64,000 bases of DNA from positions 4,400 to 68,399 of the forward strand of contig CAUVRF010000001.1 of the NCBI GenBank assembly GCA_963554245.1. Direction: 5' to 3'. Shown one piece after another: positions 1-64,000 of this stretch. Within the stretch, counting starts at the first letter, position 1. Each line of letters opens with the position of its first letter. Source of the DNA: an uncultured Streptococcus sp. (GTDB lineage Bacteria > Bacillota > Bacilli > Lactobacillales > Streptococcaceae). The notes under the pieces were generated by a model. The model saw only the letters and a list, made by a program, of their open reading frames with translations, made no database searches and was not told the DNA's origin. Both the position numbers and the translations under genes were made by a program.

Positions 1-222
1 GGGGATACCCTCATTCCGCCATTTGTAGCAATGGATGGTCTGGGAGAGAACGTTGCTAAGCAGTTGGTACGAGCGCGTGAAGAGGGAGAATTCCTCTCTA
101 AGACAGAACTGCGCAAGCGTGGTGGACTTTCATCAACCTTGGTTGAAAAGATGGATGAAATGGGGATTCTCGGCAATATGCCAGAGGACAACCAGTTGAG
201 TTTGTTTGATGATTTGTTTTAA
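1..222 (+). CDS. polC: DNA polymerase III PolC, C-terminal end (5'-partial)
   Basis: Open frame from base 1 reads [42 protein letters not shown]...[10 protein letters not shown]. This is the PolC C-terminus, with a QLSLF beta-clamp motif. Confidence 0.95.
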
Positions 223-245
223 GAGTTAGAACGGAGAACATCTTT

Positions 246-395
246 ATGAAACTTAGAATCTTTGCGGAAGACAAACCAGCTGAAAAGGTTTTTGACTATC
301 AGCTAGAGCTGGCAGATGAAACAATTATCCTATCGACAGTGCTTCTGTCGGGTGCCATTGCTTTAGCAGGATTGTTTTCTGCTTTAAAAGATTAA
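246..395 (+). CDS. Small hypothetical membrane protein, 49 aa (below the ORF-track cutoff)
   Basis: GGAGAA RBS precedes ATG246. Translation MKLRIFAEDKPAEKVFDYQLELADETIILSTVLLSGAIALAGLFSALKD has one C-terminal hydrophobic helix. Confidence 0.65.
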   Translation: MKLRIFAEDKPAEKVFDYQLELADETIILSTVLLSGAIALAGLFSALKD

Positions 396-439
396 ACCGA
401 GAAATTCTGTTTTCAGGTGTTTTCGTTAGAACTGGAATG

Positions 440-448
440 TGTTATAAT
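440..448 (+). promoter_or_regulatory. Extended -10 promoter for the AAA ATPase cassette
   Basis: TGTTATAAT (TGnTATAAT) about 80 nt upstream of GTG530. An AAAGGAG RBS precedes the start. Confidence 0.65.
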
Positions 449-529
449 TTTGTTGTGTGGAGTAGATGGAGGTGAGTTGGAAAATCAATTCATTTTCATG
501 AATAGTGAGACGAAGAAAAGGAGAAGAGA

Positions 530-3292
530 GTGGCGAGATATTTAGTAGGTCCCTATAACAATAGTTGGAACTTTATGGATGCAGTTGAAAAAGCTCAAAA
601 CGGGGACACGATTGAATTTGAGGATGGGTATGCCTTTCAATGGCCAACAGATAGAGTCATTGTGATTAAAAAGAACCTTCATTTTGTGGGGCATGTAGTT
701 CCAAATCCAAATGGTAATGGGCGCTTATTTAATAATACGATTGAAGCGTCATTTCAGATTGCAGGCGGCGCTGAGGTTTCCTTTGAAAATCTATGGTTTA
801 AAATAACAGATAATTATGCGACCTTTTCAGTATTAGCTGGCTCTAAAATTTCCTGCAATCAGATTTATTTCGAAACAACTATCTCAGAAAATAAAAAATG
901 CATGATTTATGCAGAAGCAAAATCAAAAGTGATATTAAATGATGTAGGAATGTCTACCCCTGAGAAACACAATAGTATGATCAAAATAGACAGTTCAGAA
1001 TTGTCTATTAGTGATGCAACGATTTTATCTCGTATCTATGCGGTGGGTGGTTCTAAGATATCTTTAGACAATGTTTATCTTCAAAAATATGATCATAATG
1101 CGATCAATGTCAGAAATTCAGAGGTTACCTTAAAGAATTGTACAGTCAAAGGTGGTAATCTGGAGAAAGGATACCCAATAATCTGGCTAAAAAACGTTAT
1201 CTGGCAGTCGGAAAATTCCGTATTGGAGATGCCAGGATTTACCGCAGTAAACTTGACAAAAAACGTTCGTTTTGGTACAGTATCAGATAGAATTTCAGCC
1301 TTGAGTTCGTTTGAGAGTACAGTTCTAGCTCATGATATGACAATCACTGAATTTTTAGGAATTGATAAAGAATCTTTTGCTTCCTTAAAAGGAGTAACAA
1401 ATTTTCTTACAGAGAGTCAGAAAAAGATTCCATTTGGTGCTTTTACAAATAGTGTAGTGCTCGCAGATCAGATGATTTTTCACAAACTATTTGCTCCTAA
1501 TCTTCGTATCAAGGGTTCATCTTTTGTGAAAACAAATGCTCTTTCATATGCGCAAGGAGATGCTCGGGATCTTAAAATTGAATTAGAGGATGGCTCAGAC
1601 TATATTGTTGGGAAAGAATCTGCTCAAGGTGGTAGCACAGCTAATTCTGCAACGGGTGAAGTCGGAGTTGAAAAACGTGATGCTCTTGAGGAATTGAACA
1701 ATCTAGTTGGTCTTGAGAAGGTCAAACATGAGATCAAGAAGATGATCAATATGGTAGAGTTCAATAAAAAACGGATTGCTAGTGGCAAGACTCCTGAAAA
1801 GCAAACCTTACACGCTGCCTTTATGGGAAATCCTGGTACAGGAAAGACCACTGTAGCTCGTCTTTTGGGGGAAGCTCTGTATGAAGCAGGGGTTCTTTCT
1901 GGTGAAGAGTTCCGATTTGTCGAAGCAACCGAATCTGACTTGATCTCTTCTAGTGTCGGTGGTACAGCCGAGCAAACGCAACACCTACTTGAAAAAGCAC
2001 GTGGAGGAATCCTCTTTATTGACGAAGCTTACAGCTTGGATAAGAAAGGTAGCAGCGTCAACTTCGGAATTGAGGCTGTTAATACCATCCTCAAATTTAT
2101 GGAGGATAATCGTGATGATATCATGATTATTTTTGCGGGCTATACCAAAGAGATGGAAGAATTCTTCAAGACCAATCCTGGATTACGTTCGCGTGTACCA
2201 AACAACTTTATCTTTGAAGATTACACAGGGGATGAGATTGTTCAACTGGGTGAAATGATCTTGAAAAAAGGAGACTACAAGCTTGAAGACCGTGATTACT
2301 ATGCTCGTCATGTCAAACGTGCTTATGATGGTTCGCTAGATAAGAGTAATGGTCGCTGGATCCGTAACCTGGATGAGCAATTGACCAAGACCTTGGCGGA
2401 TCGTGTTGTGGCCCAAGGATCTGATGATATCGAGACAATCCTTAATATCGATATTGATGCTGTCCTCAATCAAGGCAAGTACCAGGAAGGTGCAGATAAG
2501 GAAGAAGACGGTATGGCAGCCCTCAACCGCTTGATTGGTATTCCAAAAGTCAAAGAGCAAGTAGAACAATTTGTAGCCATGGCAGAGTTTAACCAAAAAC
2601 GGGCTGAACAAGGGGGTGTTGTAGCAGATACGACCTTGCACTCACTCTTTCTTGGAAACCCTGGTACAGGGAAGACAACCGTTGCTCGGATTTTAGGAAA
2701 TATTCTTTTCCAAAAGGGAGTGATCAAGCAGAAGAAATTTATTGAAGTTTCACGGAGCAATCTGGTTGGAGGTTACCAAGGTCATACAGCTTTGAAGACG
2801 CGCGAAGTCTTAGAAAGTGCCCTTGGTGGTGTCCTCTTTATCGATGAAGCTTATGCTCTTTATAAGGATTCAAACGATAGTTTTGGGAAGGAAGCTTTAG
2901 ATGAAATCCTCAAATTTATGGAGGATCATCGTCGTGATATCGTGATTATCTTTGCTGGATATACCAAGGAAATGTATGAGTTTCTACAAGTCAATTCAGG
3001 ATTGCAAAGTCGGATTCCGACCACTTTCGATTTTGAAGATTATACACCTGATGAGATTGTTGAGATTGGACTTTTAGGACTTCATAAACAAGGTTATCAG
3101 GTCAATAAAGCTCTTTACGCGGATGTTGTGAAATTAAGTTATACACGTTCTAATGACAATAGCAATGGTCGCTGGGTTCGGAACTTTAACGAAAAACTTT
3201 TGCGTCAAGTTTCTACACGTGTAGCACGGGACGGAAGTAGCGATTACAACTCTATTTTGGATCAAGATTTAGAAGTATTAAGGGAGAATTGA
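530..3292 (+). CDS. Tandem AAA+ ATPase (two CbbX/SpoVK/EccA-like modules) with a predicted N-terminal right-handed beta-helix domain
   Basis: Two GNPGTGKT Walker A motifs (1826, 2654), two LFIDEAY Walker B motifs, AGY, PGLRSR/SGLQSR and SNGRW(I/V)RN. The N-terminus DAVEKAQNGDTIEFEDGY is a typical beta-helix capping motif, followed by I/V/N/S-rich strands. Confidence 0.9.
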   Translation: MARYLVGPYNNSWNFMDAVEKAQNGDTIEFEDGYAFQWPTDRVIVIKKNLHFVGHVVPNPNGNGRLFNNTIEASFQIAGGAEVSFENLWFKITDNYATFSVLAGSKISCNQIYFETTISENKKCMIYAEAKSKVILNDVGMSTPEKHNSMIKIDSSELSISDATILSRIYAVGGSKISLDNVYLQKYDHNAINVRNSEVTLKNCTVKGGNLEKGYPIIWLKNVIWQSENSVLEMPGFTAVNLTKNVRFGTVSDRISALSSFESTVLAHDMTITEFLGIDKESFASLKGVTNFLTESQKKIPFGAFTNSVVLADQMIFHKLFAPNLRIKGSSFVKTNALSYAQGDARDLKIELEDGSDYIVGKESAQGGSTANSATGEVGVEKRDALEELNNLVGLEKVKHEIKKMINMVEFNKKRIASGKTPEKQTLHAAFMGNPGTGKTTVARLLGEALYEAGVLSGEEFRFVEATESDLISSSVGGTAEQTQHLLEKARGGILFIDEAYSLDKKGSSVNFGIEAVNTILKFMEDNRDDIMIIFAGYTKEMEEFFKTNPGLRSRVPNNFIFEDYTGDEIVQLGEMILKKGDYKLEDRDYYARHVKRAYDGSLDKSNGRWIRNLDEQLTKTLADRVVAQGSDDIETILNIDIDAVLNQGKYQEGADKEEDGMAALNRLIGIPKVKEQVEQFVAMAEFNQKRAEQGGVVADTTLHSLFLGNPGTGKTTVARILGNILFQKGVIKQKKFIEVSRSNLVGGYQGHTALKTREVLESALGGVLFIDEAYALYKDSNDSFGKEALDEILKFMEDHRRDIVIIFAGYTKEMYEFLQVNSGLQSRIPTTFDFEDYTPDEIVEIGLLGLHKQGYQVNKALYADVVKLSYTRSNDNSNGRWVRNFNEKLLRQVSTRVARDGSSDYNSILDQDLEVLREN

Positions 3293-3293
3293 A

Positions 3294-3992
3294 ATGGCAG
3301 ATAAAAATGACTATGTAGCACCTCCGGGAGTCAGCAGTGGACAATCCGATTATGTAGCTCCACCAGGTCAGACAGTCCAACAAAATGACTATGTAACACC
3401 ACTGAGTGTTCAATCTTCACAGCAAAGTGATTATGTAACACCTCCTGGTGCACAGGGAACAAAACAATCAGATTATGTGCCTCCTCAACAAGGTCAAGCT
3501 AGTTCCCACCAAGAACAAGGCTACTTTGATACGCCGTCTGCTCCATGGACTATGTATCTGACAGGCTATCTCTTTATCATGTTAATGATTGTCTGGAACG
3601 GAGAAAATGGCTTGTTTATGAAATTGTTAGGAACGGCCTACACCCTTCTTTCTAACTACACCTTATCTTGGTATTCGGATTACAAACGATTTGAAAATGG
3701 ACCTTTTGCTTGGTTCTTTACCCGTTTTGGAAGTGCGAAGTTTGGCTATGCTTCCTCTGCATCCATGAACTACCAAAAAGTTCGTGTATCTCGTGGTGTA
3801 TTTGGGAACTATACAGGGACATCCAGTACGGATTGGGGCCAACATATTTTGACCGCAGTCATTGTTACTGTAGTGGCTGAACTATTGCGATTCTTTATCT
3901 GTATCTCAATCGCCTTTATTACACTCTTTACTCATAAAACCACTGTCGCAAAATATACGTATGCTTTGCAACAGTGGCTCAATCAACAGTAA
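3294..3992 (+). CDS. Hypothetical membrane protein with N-terminal DYVxP repeats
   Basis: Starts 1 nt after the AAA stop, with an AAGGGAG RBS inside the AAA 3' end. It has a Q/S/P/G-rich tail with 5 repeats, then 3-4 hydrophobic segments. Confidence 0.85.
   Translation: MADKNDYVAPPGVSSGQSDYVAPPGQTVQQNDYVTPLSVQSSQQSDYVTPPGAQGTKQSDYVPPQQGQASSHQEQGYFDTPSAPWTMYLTGYLFIMLMIVWNGENGLFMKLLGTAYTLLSNYTLSWYSDYKRFENGPFAWFFTRFGSAKFGYASSASMNYQKVRVSRGVFGNYTGTSSTDWGQHILTAVIVTVVAELLRFFICISIAFITLFTHKTTVAKYTYALQQWLNQQ
3306..3485 (+). repeat. Five degenerate in-frame repeats (39-42 nt period) encoding [N/S]DYV[A/T/P]P
   Basis: Units start at 3306, 3345, 3384, 3426 and 3468 (aatgactatgta / tccgattatgta / aatgactatgta / agtgattatgta / tcagattatgtg). 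Confidence 0.9.
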
Positions 3993-4000
3993 GTGAATCA

Positions 4001-4027
4001 GGATTCTGCAGGAGCGGAATCCTTTTT
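4001..4027 (+). terminator. Rho-independent terminator closing the two-gene cassette
   Basis: GGATTCTGC-agga-GCGGAATCC followed by TTTTT. Confidence 0.8.
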
Positions 4028-4081
4028 GCATGGATTTATGGTATACTAGGAGAAGATTATTCACTTATAAAGGAGAAAGCA

Positions 4082-5323
4082 ATGGTTTTACCAAATTTTA
4101 AAGAAAATCTAGAAAAATATGCGAAATTATTGGTTGCGAATGGAATTAACGTGCAGCCTGGTCACACTTTGGCTCTCTCTATCGATGTGGAGCAACGTGA
4201 GTTGGCGCATTTAATCGTGAAAGAAGCTTATGCCTTGGGTGCGCATGAGGTTATTGTTCAGTGGACAGATGATGTGATTAACCGTGAGAAATTCCTCTAT
4301 GCTCCGATGGAGCGTCTGGACAATGTGCCAGAATACAAGATTGCTGAAATGAACTATCTCTTGGAGAACAAGGCTAGCCGTCTTGGTGTCCGTTCTTCTG
4401 ACCCAGGTGCCTTGAACGGTGTGGACGCTGACAAGCTTTCAGCTTCTGCTAAAGCGATGGGACTTGCTATGAAGCCAATGCGCATCGCAACGCAATCCAA
4501 CAAGGTTAGCTGGACTGTAGCTGCCGCTGCTGGGCTTGAGTGGGCTAAGAAAGTCTTTCCAAATGCTGCGAGCGATGAAGAAGCAGTTGATCTTCTTTGG
4601 GATCAAATCTTCAAAACTTGCCGTGTCTATGAAGAAGATCCAGTTAAGGCTTGGGAAGAACATGCAGCCATTCTTAAGAGCAAGGCAGATATGCTTAATA
4701 AGGAGCAATTTTCAGCCCTTCACTACACAGCGCCAGGGACAGATTTGACACTTGGTTTACCTAAGAACCACGTTTGGGAATCAGCTGGTGCTGTCAATGC
4801 ACAGGGCGAAGGATTTTTGCCAAATATGCCAACAGAGGAAGTCTTTACGGCTCCTGACTTCCGTCTCGCAGATGGCTATGTCACTTCTACAAAACCACTT
4901 AGCTATAACGGGAATATCATTGAGGGGATTAAAGTGACCTTTGAAAATGGTCAAATCGTAGATATCACTGCTGAGAAGGGTGATCAGGTCATGAAAGACC
5001 TTGTCTTTGAAAATGCGGGTGCGCGTGCCTTGGGTGAATGTGCCTTGGTACCAGATCCAAGTCCAATTTCTCAATCAGGCATTACCTTCTTTAACACCCT
5101 TTTCGATGAGAATGCTTCAAACCACTTGGCTATCGGTGCAGCCTATGCGACCAGCGTCGTTGGTGGTGCAGAGATGAGCGAAGAAGAGCTTGAAGCTGCA
5201 GGACTGAACCGTTCAGATGTTCACGTGGACTTTATGATTGGGTCGAATCAAATGGATATTGATGGTATCCGTGAGGATGGAACACGCGTACCACTCTTCC
5301 GTAATGGAGACTGGGCAAATTAA
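4082..5323 (+). CDS. pepS: Aminopeptidase PepS (M29 family)
   Basis: MVLPNFKENLEKYA..., with NMPTEEVFTAP, FDENASNHLAIG and HVDFMIG motifs. AAGGAG RBS precedes ATG4082, with its own TGGTATACT promoter. Confidence 0.95.
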   Translation: MVLPNFKENLEKYAKLLVANGINVQPGHTLALSIDVEQRELAHLIVKEAYALGAHEVIVQWTDDVINREKFLYAPMERLDNVPEYKIAEMNYLLENKASRLGVRSSDPGALNGVDADKLSASAKAMGLAMKPMRIATQSNKVSWTVAAAAGLEWAKKVFPNAASDEEAVDLLWDQIFKTCRVYEEDPVKAWEEHAAILKSKADMLNKEQFSALHYTAPGTDLTLGLPKNHVWESAGAVNAQGEGFLPNMPTEEVFTAPDFRLADGYVTSTKPLSYNGNIIEGIKVTFENGQIVDITAEKGDQVMKDLVFENAGARALGECALVPDPSPISQSGITFFNTLFDENASNHLAIGAAYATSVVGGAEMSEEELEAAGLNRSDVHVDFMIGSNQMDIDGIREDGTRVPLFRNGDWAN

Positions 5324-5332
5324 GGAGAAGCT

Positions 5333-5563
5333 ATGATTGGAAGCATGTTTGTCGGCCTTTTAATCGGACTATTAGCTGGAGCTATTACCAATCGTGGAGA
5401 ACGTATGGGATGCTTTGGGAAGATGTTTCTCGGTTGGATTGGTGCCTTTCTAGGACAATTACTCTTTGGTTCTTGGGGGCCAAGCCTAAACGGTACAGCC
5501 ATTATCCCAGCAGTTCTTGGTGCCATGATTGTCTTAGCTATTTTTTGGAGACGAGGAAGTTAG
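5333..5563 (+). CDS. GlsB/YeaQ/YmgE-family small membrane protein
   Basis: 76 aa, three Gly-rich hydrophobic helices (LIGLLAGAI, LGWIGAFLG, PAVLGAMIV). Confidence 0.85.
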   Translation: MIGSMFVGLLIGLLAGAITNRGERMGCFGKMFLGWIGAFLGQLLFGSWGPSLNGTAIIPAVLGAMIVLAIFWRRGS

Positions 5564-5582
5564 CTTTCCGACTCTGAAAAGG

Positions 5583-5615
5583 AAAGGAGGTTGGCTATTG
5601 AGCCAGCCTCCTTTT
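5583..5615 (+). terminator. Rho-independent terminator
   Basis: AAAGGAGGTTGGCT-attg-AGCCAGCCTCCTTTT. Confidence 0.8.
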
Positions 5616-5635
5616 GAGTATGATATAATAGTTCT

Positions 5636-6358
5636 ATGAGATTAGATAAATTTTTAGTTGCCTGCGCTGTGGGGAGTCGGACTGAGGTCAAAAACTTGCT
5701 CAAGGCTGGGCGCGTGACGGTAAATGGTAAAAAAGAAAAGTCAGCTAAACTGCAGATTAATGAAGAAAGAGATGAGATTCGCTTTGATGGCCAAGTGCTA
5801 GAGTATGAAGAGTTTGTCTACTACATGATGAACAAGCCCCAAGGAGTCATTTCAGCGACTGAGGATTCTAAACACAGAACAGTGTTGGACTTGTTGGATG
5901 ATATTGCTCAGACCAAGGAAGTTTTTCCAGTAGGGCGCTTGGATATTGACACGCATGGCCTCCTGCTTTTGACCAATGACGGCCAGCTTGCCCATGCTCT
6001 TCTTTCACCAAAACGTCATGTGGATAAGACCTATCTGGCACACGTCGAGGGAATTATGACCCAAGAAGATGTGGAGACATTTGTCAAGGGCATTCCGCTC
6101 AAGGATTTTACCTGCCAGCCAGCTAAGCTGGAGATTGTGTCGGTAGATTCAGTAAAGAATCAAAGTCTGGTTCGTGTGACCATTGCTGAAGGGAAGTTCC
6201 ATCAAGTCAAGCGTATGGTGGCCTACTGTGGCAAGGAAGTGTTGGACTTACAACGTTTGACGATGGGAACTCTAGTCTTGGATGAGAACTTAGAACAAGG
6301 AGAATGGCGTCGCTTGACCAAGGAGGAGTTAGAAGTTCTCTTTGCAAGTATTGCTTAA
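5636..6358 (+). CDS. rsuA: rRNA pseudouridine synthase, RsuA family
   Basis: S4 domain MRLDKFL, catalytic GRLD, EGKFHQVKRM. Confidence 0.92.
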   Translation: MRLDKFLVACAVGSRTEVKNLLKAGRVTVNGKKEKSAKLQINEERDEIRFDGQVLEYEEFVYYMMNKPQGVISATEDSKHRTVLDLLDDIAQTKEVFPVGRLDIDTHGLLLLTNDGQLAHALLSPKRHVDKTYLAHVEGIMTQEDVETFVKGIPLKDFTCQPAKLEIVSVDSVKNQSLVRVTIAEGKFHQVKRMVAYCGKEVLDLQRLTMGTLVLDENLEQGEWRRLTKEELEVLFASIA

Positions 6359-6468
6359 TTTGCTTTATATTAGAAAAAGGTGAGGAGAATGTCCTTACCT
6401 TTTTCATTTTTCAGTTGCTTCCTTTGTGAAAAGAGTTATAATAGACAGTAGAATAAAAGGAGGAATCT

Positions 6469-7803
6469 ATGAACGCGATTCAAGAATCATTTACAGATAA
6501 ACTATTTGCCAACTATGAAGCAAATGTCAAATACCAAGCGATCGAAAATGCTGCCAGTCACAACGGAATTTTTGCAGCTCTAGAACGTCGCCAAAGTCAT
6601 GTAGACAATGCACCTGTTTTCTCATTGGATTTGACCAAGGACAAGGTTACTAACCAGAAAGCGTCTGGTCGTTGCTGGATGTTTGCAGCTCTCAACACCT
6701 TCCGTCACAAACTCATTTCTCAATATAAATTGGAAAACTTTGAATTGTCACAAGCCCACACTTTCTTCTGGGACAAGTATGAAAAATCTAACTGGTTCTT
6801 GGAGCAAGTCATTGCGACTGCAGATCAAGAATTGACGAGCCGTAAGGTTAGCTTCCTACTCCAAACTCCACAACAAGACGGTGGACAGTGGGATATGGTC
6901 GTGGCCCTCTTTGAGAAATATGGTGTCGTTCCTAAGTCTGTTTATCCTGAGTCTGTTTCATCTAGCAGTAGCCGTGAGCTCAATGCAATTCTTAACAAAT
7001 TGCTCCGCCAAGATGCCCAAATCTTGCGTGACTTGCTTGCCTCTGGTGCAGACCAAGCGGCTGTTCAAGCTAAGAAAGAAGACCTCTTGCAAGAAATCTT
7101 TAACTTCCTTGCCATGTCACTAGGACTTCCACCACGTAAATTTGACTTTGCTTATCGTGATAAGGATGACAATTACCAAAGTGAAAAAGGAATCACACCA
7201 CAGGAATTTTACAAGAAATATGTCAATCTTCCTCTAGAAGACTACGTTTCTGTTATCAATGCTCCAACTGCTGACAAGCCTTACGGAAAATCTTACACAG
7301 TAGAAATGTTAGGAAATGTAGTTGGTAGCCGTGCAGTTCGCTACATCAACGTTCCAATGGAACGCTTGAAAGAATTGGCGATTGCCCAAATGCAAACAGG
7401 AGAAACTGTTTGGTTTGGTTCAGATGTCGGCCAACTTAGCAACCGCAAAGCTGGAATCCTTGCGACAGATGTTTATGATTTTGAATCAAGCATGGACATT
7501 AAACTCACTCAAGACAAGGCTGGACGTTTAGACTATAGCGAAAGCTTGATGACCCACGCCATGGTCTTGACAGGTGTTGATTTGGATGAAAATGGCAAGT
7601 CAACCAAGTGGAAGGTTGAAAACTCATGGGGAGACAAGGTCGGTACAGATGGTTACTTTGTTGCCTCAGACGCTTGGATGGACGAATACACTTACCAAAT
7701 CGTTGTCCGTAAGGAATTGCTGACAGCAGAAGAACAAGCTGCCTATGAAGCAGAACCAATCGTACTTGCACCATGGGATCCAATGGGAGCCTTGGCAGAA
7801 TAA
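6469..7803 (+). CDS. pepC: Cysteine aminopeptidase C
   Basis: QKASGRCWMFA, THAMVLTG and WKVENSWG motifs, with C-terminal PWDPMGALA. Confidence 0.97.
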   Translation: MNAIQESFTDKLFANYEANVKYQAIENAASHNGIFAALERRQSHVDNAPVFSLDLTKDKVTNQKASGRCWMFAALNTFRHKLISQYKLENFELSQAHTFFWDKYEKSNWFLEQVIATADQELTSRKVSFLLQTPQQDGGQWDMVVALFEKYGVVPKSVYPESVSSSSSRELNAILNKLLRQDAQILRDLLASGADQAAVQAKKEDLLQEIFNFLAMSLGLPPRKFDFAYRDKDDNYQSEKGITPQEFYKKYVNLPLEDYVSVINAPTADKPYGKSYTVEMLGNVVGSRAVRYINVPMERLKELAIAQMQTGETVWFGSDVGQLSNRKAGILATDVYDFESSMDIKLTQDKAGRLDYSESLMTHAMVLTGVDLDENGKSTKWKVENSWGDKVGTDGYFVASDAWMDEYTYQIVVRKELLTAEEQAAYEAEPIVLAPWDPMGALAE

Positions 7804-7966
7804 AGTCTAAAGAAAAGAGGTTAGGGGAATCCTAGCCTTTTCTTAGTGCTTCTTAAAGTGGTGATAGATAATGCTTGCCAAGGGAGTTCTTCTTAGTTTG
7901 AGTCTTTAAGTGACAGAGGGAAAGATATGTGTTATTATAGCAGTACAAAAGGATATCGGAGTAGAA

Positions 7967-10195
7967 ATGAAGTATTTAAGCAGCCAAGACATCAAGGATC
8001 GTCAACGAAATATCAGTGACATTAAACCTTATAAAACAACCAAGGAAATCATTTTTTCAAATATCTTTACCTTTTTTAATGCTATGAACTTGGCTCTGGC
8101 AGTTCTGGTAGCCACAACCTTGCGATTTGAAAATATGCTCTTTTTAGGTGTGATTGCTATCAATACAGCCATTGGGATTTTCCAAGAAGTGCGTTCAAAA
8201 AATGCCTTAGAAAAGCTAAGTTTGCTTGGTAAAAGTAAGTACAAAGTCAATCGAGATGGTCAAACAATCGAGATTGATCCAGAGGACATCGTTCTGGGTG
8301 AGTATCTGCATCTCAATCTGGGTGATCAGGTGCCTGTCGATGCAGAAGTTCTTGAAGGGAATATTGAAGTTGATGAGTCCTTGCTGACTGGTGAGAGTGA
8401 TTCAGTCTTTAAAACGGTTGGTGACCAGCTGATGAGCGGAAGCAATGTCGTTAGCGGTACTTGTCTGGTCACGGCGACGGCTGTGGGGCAGGATAGTTAT
8501 ATCAACAAACTCGCAAAATCCAGCAAGGAATTCAAAAAATACCCTTCTCAACTACGCGATTACATGGATAAGATTTTAAAAATCGTCTCGATCTTGCTGG
8601 TGCCAGTTGCCATTCTGCTCTATATCAGAGGTTTTAGTCTAGGACGGTCTTATGTTGAGATTGTTTTAGGAAGTTCAGGTGCCTTGGTCGGCATGATTCC
8701 AGAGGGTTTGATTCTCTTGGTTAGCGTCTCCCTAGCGGTAGCAGCCATGAAGTTGGTTAAAAAGAAGGTTCTAGTGCAGGAACTATACTGTGTAGAGACC
8801 TTGGCGCGTGTAGATGTTCTTTGTTTTGATAAAACGGGGACGATCACGACTGGTAATATGAAGGTCCAAGAAATAGATGATAAGCTAGCAGAGAAACTAT
8901 CTTCTTATCTAGCTTATTTCGAGGATGAAAATGCAACTTCCCGAGCTCTGAAGACGTACTTAATGTGTGAGAAAAAATGGGAAGTTCAAGAAGTTGGTGC
9001 CTTTTCAAGTAAAAACAAGTATTCCTTTGTCCAAGTAAAAGAGGGTGGGACCTATTTCTTCGGTGCTTATGAATTTCTAGGCTTTACCCAGCCGATGGAT
9101 CCTTACTATGAACATCTAAAACAGCAAGGTTTTCGAATCTTGACACTCGCTCATAGCAAGGACCAGATTACTACCCCAGCCAATATGGAATTACTAGGTA
9201 ACGTCGTTCTGTCAGATGAGATTAAGGATAATACCAAGGAAACCTTTGACTATTTCGAGTCTCAGGGAGTGGAAGTAAAGATTATCAGTGGAGATAATCA
9301 TGTGGCTGTATATGGGGTTGCTCGTAAGGCAGGTTTTAAAGAAGAAGCCCGTGCGATTGATATGACCAAGGTGAGTGATGAGAACTTTGAAAGAGTGGTT
9401 TTGGAGCATGATATCTTTGGTCGCGTGACACCAGAGCAGAAAGAAAAGATGGTGACCGTTTTGCAGAATGCTGGGAAAACAGTCGCCATGAGTGGTGATG
9501 GTGTCAATGATGTTCTGGCTCTCAAAAAAGCAGATATTAGTTTTGCTATGAATGGAGCCACCAGTGCAGCAAAAAGCGTCTCCAATATTGTTTTTCTCAC
9601 AGATGACTTTGCAGTATTTTATGATATCTTGATGGAAGGACGCCGGGTCATTAACAACATCCAAAAGGTAGCCTCTCTTTTTCTAACAAAGACCTTCTTC
9701 TCCATCGTTTTTGCCATTTTGAGTGTGGTATTTGGTTTGGAATTTGCCTTTATCCCCATTCAGTTTACAATCATTTCAGCCATTACGATTGGGATTCCAT
9801 CCTTCTTCCTGACTTTTGAGTCCAATAAAGAAAAGGTTAGCACTCACTTTATGAGAGATATCCTAACCAACGCGGCGATTGGTGGTGGCGTTCTGGTTGC
9901 TAGTGTTCTTTTGACCAATTTCTTTATCACTGTCCCAGGTCAGGTCAAATTTATTTGCTTCCTCCTTGCCCTGATCAATGGTCTGTGTCTAGTTGCCAAG
10001 GTCAGCTTGCCTTTTAATCGATACAAGATGCTTTTGCTCACGTTTTTGAGCCTTGCAGCCCTTGTTGGTGTACTTGCCAATACTTTTATCCTACAGGGAG
10101 CTTTTGTGCCTTTAGAAGCCAAACAGCTACTCTATGTTGCCATACTAGCAGTGGTGATTGGGTGCTTTCATTATCTTACTAGGAGAAAAAGTTGA
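7967..10195 (+). CDS. Cation-translocating P-type ATPase (CtpE-like)
   Basis: TGES, IPEGL, DKTGT and GDGVND motifs. GGAG RBS precedes ATG7967. Confidence 0.9.
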   Translation: MKYLSSQDIKDRQRNISDIKPYKTTKEIIFSNIFTFFNAMNLALAVLVATTLRFENMLFLGVIAINTAIGIFQEVRSKNALEKLSLLGKSKYKVNRDGQTIEIDPEDIVLGEYLHLNLGDQVPVDAEVLEGNIEVDESLLTGESDSVFKTVGDQLMSGSNVVSGTCLVTATAVGQDSYINKLAKSSKEFKKYPSQLRDYMDKILKIVSILLVPVAILLYIRGFSLGRSYVEIVLGSSGALVGMIPEGLILLVSVSLAVAAMKLVKKKVLVQELYCVETLARVDVLCFDKTGTITTGNMKVQEIDDKLAEKLSSYLAYFEDENATSRALKTYLMCEKKWEVQEVGAFSSKNKYSFVQVKEGGTYFFGAYEFLGFTQPMDPYYEHLKQQGFRILTLAHSKDQITTPANMELLGNVVLSDEIKDNTKETFDYFESQGVEVKIISGDNHVAVYGVARKAGFKEEARAIDMTKVSDENFERVVLEHDIFGRVTPEQKEKMVTVLQNAGKTVAMSGDGVNDVLALKKADISFAMNGATSAAKSVSNIVFLTDDFAVFYDILMEGRRVINNIQKVASLFLTKTFFSIVFAILSVVFGLEFAFIPIQFTIISAITIGIPSFFLTFESNKEKVSTHFMRDILTNAAIGGGVLVASVLLTNFFITVPGQVKFICFLLALINGLCLVAKVSLPFNRYKMLLLTFLSLAALVGVLANTFILQGAFVPLEAKQLLYVAILAVVIGCFHYLTRRKS

Positions 10196-10200
10196 TACAT

Positions 10201-10233
10201 AAAAAGAATCAGGTTTAATCCTGATTCTTTTTT
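10201..10233. terminator. Bidirectional terminator between the P-type ATPase and manN
   Basis: AAAAAGAATCAGG-tttaat-CCTGATTCTTTTTT between convergent genes. Confidence 0.8.
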
Positions 10234-10254
10234 GTTTATATATTCTCACCGAGA

Positions 10255-11166
10255 TTACATGATACCGAAGAAACGAGCTGCGATACCAACTGCAAAGAGG
10301 GCAAGGATGATTGTGATTGGAGATACTTTTTTCTTAAGCAACCACATGCAAAGGAAAGTAAGGAGAAGTCCCATCAATCCTGGAATCAATGAGTTCAACT
10401 GACCTTGAAGGGTTTGTGGTTGAATCTTATCTAGGCTCAATCCACCAAGTGCTTGACCAAGGATACCTTTTAATTCAGCACCTGATACAGGACCTTCTGG
10501 GAAGTTGATGTAGGCACCTTCAGCCAATTGTTTACCAGGAAGGTTAACAGTGAAGTTGATAGATACCCAACGTTGTACAAGAACAGCAAGGATGAACATA
10601 CCAAGGATAGAAGCACCTTTAGTGATGTCTTTCAAGATACCACCAGACATGTCTTTAGTGATTTCAGATCCAGCTTTGTAACCAAACTCTTGTGTGTACC
10701 ATAGGAAGGCCATACGGATCGCATTCCATCCGAAGAAGAAGAGAAGTGGACCAACCAAGTTACCAGATGCAGCAAGTGATGCACCAAGAGCTCCAAGGAT
10801 AGGACGAACTGTAAACCAGAATACTGGGTCACCGATACCAGCAAGAGGTCCCATCATACCGATTTTAACCCCTTGGATAGCCGCGTCGTCGATTTCAACA
10901 CCGTTAGCGCGCTCTTCTTCAAGTGCAAGAGTAACCCCCATGATTGGAGCAGCGACGTATGGGTGAGTGTTGAAGAATTCAAGGTGGCGCTCAAGAGCAG
11001 CCGCTTGGTCTTCTTTTTTAGTGTACAATTTTTTGATAGCTGGGATCAATGAGTAAGCCCAACCCAAGTTTTGCATACGTTCGTAGTTCCAAGAACCTTG
11101 AAGGAATTGTGAACGCCACCAAACTTTTTGACGATCTGATTTTGATAATTGAATTTTTTCAGCCAT
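10255..11166 (-). CDS. manN: PTS mannose-family IID component
   Basis: SWNYERMQNLG, FFNTHP and MGPLAGIGD motifs. Confidence 0.95.
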   Translation of the reverse strand: MAEKIQLSKSDRQKVWWRSQFLQGSWNYERMQNLGWAYSLIPAIKKLYTKKEDQAAALERHLEFFNTHPYVAAPIMGVTLALEEERANGVEIDDAAIQGVKIGMMGPLAGIGDPVFWFTVRPILGALGASLAASGNLVGPLLFFFGWNAIRMAFLWYTQEFGYKAGSEITKDMSGGILKDITKGASILGMFILAVLVQRWVSINFTVNLPGKQLAEGAYINFPEGPVSGAELKGILGQALGGLSLDKIQPQTLQGQLNSLIPGLMGLLLTFLCMWLLKKKVSPITIILALFAVGIAARFFGIM

Positions 11167-11180
11167 GATTGTTCCCCTTT

Positions 11181-11993
11181 CTAGTAGTCTTCTAGGATAT
11201 CACCGATTGGGTCGTTAGAAGTCGCAGCTCCGCCGCCACCGTTACCACCTTGTTTTGTAAGGTTAAGGTAGATGAAGGCAAGGGCAACACCGATGACACC
11301 AAGGGCAATCAAAGTCAATTGAGAAATAGCTGCAAAAGCAAAACCGATTGCGAAGAATGGCCATACTTCACGAGTTGCCATCATGTTGATAACCATAGCG
11401 TAACCAACGGCAACGACCATAGCACCACCGACAGCCATACCACCGTTCAACCAGTCTGGCATCAATTTAAGAGCATCTTGAACTGCAGAAGCTGGGATAG
11501 CGATAAGGAAGGCTGCAGGGATAGCAATACGAAGACCTTGAAGAAGAAGTGCGATAAAGTGAGCACGCTCAACAGCTGCAATATTTCCTTCTTTAGCAGC
11601 AGCATCTGCAGTGTGAACCAAACCAACTGAGATTGTACGAACAATCATAGTCAAGAAAAGTCCAGCTACGGCAAGAGGGATAGCTGTTGCTGTTGCAACT
11701 GCGATACCTTCAGTAGTAAAGTTACCACCTTTGATCAAGATGATTGCTGCGGCAACAGATGCAAGAGCAGCGTCAGGAGCTACGGCAGCTCCGATGTTTG
11801 CCCAACCAAGGGCGATCATTTGAAGAGATCCACCAAGCATAACACCTGCTTCGAGGTTACCAGTTGCAAGTCCGATAAGGGTACATGCGACGATTGGTTG
11901 ATGGAATTGGAATTGGTCGAGGATACCTTCAAGACCTGCAAGGAAGGCAACAACTACAACCAAGATAGCAGAAATGATTGAAATATCTGACAT
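11181..11993 (-). CDS. manM: PTS mannose-family IIC component
   Basis: LDQFQFHQPIVAC, GWANIGAAVAPD, C-terminal DPIGDILEDY. Confidence 0.95.
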   Translation of the reverse strand: MSDISIISAILVVVVAFLAGLEGILDQFQFHQPIVACTLIGLATGNLEAGVMLGGSLQMIALGWANIGAAVAPDAALASVAAAIILIKGGNFTTEGIAVATATAIPLAVAGLFLTMIVRTISVGLVHTADAAAKEGNIAAVERAHFIALLLQGLRIAIPAAFLIAIPASAVQDALKLMPDWLNGGMAVGGAMVVAVGYAMVINMMATREVWPFFAIGFAFAAISQLTLIALGVIGVALAFIYLNLTKQGGNGGGGAATSNDPIGDILEDY

Positions 11994-12068
11994 GGTTTTA
12001 TTCCTTTTCTATTTAGTTTTAATAAAGTATTTAATCCTGTTTTCAAAAATGATAGAAACAGATTAACA

Positions 12069-13058
12069 TTATTGAACATTTGCTTTCTTAATCAAGTCAA
12101 ACAAATCTTTTTTCGTGTCGTTTGGTACTTTACGTACGTCAAATTCAACACCGAGGTCACGCATTTTTTCAAATGTAGCAACGTCTTCTTTGTCCATAGA
12201 CAAAACGTTGTTAATCATTGTTTTACCTGTTGAGTGAGCCATAGAACCAACGTTAAGGGTCTTGATTGGCACGCCACCTTCGATAGCACGAAGTGCATCT
12301 TGTGGAGTTTCAAACAAGATAAGGGCATGAGTTTCTCCGAAACGTGGGTCTTTTGCAACGTCGATCAATTTCTGGATTGGGACAACGTTGGCTTTTACTC
12401 CATTAGGAGCTGCTTGTTTGATCAATTCTTTACGCAACTCGTCGTTTGCAACGTTGTCTGAAGCAACGATGATACGATCTGCTTTTGAATCTGGAGTCCA
12501 AGCAGTGGCAACCTGACCGTGAAGGAGACGAGTGTCTAGACGAGCAAGGTTGATTTTCAGTTTACCGTCACCGATAACTGTTCCTTCTGGAATAGCAGCT
12601 TGTGAAACTGGAGCAGCTGCAGCAGTTGCAACTTCCTCAACTGGGTTAAGCTCTTCTGGAAGAGCCTTGATGCCATCTTTGGCTTCTTTAATGATATTCG
12701 CAGCGACTTTATCCACACCTGCAGTAGCGTCCATAAGGCGCTCAGTGTAGGCTTGGATCAACATCGGCAAGTTAAGCCCTGTGATGATGGCAAACTTACG
12801 CTCAGGATTTTCTCCCATCACGCGGCTAGCTTGGTTGAACGGAGATCCACTCCAAAGGTCAGCCAATACTAGAACCTCATCTTCTGCGTCAAATGCAGCC
12901 ACAGCGTTGTTGAATTTAGCGTAAAGGTCATCTGGACCTTCATTTGGCATAAAGGTTACAACTTGAACCTTTTCTTGTTCACCAAAGATCATAGATCCTG
13001 ACTGATGAATACCCGCAGCAAATTCGCCGTGGCTCGCAATAATGATTCCGATACTCAT
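12069..13058 (-). CDS. manL: PTS mannose-family IIAB component
   Basis: IASHGEFA (IIA His) and [11 protein letters not shown] (IIB His). Start chosen by RBS spacing; 13067 is the alternative. Confidence 0.95.
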
Positions 13059-13088
13059 TATTGTCATTCCTCCTTTTAAAATGTTTGA

Positions 13089-13151
13089 CTTATAGGTTTC
13101 CTAAAAAACCTCAGACGTACCTAGTATAAATCGTTTTCATATAAAAATCAA
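13089..13151 (-). promoter_or_regulatory. manL promoter with overlapping cre site and a CiaR-like direct repeat
   Basis: Minus strand: TTGATT-17-TATACT (13151-13123), cre-like TGAAAACGATTTAT (13139-13126) and TTTAGG-N5-TATAAG (13105-13089). Confidence 0.65.
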
Positions 13152-13340
13152 CTACTTTTTCGAAAATTGTAAAAGTTTTCAATGAAAATAGTCTTACAAA
13201 ATGTTAATATATAAATAATTTCAAAAAATATATGAAAATTGCAATAGAAAATTTAATATAAAAATACTGAAAATGAGTGACCTTCATGAAAATAGAATGA
13301 AAATAAAAAGGAAAGATTGCTATTCTGCAATCTTTCCTTT

Positions 13341-14153
13341 TTATAGGAATAAATTTTGTAAAGCGTGGGCAACTCCGTCTTCTTCGTTTGTCAGAGGAAG
13401 CTGTTCGTCTGCATATGGAAGGAGAGCAGGATTGGCGTTTTTCATAGCATATCCCTTGCCTGCAAATGCTAACATTTCCGTATCGTTATGCTCATCACCA
13501 AAGGCGATTAAGTCTTTTTTATCACGATTCATAACATTGAGCAAGTACTCTAGAGCAAAGGCTTTGTTTACCCCCTTGGGTGTACATTCGAGGATGTTGA
13601 GAGGGCCACCCCAGGTATTGATAGCTAGTTGATGCTGATAAAAACGATTCATCTCGTCCGCTAGAGCGTATTTGTCCTCAACCCTTGTTTGCAAGAGAAT
13701 GCAGTTAGGATTCTTGGTTACTCGTTCGGGTTTGAATTGATTTTCCGGTTGGAAGTTCTCTACGCCAAATAGTTTAGGGTCCGCAATTTCTTCATTCGGA
13801 GCTGTAATGTAAAATTTCTTACGGTATTCTCCTGCAATAAAGTCGGCCTGAATATCCTCTTTACGTTTGACCATATCTAGGAGATATTTTTTGTCCAAGG
13901 TTAAGCATCTTTCGTGCTCCCAAGCCTGTCCTGGTAGATGGGTGAGGGAACCATTAAAGTTAATCATAGGAGTATGTAGCTCTAGTTCGCGGTAGAAGTC
14001 TTTTGCCATGCGATACGGGCGCCCCGTCGTGATGATGACATGGTGTCCTTTTTCTGAAATTTTTTTGATTGTCTCTTTGGTAAAATCGGAGAGCTTGCTT
14101 TCGCTATTCAGCAGGGTTCCGTCCAAATCGACTGCGATAATTTTTTTAGTCAT
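13341..14153 (-). CDS. Cof-type HAD-IIB hydrolase
   Basis: DLDGTLL, TTGR and FGDEHND motifs. Confidence 0.92.
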   Translation of the reverse strand: MTKKIIAVDLDGTLLNSESKLSDFTKETIKKISEKGHHVIITTGRPYRMAKDFYRELELHTPMINFNGSLTHLPGQAWEHERCLTLDKKYLLDMVKRKEDIQADFIAGEYRKKFYITAPNEEIADPKLFGVENFQPENQFKPERVTKNPNCILLQTRVEDKYALADEMNRFYQHQLAINTWGGPLNILECTPKGVNKAFALEYLLNVMNRDKKDLIAFGDEHNDTEMLAFAGKGYAMKNANPALLPYADEQLPLTNEEDGVAHALQNLFL

Positions 14154-14310
14154 ATAAACCTTCCTAGTCGTTTCCAGATAAGATGTCTACTATTATATCA
14201 AAAAGAAAGAAGAAAAGCAGACTCGAGATAAAAAACAAAAATTGTTCCAATTTGGTAAATAAACCAAATAAACATATTGAAAAGGTGAATGATAAGTGGT
14301 ATAATAATAA

Positions 14311-14323
14311 TATTGTTCGTAAA
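14311..14323. promoter_or_regulatory. PurBox-like PurR site upstream of the nucleobase permease
   Basis: TATTGTTCGTAAA (reverse complement TTTACGAACAATA) just downstream of TGGTATAAT. Confidence 0.5.
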
Positions 14324-14343
14324 AAAACAAAAGGAGATTCATA

Positions 14344-15762
14344 ATGGATAAACTATTTAAACTAAAAGAGAACGGGACGGACGTTCGTACGGAGGTTCTC
14401 GCTGGTTTAACAACTTTCTTTGCAATGAGTTACATTCTCTTTGTGAACCCACAAATGCTTGCGCAGACAGGGATGCCTGCTCAAGGTGTTTTCCTAGCAA
14501 CAATTATTGGTGCAGTAGCTGGTACCCTGATGATGGCCTTCTATGCGAACCTGCCATACGCTCAAGCACCAGGTATGGGACTCAATGCCTTCTTTACCTT
14601 TACAGTCGTATTTGGACTTGGTTATTCATGGCAAGAGGCCTTGGCTATGGTCTTTATCTGTGGAATTATTTCACTAATCATTACCTTAACAAATGTTCGT
14701 AAAATGATTATTGAATCCATTCCCAATGCGCTTCGTTCGGCTATTTCAGCAGGTATCGGTGTCTTCCTTGCCTATGTAGGGATTAAGAATGCTGGTCTTT
14801 TGAAATTCTCTATTGATCCAGGAAGTTATACAGTTGCTGGTGAGGGTGCTGATAAGGCCCAAGCAGCCATTACAGCAAACTCTTCAGCAGTTCCAGGTCT
14901 GGTTAGCTTTAATAATCCGGCTGTTTTAGTGGCTATTGCAGGTTTGGCGATTACGATTTTCTTTGTTATCAAGGGTATCAAGGGAGGAATTATTCTTTCT
15001 ATCCTAACAACGACAGTTCTTGCTATCGCTGTTGGTTTGGTTGATGTATCAAGCATTGATTTTTCTAATAACCATGTGGGTGCAGCCTTTGAAGATTTGA
15101 AGACAATCTTTGGTGCAGCACTTGGCTCACAAGGATTGGGTGATTTAATCTCAGACACTGCTCGTCTACCGGAAACGCTTATGGCTATTCTGGCCTTCTC
15201 GTTGACAGATATTTTTGACACAATTGGTACCTTGATTGGTACAGGTGAAAAAGTCGGTATCGTAGCGACAAATGGTGAAAATCACCAATCAGATAAGTTG
15301 GATAAGGCTCTTTACTCTGACTTGATTGGTACTTCAATTGGTGCTATCGCAGGTACTTCAAACGTAACGACTTATGTTGAGTCTGCTGCTGGTATTGGTG
15401 CAGGTGGACGTACTGGATTAACTGCCTTGGTGGTTGCGGTTTGTTTTGCAATTTCAAGTTTCTTTAGTCCACTTTTGGCAATTGTTCCATCAGCTGCGAC
15501 GGCTCCAATTTTGATTATCGTTGGGATTATGATGCTCGGTAGTTTGAAAAACATCCATTGGGATGATATGGCTGAAGCTGTCCCTGCCTTCTTCACATCT
15601 ATCTTCATGGGATTCAGCTACTCTATCACACAAGGGATTGCAGTTGGTTTCTTGACTTATACGTTAACAAAAGTTGTCAAAGGTCAAGCAAAGGACGTGC
15701 ACGCGATGATTTGGATTTTGGATGCCTTGTTTATCCTTAACTATATCAGTATGGCGCTTTAA
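14344..15762 (+). CDS. NCS2/AzgA-family purine permease
   Basis: TEVLAGLTTF, APGMGLNAFF and YVESAAGIGAGGRTG motifs. Confidence 0.92.
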   Translation: MDKLFKLKENGTDVRTEVLAGLTTFFAMSYILFVNPQMLAQTGMPAQGVFLATIIGAVAGTLMMAFYANLPYAQAPGMGLNAFFTFTVVFGLGYSWQEALAMVFICGIISLIITLTNVRKMIIESIPNALRSAISAGIGVFLAYVGIKNAGLLKFSIDPGSYTVAGEGADKAQAAITANSSAVPGLVSFNNPAVLVAIAGLAITIFFVIKGIKGGIILSILTTTVLAIAVGLVDVSSIDFSNNHVGAAFEDLKTIFGAALGSQGLGDLISDTARLPETLMAILAFSLTDIFDTIGTLIGTGEKVGIVATNGENHQSDKLDKALYSDLIGTSIGAIAGTSNVTTYVESAAGIGAGGRTGLTALVVAVCFAISSFFSPLLAIVPSAATAPILIIVGIMMLGSLKNIHWDDMAEAVPAFFTSIFMGFSYSITQGIAVGFLTYTLTKVVKGQAKDVHAMIWILDALFILNYISMAL

Positions 15763-15816
15763 ATGATATAATAGTAGAAAAGGGGTTATCCCCCTTTTAC
15801 TATAAGGAGGTATATC

Positions 15817-16524
15817 ATGAAAGAAAAGACGATCTGGCGAGAGGTTTGGGACAGAGGGATGTGGATCCTCATCCTTTTAGCAGCTTTTGTCCTATCACAA
15901 TTTCCTTTAGGGTTATCCGCTTGGTTGACTTCTAAACAATTTCCGCTTTTGCAGTCAGGACTCTTAGTTGGTGCTTTGTCTATTGTCGTTTTGGTAGTAT
16001 TCATCATTGGTGCGCGAAAAACAAAGCTTGCTACCTTTGATCTATCCTTTTTTAAGGCTAAGGATCTAGCTCGCTTGGTATTGAGCTATCTAGTAATCTT
16101 TGCTACTAATTTGTTGGGCTCAGCTTTGCTTCGCATGATGAATGAAACAACGACCAGTAACCAATCAATACTGAATGGTTTAGTTCAGAATAGTTCCTTG
16201 ATTTCAACTTTCTTTCTACTAGTCTTGATTGCGCCGATTTGTGAAGAAATTTTGTGTCGTGGGATTATTCCCCAAAAGATCTTCCGTGGAAAAGAAAAAC
16301 TTGGCTTTGTTGTTGGTGCAATCGTCTTTGCCTTGCTCCATACGCCAACCAATCTGCCTTCTGTGATTATTTATGGAGGGATGTCAACGGTTCTGACTTG
16401 GACAGCCTACAAGACGGGACGTTTGGAGATGTCAATCCTGCTTCATATGATTCTCAATGGTATTGCTTTTTGTTTAATAGCCTTGGTAGTCTTGATTAGT
16501 AGAAATCTAGGTCTATCATTCTAA
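15817..16524 (+). CDS. CPBP (CAAX protease/Abi) intramembrane metalloprotease
   Basis: EEILCRG, FALLH and HMILN motifs intact. Confidence 0.9.
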   Translation: MKEKTIWREVWDRGMWILILLAAFVLSQFPLGLSAWLTSKQFPLLQSGLLVGALSIVVLVVFIIGARKTKLATFDLSFFKAKDLARLVLSYLVIFATNLLGSALLRMMNETTTSNQSILNGLVQNSSLISTFFLLVLIAPICEEILCRGIIPQKIFRGKEKLGFVVGAIVFALLHTPTNLPSVIIYGGMSTVLTWTAYKTGRLEMSILLHMILNGIAFCLIALVVLISRNLGLSF

Positions 16525-16590
16525 GCCATTGACCTACTTGGAAAAGATGAATACTAGCGTGTCCATCTTTTTCTTTTTATGGTAAAATAG

Positions 16591-17574
<984 letters not shown>

Positions 17575-17575
17575 T

Positions 17576-18898
17576 ATGAACGAAATTGAAAACAATCAGT
17601 GGATTGCCCACTACCGGACGGACCAACCACATTTTGGTTTGGAACGAATGGTGGAACTCCTAGCTCTGCGGGGCAATCCCCATCTCAAACTTAAGGTCAT
17701 CCATATTGGAGGGACCAATGGCAAGGGGTCTACCATTGCTTTTTTGAAAAAGATGCTGGAAAAGCTAGGTCTAAGAGTTGGTGTGTTCAGTTCGCCCTAT
17801 CTCATTCATTACACAGACCAAATTAGCATCAACGGGGAATCTATCCCCGAGGCTAGGCTAGAAGCCCTCATGGCGGACTATCGTGCTTTACTCGAGGGGG
17901 AGAATGGCGCTGCTTTACAAGGGACGACCGAATTTGAGATTATCACAGCCCTAGCCTATGATTATTTTGCCACTGAAAAAGTTGATGTGGCTATCATGGA
18001 AGTCGGCATGGGTGGACTTCTGGATAGTACCAATGTCTGCCAGCCCATTCTGACAGGCATCACGACCATTGGCTTGGACCATGTAGCCCTACTTGGTGAT
18101 ACCTTGGAAGCCATAGCAGAGCAGAAAGCTGGAATCATCAAGCAAGGTGTTCCTTTGGTGACAGGTCATATTGTTCTTGAAGCCTTGACTGTGATAGACT
18201 CTATTGCAGAAGCTAAAAATGCGCCGAGACTTGCCTATGGGAGTGATTACCAGGTCAGTCATCAAAAGAGTGTGGTGACGGGTGAAATCTTTGATTATAC
18301 CAGTTCGGTCAGACAAGGTTGCTTTCAAACAGGTCTGCTTGGTTTACACCAGATAGACAATGCGGGGATGGCGCTTGCTCTCCTAGACACTTATTACCAG
18401 GAGACTGGGCGAGAATTAGCAAGTAATGACTTGGTTGCTCAAGCTTTGAAAGAAACCAGATGGCCAGGGCGTTTGGAGGTCGTGTCTAGCGAACCTATGA
18501 TGATTTTGGATGGGGCCCATAATCCCCATGCTATCAGGGCTTTACTAGCAACCTTGCAAGAACGCTTTGCGGATTATCATAAGGAAATCCTCTTTACCTG
18601 TATCAGAACCAAGGCCTTGGAAGATATGTTGGATTTGCTAGAAACGGTGCCAGATAGTCAATTGACTTTAACCCATTTTGACGATAGTCGGGCGACTGAT
18701 AAAAGCGTGCTGAAAGAGACAGCCAAGTCTAGAAATCTCAATTACCAAAGTTGGCAGGATTTTCTAGAGCAGAAATTGACAGATAAAAAAGAAGAGAAAC
18801 AAACAGTTAGGATTGTCACAGGTTCCTTGTATTTCTTGAGCCAAGTGAGAGCCTATCTGATGGAGAGGAAGAACGAGAATGGATACACAAAAGATTGA
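17576..18898 (+). CDS. folC: Dihydrofolate/folylpolyglutamate synthase (SulB)
   Basis: [25 protein letters not shown] and DGAHN motifs. Confidence 0.95.
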
Positions 18899-19433
18899 AA
18901 CGGCTGTAAAAATGATTATCGAGGCTGTTGGTGAGGACGCTAACCGCGAGGGCTTGCAGGAAACACCTGCTCGTGTAGCCCGTATGTACCAAGAGATTTT
19001 TTCAGGTCTTGGCCAAACCGCTGAGGAACACTTGTCAAAATCCTTTGAGATTATTGATGATAACATGGTGGTAGAAAAGGATATTTTTTTCCACACCATG
19101 TGTGAACACCACTTTCTGCCCTTTTATGGGAAAGCTCACATTGCCTACATTCCAGATGGTCGTGTGGCAGGCTTGTCCAAGCTAGCCCGTACGGTTGAAG
19201 TTTATTCTAAAAAACCACAGATTCAAGAACGGTTGAATATTGAAGTGGCTGATGCCTTGATGGACTATCTGGGTGCTAAAGGGGCCTTTGTTGTCATTGA
19301 GGCCGAGCATATGTGTATGAGCATGCGTGGTGTCAGAAAACCAGGCACTGCCACCTTGACGACAGTAGCTCGTGGTCTATTTGAAACAGATAAGGACCTC
19401 CGAGACCAGGCTTATCGTTTAATGGGACTATAA
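18879..19433 (+). CDS. folE: GTP cyclohydrolase I (SulC)
   Basis: [15 protein letters not shown] and HMCMSMRG motifs. Confidence 0.97.
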
Positions 19434-19475
19434 AAAGAATCCGCTTCATGCGGATTTTTCTAGAAAGGACTAGTT

Positions 19476-20297
19476 ATGGATCAACTGCAGATTAAAGATT
19501 TGGAAATTTTTGCCTATCATGGTCTTTTTCCTAGTGAGAAGGAATTGGGGCAAAAGTTTGTTATTTCCGCAAGCTTATCCTATGATATGACCAAGGCAGC
19601 GACAGACTTGGATTTAACAGCCTCTGTCCATTACGGAGAACTGTGTCAGCAGTGGACGACCTGGTTTCAGGAAACCACTGAGGACTTGATTGAAACGGTA
19701 GCCTACAAACTAGTTGAACGTACCTTTGAGACCTATCCTCTGGTTCAAGGGATTGAGTTGGAACTAAAAAAACCTTGGGCTCCAGTGCATTTACCGCTAG
19801 ATACCTGCTCGGTGACCATTCATCGTCATAAGCAACGGGCCTTTATCGCTCTAGGAAGCAATATGGGGGACAAGCAAGCAAACTTGGAACAAGCCATTGA
19901 CAAACTGCGAGCTCGAGGCATCCATATTCTCAAAGAGTCCAGTGTCTTGGCGACGGAACCTTGGGGTGGTGTGGAGCAGGATAGCTTTGCCAATCAGGTG
20001 ATTGAAGTAGAAACCTGGTTGCCAGCATCAGTCTTGTTAGAAACATTATTAGCCATCGAGTCAGAAATGGGGCGGGTGAGAGAAGTGCATTGGGGGCCTC
20101 GTTTGATTGATTTGGACCTGCTTTTTGTAGAAGACCAAGTCATCTATACAGACGAGCTCATCTTGCCTCATCCTTATATAGCAGAACGCCTCTTTGTCCT
20201 TGAGCCGTTAGTGGAAATAGCTCCCCATTTTATCCATCCAATCCTAAAGCAACCAATTCGGTACTTGGTTGACCAGTTGGAGCAAGGAAATGCCTAA
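19476..20297 (+). CDS. sulD: Bifunctional dihydroneopterin aldolase / HPPK (FolB-FolK)
   Basis: [13 protein letters not shown] (FolB), then [16 protein letters not shown] and LPHP (FolK). Confidence 0.95.
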
Positions 20298-21573
20298 GCT
20301 TTCCGAGACCTATAGCAAGTGGAAGAGTATCGGGGAGGGACTACTTGCTATTGTTTTAGGGCTTCTCTTGATTCGTTTTGGACAAGTTATTCCGCGAATG
20401 GGGTACCAGTTGCTGATGGGCTACTTTTCCTTGTCAGCAGTTTGGCACTTGTTGACTCGCTGGTTTCAAGATAAAAAACGTCGGGAAAATATCTTTGTAA
20501 CCTTGGGCAAGCTGGTGGTAGCGGCTCTGGTGTTTGACTCTATCATCTTGCAAGACCTTGCCCTCTATCTCCTGGTTTTTATCATTGCGAGCTACCAGCT
20601 GTTTACGGGCATCATTAGTCTTGTGACTTGGTCTCTCTATCGAAAAAATGCCATTCATCCTCGGCTCCATCATCTCTTCGATGCTGTATGGATGATAGGA
20701 TTCGGGCTTTATAGCATCTCTCCTTTTCACGATGCAGCGAATTTTGAATTGCTCTTGCTTGGGTTTTACTTGCTCATGCTAGGAGCCAGTAGCCTCCGGG
20801 ACGGTTTCTTTTTTGAAAAGATAGAAAACAATCCCAAGCTGAAACGACGTATGCGAATGACTCTGCCGATCTTTGTGACAGCGCTGATCCCTATTAGTAC
20901 CTTGCGCAAACTAAATGAGTGGCTGGCAAATCATGAAAGCCAAGAAGGGGAAGTTCATTCAGAAAGAAAAAACGACCAGACGGTTGATCTGGAAATTTTT
21001 GTCCATACCTCAGAAACCTCTTTCTTCCTTGCTATGGGACATGTGGATATTTGTTATCAAGGACAGGTTATTTCCTATGGTTCCTATGATCCTCACTCGG
21101 AACGTTTATTCGGCATGGTTGGAGACGGTGTTCTGTTTAAGGCCAATCGGGAAAAATACATTGAACTCTGTAAGAGGGAAAGTCAGAAGACCTTGTTTGC
21201 TTACGGTCTGAGTTTGACGGACCAACAGAAAGCTGCTATCCAAGCTCGTTTAGAAGAAATAGAAGATTTGTTAATTCCTTGGGAGCCGAGCTCTCAATTG
21301 ATGAAAAGAAGAGAGGGCGAGGTAAAGCATACCTACTCCTACCAACTGAAAGAGGAAGCAGATGCGACCCTCTATAAATTCAGCTCATCCGAGTTTAAGA
21401 CCTACTTTGTTCTCAGTACCAATTGTGTCTTGCTGGCAGACTCTATCGTAGGAAAAGCTGGGACTGATATATTGAGTCCCCAAGGTTTCATTGTGCCAGG
21501 GACTTATCAGGATTACCTTGATTTAGAGTATACAAAACCCAATGGTCTAGTTGTTAGTCGATCCATTTATTAG
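20290..21573 (+). CDS. Membrane protein: ~6-TM HdeD/DUF308-like N-terminus plus C-terminal permuted papain-like domain
   Basis: Six hydrophobic segments, then GHVDI...ISYG...YFVLSTNCV. The ATG overlaps the sulD stop. Confidence 0.8.
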
Positions 21574-21623
21574 AAAAAGAAAACTCTAGTTCCTCAGCAG
21601 TTTGCGCCGAGAAGCTAGAGTTT

Positions 21624-21941
21624 TTAAAATAGGTCATTTTCTTCTGGAAGGAGGATGGTTTCTCTGCCGTCCAAGTCTAAAACAAGGACCCTAGGAGGGT
21701 AAAGCGGATCAAAAGGATGATTGAAATCAAAATCGATGCTAGTCGGAAGATGCTGGCTAGAAAAATGGAAGGTGATGGTCCCCTTATTGTTGAGCAGTTG
21801 AAACTCAAGTTCTTCTTCTAATTCAAAGACATTTTTCAGGAAATGATCGATAATATACCATAAAGAGTCAATGACATCATCAGGCAAGCTGGTCACGACA
21901 CCAAAACTAGCGGATCGTCTCTGTGTATTTGTAAAAGCCAT
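21624..21941 (-). CDS. DUF960-like hypothetical protein
   Basis: MAFTNTQRRSASFGVVTSLP...ETILLPEE, with a GGGGA RBS. Confidence 0.8.
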   Translation of the reverse strand: MAFTNTQRRSASFGVVTSLPDDVIDSLWYIIDHFLKNVFELEEELEFQLLNNKGTITFHFSSQHLPTSIDFDFNHPFDPLYPPRVLVLDLDGRETILLPEENDLF

Positions 21942-22065
21942 GTTTTCATCCCCCTTTATTTTCCTTATCATACAGCAAAATGTCTTAAAAATCAAGAAAT
22001 CCTACTCGTTTTTTCAAAATGGGAATAAACTGTGAAATTTTTTCAAAGTTTCTCTAAAAAATACT

Positions 22066-22079
22066 TGAAAGTGTTTACA
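22066..22079 (+). promoter_or_regulatory. cre-like site upstream of ccpA (possible autoregulation)
   Basis: TGAAAGTGTTTACA, one central mismatch to TGWNANCGNTNWCA. Confidence 0.5.
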
Positions 22080-22144
22080 ATAAGTGATAAAATGGAGTAA
22101 GTAGATGCGTGAAAGCGAAATTTTCATTATAGAAAGGAAACGGA

Positions 22145-23155
22145 ATGAACACAGATGATACAGTAACGATTTATGACGTCGCCCGTGAAGCAGGAGTTTC
22201 AATGGCAACAGTTAGCCGTGTCGTTAATGGCAACAAGAATGTTAAAGAGAACACTCGAAAAAAAGTCCTAGAAGTGATTGATCGCTTGGACTATCGTCCA
22301 AATGCGGTAGCACGTGGTTTGGCAAGCAAGAAAACAACGACAGTCGGAGTTGTGATTCCGAACATTACCAATGGTTATTTCTCAACGCTTGCTAAGGGGA
22401 TTGACGACATTGCTGAAATGTACAAGTATAACATTGTCCTAGCAAATAGTGATGAGGATGATGAAAAGGAAGTTTCAGTAGTTAACACTCTCTTTTCAAA
22501 ACAAGTCGATGGGATTATCTTTATGGGCTATCACTTGACTGAAAAGATTCGTTCAGAGTTTTCTCGTTCACGGACACCGGTTGTTCTTGCTGGTACTGTG
22601 GATGTAGAACACCAACTTCCAAGTGTAAATATCGACTACAAACAAGCAACGATTGATGCCGTGAGCTATCTTCTCAAAGAAAACGAAAAGATTGCTTTTG
22701 TGAGTGGACCACTCGTCGATGATATCAATGGCAAGGTTCGTTTGATTGGTTACAAGGAAGCCTTGAAAAAAGCTGGACATTCTTATAGTGAGGGATTGGT
22801 CTTTGAATCAAAATACAGCTATGATGATGGTTATGCCTTGGCAGAACGCTTGATTTCATCACAAGCTACAGCCGCAGTTGTAACAGGTGATGAATTGGCA
22901 GCAGGTGTCCTAAATGGTTTGGCTGACCACGGTGTGTCTGTGCCAGAAGAGTTTGAAATCATCACGACAGATGACTCTCAGATTGCACGATTCACTCGTC
23001 CAAACTTGACGACTATTGCCCAACCTCTTTATGACCTAGGTGCTATCAGCATGCGTATGTTGACTAAGATTATGCATAAGGAAGAGTTGGAAGAACGTGA
23101 AGTTCTCTTACCCCATGGTTTGACAGAACGCCGCTCTACACGAAAACGTAAATAA
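22145..23155 (+). CDS. ccpA: Catabolite control protein A
   Basis: TIYDVAREAGVSMATVSRVVNGN...YRPNAVARGLASKKTTTVGV. Confidence 0.98.
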   Translation: MNTDDTVTIYDVAREAGVSMATVSRVVNGNKNVKENTRKKVLEVIDRLDYRPNAVARGLASKKTTTVGVVIPNITNGYFSTLAKGIDDIAEMYKYNIVLANSDEDDEKEVSVVNTLFSKQVDGIIFMGYHLTEKIRSEFSRSRTPVVLAGTVDVEHQLPSVNIDYKQATIDAVSYLLKENEKIAFVSGPLVDDINGKVRLIGYKEALKKAGHSYSEGLVFESKYSYDDGYALAERLISSQATAAVVTGDELAAGVLNGLADHGVSVPEEFEIITTDDSQIARFTRPNLTTIAQPLYDLGAISMRMLTKIMHKEELEEREVLLPHGLTERRSTRKRK

Positions 23156-23206
23156 AAAAAATCAGGAAATCGTGAGATTTCCTGATTTGCTTTCTAGAGA
23201 AGAGGT

Positions 23207-24169
23207 TTATCCTTCCATATAGTCTTTCAAAGCCTGCCCTTTTAATCCAGCATTAAGGGCAATTAATAATTTGAGGCGCGCTTTTTGAGCGTTGAGTTCT
23301 TTGACAAAGAAAACACCAGCTCGTTGCAACTGTACCCCTCCACCTTGGTAGGCGTAGACAGGTTCAGCAATACCGTTAAAACATCGTGAGACCAAGGCAA
23401 CTGGGATTCCTTTTTGCAGGAGATTTTCCAACTTTTGAGCTGTTTCTTTGGGAACATTGCCTGCTCCAAAGGCCTGAATGACTAAGCCATCCAGCTGTTC
23501 CAAGTCCAACATATCGATCAGCTCGTCTGTCATACCTGCATAGGCTGAGATGATGGGAACTAGACCTTGAATATGCTCGAGATCAAACCGGACACGAGGT
23601 TCAGCCGTTTTAAAGTAGAGGATTTCTTGCTTCATGATGAGGCCAAGTGGTCCATGTGTTGGGGTTTGAAAGGTGCTGACGTTGGTCGTATGAGTTTTGG
23701 TAACATACTTGGCTGCGTGGATCTCGTCGTTCATGACGACCAGTACACCCTTGTCGGCTGCTTTGTCATCGCTGGCAACTCGCAAAGCGCTCAGATAGTT
23801 ATATACACCGTCGCTACCAAGTTCGTTTGAACTACGCATGGCCCCTGTTAGAACGATGGGGATGGGCGGAATTTTCATGGTATCAAGGAAGTAGGCTGTT
23901 TCTTCTAAGGTATCTGTACCATGTGTGATGACAACACCATCGTAGTTATCAGCTTCCTCTTTAATCTTATGATAGAGTGCAAGCATATGTTTGGGTTTGA
24001 TATGAGGGCTTGGCAGATTAAAAAAGTCTAGGGCATGAACCTCAATCCCTTCAAGTGGATTGGAAACATGGTTCATGGGATTGTCCTGACTAGTTACAAC
24101 GGCACCAGTGGCGTCTGCTTGCATGGAAATAGTCCCACCTGTATGTAAAACAAGGATTTTCTTAGGCAT
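23207..24169 (-). CDS. L-asparaginase
   Basis: HTGGTI and THGTDTLEE motifs. Confidence 0.93.
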   Translation of the reverse strand: MPKKILVLHTGGTISMQADATGAVVTSQDNPMNHVSNPLEGIEVHALDFFNLPSPHIKPKHMLALYHKIKEEADNYDGVVITHGTDTLEETAYFLDTMKIPPIPIVLTGAMRSSNELGSDGVYNYLSALRVASDDKAADKGVLVVMNDEIHAAKYVTKTHTTNVSTFQTPTHGPLGLIMKQEILYFKTAEPRVRFDLEHIQGLVPIISAYAGMTDELIDMLDLEQLDGLVIQAFGAGNVPKETAQKLENLLQKGIPVALVSRCFNGIAEPVYAYQGGGVQLQRAGVFFVKELNAQKARLKLLIALNAGLKGQALKDYMEG

Positions 24170-24234
24170 GATTTAGTCACTCTTTCTGAAATGTGGTATA
24201 ATCATTGTAACACAAAAGGGGAGAATGGGATAGG

Positions 24235-25629
24235 ATGGAAGTCAAAGCTGTTTTTTTTGATATCGATGGAACGCTAGTCAACGATCGCAAGAGTGTTTTG
24301 AAATCCACTAAGGACGCGATTAAGATTGTCAAAGAGCAAGGAGTGCTTGTTGGAGTAGCGACAGGACGAGGGCCGTTTTTTGTCAAGGAATTGATGGAAG
24401 ACTTGGACCTAGACTTTGCGGTGACCTACAATGGCCAATACATTTTTAATAAAGAAAAGGTGCTCTTTGCAAGTCCGATTGCTAAGTCAAGCCTGCGTCA
24501 ACTGATTGCTTACGCTAAAAAGGAGCGTAAAGAAATCGCTCTTGGAACCGAGCATGCCGTTGTTGGTTCGAAGATTATGTCATTTGGTCTCGGCTCCTTT
24601 TCACAACTGGTTAGTCGTTTTATTCCGACTGTGCTGACAAGAACCGTTAGCCGTTCCTTTAATCGAATGGTTAGCAAGGCAGTTCCTCAAAAGGAAGACG
24701 ACCTGCTTAACTTGATTAATCAACCCATTTATCAAGTTTTGATGCTGATGACGCCAGAGGAATCTGAGAAGGCAGCAGCTGATTTTGAAGATTTGAAATT
24801 AACTCGAAGCAATCCTTTTGCAGCAGATATCATCAACCAAGGAAATTCCAAACTAGAAGGCATTCGCCGAGTCGGGAAAGAATATGGTTTTGATCTCAAT
24901 CAAGTCATGGCCTTTGGTGATTCCGACAACGATCTGGAAATGTTGGCGGGTGTTGGTATGTCGGTTGCTATGGGAAATGGTAGTAGCAGTGTCAAAGAAG
25001 TTGCCAAGCATATTACGGCAAGTAATCAACAAGATGGTATCCACAAGGCGCTCGAGCACTTTGGTGTTTTGGCTTCAGAAAAAGTGTTTGTCAGTCGAGA
25101 CTACCACTTTAATAAGGTTAAAACCTTCCACCACATGATGGATGAACGAACTCAAGAAGAGCCACAGGCATGGGATGCTGAAGGTGCAACCCACCGCGCA
25201 GATTTTAAAATTGAAGAATTAGTAGAGTTTGTCCGCGCGGCAAGTTCTTCGGAGGAAGAATTCCAAGCCTCCCTTGCAAGTATGCATGAGGCACTTGATA
25301 AGGCAGCAGAGAAAGTGGCGAAAAAGACACCTGCTAAGCAAAATCTGGTCGGTCAAGTGGATGCTTTGATCGATACATTGTATTTCACGTACGGTAGTTT
25401 TGTTTTGATGGGAGTGGATCCAGAACGCATTTTTGATATTGTCCATGAAGCAAATATGGGGAAGGTTTTCCCTGATGGAAAAGCTCATTTTGACCCGGTT
25501 ACGCACAAAATTTTAAAACCAGATGACTGGGAAGAAAAATATGCTCCAGAACCTGCCATTAAACAGGAGCTACAACGTCAGCTTAAGGCTTATGAGCGAC
25601 ATAAAGAAAGAAATAGAAATAATAAGTAA
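24235..25629 (+). CDS. Cof-type HAD hydrolase fused to a C-terminal MazG-like (PRA-PH/DR2231-type) NTP pyrophosphatase domain
   Basis: DIDGTL and FGDSDND, then EELVEF...DALIDTLYF...VHEANMGK...KILKP. Confidence 0.85.
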   Translation: MEVKAVFFDIDGTLVNDRKSVLKSTKDAIKIVKEQGVLVGVATGRGPFFVKELMEDLDLDFAVTYNGQYIFNKEKVLFASPIAKSSLRQLIAYAKKERKEIALGTEHAVVGSKIMSFGLGSFSQLVSRFIPTVLTRTVSRSFNRMVSKAVPQKEDDLLNLINQPIYQVLMLMTPEESEKAAADFEDLKLTRSNPFAADIINQGNSKLEGIRRVGKEYGFDLNQVMAFGDSDNDLEMLAGVGMSVAMGNGSSSVKEVAKHITASNQQDGIHKALEHFGVLASEKVFVSRDYHFNKVKTFHHMMDERTQEEPQAWDAEGATHRADFKIEELVEFVRAASSSEEEFQASLASMHEALDKAAEKVAKKTPAKQNLVGQVDALIDTLYFTYGSFVLMGVDPERIFDIVHEANMGKVFPDGKAHFDPVTHKILKPDDWEEKYAPEPAIKQELQRQLKAYERHKERNRNNK

Positions 25630-25661
25630 CAAAAAGGAGCTCTAGGCTCCTTTTTTAATAA

Positions 25662-26114
25662 TTATAATGTTTTTTCACTTTCTCTTACGACCAGCAAATC
25701 GACTTTTGCATGGCGGAGAATATATTCAGATGAAGAACCGACTAAGAGGCGTTCAAAGGCATTGAGACCTGTAGCACCAACTAAAATCAAGTCAACATTT
25801 TCTGCGTCCGGAATCGTCCGAGCGAGGAGAGTTTTTGGATTTCCCATTTCGATGACGATGTGGATATCCGTTAAACCAGCATCTTTTGCACGCTTTTCAT
25901 ACTCTTTCATCATACTTTCAGCGTCGGCTTGGAGTTCTTCGTAAACTTCAGCATCAAAGGTAGATACGCTTTGAAGAGCGCGTGTGTCAATAACATGGAC
26001 AATGGTGAGCTTGGATTCATTGCGTAGAGCAGTGTAAACACCTTTGACGAAAGCCAAGTCCGCTTCTTTAGAACCATCAATTGCGACCATAACATTTTGG
26101 TAACGTTGTGCCAT
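25662..26114 (-). CDS. Universal stress protein
   Basis: VAIDGS and DLILVGATGLNAFERLLVGSSSE motifs. Confidence 0.93.
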   Translation of the reverse strand: MAQRYQNVMVAIDGSKEADLAFVKGVYTALRNESKLTIVHVIDTRALQSVSTFDAEVYEELQADAESMMKEYEKRAKDAGLTDIHIVIEMGNPKTLLARTIPDAENVDLILVGATGLNAFERLLVGSSSEYILRHAKVDLLVVRESEKTL

Positions 26115-26360
26115 AATGAAACCTCCTGAAATTTTCTTACTTTTATTGTAACCCTTTTCACTAAGGAAGTAAAGTAAAAATCATATTTTAAACCATATTG
26201 TCGGTCATCAACTTAGTGCATATATAGAAATAAAAGAAAAGAGAATTGGTGAGGATTCTCTTTGTCAATGTTTTTTCTTTTGCTTCCTCGTTTATGGAAG
26301 CTTGTCGCAGCGACTTTCTAGTGGTATAATGTTACTATCCTGACGAATTGAGGAAAAAAG

Positions 26361-27575
26361 ATGAAAGAATTTAACAAATCTAGCAAGCTAGAGCATGTTG
26401 CTTATGATATCCGTGGTCCTGTTTTAGAAGAAGCCATGCGTATGCGAGCAAATGGAGAAAAGATTTTACGCCTGAATACAGGGAATCCAGCAGAATTTGG
26501 CTTTACAGCACCAGATGAAGTCATTCATGATTTGATTATGAATGCGCGTGATAGTGAAGGGTATTCTGACTCTAAAGGGATTTTCTCAGCCCGTAAGGCT
26601 ATCATGCAGTATTGCCAACTGAAGAAATTCCCAAATGTGGATATTGATGATATCTACCTTGGAAATGGTGTCAGTGAACTGATTGTCATGTCCATGCAGG
26701 GGCTTCTGGACAATGGAGATGAGGTCTTGGTGCCCATGCCGGACTATCCTCTCTGGACAGCCGCTGTCAGCCTAGCTGGAGGAAATGCCGTCCACTATAT
26801 CTGTGATGAGGCTGCAGAATGGTATCCTGATATTGACGATATCAAGTCAAAAATCACTTCAAATACCAAGGCTATTATTCTCATCAATCCAAATAATCCG
26901 ACAGGAGCTCTCTATCCCAAGGAACTCTTGTTGGAGATTATCGAGATTGCACGTCAAAACGACTTAATTATCTTTGCGGATGAAATCTACGATCGTATGG
27001 TCATGGATGGTCATGAGCATGTCTCAGTAGCTAGTCTGGCTCCAGATGTCTTCTGTGTCAGCATGAATGGTCTTTCAAAATCTCACCGTATCGCTGGTTT
27101 CCGTATAGGATGGATGGTCTTATCTGGACCTAAGACACATGTCAAGGGCTATATTGAAGGTCTTAATATGCTGTCTAACATGCGCCTTTGCTCTAACGTT
27201 TTGGCTCAGCAAGTCGTACAAACCTCGCTAGGTGGGCATCAGTCGGTGGACGAATTGCTCCTTCCTGGTGGACGGATCTACGAGCAAAGAAACTTCATTT
27301 ACAATGCCATTCAAGATATACCTGGTTTATCTGCTGTTAAACCCAAAGCCGGACTTTATATTTTCCCTAAAATTGACCGCAATATGTATCGCATCGATGA
27401 TGATGAACAGTTTGTCCTCAATTTCTTGAAGCAAGAGAAGGTTCTCTTGGTTCATGGTCGCGGTTTTAACTGGCAAGAACCAGACCATTTCCGTATTGTT
27501 TATCTTCCTCGTGTAGATGAATTAGCACAAATCCAAGAAAAGATGACTCGTTTCTTGAAACAGTATCGTAGATAG
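26361..27575 (+). CDS. PLP-dependent class I aminotransferase (AlaA/AspC-like)
   Basis: YDIRGPV, NPNNPTG, DEIY and SKSHRIAGFRIG motifs. Confidence 0.92.
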   Translation: MKEFNKSSKLEHVAYDIRGPVLEEAMRMRANGEKILRLNTGNPAEFGFTAPDEVIHDLIMNARDSEGYSDSKGIFSARKAIMQYCQLKKFPNVDIDDIYLGNGVSELIVMSMQGLLDNGDEVLVPMPDYPLWTAAVSLAGGNAVHYICDEAAEWYPDIDDIKSKITSNTKAIILINPNNPTGALYPKELLLEIIEIARQNDLIIFADEIYDRMVMDGHEHVSVASLAPDVFCVSMNGLSKSHRIAGFRIGWMVLSGPKTHVKGYIEGLNMLSNMRLCSNVLAQQVVQTSLGGHQSVDELLLPGGRIYEQRNFIYNAIQDIPGLSAVKPKAGLYIFPKIDRNMYRIDDDEQFVLNFLKQEKVLLVHGRGFNWQEPDHFRIVYLPRVDELAQIQEKMTRFLKQYRR

Positions 27576-27616
27576 GGCTTACATGAGAAAAAGCTGGAAA
27601 CATTTGCCTAGAGCTA

Positions 27617-27645
27617 TTGACAAAAGTATCAGAATCAGATAGAAT
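27617..27645 (+). promoter_or_regulatory. Sigma-70 promoter of rpmH
   Basis: TTGACA-17-TAGAAT. Confidence 0.75.
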
Positions 27646-27719
27646 AGTAAAGTATGTTTAGTAACTGATCACTTTATAGCCGGCTAAACGAATACAAAAT
27701 CTATGAGGAGGTATTCATC

Positions 27720-27854
27720 GTGAAACGTACTTATCAACCAAGTAAAATTCGTCGTGCGCGCAAACACGGATTCCGTAACCGTATGTCAACTAAAAACGGT
27801 CGTCGCGTATTGGCAGCTCGTCGTCGTAAAGGACGCAAAGTTTTGGCTGCATAA
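27720..27854 (+). CDS. rpmH: 50S ribosomal protein L34 (absent from the ORF track)
   Basis: GTG start after GAGGAGG. Translation [44 protein letters not shown]. Confidence 0.98.
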
Positions 27855-28035
27855 TCCAAACAAATTCAACAAAGAAGTCAGTAGGAACTCGAGTCTACTG
27901 GCTTTTGTTTTTATCTTAAAGGGTGTATTGCCCACGAAATTGTCAATTTCAAATGGAACTCATGGAGGGTTCATTTAAAAGGTCACATACAAAAAACTCA
28001 AAACCAGATATAAGTTACTGATTTTGAGTTTTTGT

Positions 28036-29880
28036 TTATTCTTTTAAGTGATAAGAGTAGCTAGCGATAACGACGTCTTCATGCCATCTGAGAGCGTATT
28101 TAAGTTTGAGGCTCATTTGATTGTGCAGGATATTTTGCCAAGGCTTGTTAGGAATAAACTGTGGTACGAGAACTGTAACGGTGTAGTTTTTTTGCTTAGC
28201 TTCTTGGGCGATTCGTTTGACATACTTAACGCTAGGGGTGATGATGTCGCGGTAGCTAGTATTGATATTCTTCAGAGTGATATTTGGGAAGTAATCGGCA
28301 AATTCCTGAAGAATTTCTTGGTCTTTTTCTGCCGTTTCTTTAGTAGAAATGTGCATGGCTAACACTTCGTCACCGATACTTTGAGCGTAGTTAATCGCTC
28401 CGACACTTACTCGAGTAACATTTCCTACTAGGACAAGGACAAGGTTACCGTCATAAGTGCGTTTTTCGATTCCTTCGTAGAGTCGCAGCTGTTTTGCCAC
28501 TTTTTGGTAATGGTTGTGAATGGACAAAAAGAGGAAGGTTAAAACTAGGATAATTGGGAAGAATGGCCAGATATCACCCAGTCTGAAGAGGAGTAAAATG
28601 AGGACGATAGCATAACAAATGATGGCGCCAAGGATATTTGCAAAGGCAGATTTTAAGAAGTTTACTCCTTTTTCCTTTTTCCAATGGCGAATCATCCCAG
28701 TCTGAGAAAGGGCAAAGGGAACGAAGACTCCGATAGTATAAAGAGGAATCAAGCGTTCAGTATTCCCATTAAAAATGAGAAGAAGGATCATAGCTCCAAA
28801 AGCCAGAGTTAAGATACCGTTGGAGTAGCCAAGGCGATCCCCTTTTTCCATAAAGAGATGGGGCATGTACTTGTTTTTAGCCATATTGTATGCCAGCATA
28901 GGGAAGGCTGAAAAGCCAGTATTTGCAGCTACAGCTAGAATCAAGGCTGTTGAGAACTGGAAGAGATAGTAGCTAGCATGACCAAAGAATGAATCACCAA
29001 GAATGCCCTTGGCCATTTGCGAGAGGATGGTTTCTCCATTTTGAGGAGTGATGCCCATCCAGTAGTTTAGGAAGGTAATGCCTGCAAAAAGAAATCCTAA
29101 AATCAAGGACATGATGGTCAAGGTCTGAGCAGCATTCTTTTCTTTCGGAGTTTTGAAAAATGGTACCGCATTTGAAATAGCTTCAACCCCTGTCAGAGAG
29201 GCAGAGCCACTGGTAAATGCTCTCAATAGGAGAACGATAGAAAGGCTCGGAACGGTTTGTCCAATAGTTGAAGTCGCATGATAGTTTAGGGAACCTGTAA
29301 ATAGTTGAAAGAATCCATAAAGCAAGAGAAAGACGGTACTGAAGATAAAGAGGTAGACGGGAATCATCAGAGAGCTGGCAGATTCTTTCAATCCTCTTAA
29401 ATTCAAGAGCATGAGCAGGCAGACTAGGAAAATAGAGATATGAAGATTGTAGGGATGGAGGGTAGGGATGGCTGCTGTAATAGCATCAGCTCCAGACGCA
29501 ACGGATACGGCTACTGTCAGCATATAGTCAACAAGGAGGCTGCCCCCTGCAATCAAGCCTAGTTCAGGGGAGAGATTTTCCCGAGTGACCATATAAGCTC
29601 CTCCACCTTGAGGATAGGCGTGAATAATTTGACGATAGGAAATGGTCAAACTAGCGAGGAGTAAGAGGACAAAAATACCGATAGGGAGGCTCCACCAAAT
29701 AGCGAGAGGAGAGAGACTGACTAAAACGAGAATGACTTGTTCAGGTCCATAGGCAATAGAAGACAGGGCATCACTGGATAACATTGCAAGTGCCTGCATT
29801 TTTCCAAGTAATCCCCCTTCACTATCTGTGAGAGACTTGAGTGGTCGACCGATAAAGGTATATTTTAATTTTCTAAACAT
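28036..29880 (-). CDS. APC-superfamily permease, KimA/YdaO-like (probable K+ transporter)
   Basis: LSSDALSSIAYGPEQ, AYPQGGGAY and LTGVEAISNAVP motifs, plus a C-terminal cytoplasmic domain ending WQNILHNQ. Confidence 0.85.
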   Translation of the reverse strand: MFRKLKYTFIGRPLKSLTDSEGGLLGKMQALAMLSSDALSSIAYGPEQVILVLVSLSPLAIWWSLPIGIFVLLLLASLTISYRQIIHAYPQGGGAYMVTRENLSPELGLIAGGSLLVDYMLTVAVSVASGADAITAAIPTLHPYNLHISIFLVCLLMLLNLRGLKESASSLMIPVYLFIFSTVFLLLYGFFQLFTGSLNYHATSTIGQTVPSLSIVLLLRAFTSGSASLTGVEAISNAVPFFKTPKEKNAAQTLTIMSLILGFLFAGITFLNYWMGITPQNGETILSQMAKGILGDSFFGHASYYLFQFSTALILAVAANTGFSAFPMLAYNMAKNKYMPHLFMEKGDRLGYSNGILTLAFGAMILLLIFNGNTERLIPLYTIGVFVPFALSQTGMIRHWKKEKGVNFLKSAFANILGAIICYAIVLILLLFRLGDIWPFFPIILVLTFLFLSIHNHYQKVAKQLRLYEGIEKRTYDGNLVLVLVGNVTRVSVGAINYAQSIGDEVLAMHISTKETAEKDQEILQEFADYFPNITLKNINTSYRDIITPSVKYVKRIAQEAKQKNYTVTVLVPQFIPNKPWQNILHNQMSLKLKYALRWHEDVVIASYSYHLKE

Positions 29881-30029
29881 TTTCTTTTCCTTTGATGAAA
29901 ATTTCAATAAGTGTTATTATACTGCTTTGAAAAAGGGCAGTCAAGGGAGAATGACTGGTTTTTGGATATTTTTCCAAGCCGAGGGATGCTATTTTTGGTA
30001 TAATAGATGGGAGAATGAGGTTAGAAGAG

Positions 30030-30803
30030 ATGATTTTTGATACGCACACACATTTAAATGTAGAAGAATTTGCAGGACGCGAGGCAGAAGAACTCGCCTT
30101 GGCTGCTGAGATGGATGTGACACAGATGAATATTGTTGGTTTTGATAAGCTAACCATTGAACGAGCCCTAGAGTTAGCAGATGAGTATGAGCAGCTCTAC
30201 GCAACTATTGGCTGGCATCCGACGGAGGCAGGGACTTACACAGATGCGGTCGAAGCTTACTTGCTTGAAAAGCTAAAACATCACAAGGTTGTTGCTTTAG
30301 GTGAGATTGGTCTGGACTACCATTGGATGACAGCACCTAAGGAAGTACAGGAGCAGGTTTTTCGTCGTCAGATTCAGCTGTCTAAGGATTTGAACTTGCC
30401 TTTTGTGGTCCACACTCGTGATGCGCTAGAAGATACTTATGAGATTATCAAGAGTGAGGGCGTTGGTCCTCGTGGTGGCATCATGCATTCATTTTCAGGT
30501 TCTTTGGAGTGGGCTGAGAAGTTTGTCGGGCTTGGTATGACCATTTCTTTCTCAGGAGTGGTAACTTTTAAGAAAGCGACGGATATCCAAGAAGCTGCTA
30601 GGGAACTTCCTTTGGATAAAATCCTCGTTGAGACAGATGCCCCTTACCTGGCTCCTGTTCCTAAACGTGGCCGTGAAAACAAAACAGCCTACACACGCTA
30701 TGTGGTAGATTTTATCGCGGATTTGCGTGGGATGACGACTGAGGAGTTAGCCGCAGTAACAACTGCAAATGCAGAGCGTACCTTTGGATTGGACAGCAAG
30801 TAA
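30030..30803 (+). CDS. tatD: TatD-family nuclease
   Basis: DTHTH, GEIGLDY, HTRDA and ETDAPYL motifs. Confidence 0.95.
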   Translation: MIFDTHTHLNVEEFAGREAEELALAAEMDVTQMNIVGFDKLTIERALELADEYEQLYATIGWHPTEAGTYTDAVEAYLLEKLKHHKVVALGEIGLDYHWMTAPKEVQEQVFRRQIQLSKDLNLPFVVHTRDALEDTYEIIKSEGVGPRGGIMHSFSGSLEWAEKFVGLGMTISFSGVVTFKKATDIQEAARELPLDKILVETDAPYLAPVPKRGRENKTAYTRYVVDFIADLRGMTTEELAAVTTANAERTFGLDSK

Positions 30804-31366
30804 TGAAAGAAAAAATTTCCCAAGTAATCGTGGTCGAAGGTCGCGATGATACGGCCAATCTCAAACGTTACTTTGATGTAGAGACCTATGAAACACGAGG
30901 TTCCGCAATAAATGACCAGGATATAGAACGCATTCAGCGTCTGCATGAATTACATGGAGTCATTGTCTTTACAGATCCAGATTTTAATGGGGAACGCATT
31001 CGTCGCATGATTATGACGGCCATTCCAACAGTACAGCATGCTTTTCTCAAGCGAGATGAGGCTGTTCCCAAATCTAAGACCAAGGGACGTTCTCTGGGAA
31101 TCGAACACGCCAGCTACGAAGATCTAAAAACAGCACTGGCTCAGGTGACAGAGCAATTTGAAAACGAGAACGAGTTTGACATCAGTCGTGGTGACTTGAT
31201 TCGCCTAGGTTTCTTAGCGGGAGAAGACAGTCGTAGGCGCAGAGAGTATCTAGGCGAACAGCTCCGCATCGGCTATTCCAATGGCAAGCAACTCCTTAAG
31301 CGCTTAGAGTTGTTTGGCGTAACCTTGGCAGAAGTGGAAGAAGTTATGACAAAATATTCAGTTTAA
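30803..31366 (+). CDS. rnmV: Ribonuclease M5
   Basis: TOPRIM motifs IVVEGRDD and TDPDFNGERIR. Confidence 0.95.
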   Translation: MKEKISQVIVVEGRDDTANLKRYFDVETYETRGSAINDQDIERIQRLHELHGVIVFTDPDFNGERIRRMIMTAIPTVQHAFLKRDEAVPKSKTKGRSLGIEHASYEDLKTALAQVTEQFENENEFDISRGDLIRLGFLAGEDSRRRREYLGEQLRIGYSNGKQLLKRLELFGVTLAEVEEVMTKYSV

Positions 31367-31377
31367 AGGAGTAAAAA

Positions 31378-32229
31378 ATGAAAAAAGTAATTATTACCGG
31401 TGGTAACAGTGGTATCGGTTATCAAGCTGCAAGGCAGTTAGCTGAGAAAGGGTGGTCAGTGACCCTATTTTGTAGGCGGCAAGAGGCTGCCGAGCAAGCT
31501 TGTGAGGAAATTCGTCAGCAGACAAGAAATCCACATGTAGATTATATCTTGGCTGATTTATCTGATATGAAGAGTGTCAGGAAAGCAGCGGAACAGTATA
31601 TTCAAAAAGAAGACGTTCTAGACGTTCTAATTAACAATGCAGCTGACTTTGATTTATCAGTCAAAAAGCCCATCCTGACTAAGGATGGATTAGAAAAACA
31701 ATTTGCGACCAATGTTGTTGCGCCCTTCCTGCTTTCTTTCCTGTTGAAAGGTTTGTTGGAAAAGTCAGAGAGTGGACGGATTATTAATATTTCTTCCCAG
31801 GGGCTAGTGCTTTATCCCTTCATGAAACTTGATTTTGAAAATTTAGCTGGTCAAAAACATTACAGTCCTGCTAAGACTTATTATCAGAATAAATTAGCCT
31901 TGTTGATGCTGTCGCTTTATATGCGGAAACATTGGAAAGATATTAAAATTCAAGCAATTCGTGTGACCAATGTCAAAGTAGATATGCGCCGCTATAATCA
32001 CCTCAGCGCTTTTATGAAAAATCTTTATAAAATCAAGTCAAGATTTTCGATTAGTCCTGAAGAAATGGCGAAAGTCTACACAGCCTTATCTACAGAAGAC
32101 GGATATGACGGTTTTTTGTATGACGAGAAATGCAGGGAAGTAAAAGCAAATAGATCTGCTTACGAAGAAGAAGAGCAGAAAAAACTCTATGCCTTACTTG
32201 AGCAATTGACTTTTTCAAACGATGAATGA
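31378..32229 (+). CDS. SDR-family NAD(P)-dependent oxidoreductase
   Basis: TGGNSGIG, LINNA and YYQNK (YxxxK) motifs. Confidence 0.9.
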   Translation: MKKVIITGGNSGIGYQAARQLAEKGWSVTLFCRRQEAAEQACEEIRQQTRNPHVDYILADLSDMKSVRKAAEQYIQKEDVLDVLINNAADFDLSVKKPILTKDGLEKQFATNVVAPFLLSFLLKGLLEKSESGRIINISSQGLVLYPFMKLDFENLAGQKHYSPAKTYYQNKLALLMLSLYMRKHWKDIKIQAIRVTNVKVDMRRYNHLSAFMKNLYKIKSRFSISPEEMAKVYTALSTEDGYDGFLYDEKCREVKANRSAYEEEEQKKLYALLEQLTFSNDE

Positions 32230-32456
32230 TAAAGATTTTAAAAAATAGAACAGATTTTACAAGTTGTTTCAATAGTGAGTGAAAATTCCGTATATGGAGT
32301 TGTTTGATGTGTTCCTAATGAAAATGGAAGAAGCCAGGATAAGTTAAGGGATGTTAAATAGTTCCTCGTATATATGACGATATATTATAGTTGATTTATT
32401 TCTAGGATTATCTATTTTGATAGCATTAAAATAGAAACTTATAAGGACAGATCGAA

Positions 32457-32753
32457 ATGACAATACAAGTTGACAGAGAGTCTATCTGCATGGGGGATGA
32501 TGTTTTTTCTCATCAGATGGACCTTGATATCCCGGAGGATATGACAGTTGAGGGGCTTTGTAGTTTTCTTCAAAAGGACAGATATCTGCCTGGATTGGAT
32601 ACGGAATGGCTTCTTCGACATGGTGGAAAGACAATAACAAGTTATAATACGGAAACAAAAGAACTGACGAATCCAAATGTTTGTTTAAAAGACCTGATTC
32701 ATCAGGGCTCTAGAGGAAATGATTTTGTTTGGATATATCGTCGTTCATATTAG
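32457..32753 (+). CDS. Hypothetical protein (98 aa)
   Basis: AAGGA RBS precedes the ATG. The ORF ends 12 nt before rsmA and has globular composition. Confidence 0.75.
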   Translation: MTIQVDRESICMGDDVFSHQMDLDIPEDMTVEGLCSFLQKDRYLPGLDTEWLLRHGGKTITSYNTETKELTNPNVCLKDLIHQGSRGNDFVWIYRRSY

Positions 32754-32765
32754 AAAAGAGAATAG

Positions 32766-33638
32766 ATGAGAATTGCAGATTATAGCGTGACCAAGGCAGT
32801 GCTGGAGCGTCACGGTTTTACCTTTAAAAAGTCCTTTGGGCAAAATTTCCTGACGGATACCAATATTCTTCAAAAAATTGTCGATACGGCTGAAATTGAT
32901 GACCAGGTCAATGTTATCGAAATTGGGCCAGGTATTGGTGCCTTGACAGAGTTTTTGGCTGAGCGTGCAGCTCAAGTCATGGCCTTTGAGATTGACCACC
33001 GTTTGGTGCCAATTTTAGCAGATACTTTACGTGATTTTGACAATGTAACAGTAGTCAACGAGGACATTCTAAAAGTTGACCTAGCTCAGCATATCCAGAA
33101 TTTCAAAAATCCAGACCTGCCGATTAAGGTAGTTGCCAACTTGCCCTACTATATCACAACGCCTATTCTCATGCACTTGATCGAGAGTGGGATTCCTTTT
33201 AGTGAGTTTGTGGTCATGATGCAAAAAGAAGTGGCGGATCGCATCTCAGCACAGCCAAATACCAAGGCTTACGGTAGTTTGTCGATTGCTGTGCAGTATT
33301 ATATGACAGCCAAGGTTGCCTTCATCGTGCCTCGTACGGTCTTTGTGCCAGCCCCAAACGTGGACTCAGCTATCTTGAAAATGGTGCGTCGTCCAGAGCC
33401 AGCTGTAGCAGTGAAAGATGAGAACTTCTTCTTTAAGGTTTCCAAGGCTAGTTTCACTCATCGTCGTAAGACCTTGTGGAACAACTTAACAGGCTACTTT
33501 GGGAAGACCGAAGAAATCAAGGATAAATTGACCAAGGCTTTGGACCAGGCAGGCTTATCTCCATCTGTGCGTGGGGAAGCGCTCAGCTTGGAAGAGTTTG
33601 CCAGTCTGGCAGATGCGCTTAAAGGACAAGGACTCTAA
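32766..33638 (+). CDS. rsmA: 16S rRNA dimethyladenosine transferase (KsgA)
   Basis: [16 protein letters not shown] and ANLPYYI motifs. Confidence 0.97.
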
Positions 33639-33639
33639 G

Positions 33640-34518
33640 ATGCAGGGACAAATCATTAAAGCCTTGGCAGGATTCTATTATGTCGAGAGTGATGGCCAAG
33701 TCTATCAGACACGTGCGCGTGGGAATTTCCGCAAAAAAGGTCATACACCCTACGTTGGGGATTGGGTAGACTTTTCTGCGGAGGAAAATTCAGAAGGTTA
33801 TATCCTCAAAATTCACGAACGGAAAAACAGTCTGGTTCGTCCACCTATTGTCAATATTGACCAAGCTGTGGTGATCATGTCCGTCAAGGAACCGGATTTC
33901 AACAGTAATTTGCTGGATCGTTTCTTGGTTCTTTTGGAGCACAAGGGCATTCATCCCATCGTCTATATTTCTAAAATGGACTTGCTGGAAGATAGGGGAG
34001 AATTAGATTTTTACCAACAAACCTATGGTGCTATTGGTTACGATTTTGTGACCAGCAAGGAGGAGCTCCTGCCCCTGTTGACAGGTAAGGTTACAGTTTT
34101 CATGGGGCAGACAGGTGTTGGGAAATCAACCCTTCTCAATAAAATCGCACCGGACCTCAATCTTGAAACAGGAGAAATCTCAGACAGTCTGGGTCGCGGT
34201 CGTCATACCACTCGAGCTGTTAGTTTTTACAACCTCAATGGGGGTAAAATCGCGGACACACCAGGCTTTTCATCGCTGGATTATGAAGTGTCATCAGCTG
34301 AAGACCTCAATCAGGCCTTTCCAGAGATTGCCAGTGTCAGTCGAGACTGCAAGTTCCGTACTTGTACCCATACCCATGAGCCGTCTTGTGCGGTTAAGCC
34401 AGCTGTAGAAGAAGGCGCTATTGCAACCTTCCGTTTTGACAACTACCTGCAATTTCTCAGTGAAATTGAAAATCGCAGAGAAACCTATAAAAAAGTCAGC
34501 AAAAAAATTCCAAAATAA
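33640..34518 (+). CDS. rsgA: Ribosome small subunit-dependent GTPase A
   Basis: [17 protein letters not shown] and [14 protein letters not shown] motifs. Confidence 0.96.
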
Positions 34519-34528
34519 GGAGAAACCT

Positions 34529-35185
34529 ATGTCTCAATACAAGATTGCTCCGTCAATTCTGGCAGCAGATTATGCCAACTTTGAACGTGAAATCAAACGC
34601 CTAGAAGCAACTGGGGCAGAATATGCCCATATCGATATCATGGATGGTCACTTTGTACCGCAAATCAGTTTTGGTGCAGGTGTGGTTGAAGCTCTTCGCC
34701 CCCATAGCAAGATGGTCTTTGACTGCCACTTGATGGTAGATAATCCTGAGCATCATCTAGAAGATTTTGCGCGTGCAGGTGCGGATATCATCAGCATTCA
34801 TGTTGAAGCAACACCTCATATCCATGGTGCTCTTCAAAAGATTCGTTCTCTAGGTGTCAAACCTTCTGTTGTCATTAACCCTGGTACGCCGGTTGAAGCT
34901 ATCAAACACGTCCTTCACCTAGTGGACCAAGTCTTAGTCATGACAGTGAACCCTGGATTTGGCGGTCAAGCCTTTCTGCCTGAAACCATGGACAAGGTTC
35001 GTGAGTTGGTTTCCCTTCGTGAGGAAAAAGGCTTGGACTTTGAGATTGAAGTCGATGGTGGGATTGATGATCAAACCATTTCTCAAGCTAAAGAAGCTGG
35101 TGCTACCGTTTTTGTAGCAGGGTCTTATGTCTTTAAGGGAGATGTCAATGAACGAGTGCAAACTCTCAGAAAACAATTGGATTAG
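34529..35185 (+). CDS. rpe: Ribulose-phosphate 3-epimerase
   Basis: IAPSIL, HIDIMDGHFVP, MTVNPGFGGQ and EVDGG motifs. Confidence 0.97.
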   Translation: MSQYKIAPSILAADYANFEREIKRLEATGAEYAHIDIMDGHFVPQISFGAGVVEALRPHSKMVFDCHLMVDNPEHHLEDFARAGADIISIHVEATPHIHGALQKIRSLGVKPSVVINPGTPVEAIKHVLHLVDQVLVMTVNPGFGGQAFLPETMDKVRELVSLREEKGLDFEIEVDGGIDDQTISQAKEAGATVFVAGSYVFKGDVNERVQTLRKQLD

Positions 35186-35810
35186 GGTTGCCGTTTTTGC
35201 CGGCGGAGATCGCGGTCATTATCGGACGGATTTTGATTGCTTTGTCGGTGTGGATCGAGGCTCGCTCTGGGTCTTGGAAGAAGACCTTCCTCTCGACCTA
35301 GCAGTTGGAGATTTTGATTCGGTGACTGCAGACGAACGTCAGTTGATTCAAAAACGTGCCCAACATTTTGTCCAAGCCCAGCCAGAAAAGGATGATACGG
35401 ATCTGGAACTAGCACTTTTAACGATTTTTGAAAAAAATCCTCAAGCCCAAGTGACCATTTTTGGGGCTTTGGGTGGTCGTATTGATCATATGCTGGCTAA
35501 TGTCTTTCTGCCTAGCAATCCCAAGTTGGCACCCTATATGCGCCAGATAGCGATTGAGGATGGGGAAAACTTGATTGCCTATTGTCCAGAAGGAACCAGT
35601 CAGCTAGAGCCCCGTTCAGACTACGATTATCTAGCCTTTATGCCAGTTCGGGATAGCCAGCTGACTATTCTTGGTGCCAAGTACGAATTGACAGAGGAAA
35701 ATTTTTTCTTTAAAAAAGTGTACGCTTCTAACGAATATATAGATAGGGAAGTTTCGGTAACTTGCCCAGATGGCTATGTCGTCGTGCTGCATAGCAAGGA
35801 CAGGAGGTAG
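35148..35810 (+). CDS. thiN: Thiamine diphosphokinase
   Basis: GVDRG, GDFDS, EKDDTD and GGRIDH motifs. Start inferred from an AAGGGAG RBS. Confidence 0.9.
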   Translation: MNECKLSENNWIRVAVFAGGDRGHYRTDFDCFVGVDRGSLWVLEEDLPLDLAVGDFDSVTADERQLIQKRAQHFVQAQPEKDDTDLELALLTIFEKNPQAQVTIFGALGGRIDHMLANVFLPSNPKLAPYMRQIAIEDGENLIAYCPEGTSQLEPRSDYDYLAFMPVRDSQLTILGAKYELTEENFFFKKVYASNEYIDREVSVTCPDGYVVVLHSKDRR

Positions 35811-35811
35811 G

Positions 35812-37068
35812 ATGGAGACTGTATTATTACTATTATTAATTGCCAATCTAGCTGGTCTCTTTCTGATTTGGCAAAGGCAGGATAAGCAAGACAAGTACCT
35901 AGCCAAGAGTTTGGAGGATCAGGCAGACAATCTTTCAGACCAACTGGATTATCGCTTTGAACAAGCTAGGCAAGCCAATCAGCTAAATCAAAAAGACTTG
36001 GAAGTGGCTGTCAGCGACCGTTTGCAGGAGGTGCGAATGGAGTTGCACCAAGGCTTGACTCAAGTTAGACAGGAGATGAACGAGAATCTCCTTCAAACTA
36101 GGGACAAGACCGACCAACGTCTCCAAGCCTTGCAGGAGTCCAATGAGCAACGCTTGGAACAAATGCGCCAGACGGTCGAGGAAAAGTTAGAGAAGACCTT
36201 ACAGACACGCTTGCAGGCTTCCTTCGAGACAGTTTCCAAGCAACTGGAGTCTGTCAATCGTGGCCTAGGAGAGATGCAGACAGTTGCCCGCGATGTCGGT
36301 GCCCTGAACAAGGTTCTCTCTGGAACCAAGACGCGAGGGATTCTAGGAGAATTGCAACTGGGGCAAATCATCGAAGACATCATGACACCAGCCCAGTACG
36401 AACGAGAATATGCAACGGTTGAAAACTCCAGTGAACGGGTGGAATACGCCATCAAGTTACCTGGACAGGGTGACCAGGAATATGTCTACTTACCGATTGA
36501 CTCCAAGTTTCCACTGGCAGATTATTACCGCCTAGAAGAAGCCTATGAAGCAGGCGATAAGGACGAGATTGAACGTTGTCGCAAGTCACTTTTAGCAAGC
36601 GTCAAGCGCTTTGCCAAGGATATCAAGAGCAAGTATCTGGCGCCTCCTCGAACGACCAATTTTGGAATTTTGTTTGTTCCAACAGAAGGACTTTACTCAG
36701 AAATCGTCCGCAATCCGGTCTTCTTTGATGATTTGAGACGGGAGGAGCAGATTATTGTTGCTGGTCCAAGTACCCTATCAGCCCTGCTTAACTCTCTATC
36801 AGTTGGCTTCAAGACTCTCAATATCCAAAAGAGTGCCGACCATATCAGCAAGACTCTTGCCAGCGTCAAGACCGAGTTTGGCAAGTTTGGTGGCATTCTG
36901 GTCAAAGCACAAAAGCATCTCCAACATGCCTCTGGCAATATTGATGAATTATTAAACCGTCGTACCACAGCTATCGAGCGGACGCTCCGTCACATTGAAT
37001 TATCAGAAGGTGAGCCTGCGCTTGATCTACTCCATTTCCAAGAAGATGAGGAAGAATATGAAGATTAG
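35812..37068 (+). CDS. rmuC: DNA recombination protein RmuC
   Basis: N-terminal TM, coiled coil, RGILGELQL and IDSKFP. Confidence 0.93.
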   Translation: METVLLLLLIANLAGLFLIWQRQDKQDKYLAKSLEDQADNLSDQLDYRFEQARQANQLNQKDLEVAVSDRLQEVRMELHQGLTQVRQEMNENLLQTRDKTDQRLQALQESNEQRLEQMRQTVEEKLEKTLQTRLQASFETVSKQLESVNRGLGEMQTVARDVGALNKVLSGTKTRGILGELQLGQIIEDIMTPAQYEREYATVENSSERVEYAIKLPGQGDQEYVYLPIDSKFPLADYYRLEEAYEAGDKDEIERCRKSLLASVKRFAKDIKSKYLAPPRTTNFGILFVPTEGLYSEIVRNPVFFDDLRREEQIIVAGPSTLSALLNSLSVGFKTLNIQKSADHISKTLASVKTEFGKFGGILVKAQKHLQHASGNIDELLNRRTTAIERTLRHIELSEGEPALDLLHFQEDEEEYED

Positions 37069-37999
37069 TCACATGAAAAAAGATGAGCTGTTTGAAGGTT
37101 TTTACCTGATTAAGTCAGCTGACCTAAGACAGACGCGTGCTGGGAAAAACTACCTAGCCTTTACCTTCCAAGACGATAGTGGCGAGATTGAAGGGAAACT
37201 CTGGGATGCCCAACCTCATAACGTTGAGGCCTTTACCGCTGGGAAAGTAGTCCACATGCAGGGACGCAGAGAAGTCTATAATAATACTCCTCAAGTCAAT
37301 CAAATTACTCTCCGCTTGCCTCAGCCTGGGGAACCCAATGATCCAGCTGACTTCAAGGTCAAGTCACCAGTCGATGTCAAGGAAATCCGTGACTACATGT
37401 CACAAATGATTTTCAAGATTGAAAATCCTGTCTGGCAGCGTATCGTTCGTAGTCTCTACACCAAGTATGATAAGGAATTCTACTCCTATCCAGCTGCCAA
37501 GACCAACCACCATGCCTTTGAAACGGGTTTGGCCTATCATACAGCAACTATGGTACGCTTGGCAGATGCCATTAGCGAGATCTATCCTCAGCTCAATAAG
37601 AGCCTGCTCTATGCTGGGATTATGCTGCATGACTTGGCTAAGGTCATCGAGTTGACGGGACCAGACCAGACTGAGTATACAGTGCGAGGTAATCTTCTTG
37701 GGCATATCGCCCTCATCGATAGCGAAATTACTAAGACAGTCATGGAACTAGGCATCGATGATACTAGAGAAGAAGTGGTGCTACTGCGCCATGTCATCCT
37801 CAGTCATCATGGCTTGCTAGAGTATGGAAGTCCAGTCCGTCCACGCATTATGGAGGCAGAGATTATCCATATGATTGACAATCTAGATGCCAGCATGATG
37901 ATGATGTCAACAGCTCTAGCTTTGGTGGACAAAGGAGAGATGACCAATAAAATCTTCGCTATGGACAATCGTTCCTTCTATAAACCAGATTTAGATTAA
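37058..37999 (+). CDS. yhaM: 3'-5' exoribonuclease YhaM (Cbf1)
   Basis: OB fold, then HHAFETGLAYH and LHDLAK (HD domain). Confidence 0.95.
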   Translation: MKISHMKKDELFEGFYLIKSADLRQTRAGKNYLAFTFQDDSGEIEGKLWDAQPHNVEAFTAGKVVHMQGRREVYNNTPQVNQITLRLPQPGEPNDPADFKVKSPVDVKEIRDYMSQMIFKIENPVWQRIVRSLYTKYDKEFYSYPAAKTNHHAFETGLAYHTATMVRLADAISEIYPQLNKSLLYAGIMLHDLAKVIELTGPDQTEYTVRGNLLGHIALIDSEITKTVMELGIDDTREEVVLLRHVILSHHGLLEYGSPVRPRIMEAEIIHMIDNLDASMMMMSTALALVDKGEMTNKIFAMDNRSFYKPDLD

Positions 38000-38008
38000 T
38001 GATTTAAG

Positions 38009-38045
38009 AAAAACGAGCATTTTTTACGCAATAATGTTCGTTTTT
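38009..38045. promoter_or_regulatory. Inverted PurBox-like pair upstream of purR (may also act as the yhaM terminator)
   Basis: AAAAACGAGCATT...AATGTTCGTTTTT. Confidence 0.5.
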
Positions 38046-38103
38046 TTATGTGAATGTGGTATAATGGATAAAATATCAAAATTAAATGGAATGGTAAATA
38101 AAA

Positions 38104-38931
38104 ATGAAATTAAGAAGAAGTGATCGGATGGTTGTCATTTCCAACTATTTGATTAATAATCCATACAAACTAACAAGTCTCAATACCTTTGCAGAAAAGT
38201 ACGAATCTGCTAAATCATCGATTTCAGAGGACATCGTGATTATCAAGCGTGCCTTTGAGGAAATCGAAATCGGTCATATTCAGACTGTGACTGGAGCAGG
38301 TGGTGGCGTTATTTTTACACCATCAATCTCAAGCCATGAAGCCAAAGAAATGATCGCAGACTTGCGTGACAAACTTTCAGAAAGCGACCGTATCTTGCCA
38401 GGTGGTTATATCTACCTGTCTGATTTGCTCAGTACACCTGCCATTTTGAAAAATATTGGGCGCATCATTGCCAAGAGCTTTATGGACCAAAAAATCGATG
38501 CCGTTATGACAGTAGCAACAAAAGGTGTGCCACTCGCAAATGCAGTTGCCAATGTCCTCAATGTTCCATTTGTCATTGTGCGCCGTGATTTGAAAATTAC
38601 CGAAGGTTCAACGGTCAGCGTCAACTATGTTTCAGGTTCCAGCGGTGACCGCATTGAGAAAATGTTCCTTTCAAAACGCAGTCTCAAGGCAGGCAGTCGT
38701 GTCTTGATCGTGGATGACTTTTTGAAAGGCGGCGGAACGGTCAACGGGATGATTAGTCTCTTGCGTGAGTTTGATTCAGAGTTGGCTGGTGTTGCAGTCT
38801 TTGCAGACAATGCCCAAGAAGAACGTGAAAAGCAGTTTGATTACAAGTCACTCTTGAAAGTAACCAATATTGATGTTAAGAACCAATCCATCGATGTTGA
38901 GATTGGAAATATCTTTGACGAAGACAAATAA
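38104..38931 (+). CDS. purR: Pur operon repressor
   Basis: SAKSSISED HTH, LPGGYIYLSD and VLIVDDFLKGGGT (PRT fold). Confidence 0.96.
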   Translation: MKLRRSDRMVVISNYLINNPYKLTSLNTFAEKYESAKSSISEDIVIIKRAFEEIEIGHIQTVTGAGGGVIFTPSISSHEAKEMIADLRDKLSESDRILPGGYIYLSDLLSTPAILKNIGRIIAKSFMDQKIDAVMTVATKGVPLANAVANVLNVPFVIVRRDLKITEGSTVSVNYVSGSSGDRIEKMFLSKRSLKAGSRVLIVDDFLKGGGTVNGMISLLREFDSELAGVAVFADNAQEEREKQFDYKSLLKVTNIDVKNQSIDVEIGNIFDEDK

Positions 38932-38997
38932 GAGATAGAACTAAAGGTTGGAACGATTGTCCCAGCCTTTCTTTGCAAACAGAATAGAAGGATGCTT

Positions 38998-40254
38998 ATG
39001 AAAACACCATTTATCAGCCGTGAAGATTTAGAAACGATTGTTTCCGAGTTCCCAACTCCCTTTCACTTGTATGACGAGAAGGGGATTCGTGAAAAAGCAA
39101 GAGCGGTAAACAAGGCTTTTTCGTGGAATAAGGGTTTTAAAGAATATTTTGCAGTCAAGGCCACTCCAACCCCAGCCATCTTGAAAATTCTCCAAGAGGA
39201 AGGTTGTGGTGTGGACTGTTCTAGTTACGTGGAGCTCTTGATGAGTCACAAGCTGGATTTCCCGGGTTCTGAAATCATGTTCTCTTCTAACAATACCCCA
39301 GACCAAGAGTACGCTTATGCGCGTGAATTGGGCGCAACCATTAACTTGGATGCCTTTGAAGATATTGAACATCTAGAGCGAGCGGCAGGCATTCCAGAAA
39401 TCATCTCTTGTCGTTACAATCCTGGAGGCGTTTTTGAGCTAGGGACAGACATCATGGACAATCCTGGAGAAGCCAAGTTTGGCATGACCAAGGACCAGCT
39501 TTTTGAAGCCTTTGCGATTTTGAAGGAAAAAGGAGCCAAGACTTTTGGGATTCACTCCTTCCTAGCATCCAATACTGTCACCCATCTCTATTATCCAGAG
39601 TTGGCACGTCAGCTCTTTGAATTGGCTGTTGAAATCAAGGAAAAGTTGGGCATTTCGCTAGACTTTATCAATCTTTCTGGCGGTATTGGTGTCAATTACC
39701 GTCCAGACCAGGAGCCAAATGACATCGCTGTGATTGGTGAAGGGGTACGTAAGGTTTATGAAGAAGTCCTTACGCCAGCAGGTCTTGGTCAGGTCAAGAT
39801 TTTTACTGAATTGGGCCGTTTTATGCTGGCGCCTCACGGAGTTCTCGTCACCAAAGTAACTCATAAAAAGAAAACCTACCGTACCTATCTAGGTGTGGAT
39901 GCATCAGCAGTCAACCTCATGCGCCCAGCCATGTATGGAGCCTACCACCATATCACCAATCTGACTCATCCAGATGGACCTGTTGAAGTGGTAGACGTGG
40001 TCGGTTCACTCTGTGAAAACAATGATAAATTTGCAGTGAACCGCGAACTACCTTATACAGAAATCGGTGATTTGCTAGTGATTCATGATACAGGTGCACA
40101 TGGATTCTCCATGGGTTACCAGTACAATGCCAAACTACGCTCGGCAGAAATCCTCTATACCGAAGAAGGGAAAGCCCGTCAAATCCGCCGTGCAGAGCGT
40201 CCTGAGGACTATTTTGCAACCTTGTATGGTTTTGATTTTGAATCGGATCAGTAA
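38998..40254 (+). CDS. lysA: Diaminopimelate decarboxylase
   Basis: PTPFHLYDE, FAVKA, ELGR, CENND and GAHGFSMG motifs. Confidence 0.93.
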   Translation: MKTPFISREDLETIVSEFPTPFHLYDEKGIREKARAVNKAFSWNKGFKEYFAVKATPTPAILKILQEEGCGVDCSSYVELLMSHKLDFPGSEIMFSSNNTPDQEYAYARELGATINLDAFEDIEHLERAAGIPEIISCRYNPGGVFELGTDIMDNPGEAKFGMTKDQLFEAFAILKEKGAKTFGIHSFLASNTVTHLYYPELARQLFELAVEIKEKLGISLDFINLSGGIGVNYRPDQEPNDIAVIGEGVRKVYEEVLTPAGLGQVKIFTELGRFMLAPHGVLVTKVTHKKKTYRTYLGVDASAVNLMRPAMYGAYHHITNLTHPDGPVEVVDVVGSLCENNDKFAVNRELPYTEIGDLLVIHDTGAHGFSMGYQYNAKLRSAEILYTEEGKARQIRRAERPEDYFATLYGFDFESDQ

Positions 40255-40347
40255 AAGAAATTGAAAATGAAAGTGAAAAACAGATTGCTTTCTAAAAAAT
40301 AGACAAAAAAACCTTGTTTTTCACCTTACTCGTGATATAATAAAACT

Positions 40348-40361
40348 ATAAAACGGTTTCA
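40348..40361. promoter_or_regulatory. cre-like site upstream of pflA
   Basis: ATAAAACGGTTTCA (reverse complement TGAAACCGTTTTAT) between TGATATAAT and the RBS. Confidence 0.55.
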
Positions 40362-40375
40362 AGGAAGGTGACGAT

Positions 40376-41170
40376 ATGTCTGAAGAAACAATTGACTATG
40401 GACAAGTGACAGGAATGGTGCATTCGACAGAGAGTTTTGGGGCGGTAGATGGCCCTGGGATTCGGTTTATTGTCTTTTTGCAAGGTTGTCAGATGCGTTG
40501 CCAGTACTGCCATAACCCCGATACATGGGCTATGGAGACCAATAAATCACGAAGACGGACAGTAGACGATGTTTTGTCAGAAGCCCTTCGCTACCGTGGA
40601 TTCTGGGGAGACAAAGGAGGAATCACTGTTAGTGGAGGAGAAGCTCTCTTACAGATTGATTTCCTAATTGCCCTCTTTACCAAGGCCAAGGAAAAAGGAA
40701 TCCACTGTACCTTGGACACCTGTGCCCTTCCATTCCGTAACAAACCACGTTATCTCGAAAAGTTTAATAAACTCATGGCGGTGACAGACTTGGTTCTCCT
40801 GGATATCAAGGAAATCAACGAAGAACAGCATAAGATTGTCACAAGCCAAACCAATAAAAACATCTTGGCCTGTGCCCAGTACCTATCAGATATCGGGAAG
40901 CCTGTTTGGATTCGCCATGTTCTCGTACCAGGATTGACAGACCGTGATGAAGATTTGATCGAACTTGGGAAGTTCGTAAAAACCCTCAAAAACGTTGACA
41001 AGTTTGAAATCCTACCTTATCATACGATGGGAGAATTCAAGTGGCGTGAACTTGGGATTCCTTATTCGCTTGAAGGGGTCAAACCTCCAACAGCAGACCG
41101 TGTCAAGAATGCCAAGGAATTGATGGATACAGAAAGTTACCAAGATTACATGAAACGTGTTCATGGATAA
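40376..41170 (+). CDS. pflA: Pyruvate formate-lyase activating enzyme
   Basis: VDGPGIR and the radical-SAM motif CQMRCQYCHNPDTW. Confidence 0.96.
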   Translation: MSEETIDYGQVTGMVHSTESFGAVDGPGIRFIVFLQGCQMRCQYCHNPDTWAMETNKSRRRTVDDVLSEALRYRGFWGDKGGITVSGGEALLQIDFLIALFTKAKEKGIHCTLDTCALPFRNKPRYLEKFNKLMAVTDLVLLDIKEINEEQHKIVTSQTNKNILACAQYLSDIGKPVWIRHVLVPGLTDRDEDLIELGKFVKTLKNVDKFEILPYHTMGEFKWRELGIPYSLEGVKPPTADRVKNAKELMDTESYQDYMKRVHG

Positions 41171-41242
41171 AAAAGAAGCCTGATGGAGACATCGGGCTTT
41201 TGTGATGCATAAAAAGCCTAGCCTTTCAGCTAAGCCTTTTTC

Positions 41243-42172
41243 TTATTTTCTAGAATGTTGTTTACCAGCATTGCGTTTTTTATGTTTCTTATTGGTCATG
41301 ATCGCAGTTGCTTGGTTTGGAGTGACATCTTTGCGTCCGCCTCCAGTTGAAAATGAACTTGCTTTTGGTGGATTTTTGGCAAATTCTTCACGAACTTTTT
41401 TGCGAAGTTTTGGACGAACAACATAGTTAACGATGAACTGTTGGAGAATCATCATGAAACCACCGACAACCCAGTAAAGTGTCACACTGGCTGGTGCGAA
41501 GAGGGAGAAGATGACAATCGTGAGTGGGCTCATGTAAATCATTTTCTTGAGTTGATCTCTTTGCATCTCGTCTTCTACTCCGTGAAGTGAAAGGAGTGAT
41601 TGGAGATAGTAGAGGATACCAGCGAAGGCGACAAGGATCATACTTGGGGAACCGAGATTGATACCCAAGAAGGTAGAGCTAGCTACACCATCAGTGTAGT
41701 GGACTGCAAAGTAGATAGCAGAGAAGAAAGGCGCTTGAATGAGGAGAGGGAAGCATCCTACACCACCGAACATGCTGATGCCGTTTTCTTTTTGTGCAGC
41801 AAAGAGAGCCTGTTGTGCTTCTAGTTTTTCTTCTTGAGTGGTTGCTTCTTTGAGACGTGTTTGGTGTGGCTCAAGCACATGTTTGAGAGCATTCATCTTT
41901 TCAGAGTGAAGCGTTGCCTTCCATGATTGGTAGATACCAAGTGGCAAGATAATCAAGCGCACGATAATGGTTACGATAATGATAGCCACACCAAAGCCTA
42001 GACCTTTATCAGTAGCGAAGTACTTGATGGCTTCAGCCATAGGTGCTCCGATGGTATTCCAAATCAATCCTGTGGGTTGTCCTGTTGCTTTGTCTACTTG
42101 GACACAGCCTGACAAGACGAGTAGCATAGCCACTCCCATAGCAGAGAGGGCAAAACGTTTAATAGATTTCAA
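41243..42172 (-). CDS. yidC: Membrane protein insertase YidC (lipoprotein)
   Basis: Lipobox LSGC, TIIVRLIILPL, GCFPLLIQ and LYWVVG motifs. TTG start inferred from RBS spacing; 42181 is the alternative. Confidence 0.93.
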   Translation of the reverse strand: MKSIKRFALSAMGVAMLLVLSGCVQVDKATGQPTGLIWNTIGAPMAEAIKYFATDKGLGFGVAIIIVTIIVRLIILPLGIYQSWKATLHSEKMNALKHVLEPHQTRLKEATTQEEKLEAQQALFAAQKENGISMFGGVGCFPLLIQAPFFSAIYFAVHYTDGVASSTFLGINLGSPSMILVAFAGILYYLQSLLSLHGVEDEMQRDQLKKMIYMSPLTIVIFSLFAPASVTLYWVVGGFMMILQQFIVNYVVRPKLRKKVREEFAKNPPKASSFSTGGGRKDVTPNQATAIMTNKKHKKRNAGKQHSRK

Positions 42173-42249
42173 TGTTTTCATTCCTTCTTTAAAAATTATA
42201 CCTCTCTATTCTACTGTTTTTTTGTAAAATATACAATAGTTCTAGAGAC

Positions 42250-42528
42250 CTAATTTGCGACTTTGAAGTCCGAATAGGATGAAAAGTTGCTCATTTGTAC
42301 ATCTAGATAGGTAACTTTTGAAAAAGGTGTCGGACCTTTTCGGATTTCTTGGATAAATTTTGCCATAGTTGCAGAGGAGTCTGCCTGAGCAAGAATTTCC
42401 ACTGTGCCATCATCGTTATTCCAGACACGACCAGTGATGCCACCGATTTCAAGAGCTAAAGTATAAACACCCCAGCGAAAACCAACACCCTGCACCCTGC
42501 CTTGGGCAATCATTCTAACCTTTTGCAT
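42250..42528 (-). CDS. acyP: Acylphosphatase
   Basis: GRVQGVGFR and VWNNDDGTVE motifs. Confidence 0.95.
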   Translation of the reverse strand: MQKVRMIAQGRVQGVGFRWGVYTLALEIGGITGRVWNNDDGTVEILAQADSSATMAKFIQEIRKGPTPFSKVTYLDVQMSNFSSYSDFKVAN

Positions 42529-42561
42529 ACCAAACCCCTTTGATTGTGTTATAATATTTCT

Positions 42562-43302
42562 ATGACTATTATAACCTCAAAAGCCAATTCTGTGGTAAAA
42601 AATGCCAAGAAATTGCATCAAAAAAAATATCGAAAGTCTGCTTATTTGATTGAGGGCTGGCACTTGTTTGAAGAAGCTGTTCAAGCAGGAGTGACGATTG
42701 AAAAGGTCTTTGCCCTAGAAAGTTATCGAGATCAGCTAGCTGCTTTTCCTCAAACTATCTGGGTTTCAGAGGAGATTTTGCTAGATTTGGCAGATACGCA
42801 AACTCCTCAAGGGATTGTTGCAGTGATTCAAAAAGAAGAAGTGGGACTGCCTGATCTCCATCAGGGCAAGTATCTATTTTTAGAGGATGTTCAAGATCCT
42901 GGTAATGTGGGCACCATGATTCGGACGGCGGATGCTGCAGGTTTTACAGGGGTTATTGTTTCAGACAAGTCAGCAGATATCTACAGTCTTAAGACTCTAC
43001 GTTCCATGCAAGGAAGTCATTTTCACTTGCCTATCTATCGTATGCCTCTTACCAGCTTTGTAGAAGAGGCAAAGAAGAGCGATTTGCCCATTCTAGCAAC
43101 GACCTTATCGAGAGATTCAAAGGATTATCGTGAGCTTTCTTCACTAGAGAACTTTGTTTTAGTCATGGGAAATGAAGGGCAGGGGATTAGTTCTGTCATG
43201 GCTGAGAGTGCTGATCAGCTGGTTCATATAGGCATGAAAGGTCGAGCGGAAAGTCTCAATGTGGCGGTTGCCGCAGGTATTTTGATGTTTTATTTCAGCT
43301 AA
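42562..43302 (+). CDS. TrmH/SpoU-family RNA methyltransferase
   Basis: QDPGNVGTMIRTA, GNEGQG and ESLNVAVA motifs. Confidence 0.93.
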   Translation: MTIITSKANSVVKNAKKLHQKKYRKSAYLIEGWHLFEEAVQAGVTIEKVFALESYRDQLAAFPQTIWVSEEILLDLADTQTPQGIVAVIQKEEVGLPDLHQGKYLFLEDVQDPGNVGTMIRTADAAGFTGVIVSDKSADIYSLKTLRSMQGSHFHLPIYRMPLTSFVEEAKKSDLPILATTLSRDSKDYRELSSLENFVLVMGNEGQGISSVMAESADQLVHIGMKGRAESLNVAVAAGILMFYFS

Positions 43303-43356
43303 TTTATAAAAACTTTGTTATAATCAAGACATATTTATAGAAAAAGGAGAATCAGA

Positions 43357-44040
43357 ATGAATCAAACGATTATTCAAGAACGTTCAGGTCTCAATCAATT
43401 TTACGCTAAGGTTTATGCTTTTGTGGGACTTGGGATTGGTCTATCAGCTCTCGTGTCAGCTTTGATGTTGACAGTCTTTCAGTCCCAATTGGTCTACTTT
43501 TTAATGCATGGCCGTCTCTGGCTGATTATTGCAACTTTTGCAGAACTTGCTCTAGTCTTTGTTGCAAGTAGCATGGCTGCCAAAAATAGTCCAGCAGCTC
43601 TCCCAGTATTTTTAGTTTATTCTGTTTTAAATGGCTTTACGCTGAGTTTTGTCGTAGCCTTCTATACACCTGGGACCGTCTTATCAGCCTTTGTATCCAG
43701 TGCCCTTCTCTTCTTTGTCATGGCGGCAATCGGAATTTTCACCAAGAAAGATTTGAGTGGAATGGGCCGAGCTTTGATGGCGGCGCTTGTTGGTCTCATC
43801 ATTGCCATGGTTGTGAATCTATTTTTAGCCAATAGCTTCTTTGACTACATGATTAGTATTGCCATGGTCTTGGTTTTCTCAGGTTTGATTGCTTGGGATA
43901 ACCAAAAGATTCGCTATGTTTATGAACAGTCACGAGGACAAGTAGCGACAGGTTGGGTCATCTCAATGGCGCTTAGCATCTATCTAGACTTTATCAACCT
44001 CTTCCTTAGCATCTTACGAATCTTTGGTCGAAACGATTAA
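43357..44040 (+). CDS. Bax inhibitor-1/YccA family membrane protein
   Basis: 7 TM helices, C-terminal ALSIYLDFINLFL. Confidence 0.92.
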   Translation: MNQTIIQERSGLNQFYAKVYAFVGLGIGLSALVSALMLTVFQSQLVYFLMHGRLWLIIATFAELALVFVASSMAAKNSPAALPVFLVYSVLNGFTLSFVVAFYTPGTVLSAFVSSALLFFVMAAIGIFTKKDLSGMGRALMAALVGLIIAMVVNLFLANSFFDYMISIAMVLVFSGLIAWDNQKIRYVYEQSRGQVATGWVISMALSIYLDFINLFLSILRIFGRND

Positions 44041-44149
44041 TGAATAACAGAGTCAGTGTTCAAAAGAGCACTGACTTTTTCTTATTTACTCTTTTCTTTT
44101 CTTGGAAATAGGTGTATAATGCTTTTAACTAATTTTTGAGGAGCCGTTT

Positions 44150-45142
44150 ATGAAGAAAAGTTTTATCCATCAGCAAGAAGAGATTTCCTTTGTCAAAAAC
44201 ACCTTTACCCAGTATTTGAAAGATAAGTTAGAAGTTGTTGAAGTTCAAGGTCCCATCTTGAGCAAGGTTGGTGATGGGATGCAGGATAACCTGTCCGGTG
44301 TCGAACATCCAGTATCCGTAAAGGTCTTGCAGATTCCAGATGAAACTTATGAAGTCGTTCACTCACTAGCCAAATGGAAACGTCACACCTTAGCTCGCTT
44401 TGGTTTTGGAGAAGGTGAAGGTCTATTTGTTCATATGAAGGCCCTTCGTCCAGATGAAGATTCGCTTGATGCGACTCACTCAGTTTATGTAGATCAGTGG
44501 GACTGGGAAAAAGTGATTCCAAATGGTCAACGTAATATCGCTTATCTCAAAGAAACCGTTGAGAAGATTTACAAGGCTATTCGTCTGACAGAGCTAGCCG
44601 TAGAAGCGCGCTACGATATTGAATCCATTTTGCCAAAACAAATCACCTTTATCCATACAGAAGAGTTGGTGGAACGCTATCCAGATTTGACACCGAAAGA
44701 GCGTGAAAATGCAATCTGTAAAGAGTTTGGTGCTGTCTTCTTGATTGGTATTGGTGGCGAGTTGCCTGATGGCAAACCTCATGACGGCCGTGCACCTGAC
44801 TACGATGACTGGACAACAGAGTCTGAAAATGGCTACAAAGGGTTGAATGGCGATATTCTAGTTTGGAACGAATCTCTTGGTTGTGCCTTTGAACTTTCCT
44901 CAATGGGGATTCGGGTAGATGAGGATACACTTCGTCGCCAGGTGGCTCTTACCGGAGACGAAGATCGTCTCGAGCTGGAATGGCATAAAGCCCTGCTTAA
45001 CGGCCTTTTCCCATTGACAATCGGTGGAGGTATCGGACAGTCTCGGATGGCCATGTTCCTTCTTCGTAAGAAACATATTGGAGAAGTTCAGACCAGTGTT
45101 TGGCCTCAGGAAGTCCGCGATACGTATGAAAATATCTTGTAG
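44150..45142 (+). CDS. asnA: Aspartate-ammonia ligase
   Basis: [17 protein letters not shown] and [10 protein letters not shown] motifs. Confidence 0.97.
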
Positions 45143-45206
45143 AGAATCGAACCGCAAGGTTCGGTTTTCTTTCTCTTTTTGCCTATAATTTGGTATAATA
45201 AACGGT

Positions 45207-45746
45207 ATGAAAATCGTATCAGGAATCTACGGAGGGCGCCCCCTCAAGACGCTAGAAGGCAAGACGACGAGGCCGACATCAGATAAGGTTCGTGGAGCTA
45301 TCTTTAACATGATAGGCCCCTATTTTGATGGTGGTCGTGTATTGGATCTCTATGCTGGCAGTGGCGGCTTATCTATTGAGGCAGTCTCGCGTGGGATGTC
45401 CCATGCTGTCTTAGTGGAACGGGATAGAAGGGCACAAGGTATCATCGCTGAAAATATCCAAATGACCAAGGAAGTTTCCAAATTTCAGCTCTTAAAGATG
45501 GAGGCTGAACGGGTCTTGGAGCAAGTGAAAGGTCCCTTTGACCTGGTCTTTTTAGACCCTCCCTATGCCAAGGAACAAATCGTTGCAGATATCGAAAAAA
45601 TGGCAGAAAGAAACCTTTTCTCCGACGAGATCATGGTTGTCTGTGAAACCGATAAGTCTGTAGAACTTCCAGAAGAAATTTCCTGCCTCGGCATCTGGAA
45701 GGAAAAAATATATGGGATTAGTAAGGTGACAGTCTATGTCAGATAG
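45207..45746 (+). CDS. rsmD: 16S rRNA m2G966 methyltransferase
   Basis: [17 protein letters not shown] and DPPY motifs. Confidence 0.95.
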
Positions 45747-46224
45747 AATTGGATTATTTACAGGTTCATTTGATCCGATGACGAATGGACATCTGGATAT
45801 CATTGAACGTGCCAGCAAACTCTTTGATAAGCTCTATGTCGGGGTGTTCTACAATCCCCACAAACAAGGCTTTCTCCCTGTTGAAAACCGCAAACGGGCA
45901 GTCGAAAAAGCGGTGGCGCATTTAGATAATGTAGAGGTGCTGGCTTCTCATGATCAACTAGTCGTTGATGTTGCAAGAAGACTGGGTGCTAAGATCCTTG
46001 TCCGTGGCTTGCGAAATACCACCGACTTGCAATACGAGTCTAGCTTTGACTACTACAATCATCAACTGGCTCCAGAAATCGAAACCATTTACCTATATAG
46101 CCGCCCAGAGCATCTTTATATCAGCTCTTCGGCCGTGAGAGAACTTCTGAAGTTTGGTCAGGAGATTCAGCAATATGTCCCAAACAGTGTTGTGGAGGAA
46201 TTAGAACATGAAGAAAAAAACTAG
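45736..46224 (+). CDS. coaD: Phosphopantetheine adenylyltransferase
   Basis: [15 protein letters not shown] and ISSS motifs. Confidence 0.96.
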
Positions 46225-47245
46225 ATGGCCCTTATATGTCATCCTAGCACTAGTATTGACTTTTTTAGCCTTTGTAGTACCTTTACCTTACTACATAGAA
46301 GTTCCAGGTGGAGCGGAAGATATTCGTCGCGTTTTGAAAGTCAATGAAACAGAAGACACAGAAGCAGGAGCTTACCAGTTTGTAACAGTCGGTATTCGAC
46401 ACGCAACCCTATCGCATCTTGTCTATGCTTGGTTAACACCTTTCACAGATATTAGAAGTGCCAAGGAGACTACGGGTGGCTCTACTGATGCAGAATTTAT
46501 GCGGATCAATCAGTTCTACATGCAAACGTCCCAAAACATGGCCAAGTATCAAGGATTGAAGACGGCTGGAAAGGATATCGAACTCAAGTATCTGGGAGTT
46601 TATGTCTTGACCGTGACGGACAATTCAACTTTTAAGGGCATTCTGAACATAGCAGACACCGTGACGGCTGTTAATGACAAAACATTTGACAGTTCAAAAG
46701 ACTTGGTCGACTATGTCAATTCTCAACAATTAGGAGACACGGTCAAGGTAACCTATGAGGAAGACGGAAAAGTCAAGTCTGCAGAAGGTAAAATTATCAC
46801 TCTCGAAAACGGGAAAAACGGGATTGGGATTGGCTTGATTGACCGTACGGAAGTGACCAGTGATGTTCCAATTCGCTTTTCAACAGCTGGTATCGGCGGG
46901 CCAAGTGCCGGTCTCATGTTTAGTCTCGCTATTTACACCCAGATAGCAGATCCAGGACTTCGTAATGGCCGCATCGTTGCGGGAACGGGAACTATTGATC
47001 GTGATGGAAATGTTGGTGACATCGGTGGAATTGACAAAAAAGTAGTGGCAGCCTCTCGTCAGGGAGCCAACATCTTTTTTGCTCCTGACAATCCAGTCAC
47101 TGAGGAAGCAAAAAAAGCAGATCCAAATGCGAAAAGCAACTATGAAACAGCCCTAGAAGCTGCTAAAACGATCAAAACAGAGATGAAAATCGTTCCCGTT
47201 AAGACTTTGCAGGATGCAATTGATTACCTTAAAAACAATCCCTAA
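46208..47245 (+). CDS. sepM: SepM-like PDZ/Lon-domain membrane protease
   Basis: N-terminal TM, PDZ domain, GGPSAG and IGGIDKK (Ser-Lys dyad). Confidence 0.88.
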
Positions 47246-47300
47246 TTCGTAGAAAAATTGAAAACTAGCGCGCAAGCGGATAAGATGGTATAATAGTCAA

Positions 47301-47531
47301 ATGGTTCAATTATTATTCACTCTAAGTAGTCATATACTCTTTATTTATTTGAGTTTTTACCTTTTGAAGGATCTTGTGAGATGGGAAAAGGTTTTAAAAG
47401 TGACCGCTACTAACACAAAAAAAGTTCGTTTGTTGGTAGGCTTCTTTAGTATTGTGATGGGCTACATCTTGAGTTCATTCTTTATCAGTTTGTACCAGCT
47501 GTGGCAAGAAGCGCTTAGAGGACTATTATAA
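47301..47531 (+). CDS. DUF1146-like small membrane protein
   Basis: Two TM helices, in the usual position upstream of murA. Confidence 0.8.
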
Positions 47532-47554
47532 AATCAAAAGTAAAGGAAGCAACT

Positions 47555-48838
47555 ATGGAAAAAATTGTGGTTCAAGGCGGGGATAATCGTCTGGTCGGGA
47601 GTGTGACGATCGAGGGAGCAAAGAATGCAGTCTTGCCCTTGTTGGCAGCGACTATTTTAGCCAGTGAAGGAAAGACCGTCTTACAAAATGTCCCAATCTT
47701 GTCAGATGTGTTCACCATGAATCAAGTGGTTCGGGGTTTGAATGCCAAGGTGGACTTTGATGAGGAAGCTCATGTTGTCGAGGTTGATGCGACTGGTGAT
47801 ATCACGGAGGAAGCTCCTTATAAATATGTCAGCAAGATGCGAGCATCCATCGTTGTCTTGGGACCAATCCTTGCTCGTGTAGGTCATGCCAAAGTTTCTA
47901 TGCCAGGGGGGTGCACCATCGGGAGTCGTCCGATCGACCTCCACCTCAAAGGTTTGGAAGCTATGGGGGCAAAAATCACCCAGGCAGCTGGTTACATCGA
48001 AGCCAAGGCAGACCACTTGCATGGCGCTCATATCTACATGGACTTCCCTAGTGTCGGCGCAACACAAAACCTCATGATGGCAGCAACTCTAGCTGATGGT
48101 GTGACAGTGATTGAAAATGCTGCGCGTGAGCCAGAAATTGTTGATCTCGCTATCTTCCTTAATGAAATGGGAGCCAAGGTCAAGGGAGCTGGCACAGAAA
48201 CAATCACCGTGATTGGTGTTGAGGAACTCCATGGTACGACCCACAATGTGGTACAGGACCGTATCGAAGCCGGAACCTTTATGGTGGCTGCAGCTATGAC
48301 AGGTGGCGATGTCCTCGTTCGTGATGCAGTCTGGGAACACAATCGCCCCTTGATTTCAAAACTACTTGAGATGGGTGTTGAAGTGACAGAGGAATCTGAA
48401 GGTATTCGTGTTCGTTCTCGACTTGAAAATCTCAAGGCTGTTCATGTAAAAACCTTGCCACATCCAGGATTTCCAACAGATATGCAGGCACAATTTACAG
48501 CTCTGATGACAGTTGCAAAAGGGGAATCCACCATGGTGGAAACGGTATTTGAGAATCGCTTCCAACACTTGGAGGAAATGCGCCGTATGGGCTTGCATTC
48601 AGAGATTATCCGTGATACAGCTCGTATTGTAGGGGGGCAGGCTTTACAAGGGGCAGAAGTTCTATCAACGGACCTTCGCGCTAGTGCTGCTTTGATTTTG
48701 ACAGGTCTGGTTGCGCAGGGAGAAACAGTTGTCGGTAAACTAGTCCACCTTGATAGAGGTTATTACCGCTTCCATGAGAAGTTAGCTCAGCTAGGAGCGA
48801 AGATTCAGCGAATTGAGGCAAATGATGAAGAAGAATAA
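47555..48838 (+). CDS. murA: UDP-N-acetylglucosamine 1-carboxyvinyltransferase
   Basis: [21 protein letters not shown] and DLRA motifs. Confidence 0.97.
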
Positions 48839-49019
48839 AAACTTACGCTATGTACTCCGTCGCCTACTGTTGATTTTTATTGTTCTCTTGATAGGTTTCC
48901 TTGCTTTAGGAATCGGCTTGATGGTTGGCTATGGCATCCTAGGAAAGGGACAGGATCCGTGGGCTATCTTATCTCCAGCAAAGTGGCAGGAATTGATTAG
49001 CAAATTTACAGGAAATTAG
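48825..49019 (+). CDS. epuA: EpuA small membrane protein
   Basis: [10 protein letters not shown] motif, positioned between murA and endA. Confidence 0.85.
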
Positions 49020-49059
49020 ACTGGGAGACCAGTCTTTTTCTAAAGAAATAAGGAGAAAA

Positions 49060-49884
49060 ATGGACAAAAAAACAAGACAAGCTCTGATAGGGTTACTTCT
49101 ATTCTTACTCTTGGCTGCTGGAAGCTATTACATCAAGCAGATGCAGACAGCGCCAAACACCCCTAGAACCAAGGTTAGTCAGAAAAAACAAGCTTCAGAA
49201 GCTCCCAGTCAGGAGCTTGCTGAAAGTGTCTTAACTGAGTCAATCAAAAACCAAATCAAGGGGGGGCTCGAGTGGAATGGAGCAGGGGCCTTCATTGTCA
49301 ATGGCAATAAAACCAATCTAGATGCCAAGGTTTCTAGCAAACCCTATGCGGATAATAAGACAAAGATAGTTGGAAAAGAAACAGTTCCAACTGTTGCCAA
49401 TGCCATCTTATCCAAAGCGACTCGGCAGTATAAAAATCGTGAAGAGACTGGAAATGGATCCACTTCTTGGACGCCACCAGGATGGCATCAGGTCAAGAAT
49501 CTAAAGGGGACTTACACGCATGCTGTAGATAGAGGACACCTGCTGGGCTACGCCTTGATAGGTGGTTTGGATGGTTATGATGCCTCTACCAGCAATCCCA
49601 AGAACATTGCAGTCCAGACAGCTTGGGCTAACCAAGCGCAGGCTGAAGATTCGACAGGTCAGAACTACTATGAGAGTTTGGTCAGAAAATCCTTGGACAA
49701 AAATAAGAGGGTCCGTTACCGCGTGACACTTCACTATGCGACAAATGAGGACCTAGTTCCATCCGCTTCACAAATCGAAGCCAAATCTTCGGATGGCGAA
49801 TTGGAGTTCAACGTGCTAATCCCCAATGTTCAAAAGGGAATCCAGCTTGATTACCGAACAGGTCAAGTGACAGTGACGGATTAG
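49060..49884 (+). CDS. endA: DNA-entry nuclease EndA
   Basis: Membrane anchor, TPPGWHQ, DRGH active site and QTAWANQ. Confidence 0.95.
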
Positions 49885-50020
49885 AAACAATGGATACTAT
49901 ATAAAACAGCTCCTTTGTCTTTTAGAGGCAGGGGAGTTGTTGTTTAAATGAAAAATAATGTGAATCCTGAGGGATTTTATGATATAATGGAACACAAGAT
50001 ACTATTTTAGGAGAAGGACT

Positions 50021-51352
50021 ATGGAAGACCCGAGCAGTCAGAATTTGTTGCTACAGTTTGTATTGTTATTTATCTTGACCCTGTTAAATGCTTTTTTCTC
50101 AGCCACTGAAATGGCGATGGTGTCACTAAACCGTTCCCGAGTAGAACAAAAGGCAGAAGAGGGAGACAAACGTTACATTCGTTTGTTAAAGGTACTTGAA
50201 AATCCTAACCACTTTTTATCAACAATTCAAGTCGGTATCACCTTGATCACGATCTTGTCAGGGGCCAGTTTAGCAGAAACGCTGGGACGCGAAATCGCAT
50301 CTTGGATGGGAAATAGTGAAACAGCTTATGCTATTGCAAGTTTTCTCTCTTTGGCATTCTTGACCTACATCTCTATTGTTTTTGGTGAACTCTATCCTAA
50401 ACGGATTGCCCTTAATCTAAAAGATGCCTTAGCCATTCGCTCTGTTCCGATTATCATTGGACTTGGGAAGATTGTCAGTCCCTTTGTCTGGTTGTTATCT
50501 GCTTCAACTAATCTCTTGAGTCGTTTAACGCCAATGACCTTTGATGATGCGGATGAAAAAATGACTCGAGATGAAATTGAGTACATGTTGACCAAAAGTG
50601 AGGAAACTTTGGATGCGGACGAAATCGAGATGTTACAAGGGATCTTCTCTCTAGATGAGCTGATGGCGAGAGAAGTCATGGTTCCTCGGACAGATGCCTT
50701 TATGGTGGATATTCAGGATGATAGTCAAACCATTATCCAAAGTATTCTAAAGCAAAATTTCTCACGTATCCCTGTTTATGATGGGGATAAGGACAATGTG
50801 ATTGGTTTGATTCATACCAAGCGTTTGCTAAACGCTGCCTATGCAGATGGCTTTGAAAACATTGTCTGGAAGAAGATCTTACAAGATCCACTCTTTGTTC
50901 CTGAAACTATTTTTGTGGATGACTTGCTAAAAGAATTGCGAAATACCCAAAGACAAATGGCCATTTTGCTCGATGAATACGGTGGTATGGCTGGACTGGT
51001 CACACTGGAAGACCTGCTGGAGGAGATTGTCGGAGAAATCGACGATGAGACAGACCGAGCAGAAATCGAAGTCCATCAAATCGGTGAGGACACCTATATT
51101 GCACAGGGAACCATGAATCTTAACGACTTCAATAACTACTTTGGTGTCGAACTAGAAAGCGATGATGTGGATACCATCGCCGGTTATTATTTGACGGGTG
51201 TTGGTACGATTCCAACAACTGAAAAAATCAGTTATGAACTGGTCAGTCAAAACAAGCAAATCGTCCTGACCAATGATAAGGTGAAAAATGGACGTGTTAC
51301 CAAGGTAAAAGTTCAAATCACAGAACTAGAACCTGAAGAAGAAACAGAATAA
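50021..51352 (+). CDS. CNNM/CorC (DUF21-CBS-CorC) transporter, probably Mg2+ homeostasis
   Basis: [26 protein letters not shown] and LEEIVGEI motifs. Confidence 0.92.
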
Positions 51353-51378
51353 AGCAGTGACTCAAGTCACTGCTTTTT
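51352..51378 (+). terminator. Rho-independent terminator
   Basis: AAGCAGTGAC-tcaa-GTCACTGCTTTTT. Confidence 0.8.
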
Positions 51379-51485
51379 GTAAATCTAGATGGTAGGTTCA
51401 GTTATCCCCACTTATTAGGAATACTAAAAAAGCCCGGTTTTACGAGCTTTTCATTTGGTTAATTCCTGTTAATTCAGGTATTGAA

Positions 51486-51556
51486 AGGCGGTAGACGGAT
51501 TTGAACCGACGATCAAGCTTTTGCAGAGCCGTGCCTTACCACTTGGCTATACCGCC
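51486..51556 (-). tRNA. tRNA-Cys(GCA), CCA not encoded
   Basis: Reverse complement GGCGGTATAGCCAAGTGGTAAGGCACGGCTCTGCAAAAGCTTGATCGTCGGTTCAAATCCGTCTACCGCCT folds as a cloverleaf with a GCA anticodon and U73. Confidence 0.97.
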
Positions 51557-51778
51557 TCAACGTTTATTATTATACCTTGAAAATCATTTTCCGTCAATAG
51601 TTTCTTATTCTAAAATCCAATTTAAGAAGATAGATTATGTCATGTGAAGAAAAAAGGGAAAAGCAACTTGTAAAAATGAAGCTTACAGAGCTAGACAAAT
51701 TAATTTTCTTTTCTTATAAATACAAATAAAGAATGGGGAAATTCTGACAAAGAGAAGTTTTTTGTAGATATACGCCTA

Positions 51779-51793
51779 AATATTCTGAAAATT
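51779..51793 (+). promoter_or_regulatory. CodY box upstream of amiA
   Basis: AATATTCTGAAAATT, one mismatch to AATTTTCWGAAAATT. A weaker copy lies at 51738-51752. Confidence 0.75.
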
Positions 51794-51862
51794 CGTTTAC
51801 TTTTTAGAAGATATATGTTATAATTTCCAATAAGCCTAAATTTTTTAAGAGGAGTTATATAC

Positions 51863-53842
51863 ATGAAAAAAAGCAGAGTATTGGTTGCAGCAGGGGTTGC
51901 CTTATTAGCGACTGGCGTACTAGCTGCCTGCGGTTCTTCTAAATCATCTGATTCAACAGCACCAAAAAATTATGGTTATGTCTATTCAGCTGACCCAGAA
52001 ACGTTGGATTACCTCATTTCAGGGAAACAAAGTACTAAGATTGCCACTTCAAATGGTATTGATGGTCTCTTCACAAATGACAAATATGGGAATTTGACTC
52101 CCGCAGTTGCAGAAGACTGGTCAGTCTCAAAAGATGGTTTGACTTATACCTACAAAATCCGTAAAGGTGTTAAATGGATGACATCTGATGGAGAAGAGTA
52201 CGCTGAAGTAACAGCTAAAGATTTCGTAAATGGTTTGAAACATGCAGCAGATAAGAAATCCGAAGCTCTGTATTTAGCAGAAACTTCTGTTAAAGGATTG
52301 TCTGATTATTTGTCTGGAAATTCAAAAGACTTTTCTACGGTAGGTGTGAAGGCAGTTGATGATTATACTCTTGAGTATACCTTGAACCAGCCAGAACCAT
52401 ATTGGAACTCTAAGATGGCTTACTCAATCTTCTGGCCATTGAACGAAGATTTTGAAAAATCAAAGGGATCAGATTTTGCTAAAGCAACAGATCCTACATC
52501 ATTGCTTTATAATGGTCCGTTCTTGCTAAAAGGTTTGACTACTAAATCTTCTATCGAATTTGCTAAGAATGAGCAGTACTGGGATAAGGATAACGTTCAC
52601 CTTGATAAAGTTACCCTTGCTTTCTATGATGAGTCCGACCAAGAGTCCATTGAGCGTAACTTTACAAGTGGAGCATACAGCTATGCTCGCCTTTTCCCAA
52701 CAAGTTCAAACTACTCTAAGGTAGCAGAAAGTTATAAGGATAATATCTTTTACACTCCATCGGGACCTGGTATTTTTGGTTTAGGTGTCAATATTGACCG
52801 TCAAGGTTACAAATACACTTCTAAGACAACTGATGAAGAGAAGACTTCTACTAAGAAAGCCCTTCTTAACAAAGACTTCCGTCAGGCCTTGAACTTCGCC
52901 TTTGACCGTACTTCTTACTCAGCACAAATCAATGGTAAAGAAGGGGCTCCCCTTGCAGTTCGCAACCTCTTTGTGAAACCTGACTTTGTTTCTGCAGGAG
53001 ACAAAACCTTCGGTGACTTGGTAACTGAAAAGATGGCTACTTATGGTGATGAGTGGAAGAACGTAAACTTTGCTGATGGTCAAGACGGTCTCTTCAATGC
53101 TGATAAAGCCAAAGCTGAATTTGCCAAAGCTAAAACAGCATTGCAAGCAGAAGGTGTGAAATTCCCTATCCACTTGGATATTCCAGTAGACCAAACTGCT
53201 AAGAGCTATATCGCTCGTATTCAATCCTTTAAACAATCCGTTGAAACAGTACTTGGTGAAGATAATGTAGTTATTGATATCCAACAAGTTTCTAAAGATG
53301 AGTTGAACAATATCACCTACTATGCAGCAAGCGCTGCGGCAGAAGATTGGGATCTCTCAGGAGCAGTTGGATGGAATCCAGACTACGAAGATCCATCAAC
53401 TTACCTTGATATCTTGAAAACAACTAATAGCGAGCAAACAAAAACATACATGGGTTACGATGATCCAGCAAATGCAGCAGCTGCACAAGTTGGTTTGAAA
53501 GAATATGATAAGTTAGTTGATGAAGCTGCTAAAGAAACTGACGATTTGAACGCTCGTTATGAAAAATACGCAGCAGCTCAAGCTTGGTTGACAGATAGCT
53601 CTCTCTTCCTTCCTGCTATGTCAGGTAGTGGAGCAGCACCATTCATTTCTCGTGTAGTACCATTCTCTGCGTCATACAGTCAATCTGGAGATAAGGGTTC
53701 AGATGTATACTTCAAGTATATTCAGTTGCAAGACAAGGTTGTAACGAAAGCTGATTACGAACAAGCTCGTGAGAAATGGCTCAAAGAGAAAAAAGAATCA
53801 AACGAAAAAGTTCAAAAAGAATTGACGAATCACGTTAAATAA
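51863..53842 (+). CDS. amiA: Oligopeptide-binding lipoprotein
   Basis: Lipobox LAAC, VSKDGLTYTYKIRKG and WNPDYEDPSTYL motifs. First gene of the ami operon. Confidence 0.92.
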   Translation: MKKSRVLVAAGVALLATGVLAACGSSKSSDSTAPKNYGYVYSADPETLDYLISGKQSTKIATSNGIDGLFTNDKYGNLTPAVAEDWSVSKDGLTYTYKIRKGVKWMTSDGEEYAEVTAKDFVNGLKHAADKKSEALYLAETSVKGLSDYLSGNSKDFSTVGVKAVDDYTLEYTLNQPEPYWNSKMAYSIFWPLNEDFEKSKGSDFAKATDPTSLLYNGPFLLKGLTTKSSIEFAKNEQYWDKDNVHLDKVTLAFYDESDQESIERNFTSGAYSYARLFPTSSNYSKVAESYKDNIFYTPSGPGIFGLGVNIDRQGYKYTSKTTDEEKTSTKKALLNKDFRQALNFAFDRTSYSAQINGKEGAPLAVRNLFVKPDFVSAGDKTFGDLVTEKMATYGDEWKNVNFADGQDGLFNADKAKAEFAKAKTALQAEGVKFPIHLDIPVDQTAKSYIARIQSFKQSVETVLGEDNVVIDIQQVSKDELNNITYYAASAAAEDWDLSGAVGWNPDYEDPSTYLDILKTTNSEQTKTYMGYDDPANAAAAQVGLKEYDKLVDEAAKETDDLNARYEKYAAAQAWLTDSSLFLPAMSGSGAAPFISRVVPFSASYSQSGDKGSDVYFKYIQLQDKVVTKADYEQAREKWLKEKKESNEKVQKELTNHVK

Positions 53843-53908
53843 ATAACTCTCAAGAGAACTTTCTCTCCATGAGGAGAAGGTTCTTTTGGGATTTTAAAAG
53901 GAAACGAT

Positions 53909-55405
53909 ATGAAGAAATATATTTTTATGCGTGTATTGCGTTCATTGTTGTCTATTTTCTTGGTGACAACCTTGACATACACAATTATTTATACGATGGT
54001 TCCTCGAAAATTGATTTTCAAGCAGGATACCAACTATAACAAGATTGCAACGACACCGGATAAGCGGGATAATTATGAAAATACCGTTTATGAACGGATG
54101 GGCTATATCGAGTACTACGATACCAAAGAGTTGCAAGAAAGAGCTAGCACGATGGACTCATCTGTAACAGTGGATGCCAATGATACCAATAAGGCAATCT
54201 ACGAAAAATACATCAACCAACTAGGAAATGGTTGGACACTCGGTGTGTTCTCAGAAAGTGGTCAATTCTATGCTACGCGTGAAATTCCGATTTTCGAACG
54301 TGTTTTCAAATTTTATTCGAACTTGATTGACATTGATCATCCAAACAAGATTCAAGACCCTGAAAATCCAAACTTGCAACGTTATCTTCGTTTTGAAAAT
54401 GACCCTGCTATCGGTTGGTCATTGGTTGGTTCAGGTACCAAACATAAATACCTTTTGTATTTCAACAATCAATTCCCGTTTGTACACCAAAACTTTGTGA
54501 ACATTAACTTGGGTGACTCTTACCCAACTTATGCGAACACGCCAGTGCTTCAAGTTATCACACAAGGTCAAGGACAAACTAAGACATCAGAAGTTCAATT
54601 CCCTACTGGTAAAAAGACTTCGTCTGTAGATATTTACTCTCGTACCTACAAATCTCCAAGTCAAGCAGATGCGCGTGAAATAGCTAACTATGGTAAAGAC
54701 GATCCATATACAGCTACAGAAAGTAACTACCAATATCCATCTATGATTGCAAGCTCAGCTGTTGCTGGTTTGATTGGTTTGATTATTTCTTATGCTATTG
54801 CGATTCCTCTTGGATCTGCTATGGCTCGCCACAAGAATACTTGGATTGACAGCTTCTCAACAGGTGTTCTAACCTTCTTGCTTGCACTTCCAACGATTGC
54901 CTTGGTTTATATCGTTCGCTTGATTGGATCATCTATTGGTCTGCCTGACTCATTCCCTATCTTGGGGGCTGGAGATTGGCGTTCCTATGTCTTGCCAGCA
55001 GTCATTCTAGGTTTGCTGGGAGCACCAAGTACAGCAATCTGGATTCGTCGTTACATGATTGACTTGCAATCTCAGGACTTTGTCCGTTTTGCTCGTGCAA
55101 AAGGTTTATCTGAAAAAGAAATCTCAAATAAACACGTCTTTAAAAATGCCATGGTTCCTTTGGTTTCAGGTATTCCAGGTGCCGTAATCGGGGTTATTGG
55201 TGGTGCAACATTGACAGAAACAGTCTTCGCCTTCCCAGGTATGGGTAAAATGTTGATTGACTCTGTTAAGGCATCAAATAACTCAATGGTAGTTGGTCTC
55301 GTCTTCATCTTTACATGTATTTCTATCTTCTCACTCTTTGTAGGAGATATCTGGATGACTATGCTTGACCCACGTATTAAATTGACAGAGAAAGGAGGCA
55401 AATAA
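53909..55405 (+). CDS. amiC: Oligopeptide ABC permease
   Basis: EAA-like loop FARAKGLSE and [10 protein letters not shown]. Confidence 0.93.
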
Positions 55406-56331
55406 TGTCAACAATCGATAAAGAAAAATTTCAGTTCGTAAAACGTGACGATTTTGCCTCTGAAACAATTGATGCTCCTGCCTATTCATACTGGGGTTCT
55501 GTATTTAGACAATTTCTAAAGAAAAAATCAACCGTCTTTATGCTAGGAATTTTGGTTGCTATTATCTTGATGAGCTTTATTTACCCAATGTTCTCAGATT
55601 TTGACTTCAACGATGTAAGTAAGGTCAATGACTTCTCTGCTCGTTTTATCAAGCCCAATGCTGAACATTGGTTTGGTACAGATAGCAATGGTAAATCCTT
55701 GTTTGATGGGGTTTGGTTTGGTGCGCGTAACTCTATCCTCATCTCTGTAATTGCAACTTTTATCAACCTTGTAATTGGGGTTATTGTTGGTGGAATTTGG
55801 GGAATTTCAAAATCCGTTGACCGTGTCATGATGGAAGTTTATAACATTATTTCAAACATTCCATCTCTCTTGATTGTCATTGTCTTGACTTACTCAATCG
55901 GTGCTGGTTTCTGGAATTTGATTTTTGCAATGAGTGTGACAACTTGGATTGGGATTGCTTATATGATTCGTATCCAAATCATGCGTTACCGTGACTTGGA
56001 ATACAACCTTGCTTCTCAAACACTTGGAACACCAACCTTTAAAATCATCGTTAAAAACATCATGCCACAATTGGTATCTGTTATTGTTTCTACAATGACC
56101 TTGATGTTGCCAAGCTTCATCTCTTATGAAGCCTTCCTTTCCTTCTTTGGATTGGGATTGCCTGTAACAGTACCAAGTTTGGGACGTTTGATCTCAGATT
56201 ACTCACAAAACGTTACGACCAACGCTTACTTATTCTGGATTCCATTGACAACCTTGATCTTGGTATCCCTATCTCTTTTCGTTGTTGGTCAAAACCTAGC
56301 GGATGCTAGTGATCCACGTACACATAGATAG
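55405..56331 (+). CDS. amiD: Oligopeptide ABC permease
   Basis: HWFGTDSNG and [10 protein letters not shown] motifs. Confidence 0.93.
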
Positions 56332-56339
56332 GAGTAGGC

Positions 56340-57407
56340 ATGATAAAAGGAAAAGATGTAATTTTGACTGCTCGTGATATTGTCGTGGAATTTGACGTTC
56401 GTGACAAAGTTCTGACGGCTATCCGAGGAGTTTCTCTAGACTTGATTGAAGGAGAAGTTCTTGCCTTGGTAGGTGAGTCCGGTTCTGGTAAATCTGTTTT
56501 AACAAAAACCTTTACAGGGATGTTAGAAGACAATGGACGTATTGCCCAAGGAAGCATCGACTATCGTGGACAAGACTTGACCGCTCTAACTTCTAACAAG
56601 GAATGGGAGAAGATTCGTGGTGCTAAAATTGCGACTATCTTCCAAGACCCTATGACAAGTTTGGACCCAATCAATACAATCGGTAGCCAAATCACTGAAG
56701 TTATCATTAAACACCAAGGGAAAACAGCTAAGGAAGCCAAAGAGATGGCAATCGACTATATGAACAAGGTCGGAATCCCAGATGCTGAAAAACGTTTTGA
56801 AGAGTATCCTTTCCAATATTCTGGAGGGATGCGCCAACGTATCGTTATTGCGATTGCCCTTGCTTGTTGCCCAGATATTTTGATCTGTGACGAGCCAACG
56901 ACGGCCCTTGATGTAACCATTCAAGCGCAAATCATTGATTTGCTTAAAACCTTGCAAGATGAGTACCACTTCACCATTATCTTTATCACCCATGACCTTG
57001 GTGTGGTAGCAAGTATTGCGGATAAGGTGGCGGTTATGTATGCTGGGGAAATTGTAGAGTATGGAACGGTTGAGGAAGTCTTCTACGACCCACGTCATCC
57101 ATACACTTGGAGTCTCTTGTCTAGCTTGCCACAGCTCGCTGATGATAAAGGGGAATTGTACTCTATCCCAGGAACACCACCGTCTCTTTATACTGAGTTG
57201 AAAGGTGATGCCTTTGCCCTTCGTTCAGATTATGCGATGCAAATTGACTTTGAACAGAAAGCACCTCAGTTTTCAGTCACTGATACCCACTGGGCTAAGA
57301 CTTGGTTGCTTCATGAGAATGCTCCTAAAGTTGAAAAACCTGGAGTCATTGCAGATTTGCATGACAAGATTCGTGATAAAATGGGCTTTGCTCATCTAGA
57401 AGACTAG
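56340..57407 (+). CDS. amiE: Oligopeptide ABC ATPase
   Basis: [16 protein letters not shown] and DEPTTALD motifs. Confidence 0.93.
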
Positions 57408-57417
57408 GAGGAAGGAA

Positions 57418-58347
57418 ATGTCTGAAAAATTAGTAGAAATTAAAGATTTAGAAATTTCCTTCGGTGAAGGAAGTAAGAAGTTTGTCGCGGTTAAAAACGC
57501 CAACTTCTTTATCAACAAGGGAGAAACATTCTCTCTTGTAGGTGAGTCTGGTAGTGGGAAAACAACGATTGGTCGTGCCATTATTGGTTTAAATAATACT
57601 AGTAAAGGTGAGATCATATTTGATGGTCATAAAATTAATGGGAAAAAATCTCATAAAGAATCATCAGATTTGATCCGTCGCATCCAGATGATTTTCCAGG
57701 ACCCTGCAGCTAGCTTGAATGAGCGTGCGACAGTTGACTATATCATCTCTGAAGGTCTTTACAACTATCACTTGTTTAAAGATGAAGAAGATCGAAAAGA
57801 AAAAGTTCAAAAGATGATTCATGAAGTTGGGCTTTTGAAAGAACACTTGACCCGTTATCCACACGAGTTTTCTGGTGGTCAACGTCAACGTATCGGGATT
57901 GCCCGTGCCCTTGTGATGGAACCTGATTTCGTTATTGCGGATGAGCCAATTTCAGCCTTGGATGTATCAGTGCGTGCGCAGGTCTTGAACTTGCTCAAGA
58001 AGTTCCAAAAAGAGTTGGGCTTGACCTATCTCTTTATCGCGCATGACTTGTCAGTTGTTCGCTTTATCTCAGATCGTATCGCGGTTATCTATAAGGGGGT
58101 TATCGTCGAAGTGGCGGAGACAGAGGAGTTGTTTAACAATCCTGTCCACCCATACACTCAAGCACTTCTATCTGCTGTACCGATTCCAGATCCAATCTTG
58201 GAACGCAAGAAGGTCTTGAAAGTTTACGATCCTGACCAACATGACTATGAGACAGACAAGCCATCTATGGTAGAAATTCGTCCAGGTCACTATGTTTGGG
58301 CCAATCAAGCAGAACTTGCTCGTTACAAGAAAGCTCTTAAAGAATAA
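57418..58347 (+). CDS. amiF: Oligopeptide ABC ATPase
   Basis: [16 protein letters not shown] and DEPISALD motifs. Confidence 0.93.
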
Positions 58348-58436
58348 ACAAATTAGGAGAGGACCGAAAGGTCTTCTCATTTTTTATAGAAAAATTTCCC
58401 CTTCTACTAGCTTGTAAAAGGGGAATTGTATTATCA

Positions 58437-59876
58437 TTAGCGTTTAGACCAGGTACGTCTCATAAAGAGTAGCAAAATTGGGTAAATCTCTAAGCGACCT
58501 GCGATCATTGCAAAGGAGAGGAGGATTTTAGAGATGGGACTAAAGATGGAAAAACTCGAGGTTGTACCTAGAATAGGTCCGATATTGTTAAAACAGCTGA
58601 AGACCGCACTGGTCACGACTAGAAAATCATTGCTATCAAGACTGACGATAAAGATGAGAGAGAGAATGATCATCATATAGATAGCAAAATATTTAAGAAT
58701 CTTGTGCTGGGTATCCTTATCAATCACAGTTTTATTGACGTGTAGAGTCAAAACACGGTGAGGAGATAAGGTGGACAAAATCTGATTTTTTGCGATTTTA
58801 GAGAGGATAAGTCCTCTGATCACCTTAAGACCACCTGCAGTTGAGCCTGCTGATCCACCGATTCCCATGAGGAAGAGGAGGATAAATTGGGAGAAGAGGG
58901 GCCAGTTGGTGATATCTCCATAACCAAAACCAGTTGTTGTGATGATATTGGACACCTGGAAGAGGGCCATTTCAAAGCTCTGAGAGACACCTTGGTAGAG
59001 ATGGAGCGTATTGAGAGTAATCAAGCTGGTAGAAACTAGGACAATGATTACATACGTGCGAAGTTCTTCATCACCAAAGAAAGCCTTAACTCGACGGAGC
59101 ATGAGGTAGTAGTAGAGATTGAAGTTAACCCCGAAAACCAGAACTCCGATACTGACGAGATAGGTGATGAGTGAGCTGCCGTAGTGGGCAATCCCGTCGT
59201 TATAGACGGTGAAGCCTCCGGTTCCTGCCGTTCCCATAGCGATGACAAAGCTATCAAATAGGGGCATGCCAGCTAGATAGTAGATGACTACAAAAAGTGA
59301 GAAGAGCCCTAAATAAAGCAGATAGAGAATCTGGGCAGTATTTTTTAGTTTGGATACAACCTTGCCAAAGACAGGCCCAGGGACCTCAGCCTTCATCACC
59401 TCTAAGTGACTGTTCTTGGCATTGTCCATAATGGCAAGCGCGAAGACGAGTACCCCCATCCCTCCAATCAAGTGAGTAAAACTTCGCCAGAAGAGGAGGG
59501 AACGGCTGAGAACGGAGACATCTGTCAGAATGGTTGCTCCTGTAGTTGTAAAACCAGAACTGATTTCAAAGAAGGCATCGATGACACTTGGGATTTGTCC
59601 TGAAAAGACAAAGGGAAGCGCTCCAAAGAAAGACCACAGAATCCAACAGAGGGCGACGATTAAGACTCCTTCCTTAGTATAAATTCGCTGATTTTTGGGT
59701 TTCCGCAAAATTCCCAAGCTACCAAGAAGTATTAAAATTCCAATTGTTGTAAAGAGAGCTGTAAATACTTGGCTGGATTCTTGGTAATAGATTGCTACAC
59801 TAACAGGGACTAGGAGGAGAACCGCCTCAATCAAGAGAAGTTTTGAGAGGAGGTAACGAATCATACTTTTATTCAT
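58437..59876 (-). CDS. trkH: Trk potassium uptake membrane subunit
   Basis: SGFTTTGA, TTTGF, GSTAGGLK and GRLE motifs. Confidence 0.94.
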   Translation of the reverse strand: MNKSMIRYLLSKLLLIEAVLLLVPVSVAIYYQESSQVFTALFTTIGILILLGSLGILRKPKNQRIYTKEGVLIVALCWILWSFFGALPFVFSGQIPSVIDAFFEISSGFTTTGATILTDVSVLSRSLLFWRSFTHLIGGMGVLVFALAIMDNAKNSHLEVMKAEVPGPVFGKVVSKLKNTAQILYLLYLGLFSLFVVIYYLAGMPLFDSFVIAMGTAGTGGFTVYNDGIAHYGSSLITYLVSIGVLVFGVNFNLYYYLMLRRVKAFFGDEELRTYVIIVLVSTSLITLNTLHLYQGVSQSFEMALFQVSNIITTTGFGYGDITNWPLFSQFILLFLMGIGGSAGSTAGGLKVIRGLILSKIAKNQILSTLSPHRVLTLHVNKTVIDKDTQHKILKYFAIYMMIILSLIFIVSLDSNDFLVVTSAVFSCFNNIGPILGTTSSFSIFSPISKILLSFAMIAGRLEIYPILLLFMRRTWSKR

Positions 59877-59879
59877 CTT

Positions 59880-61229
59880 TTACCTCTCAATCAGATCATA
59901 AATCTTGGTGATATTTGGTAGTAAGGTCGTCACGAGTAACTGATCTCCTACCTCAAGTCTATCCTCTCCAGTAGGGAAGATTGTTTTTCCTTTTCGGATA
60001 ATGGCTGCGATGAGAACCCCTTTCTTCAATTTCAGATGTGAAAGAGGTTTGGCAGTCATTTTATTAGCTTCCTTGATTTGGAATTGAAGAGTTTCAATTT
60101 GACCGTTTGCTAGATGGTGCATGGCTTGAAGGTCTGAGTATTGAGCGTTTACTCGACCACGGATAAAGTGCATAATGGTATCCACTGCAATGCTTTTGGG
60201 TGTGATGATACTTGAAAAATCAGGTGCATGGATAATCTCTAAAAGGCTAGTTCGATTCACCTTGGTGATATTCTTATGAACACCAACACGGTCTAAGAAC
60301 ATAGAGGTAATAATGTTTTCCTCATCAACCCCAGTCAAAGTTGCAACTGCATCATAGTTGGGAGCACTTTCCTCAAGCAAGATATCTTTTGCAGTTCCAT
60401 CTCCCTGCACGATATAGAGATTTGGAAATTTTTCACTGAAGAGACGAGCTCTTTCAGGATTAATCTCGATAACTTTAGTGTCAATACGGCTATCTTTTAA
60501 AATGCCAAGTAGGTAATAAGCAATTTTTCCAGCACCAACGATGAGTAAGCTTTTCACTGCACGAGATTTGAAATAGTTATGGAAGAGCATCATATCCACA
60601 CGATTCCCAGTAACAAAAATCCTATCTCTGTCCTGAATGGTGATATCACCGCTCGGAATCATAAGTTGATGGTCTCGTTCCATAGCGCAGACAATGATAT
60701 TGCCAAATTTTTTACGAAAATCTGAGATTGGCATTTGACAGAGACCACTGGAATCTTTGACAACAAACTCCATCAGGTTGACCCGTCCCCCTGAGAACCG
60801 CTCAACTGAGAGTGCATTCGGGAAATCAATGATATTTGAGATAGCACGGGCGGCTAGGAGTTCTGGGTTAACGATAAGTGAAAATCCAAGAATATTTTTC
60901 TCTTTAAAATAGGCATTGGAGTATTCAGGATTTCGCACTCGAACGATGGTTTCTTTAGCGCCCATTTTTTTAGCAAGTACCGCTGAAATCATATTCACTT
61001 CATCGTGTTCCGTTAGAGCGATAAAGATATCACACTCTTGAACGCCGGCTTGCTCTAAGATAGCAAAGTCTGCTCCATTTCCAAGGAGTCCCATGATATC
61101 AAAGCGACTGACAATATGATTGAGAACAGCCTCATCTTGTTCGATGAGGACAACGTCGTGTTTTTCTGCAACCAGTGAACGGCAGAGGGCAAAACCGACT
61201 TTCCCTCCACCAACAAGGACAATTTTCAT
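59880..61229 (-). CDS. trkA: Trk potassium uptake NAD-binding subunit (tandem RCK)
   Basis: GGGKVG and GAGKIA Rossmann motifs, 449 aa. Confidence 0.94.
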   Translation of the reverse strand: MKIVLVGGGKVGFALCRSLVAEKHDVVLIEQDEAVLNHIVSRFDIMGLLGNGADFAILEQAGVQECDIFIALTEHDEVNMISAVLAKKMGAKETIVRVRNPEYSNAYFKEKNILGFSLIVNPELLAARAISNIIDFPNALSVERFSGGRVNLMEFVVKDSSGLCQMPISDFRKKFGNIIVCAMERDHQLMIPSGDITIQDRDRIFVTGNRVDMMLFHNYFKSRAVKSLLIVGAGKIAYYLLGILKDSRIDTKVIEINPERARLFSEKFPNLYIVQGDGTAKDILLEESAPNYDAVATLTGVDEENIITSMFLDRVGVHKNITKVNRTSLLEIIHAPDFSSIITPKSIAVDTIMHFIRGRVNAQYSDLQAMHHLANGQIETLQFQIKEANKMTAKPLSHLKLKKGVLIAAIIRKGKTIFPTGEDRLEVGDQLLVTTLLPNITKIYDLIER

Positions 61230-61469
61230 ATAAAAACCCTACTTTTTCATGACGTAACTATCATACCCTTTTTTCGCAAAAAATGCACTTGCTAAGGCGA
61301 TTTTTAGGGGAAGAAAGGCTTTTTTCAAGTTTTGAAGATACATTTGTTTAACTTCTATGACAATGTCTCCGATTTGAAGTGATTTGGCTCTTTTACCATA
61401 CCTTTTCAGAAAGGGAATAACCAAACATGAAAATATCATCAAAAAAGTAAAAAAATCAAGTCATTTCTA

Positions 61470-61497
61470 TTGACAATGATTCTGAAAGTGTTATACT
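61470..61497 (+). promoter_or_regulatory. Strong sigma-70 promoter
   Basis: TTGACA-16-TATACT with an extended TG. Confidence 0.8.
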
Positions 61498-61502
61498 AAG
61501 GA

Positions 61503-61605
61503 AGTAGTTTCGCTGATTTACTTCAAACCTGTTGTGAGGTAAGTTAACGACGCCTTAACCACGCTGTTTGCTGAGCTTGACTCCGGGCAGTGTGGCTATT
61601 TTTTT
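61503..61605 (+). ncRNA. Putative ~100-nt structured sRNA or leader/attenuator upstream of trmL
   Basis: Promoter directly upstream. Hairpin 1 at 61510-61550, hairpin 2 at 61559-61595, then a T7 tract. Confidence 0.6.
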
Positions 61606-61628
61606 GCAATGATAAAAGGAAACCCGTC

Positions 61629-62132
61629 ATGACAAATCACATTGTATTATTCGAGCCTCAGATTCCACAAAATACAGGTAACATTGCGCGTACTTGCGCT
61701 GCGACCAATTCTCCCCTCCACATCATTAAACCAATGGGCTTTCCCATTGACGACCGAAAGATGAAGCGGGCTGGTTTGGATTACTGGGATAAGCTTGAGA
61801 TTTATTTTTATGACAGCTTGGAAGATTTCATGTCTCAGATGAAAGGACAAGTCTATCTGATTTCGAAATTTGCTGAGAAAGTGTATTCTGAGGTGGATTT
61901 ATCGACTGACGAAGACCACTATTTTCTTTTCGGACGTGAAGACAAGGGGTTGCCAGAGGACTTTATGCGCGAACATCCTGAGAAAGCACTCCGTATTCCT
62001 ATGAACGATGAACACGTCCGCAGTCTCAATGTTTCGAATACCGTCTGCATGATTGTATATGAGGCTCTTCGTCAGCAACATTTTGCTGGTTTAGAGCTCG
62101 TTCACACCTATGAAGCAGATAAATTGAAATAA
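61629..62132 (+). CDS. trmL: tRNA (cytidine/uridine-34-2'-O)-methyltransferase
   Basis: [28 protein letters not shown] and RSLNVSN motifs. Confidence 0.94.
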
Positions 62133-62173
62133 TCAAAATGCTTGCACTTGCAAGCGTTTTTTGTTATGATTAA

Positions 62174-62390
62174 AGGGTCTTCAGGGCTGGGTGAGATTCC
62201 CGACCGGCGGTGACTTTAACTAGCTATTTTGGCTTACTCTTCGTTGTCTTGTCTCGATATACTCAAGTATTATCTTCGACTGCGACGCCTAGATTAATCC
62301 AAAATATCTTAGTTAAAGAAGTCCGCGAGCGCAAGCTGATGTGGTGCGATTCCACAACCGACAGTATAGTCTGGATGGGAGAAGACGAAA
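62174..62390 (+). ncRNA. FMN riboswitch (RFN element) with a long internal insertion
   Basis: TCTTCAGGGC-GGGTGAGATTCCCGACCGGCGGT...AGTCCGCGAG...GGTGCGATTCC-AACCGACAGTATAGTCTGGATGGGAGAAGA, upstream of ribU. Confidence 0.95.
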
Positions 62391-62543
62391 GAATAGCTTT
62401 GTCTGTTCTGATGAGTTTATAGATGAATTGCAACCGCTTGCTCAAAAGAGTGAGGGGGAACTTTTGGGATATAAAAAGTGAGAATAGATAGAGGGATCCT
62501 TTCCAACTTCTTCTGATTTTATAGAAAATTGGAGGAACCTGTT

Positions 62544-63107
62544 ATGACAAACACACGTCGACTTTCGACCATTGCGATTTTATCAGCCATTTCATTTGTG
62601 CTGATGTACTTTGACTTTCCGCTCTTGCCAGCGGCGGCCTTCCTCAAGATCGAGTTTAGTATCTTGCCAGTCCTTGTGGGCTTGGTGGTGATGGATTTGC
62701 CAGCTGCACTAGGAATCCTCTTGCTTCGCTCACTCTTGAAGTTGCTTCTGAATAGCCAGGGAGTGAATACCTACATTGGTTTGCCAATGAATATCGTAGC
62801 CTTGGGAGTTTTTGTTATCGCCTTTGGTTTGATTTGGAAAAAGGAACGTAGCACTCTTCGTTTCCTACTAGCATCTCTAGCGGGAACTATTGGATTGACT
62901 GCTGCGATGTTGGTTCTCAACTATGTTTATGCTGTTCCTTTGTACGCGCAGTTTGCTAACTTTGATATTGGAAAAATTTTGGGACTTTCCAACTACCTAA
63001 TGACCATGGTTTTACCTTTTAACTTGATTGAGGGTATCATCTTTGCCGTTTCATTCTGGTTGTTATACGTCCTCTTGAAACCAACCTTAAAACATTATGA
63101 GAGATAA
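62544..63107 (+). CDS. ribU: ECF transporter S component, riboflavin-specific
   Basis: LSAISFVLMYFDFP, FLKIEFS and PFNLIEG motifs. Sits under the FMN riboswitch. Confidence 0.92.
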   Translation: MTNTRRLSTIAILSAISFVLMYFDFPLLPAAAFLKIEFSILPVLVGLVVMDLPAALGILLLRSLLKLLLNSQGVNTYIGLPMNIVALGVFVIAFGLIWKKERSTLRFLLASLAGTIGLTAAMLVLNYVYAVPLYAQFANFDIGKILGLSNYLMTMVLPFNLIEGIIFAVSFWLLYVLLKPTLKHYER

Positions 63108-63747
63108 ACAAACATTTTTAATGAAGGGCAGTTTTGCCCTTTTACTTTTCGTCCTTCTTGGCTATATGGTTAAGTTCTATCCTGAAACGCTGGTCGGTTT
63201 TGACCAACCGCTTCAGACAGCTATTCGTGGGAACTTGCCAAATTATTTGACAGTTCTGTTCCGTGCCCTTACGCATTTGATTGATATCCCGGTGATTATT
63301 ACCTGGGTTGCCATCGCAGCCTTTGTCTTTTATCGTAAGCAGTGGAAGATAGAAAGCTACTTCATGGTGGGCAATCTAGCCTTAGCCGGTCTTTTAATCG
63401 TGACCTTCAAAAACATCTACCAGCGCCCACGGCCAGCTATTTTACACTTGGTAGAGGAGAAGGGCTTTTCTTTTCCAAGTGGCCATTCTCTGGCTGTGAC
63501 GCTGATGGTGGGGACATTGATTGTCATTCTCAGTCAGCGGATTAAAGATCCAGTCTGGGGAAAAATCGTGCAAATCGTCCTTGGCCTCTACCTAGTCAGT
63601 GTGCTGCTATCTCGGGTCTATCTGGGAGTTCACTACCCATCAGATGTTCTTGCCAGTTTCTGTGTGGGCTTGGGAGTCTTGTTTATCGAATTTCCTTTCT
63701 ATGACAAGCTTCGCTTCCAATGGCGATTTAAAGGCAAGCAGAAGTGA
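63097..63747 (+). CDS. PAP2-family membrane phosphatase
   Basis: KNIYQRPRP, SFPSGH and SRVYLGVHYPSD motifs. Confidence 0.93.
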   Translation: MRDKQTFLMKGSFALLLFVLLGYMVKFYPETLVGFDQPLQTAIRGNLPNYLTVLFRALTHLIDIPVIITWVAIAAFVFYRKQWKIESYFMVGNLALAGLLIVTFKNIYQRPRPAILHLVEEKGFSFPSGHSLAVTLMVGTLIVILSQRIKDPVWGKIVQIVLGLYLVSVLLSRVYLGVHYPSDVLASFCVGLGVLFIEFPFYDKLRFQWRFKGKQK

Positions 63748-63774
63748 GTATCGAATTCTCTTGAGGAGAAAGAA

Positions 63775-64000
63775 ATGAAAGTCAACATAAAAGCTCTCCA
63801 TCCGACTCAACTATACTTATCAGAAAAGAAACTAGAAGGCATCCAGACACTTTATCAGTCGGCAGAAATAATCAACGTTGCTCCAATCAGTATTCTTGCG
63901 TTCGGAGATTGCTTGTTGATTACAGATGGCCATCACAGGGCTTATCAGGCTTTATTGGCAGGTAGGGATACGATTTCTGCTGAGTGGGATAGAGATGGTG
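63775..64000 (+). CDS. Protein with an N-terminal ParB/sulfiredoxin-like domain (3'-partial)
   Basis: GAGGAG RBS. Translation MKVNIKALHPTQLYLSEKKL...LLITDGHHRAYQALLAG runs off the window. Confidence 0.75.
   Translation, partial: MKVNIKALHPTQLYLSEKKLEGIQTLYQSAEIINVAPISILAFGDCLLITDGHHRAYQALLAGRDTISAEWDRDG

Follow-up and report, generated by a model that had tools for sequence, protein, structure and literature searches.

A beta-helix AAA+ ATPase and a YVxP-tagged membrane protein form a coupled gene pair in a streptococcal polC-pepS slot

Organization of the polC-pepS cassette

The window analyzed here, a 64,000-nucleotide stretch of DNA from an uncultured Streptococcus sp., carries two adjacent genes, gene 1 (530-3292; 920 aa, GTG start) and gene 2 (3294-3992; 232 aa), separated by a gap of 1 nt and, like every feature described below, located on the + strand. 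They are flanked on the right by pepS, identified by a Peptidase_M29 match, and on the left by the 3′ end of a gene that we take, from its sequence, to be polC. RNA joints and empty sites delimit an inserted cassette of ~3.69 kb (about 3.7 kb; 392-4081), as strains without it carry a 21-28 nt spacer in its place and RNA reads join position 391 to 4081/4082 in three of four runs, all four of which (of 24) represent cassette-free strains. On its left flank, comparative loci and RNA cover place an ORF of 49 codons (246-395), hydrophobic in its C-terminal half, which is part of the host slot and is present at 52 of 58 ATPase loci and in 27 of 29 close relatives without the pair.

The cassette has its own predicted expression signals. 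An extended -10 promoter-like site (TRTGnTATAAT; TGTGTTATAAT) lies at 438-448; its pattern has 7 occurrences in the window, where 0.23 would be expected. The site is absent from the output of a sigma-70 scan, which requires a -35 box. A ribosome-binding site, AAGGAG (518-523), was read by eye 6 nt 5′ of the GTG start. Downstream, a terminator scan located an intrinsic-terminator-like hairpin (4000-4031; 10-bp stem with T-run at 4000-4023) that is also found 3′ of solo ATPases; it recurs within 2 mismatches at 20/58 ATPase loci, and an exact copy was found in 0/29 close relatives without the pair. A second extended -10-like site (TATGgTATACT; 4037-4047), likewise read by eye and predicted, would restart pepS transcription. 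The self-contained unit described in an earlier note on this DNA is thus borne out, with the 49-codon ORF added on its left. That note had also placed a RelBE-type pair in the pneumococcal interval, and the slot is indeed variable: among the 29 close streptococci without the pair, GmrSD occupies it in 8 and RelB/YafQ in 6, and in one genome it holds another SpoVK-type ATPase together with GmrSD and RelB/YafQ-like genes.

Gene 1 combines a predicted beta-helix with two AAA+ modules

The N-domain of gene 1 (aa 1-362; 530-1615) is assigned as a right-handed beta-helix from the AF2 model of a relative with 75% identity. In that model residues 1-364 form an all-beta domain (pLDDT about 90), which matches, over residues 3-365, right-handed beta-helices such as Vag8 (Z 31.3, rmsd 2.7, 322 aligned). 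No Pfam model matched the N-domain of gene 1 itself (best E 0.87); the Pfam Beta_helix model matched 5 of 12 homologous N-domains, one of them above cut-off. The model of the relative thus backs the beta-helix of ~360 aa that had been predicted from the letters alone. A flexible, G/S/A-rich linker follows (1616-1684), with pLDDT <50 in the relative.

Sequence alignment defines two AAA+ modules, D1 (1685-2479; Walker A aa 433-440) and D2 (2507-3292; Walker A aa 709-716), and both are complete, as previously claimed, each with Walker A, Walker B, a GY sensor-1, an Arg finger and sensor-2. The GY signature (G537-Y538 and G810-Y811) is invariant in 10/10 sequences; N549 and N822 are also invariant, each 6 residues before an invariant arginine (R555/R828), as is the second Arg finger (sensor-2; R609 and R881) within N[GA]RW. 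Pore loop 1 of D1 mostly lacks an aromatic residue, and Tyr749 in the D2 pore loop is invariant in 24/24 aligned sequences. D2 is likely the gripping motor, because its aromatic pore loop is kept and single-AAA relatives resemble it.

The best profile and structure matches of gene 1 fall within the SpoVK-EccA-CbbX clade, and when the ATPase was compared by Foldseek with PDB and viral libraries, AAA matches took up the results. Gene 1 also carries GY in sensor-1, given as a feature of this clade in PMC11513918, where the studied members appear as narrow-target chaperones without peptidase partners. By sequence, then, gene 1 is a dedicated protein-remodelling ATPase of this clade and, by analogy with its members, probably a hexamer with an N-D1-D2 layout.

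Gene 2 is a predicted membrane protein with a repetitive tail

Gene 2 begins with a disordered N-terminal tail (3294-3518) bearing five DYVxP repeats 13-14 residues apart, which start at residues 6, 19, 32, 46 and 60. The membrane body (3519-3992) is modeled by AF2 as two helices forming a hairpin, a basic loop with a beta-hairpin (161-167/173-179) and one long hydrophobic helix. The five motifs, the hairpin loop and the long C-terminal hydrophobic segment had all been noticed before and recur in sequence and model; the two helices described earlier as hydrophobic are likewise modeled, but are only moderately so (19-residue means up to 1.4). The basic loop and the C-terminus agree with N-in topology, and gene 2 is predicted to be a small membrane protein that keeps its tail on the cytoplasmic side. 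Its body matched no family in Pfam, NCBIfam or PADLOC, none of the fold matches to gene 2 was clear (Foldseek best E 0.22; VIA best Z 5.7, helical bundles), and an Atlas search returned unnamed clusters only, all <0.9.

Every gene 2 locus found has the ATPase, whereas most ATPase relatives lack gene 2

When gene 2 alone was used as the query, 22 loci were recovered from Streptococcus, Granulicatella, Enterococcus, Anaerococcus and Ezakiella, all with an ATPase upstream. Three are the streptococcal pair loci; at 18 of the other 19 the ATPase ORF ends -1 to 2 nt upstream, and at the last the upstream ATPase is truncated. The reverse does not hold: in a heavily redundant, kin-related set of 146 distinct ATPase sequences, 30 are paired with a member of the gene 2 family and 6 with a different tagged partner, 73 carry a C-terminal tag themselves and 28 have neither (3 of these broken or truncated), with 9 being incomplete or without the beta-helix. 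Several ATPase classes have a coupled downstream gene without a tag. The coupling is therefore one-way, with gene 2 beside the ATPase at all loci recovered and most ATPase relatives without gene 2. This qualifies the proposal of a two-gene system: the pair is real, and at the loci recovered the membrane gene is preceded by the ATPase, but the ATPase is not always followed by the membrane gene. The literature covered contained no description of the pair.

The pair is found in some mouth, gut and skin bacteria. Among 300 other Streptococcus genomes sampled, 18, all close kin, carry a solo-form ATPase, none carries tailed gene 2, and 4 carry tail-less gene 2 relatives with no adjacent ATPase; a pattern search of genome contigs found no tail-less relatives, and their context comes from these 4 genomes only. 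A phylum sample of 400 genomes yielded one full-length match, and an order sample of 400 yielded 45 genomes with a match, of mixed architectures.

This patchy spread, together with the GmrSD, RelB/YafQ and SpoVK-type cargo of the slot, fits an anti-phage or abortive-infection module, in which the beta-helix would sense a phage product and the ATPase would trigger or release a toxic membrane effector; an ATPase with a membrane effector is a known defence layout. Against this, the components match no single system in PADLOC-DB 2.0.0, where gene 2 has no match and gene 1 only generic AAA matches (best E 3e-15). Outside the slot, neighbors are mostly housekeeping or surface-protein genes: of 102 neighbors at 20 loci, 2 are plausible defence genes (PDC-S27, AbiQ), and the other 4 hits resemble, by our own judgement of their identities, ABC ATPases and a MutY-like gene. 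Among the matches listed, the 13 Granulicatella loci all lie in the same housekeeping context, neither gene 2 in plasmids nor the N-domain in phages gave a match, and the tail-less relatives persist without an adjacent ATPase. A defence role is weakly supported, and we regard it as unlikely.

The YVxP motif recurs on distinct partners and on the ATPase itself

Among 44 aligned gene 2-family sequences, the 33 with tails carry 2-9 copies of the motif, with the consensus [DE]YVxPP. The same motif begins a second, 160-aa partner family, in which Y, V and P are invariant in 7/7 sequences; its body does not align with gene 2 (hhalign probability 1% against a tail-less profile), whereas the tail alone aligns (96%). 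At least two partner families without detectable homology between their bodies begin with the YVxP tag. In 14 fresh beta-helix loci, five had a coupled downstream gene, all with YVxP in the first 40 residues (background, 1/1419 ORFs), a count obtained with a pattern relaxed after looking, the pre-set pattern having caught 3/14; the remaining 9 have neither a cis tag nor a tagged partner. The tag therefore tracks the ATPase, but the family does not require it, as many ATPase relatives are untagged.

In two partner-less lineages the tag lies in cis on the ATPase C-terminus, joined to the end of D2 by a free linker of about 10-20 residues, and an origin in one clade is rejected (AU test, p 5e-65). 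Read-through that reaches the first repeat of the partner can create such a tail, whose origin alone therefore says little. Across 48 distinct streptococcal cis-tail DNAs, codons of the motif change mostly synonymously while the linker changes residue; at the DNA level this lineage, one of the two, shows purifying selection on the cis tag. Because the tag recurs on unrelated partners and on the motor's own end, its distribution suggests that, for motors of this class, YVxP(P) may serve as a new docking code.

The motif could instead bind a third, conserved host protein, which solo ATPases would dock to directly and the paired membrane protein would recruit. C-terminal docking tails are known on some AAA+ rings (p97/PAN HbYX, Mpa), and the conserved cis tails with their free linker are compatible with this, as is the lack of ATPase residues co-varying with tag presence: no more columns separate tagged from untagged classes than expected by chance (3 observed, 0.94 expected, 61/500 shuffles as high). 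An AF2 monomer of a solo ATPase gives the cis tail pLDDT <50 and has no bearing on a site that forms in the ring. A third protein, which we consider decidedly unlikely, explains less simply why up to 9 repeats occur, why the motif always adjoins the end of the ATPase and why tail-less partners lack an adjacent ATPase, and no third gene co-occurs in the neighborhoods examined.

Nor do the data sit easily with a looser association, in which the membrane gene is a passenger of envelope clusters and its repeats are low-complexity filler unlinked to the ATPase. Many ATPases do lack both partner and tag, and tail-less gene 2 relatives do exist alone; the -1 to 2 nt coupling, however, is kept in both Bacilli and Tissierellia among partners that are 30-45% identical, the motif consensus is fixed and cis-tail change is biased to synonymous positions, leaving this account very unlikely.

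A candidate membrane-docked remodeller

The explanation we favor, with slightly less than even confidence, is that gene 1 is a dedicated cell-envelope remodeller docked at the membrane, with YVxP as its ligand, and that the pair is an accessory envelope module moving as a cassette between chromosomal slots; it draws on sequence comparison and structure prediction. [DEG]YVxP(P) would be a short ligand for the beta-helix ATPase family, and several copies on one membrane protein would hold several ring subunits at the membrane, where the ATPase may remodel, activate or extract the partner itself or a neighboring envelope protein. In the two partner-less lineages, the motif would occupy that site in cis, from the C-terminus of the ATPase itself. 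The earlier note had offered a membrane-tethered machine or a defence module; the former fits best, and the latter draws only on the slot's other cargo.

Relatives share operons with SEC10/PgrA-domain, choline-binding, G5, DUF6287 and zinc-ribbon envelope proteins, while the window's own pair has no surface-protein neighbors. A fixed link to SEC10/PgrA proteins was considered and rejected: in 2 of 5 genomes with the pair they score above cut-off, and in the pair's own genome they lie on another contig.

A broader reading, possible but on balance doubtful, makes YVxP(P) a short linear docking code of bacteria that has not been described before: by gaining tandem copies, membrane proteins unrelated to one another would turn into adaptors or clients of the beta-helix AAA+ family, a partner-less motor could carry the tag in cis, and a divergent branch would use a PxFG repeat on an upstream membrane partner. 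If so, host-associated Bacillota would possess modular, p97- or Vps4-like membrane remodelling, directed at surface-exclusion or other envelope proteins or serving defence. To our knowledge, CbbX, EccA and SpoVK are the only kinds in the clade with known clients, and how each chooses its client is largely open; here, a candidate recognition element can be read in the sequence as a five-residue tag moving between partners and the motor's own tail. The pair would also mark out a family of membrane proteins unlike any known and, in oral streptococci and related commensals, an accessory envelope module.

Comparison with known systems

IetAS and other ATPase-based defence systems resemble gene 1 weakly, at the generic AAA level (IetA E 4e-15; 43 bits against a cut-off of 510), and the pair lacks a protease or known effector partner.

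EccA/EccA1 of T7SSa (TIGR03922; PDB 9lur) belongs to the same clade and has a large N-terminal interaction domain, which PMC11513918 describes as TPR or, in some EccA, a beta-helix. EccA is also the best solved sequence match of gene 1 (9lur, E 9e-48), raising the prospect of an accessory chaperone of type VIIb secretion encoded apart from its machine. The window lacks WXG100/EssC, as had been noted, but its genome has two T7SSb loci, with EssC and WXG100 on other contigs, and solo-form genomes carry EssC in 18/18 cases, 15 on the same contig across polC. These 18 are close kin, however, and EssC was detected in just 2 of the 15 other genomes that carry the pair (several of them drafts or MAGs), was not found in an S. 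oralis genome with a 100%-identical ATPase, and is present in 0/12 genomes with other beta-helix classes against 111/300 overall. The pair thus does not belong to a T7SS accessory locus. Gene 1 differs from EccA in its two modules and in showing no T7SS linkage or requirement, and it stays below the EccA cut-off of 467 (399 bits whole; 186 and 226 per module). A secretion role is highly improbable.

SpoVK (B. subtilis; TIGR02881) gives the best NCBIfam score per module (228 and 250 bits), although neither module reaches the cut-off of 423 and the whole protein passes only with the two summed. According to PMC11513918, SpoVK has a single module and a short N-domain, occurs only in spore formers and has MurG as its target, whereas gene 1 has its ~360-aa beta-helix; the named hosts of gene 1 homologues are Streptococcus, Granulicatella and Anaerococcus, in contrast to SpoVK's sporulating hosts.

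CbbX, the red-type Rubisco activase (TIGR02880; PDB 3syk/3zuh), is the top Foldseek match of the ATPase (E 2e-16, 36% identity), with 193 and 203 bits per module against a cut-off of 459. It has one module, no N-domain and Rubisco as its client, unlike gene 1. Streptococci are not known to have Rubisco. CbbX grips the terminal tail of its client with a pore-loop tyrosine, and in this respect serves as a model for D2.

For p97/Cdc48 and Vps4-ESCRT-III the likeness is one of analogy, extending to the N-D1-D2 layout seen in structural matches; they belong to another clade and have another N-domain. Vps4 is recruited to membranes through MIT-MIM contacts with short, proline-rich tail motifs.

Architecture of the ATPase and its membrane partner

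The two open reading frames (gene 1, 530-3292, a 920-aa ATPase; gene 2, 3294-3992, a 232-aa membrane protein, both on the forward strand), the 1-nt gap between them, the terminator and the extended -10 site are all present as an earlier note described, as are the two complete AAA+ modules (D1 and D2) claimed for gene 1. The top families of these modules are SpoVK, EccA and CbbX, with each module far below those families' cut-offs. Residues 1-360 have no match in Pfam. The beta-helix predicted there is supported by the AlphaFold model of a 75%-identical relative, which is all-beta across the corresponding region and matches right-handed beta-helices with Z up to 31, and by Pfam Beta_helix matches to 5 of 12 homologous N-domains. 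An ATPase identical to that of gene 1 is encoded in a genome named as Streptococcus oralis (L001).

Gene 2 matches no family in Pfam, NCBIfam or PADLOC, the last a check proposed in the earlier note, and Pfam assigns no common family to its relatives (44 aligned). Its predicted structure comprises a 75-residue disordered tail, a helical hairpin, a beta-hairpin and a long hydrophobic helix.

Gene 2 follows the ATPase, which is often alone

Used alone as query, gene 2 recovered 22 loci spanning Streptococcus, Granulicatella, Enterococcus camelliae, Anaerococcus, Ezakiella and other Tissierellia/Clostridia, three of them streptococcal pair loci already found by the ATPase search. An upstream ATPase ORF (split in two in one case) ends -1 to 2 nt from gene 2 in 18 of the 19 others, and is truncated in the remaining one; the chromosomal site of the pair is not the same from genus to genus. 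The proposed partnership holds when viewed from gene 2 but not from the ATPase, as only 3 of 59 close ATPase loci contain gene 2. Nearly all the rest are a 950-aa solo form ending in DDQGYV[LI]P, downstream of which no gene 2 remnant was found. That gene 2 is only loosely associated with the ATPase is, in our judgement, improbable. Domain content, the coupling of ATPase and gene 2, and the distribution of the motif described below are established at the level of sequence.

A YVxP tag in trans and in cis

The repeats of the gene 2 tail have the consensus [DE]YVxPP, with 2-9 copies in the 33 aligned sequences that have a tail; as background, YVxP lies within the first 40 residues in 1 of 1419 ORFs of the genome carrying the window. 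This tag, YVxP(P), occurs in three settings: at the N-terminus of further coupled partners, at the C-terminus of the ATPase itself (the cis tail) and, by its absence, in tail-less relatives of gene 2. A 160-aa partner family, whose neighbours are mostly single-AAA beta-helix relatives, starts with the tag in 7 of 7 aligned members; its body does not align with that of gene 2, and two further tagged bodies (L122, L172) gave no phmmer match to gene 2. Because all tagged partners have a similar hydrophobic layout, their bodies may be remote homologues.

Cis tails occur in two lineages, the streptococcal solo form and a metagenome-contig lineage ending in ADE[NK]GYAVPP, which fall in separate starred clades of the D2 tree (24 rows; 131 reduced at 95% identity, plus 4 outgroups), a single clade being rejected. 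In the streptococcal tails, compared over 48 distinct DNA sequences, the final nine codons vary synonymously at 7 positions with only 5 residue changes in all, and the preceding linker varies freely; on this codon evidence, selection acts on one cis tail, the streptococcal one. Of 300 Streptococcus genomes, 4 hold tail-less gene 2 relatives; no ATPase adjoins them, and the ATPase search of that sample found no match in these four genomes. Two genes beyond one such relative lies a DUF6287 lipoprotein gene.

Among 146 distinct ATPase sequences, counts over which are dominated by near-copies, 73 are cis-tailed, 30 accompany gene 2, 6 accompany another tagged partner, 28 have neither and 9 are incomplete or lack the beta-helix. 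Of 20 loci newly chosen from an order-wide sample, 14 have the N-domain; among these, the tag was present in 3 of 14 by the pre-set pattern and in 5 of 14 by a pattern relaxed afterwards. These five are every locus with a same-strand gene at most 80 nt downstream; the other nine have neither tag nor such a gene. In three of the nine, an upstream gene encodes a membrane protein with repeats of a PxFG-like motif that may be a second docking code; the profile of this protein type aligns with that of the 160-aa family (84%, 107 columns). No column of the ATPase alignment was found to track tag presence. A reading in which the tag binds a third partner is quite unlikely.

Membrane proteins with PxFG-like N-tail repeats lie upstream of divergent tandem ATPases at L303:5250-5798, L304:7558-8115 and L305:7935-8528. 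Two genomes (G935, G995) carry a second beta-helix tandem ATPase with no partner or tag (L301, L302), besides a 915-aa copy resembling the ATPase paired in Granulicatella.

The cassette occupies a variable slot

In 3 of 4 RNA runs, all from strains that lack the cassette, reads pass straight from position 391 to 4081/4082, which puts the insert at about 3.69 kb. It brings its own promoter-like site and terminator and, probably, a new pepS promoter. A 49-codon ORF (246-395) with no Pfam match follows polC. Most close streptococci conserve it in the polC-pepS interval, and where the cassette is missing its transcription runs on to pepS. A sample of 80 contained 66 matches; in the 29 closest other streptococci among them, the pair was not seen within 1.5 kb of pepS. 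Nothing but the small ORF separates polC from pepS in 12 of the 29, GmrSD occupies the slot in 8 and RelB/YafQ in 6, with both together in 2; RelB/YafQ bears out the RelBE-type pair that the earlier note had placed in the pneumococcal polC-pepS interval.

Solo ATPases are followed by this terminator too, 20 of 58 loci having a copy with at most 2 mismatches. At 3995-4070, the terminator and the DNA leading up to pepS resemble sequence of the S. parasanguinis group and not that of the closest relatives, a hint that recombination brought the cassette in from that group. There, a T7SSb whose effector cassettes vary lies between proS and polC (L242-L245 of G262 and G082; upstream parts of L003-L056), which makes variable slots of both flanks of polC. 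The names polC, TelA, XpaC, WYL, glnA and, in part, Rgg are presumed assignments throughout.

Defence, envelope and type VII secretion

The other cargo of the slot is defence-like, but we consider it unlikely that the pair is itself a defence module, as 2 of 102 neighbours at 20 representative loci (proteins above 800 aa and gene 2 relatives left out) are plausible defence genes and plasmid and phage searches gave no match. At L133, L137:8545-15529 and L138, a SpoVK-clade ATPase of 620-636 aa is followed by what we take to be a WYL-like regulator and by GmrSD-like genes; this unit, which in G285 sits in the same polC-pepS slot, is a better defence candidate than the pair. Elsewhere, a SpoVK-clade ATPase of 452-464 aa ends a coupled three-gene unit with partners of 343-355 and 209-220 aa that have no assigned family (L127, L128, L130), and a common streptococcal three-gene unit combines presumably TelA-like (560 aa) and XpaC-like (240 aa) proteins with a SpoVK-clade ATPase of 360-375 aa (L129, L131, L132, L134-L136).

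Several relatives share operons with envelope proteins. SEC10/PgrA surface-exclusion domains scored above cut-off in 4 of 8 large surface proteins scanned near relatives, and further operon members include choline-binding and G5 proteins, DUF6287 lipoproteins and zinc-ribbon/YARHG proteins; no envelope-protein genes adjoin the pair in the window. Operons uniting SEC10/PgrA-domain, choline-binding and lipoprotein genes with a beta-helix ATPase (L119-L121, L123, L125, L126, L208-L210), several adjoined by an Rgg-like regulator, were not found described in the literature. A G5/LPXTG surface protein (L172:63-2663) contains a stretch with a weak ATLF-like metalloprotease match in Pfam (E 4e-5, below cut-off).

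The window's genome has two T7SSb loci, both on other contigs and with most gene names presumed: a complete one (G000:C30:2800-18421) with Lap-like genes, an LXG-like effector and DUF443- and DUF4176-like genes, and a second at G000:C26:16405-19791 and G000:C45:5987-12451. EssC is present in all 18 solo-form genomes of the 300-genome Streptococcus sample (on the same contig across polC in 15) versus 111 of 300 overall, but these 18 are close kin, and EssC occurs in 0 of 12 genomes with other beta-helix ATPase classes and in only 2 of 15 other pair-bearing genomes. The S. oralis genome that encodes the identical ATPase is among those in which EssC was not found. A T7SS role for the pair is highly improbable, and we do not regard it as a T7SS accessory.

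Proposed mechanism and relation to known systems

We tentatively propose, with a little less than even confidence, that the pair is a dedicated remodeller docked at the membrane. The ATPase would assemble as a hexamer in which D2 would be the gripping ring, since Tyr749 in the D2 pore loop is invariant and the D1 loop is mostly non-aromatic. The gene 2 tail would face inward, as suggested by the protein's basic loop and C-terminus, and its motif would bind the ATPase, which would act on a putative client.

The SpoVK/EccA/CbbX clade, whose members are narrow-target chaperones, is defined in PMC11513918 and preprint 10.1101/2023.10.06.561273, which note a beta-helix N-domain in some EccA; the portions of their text covered here, operon figure aside, do not mention the pair, nor does the covered portion of PMC11237479 mention SpoVK. 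The pair joins this known ATPase clade to an undescribed partner family. CbbX threads the tail of its client, and docking is known from Vps4-MIM and HbYX. The putative docking motif of the pair is testable.
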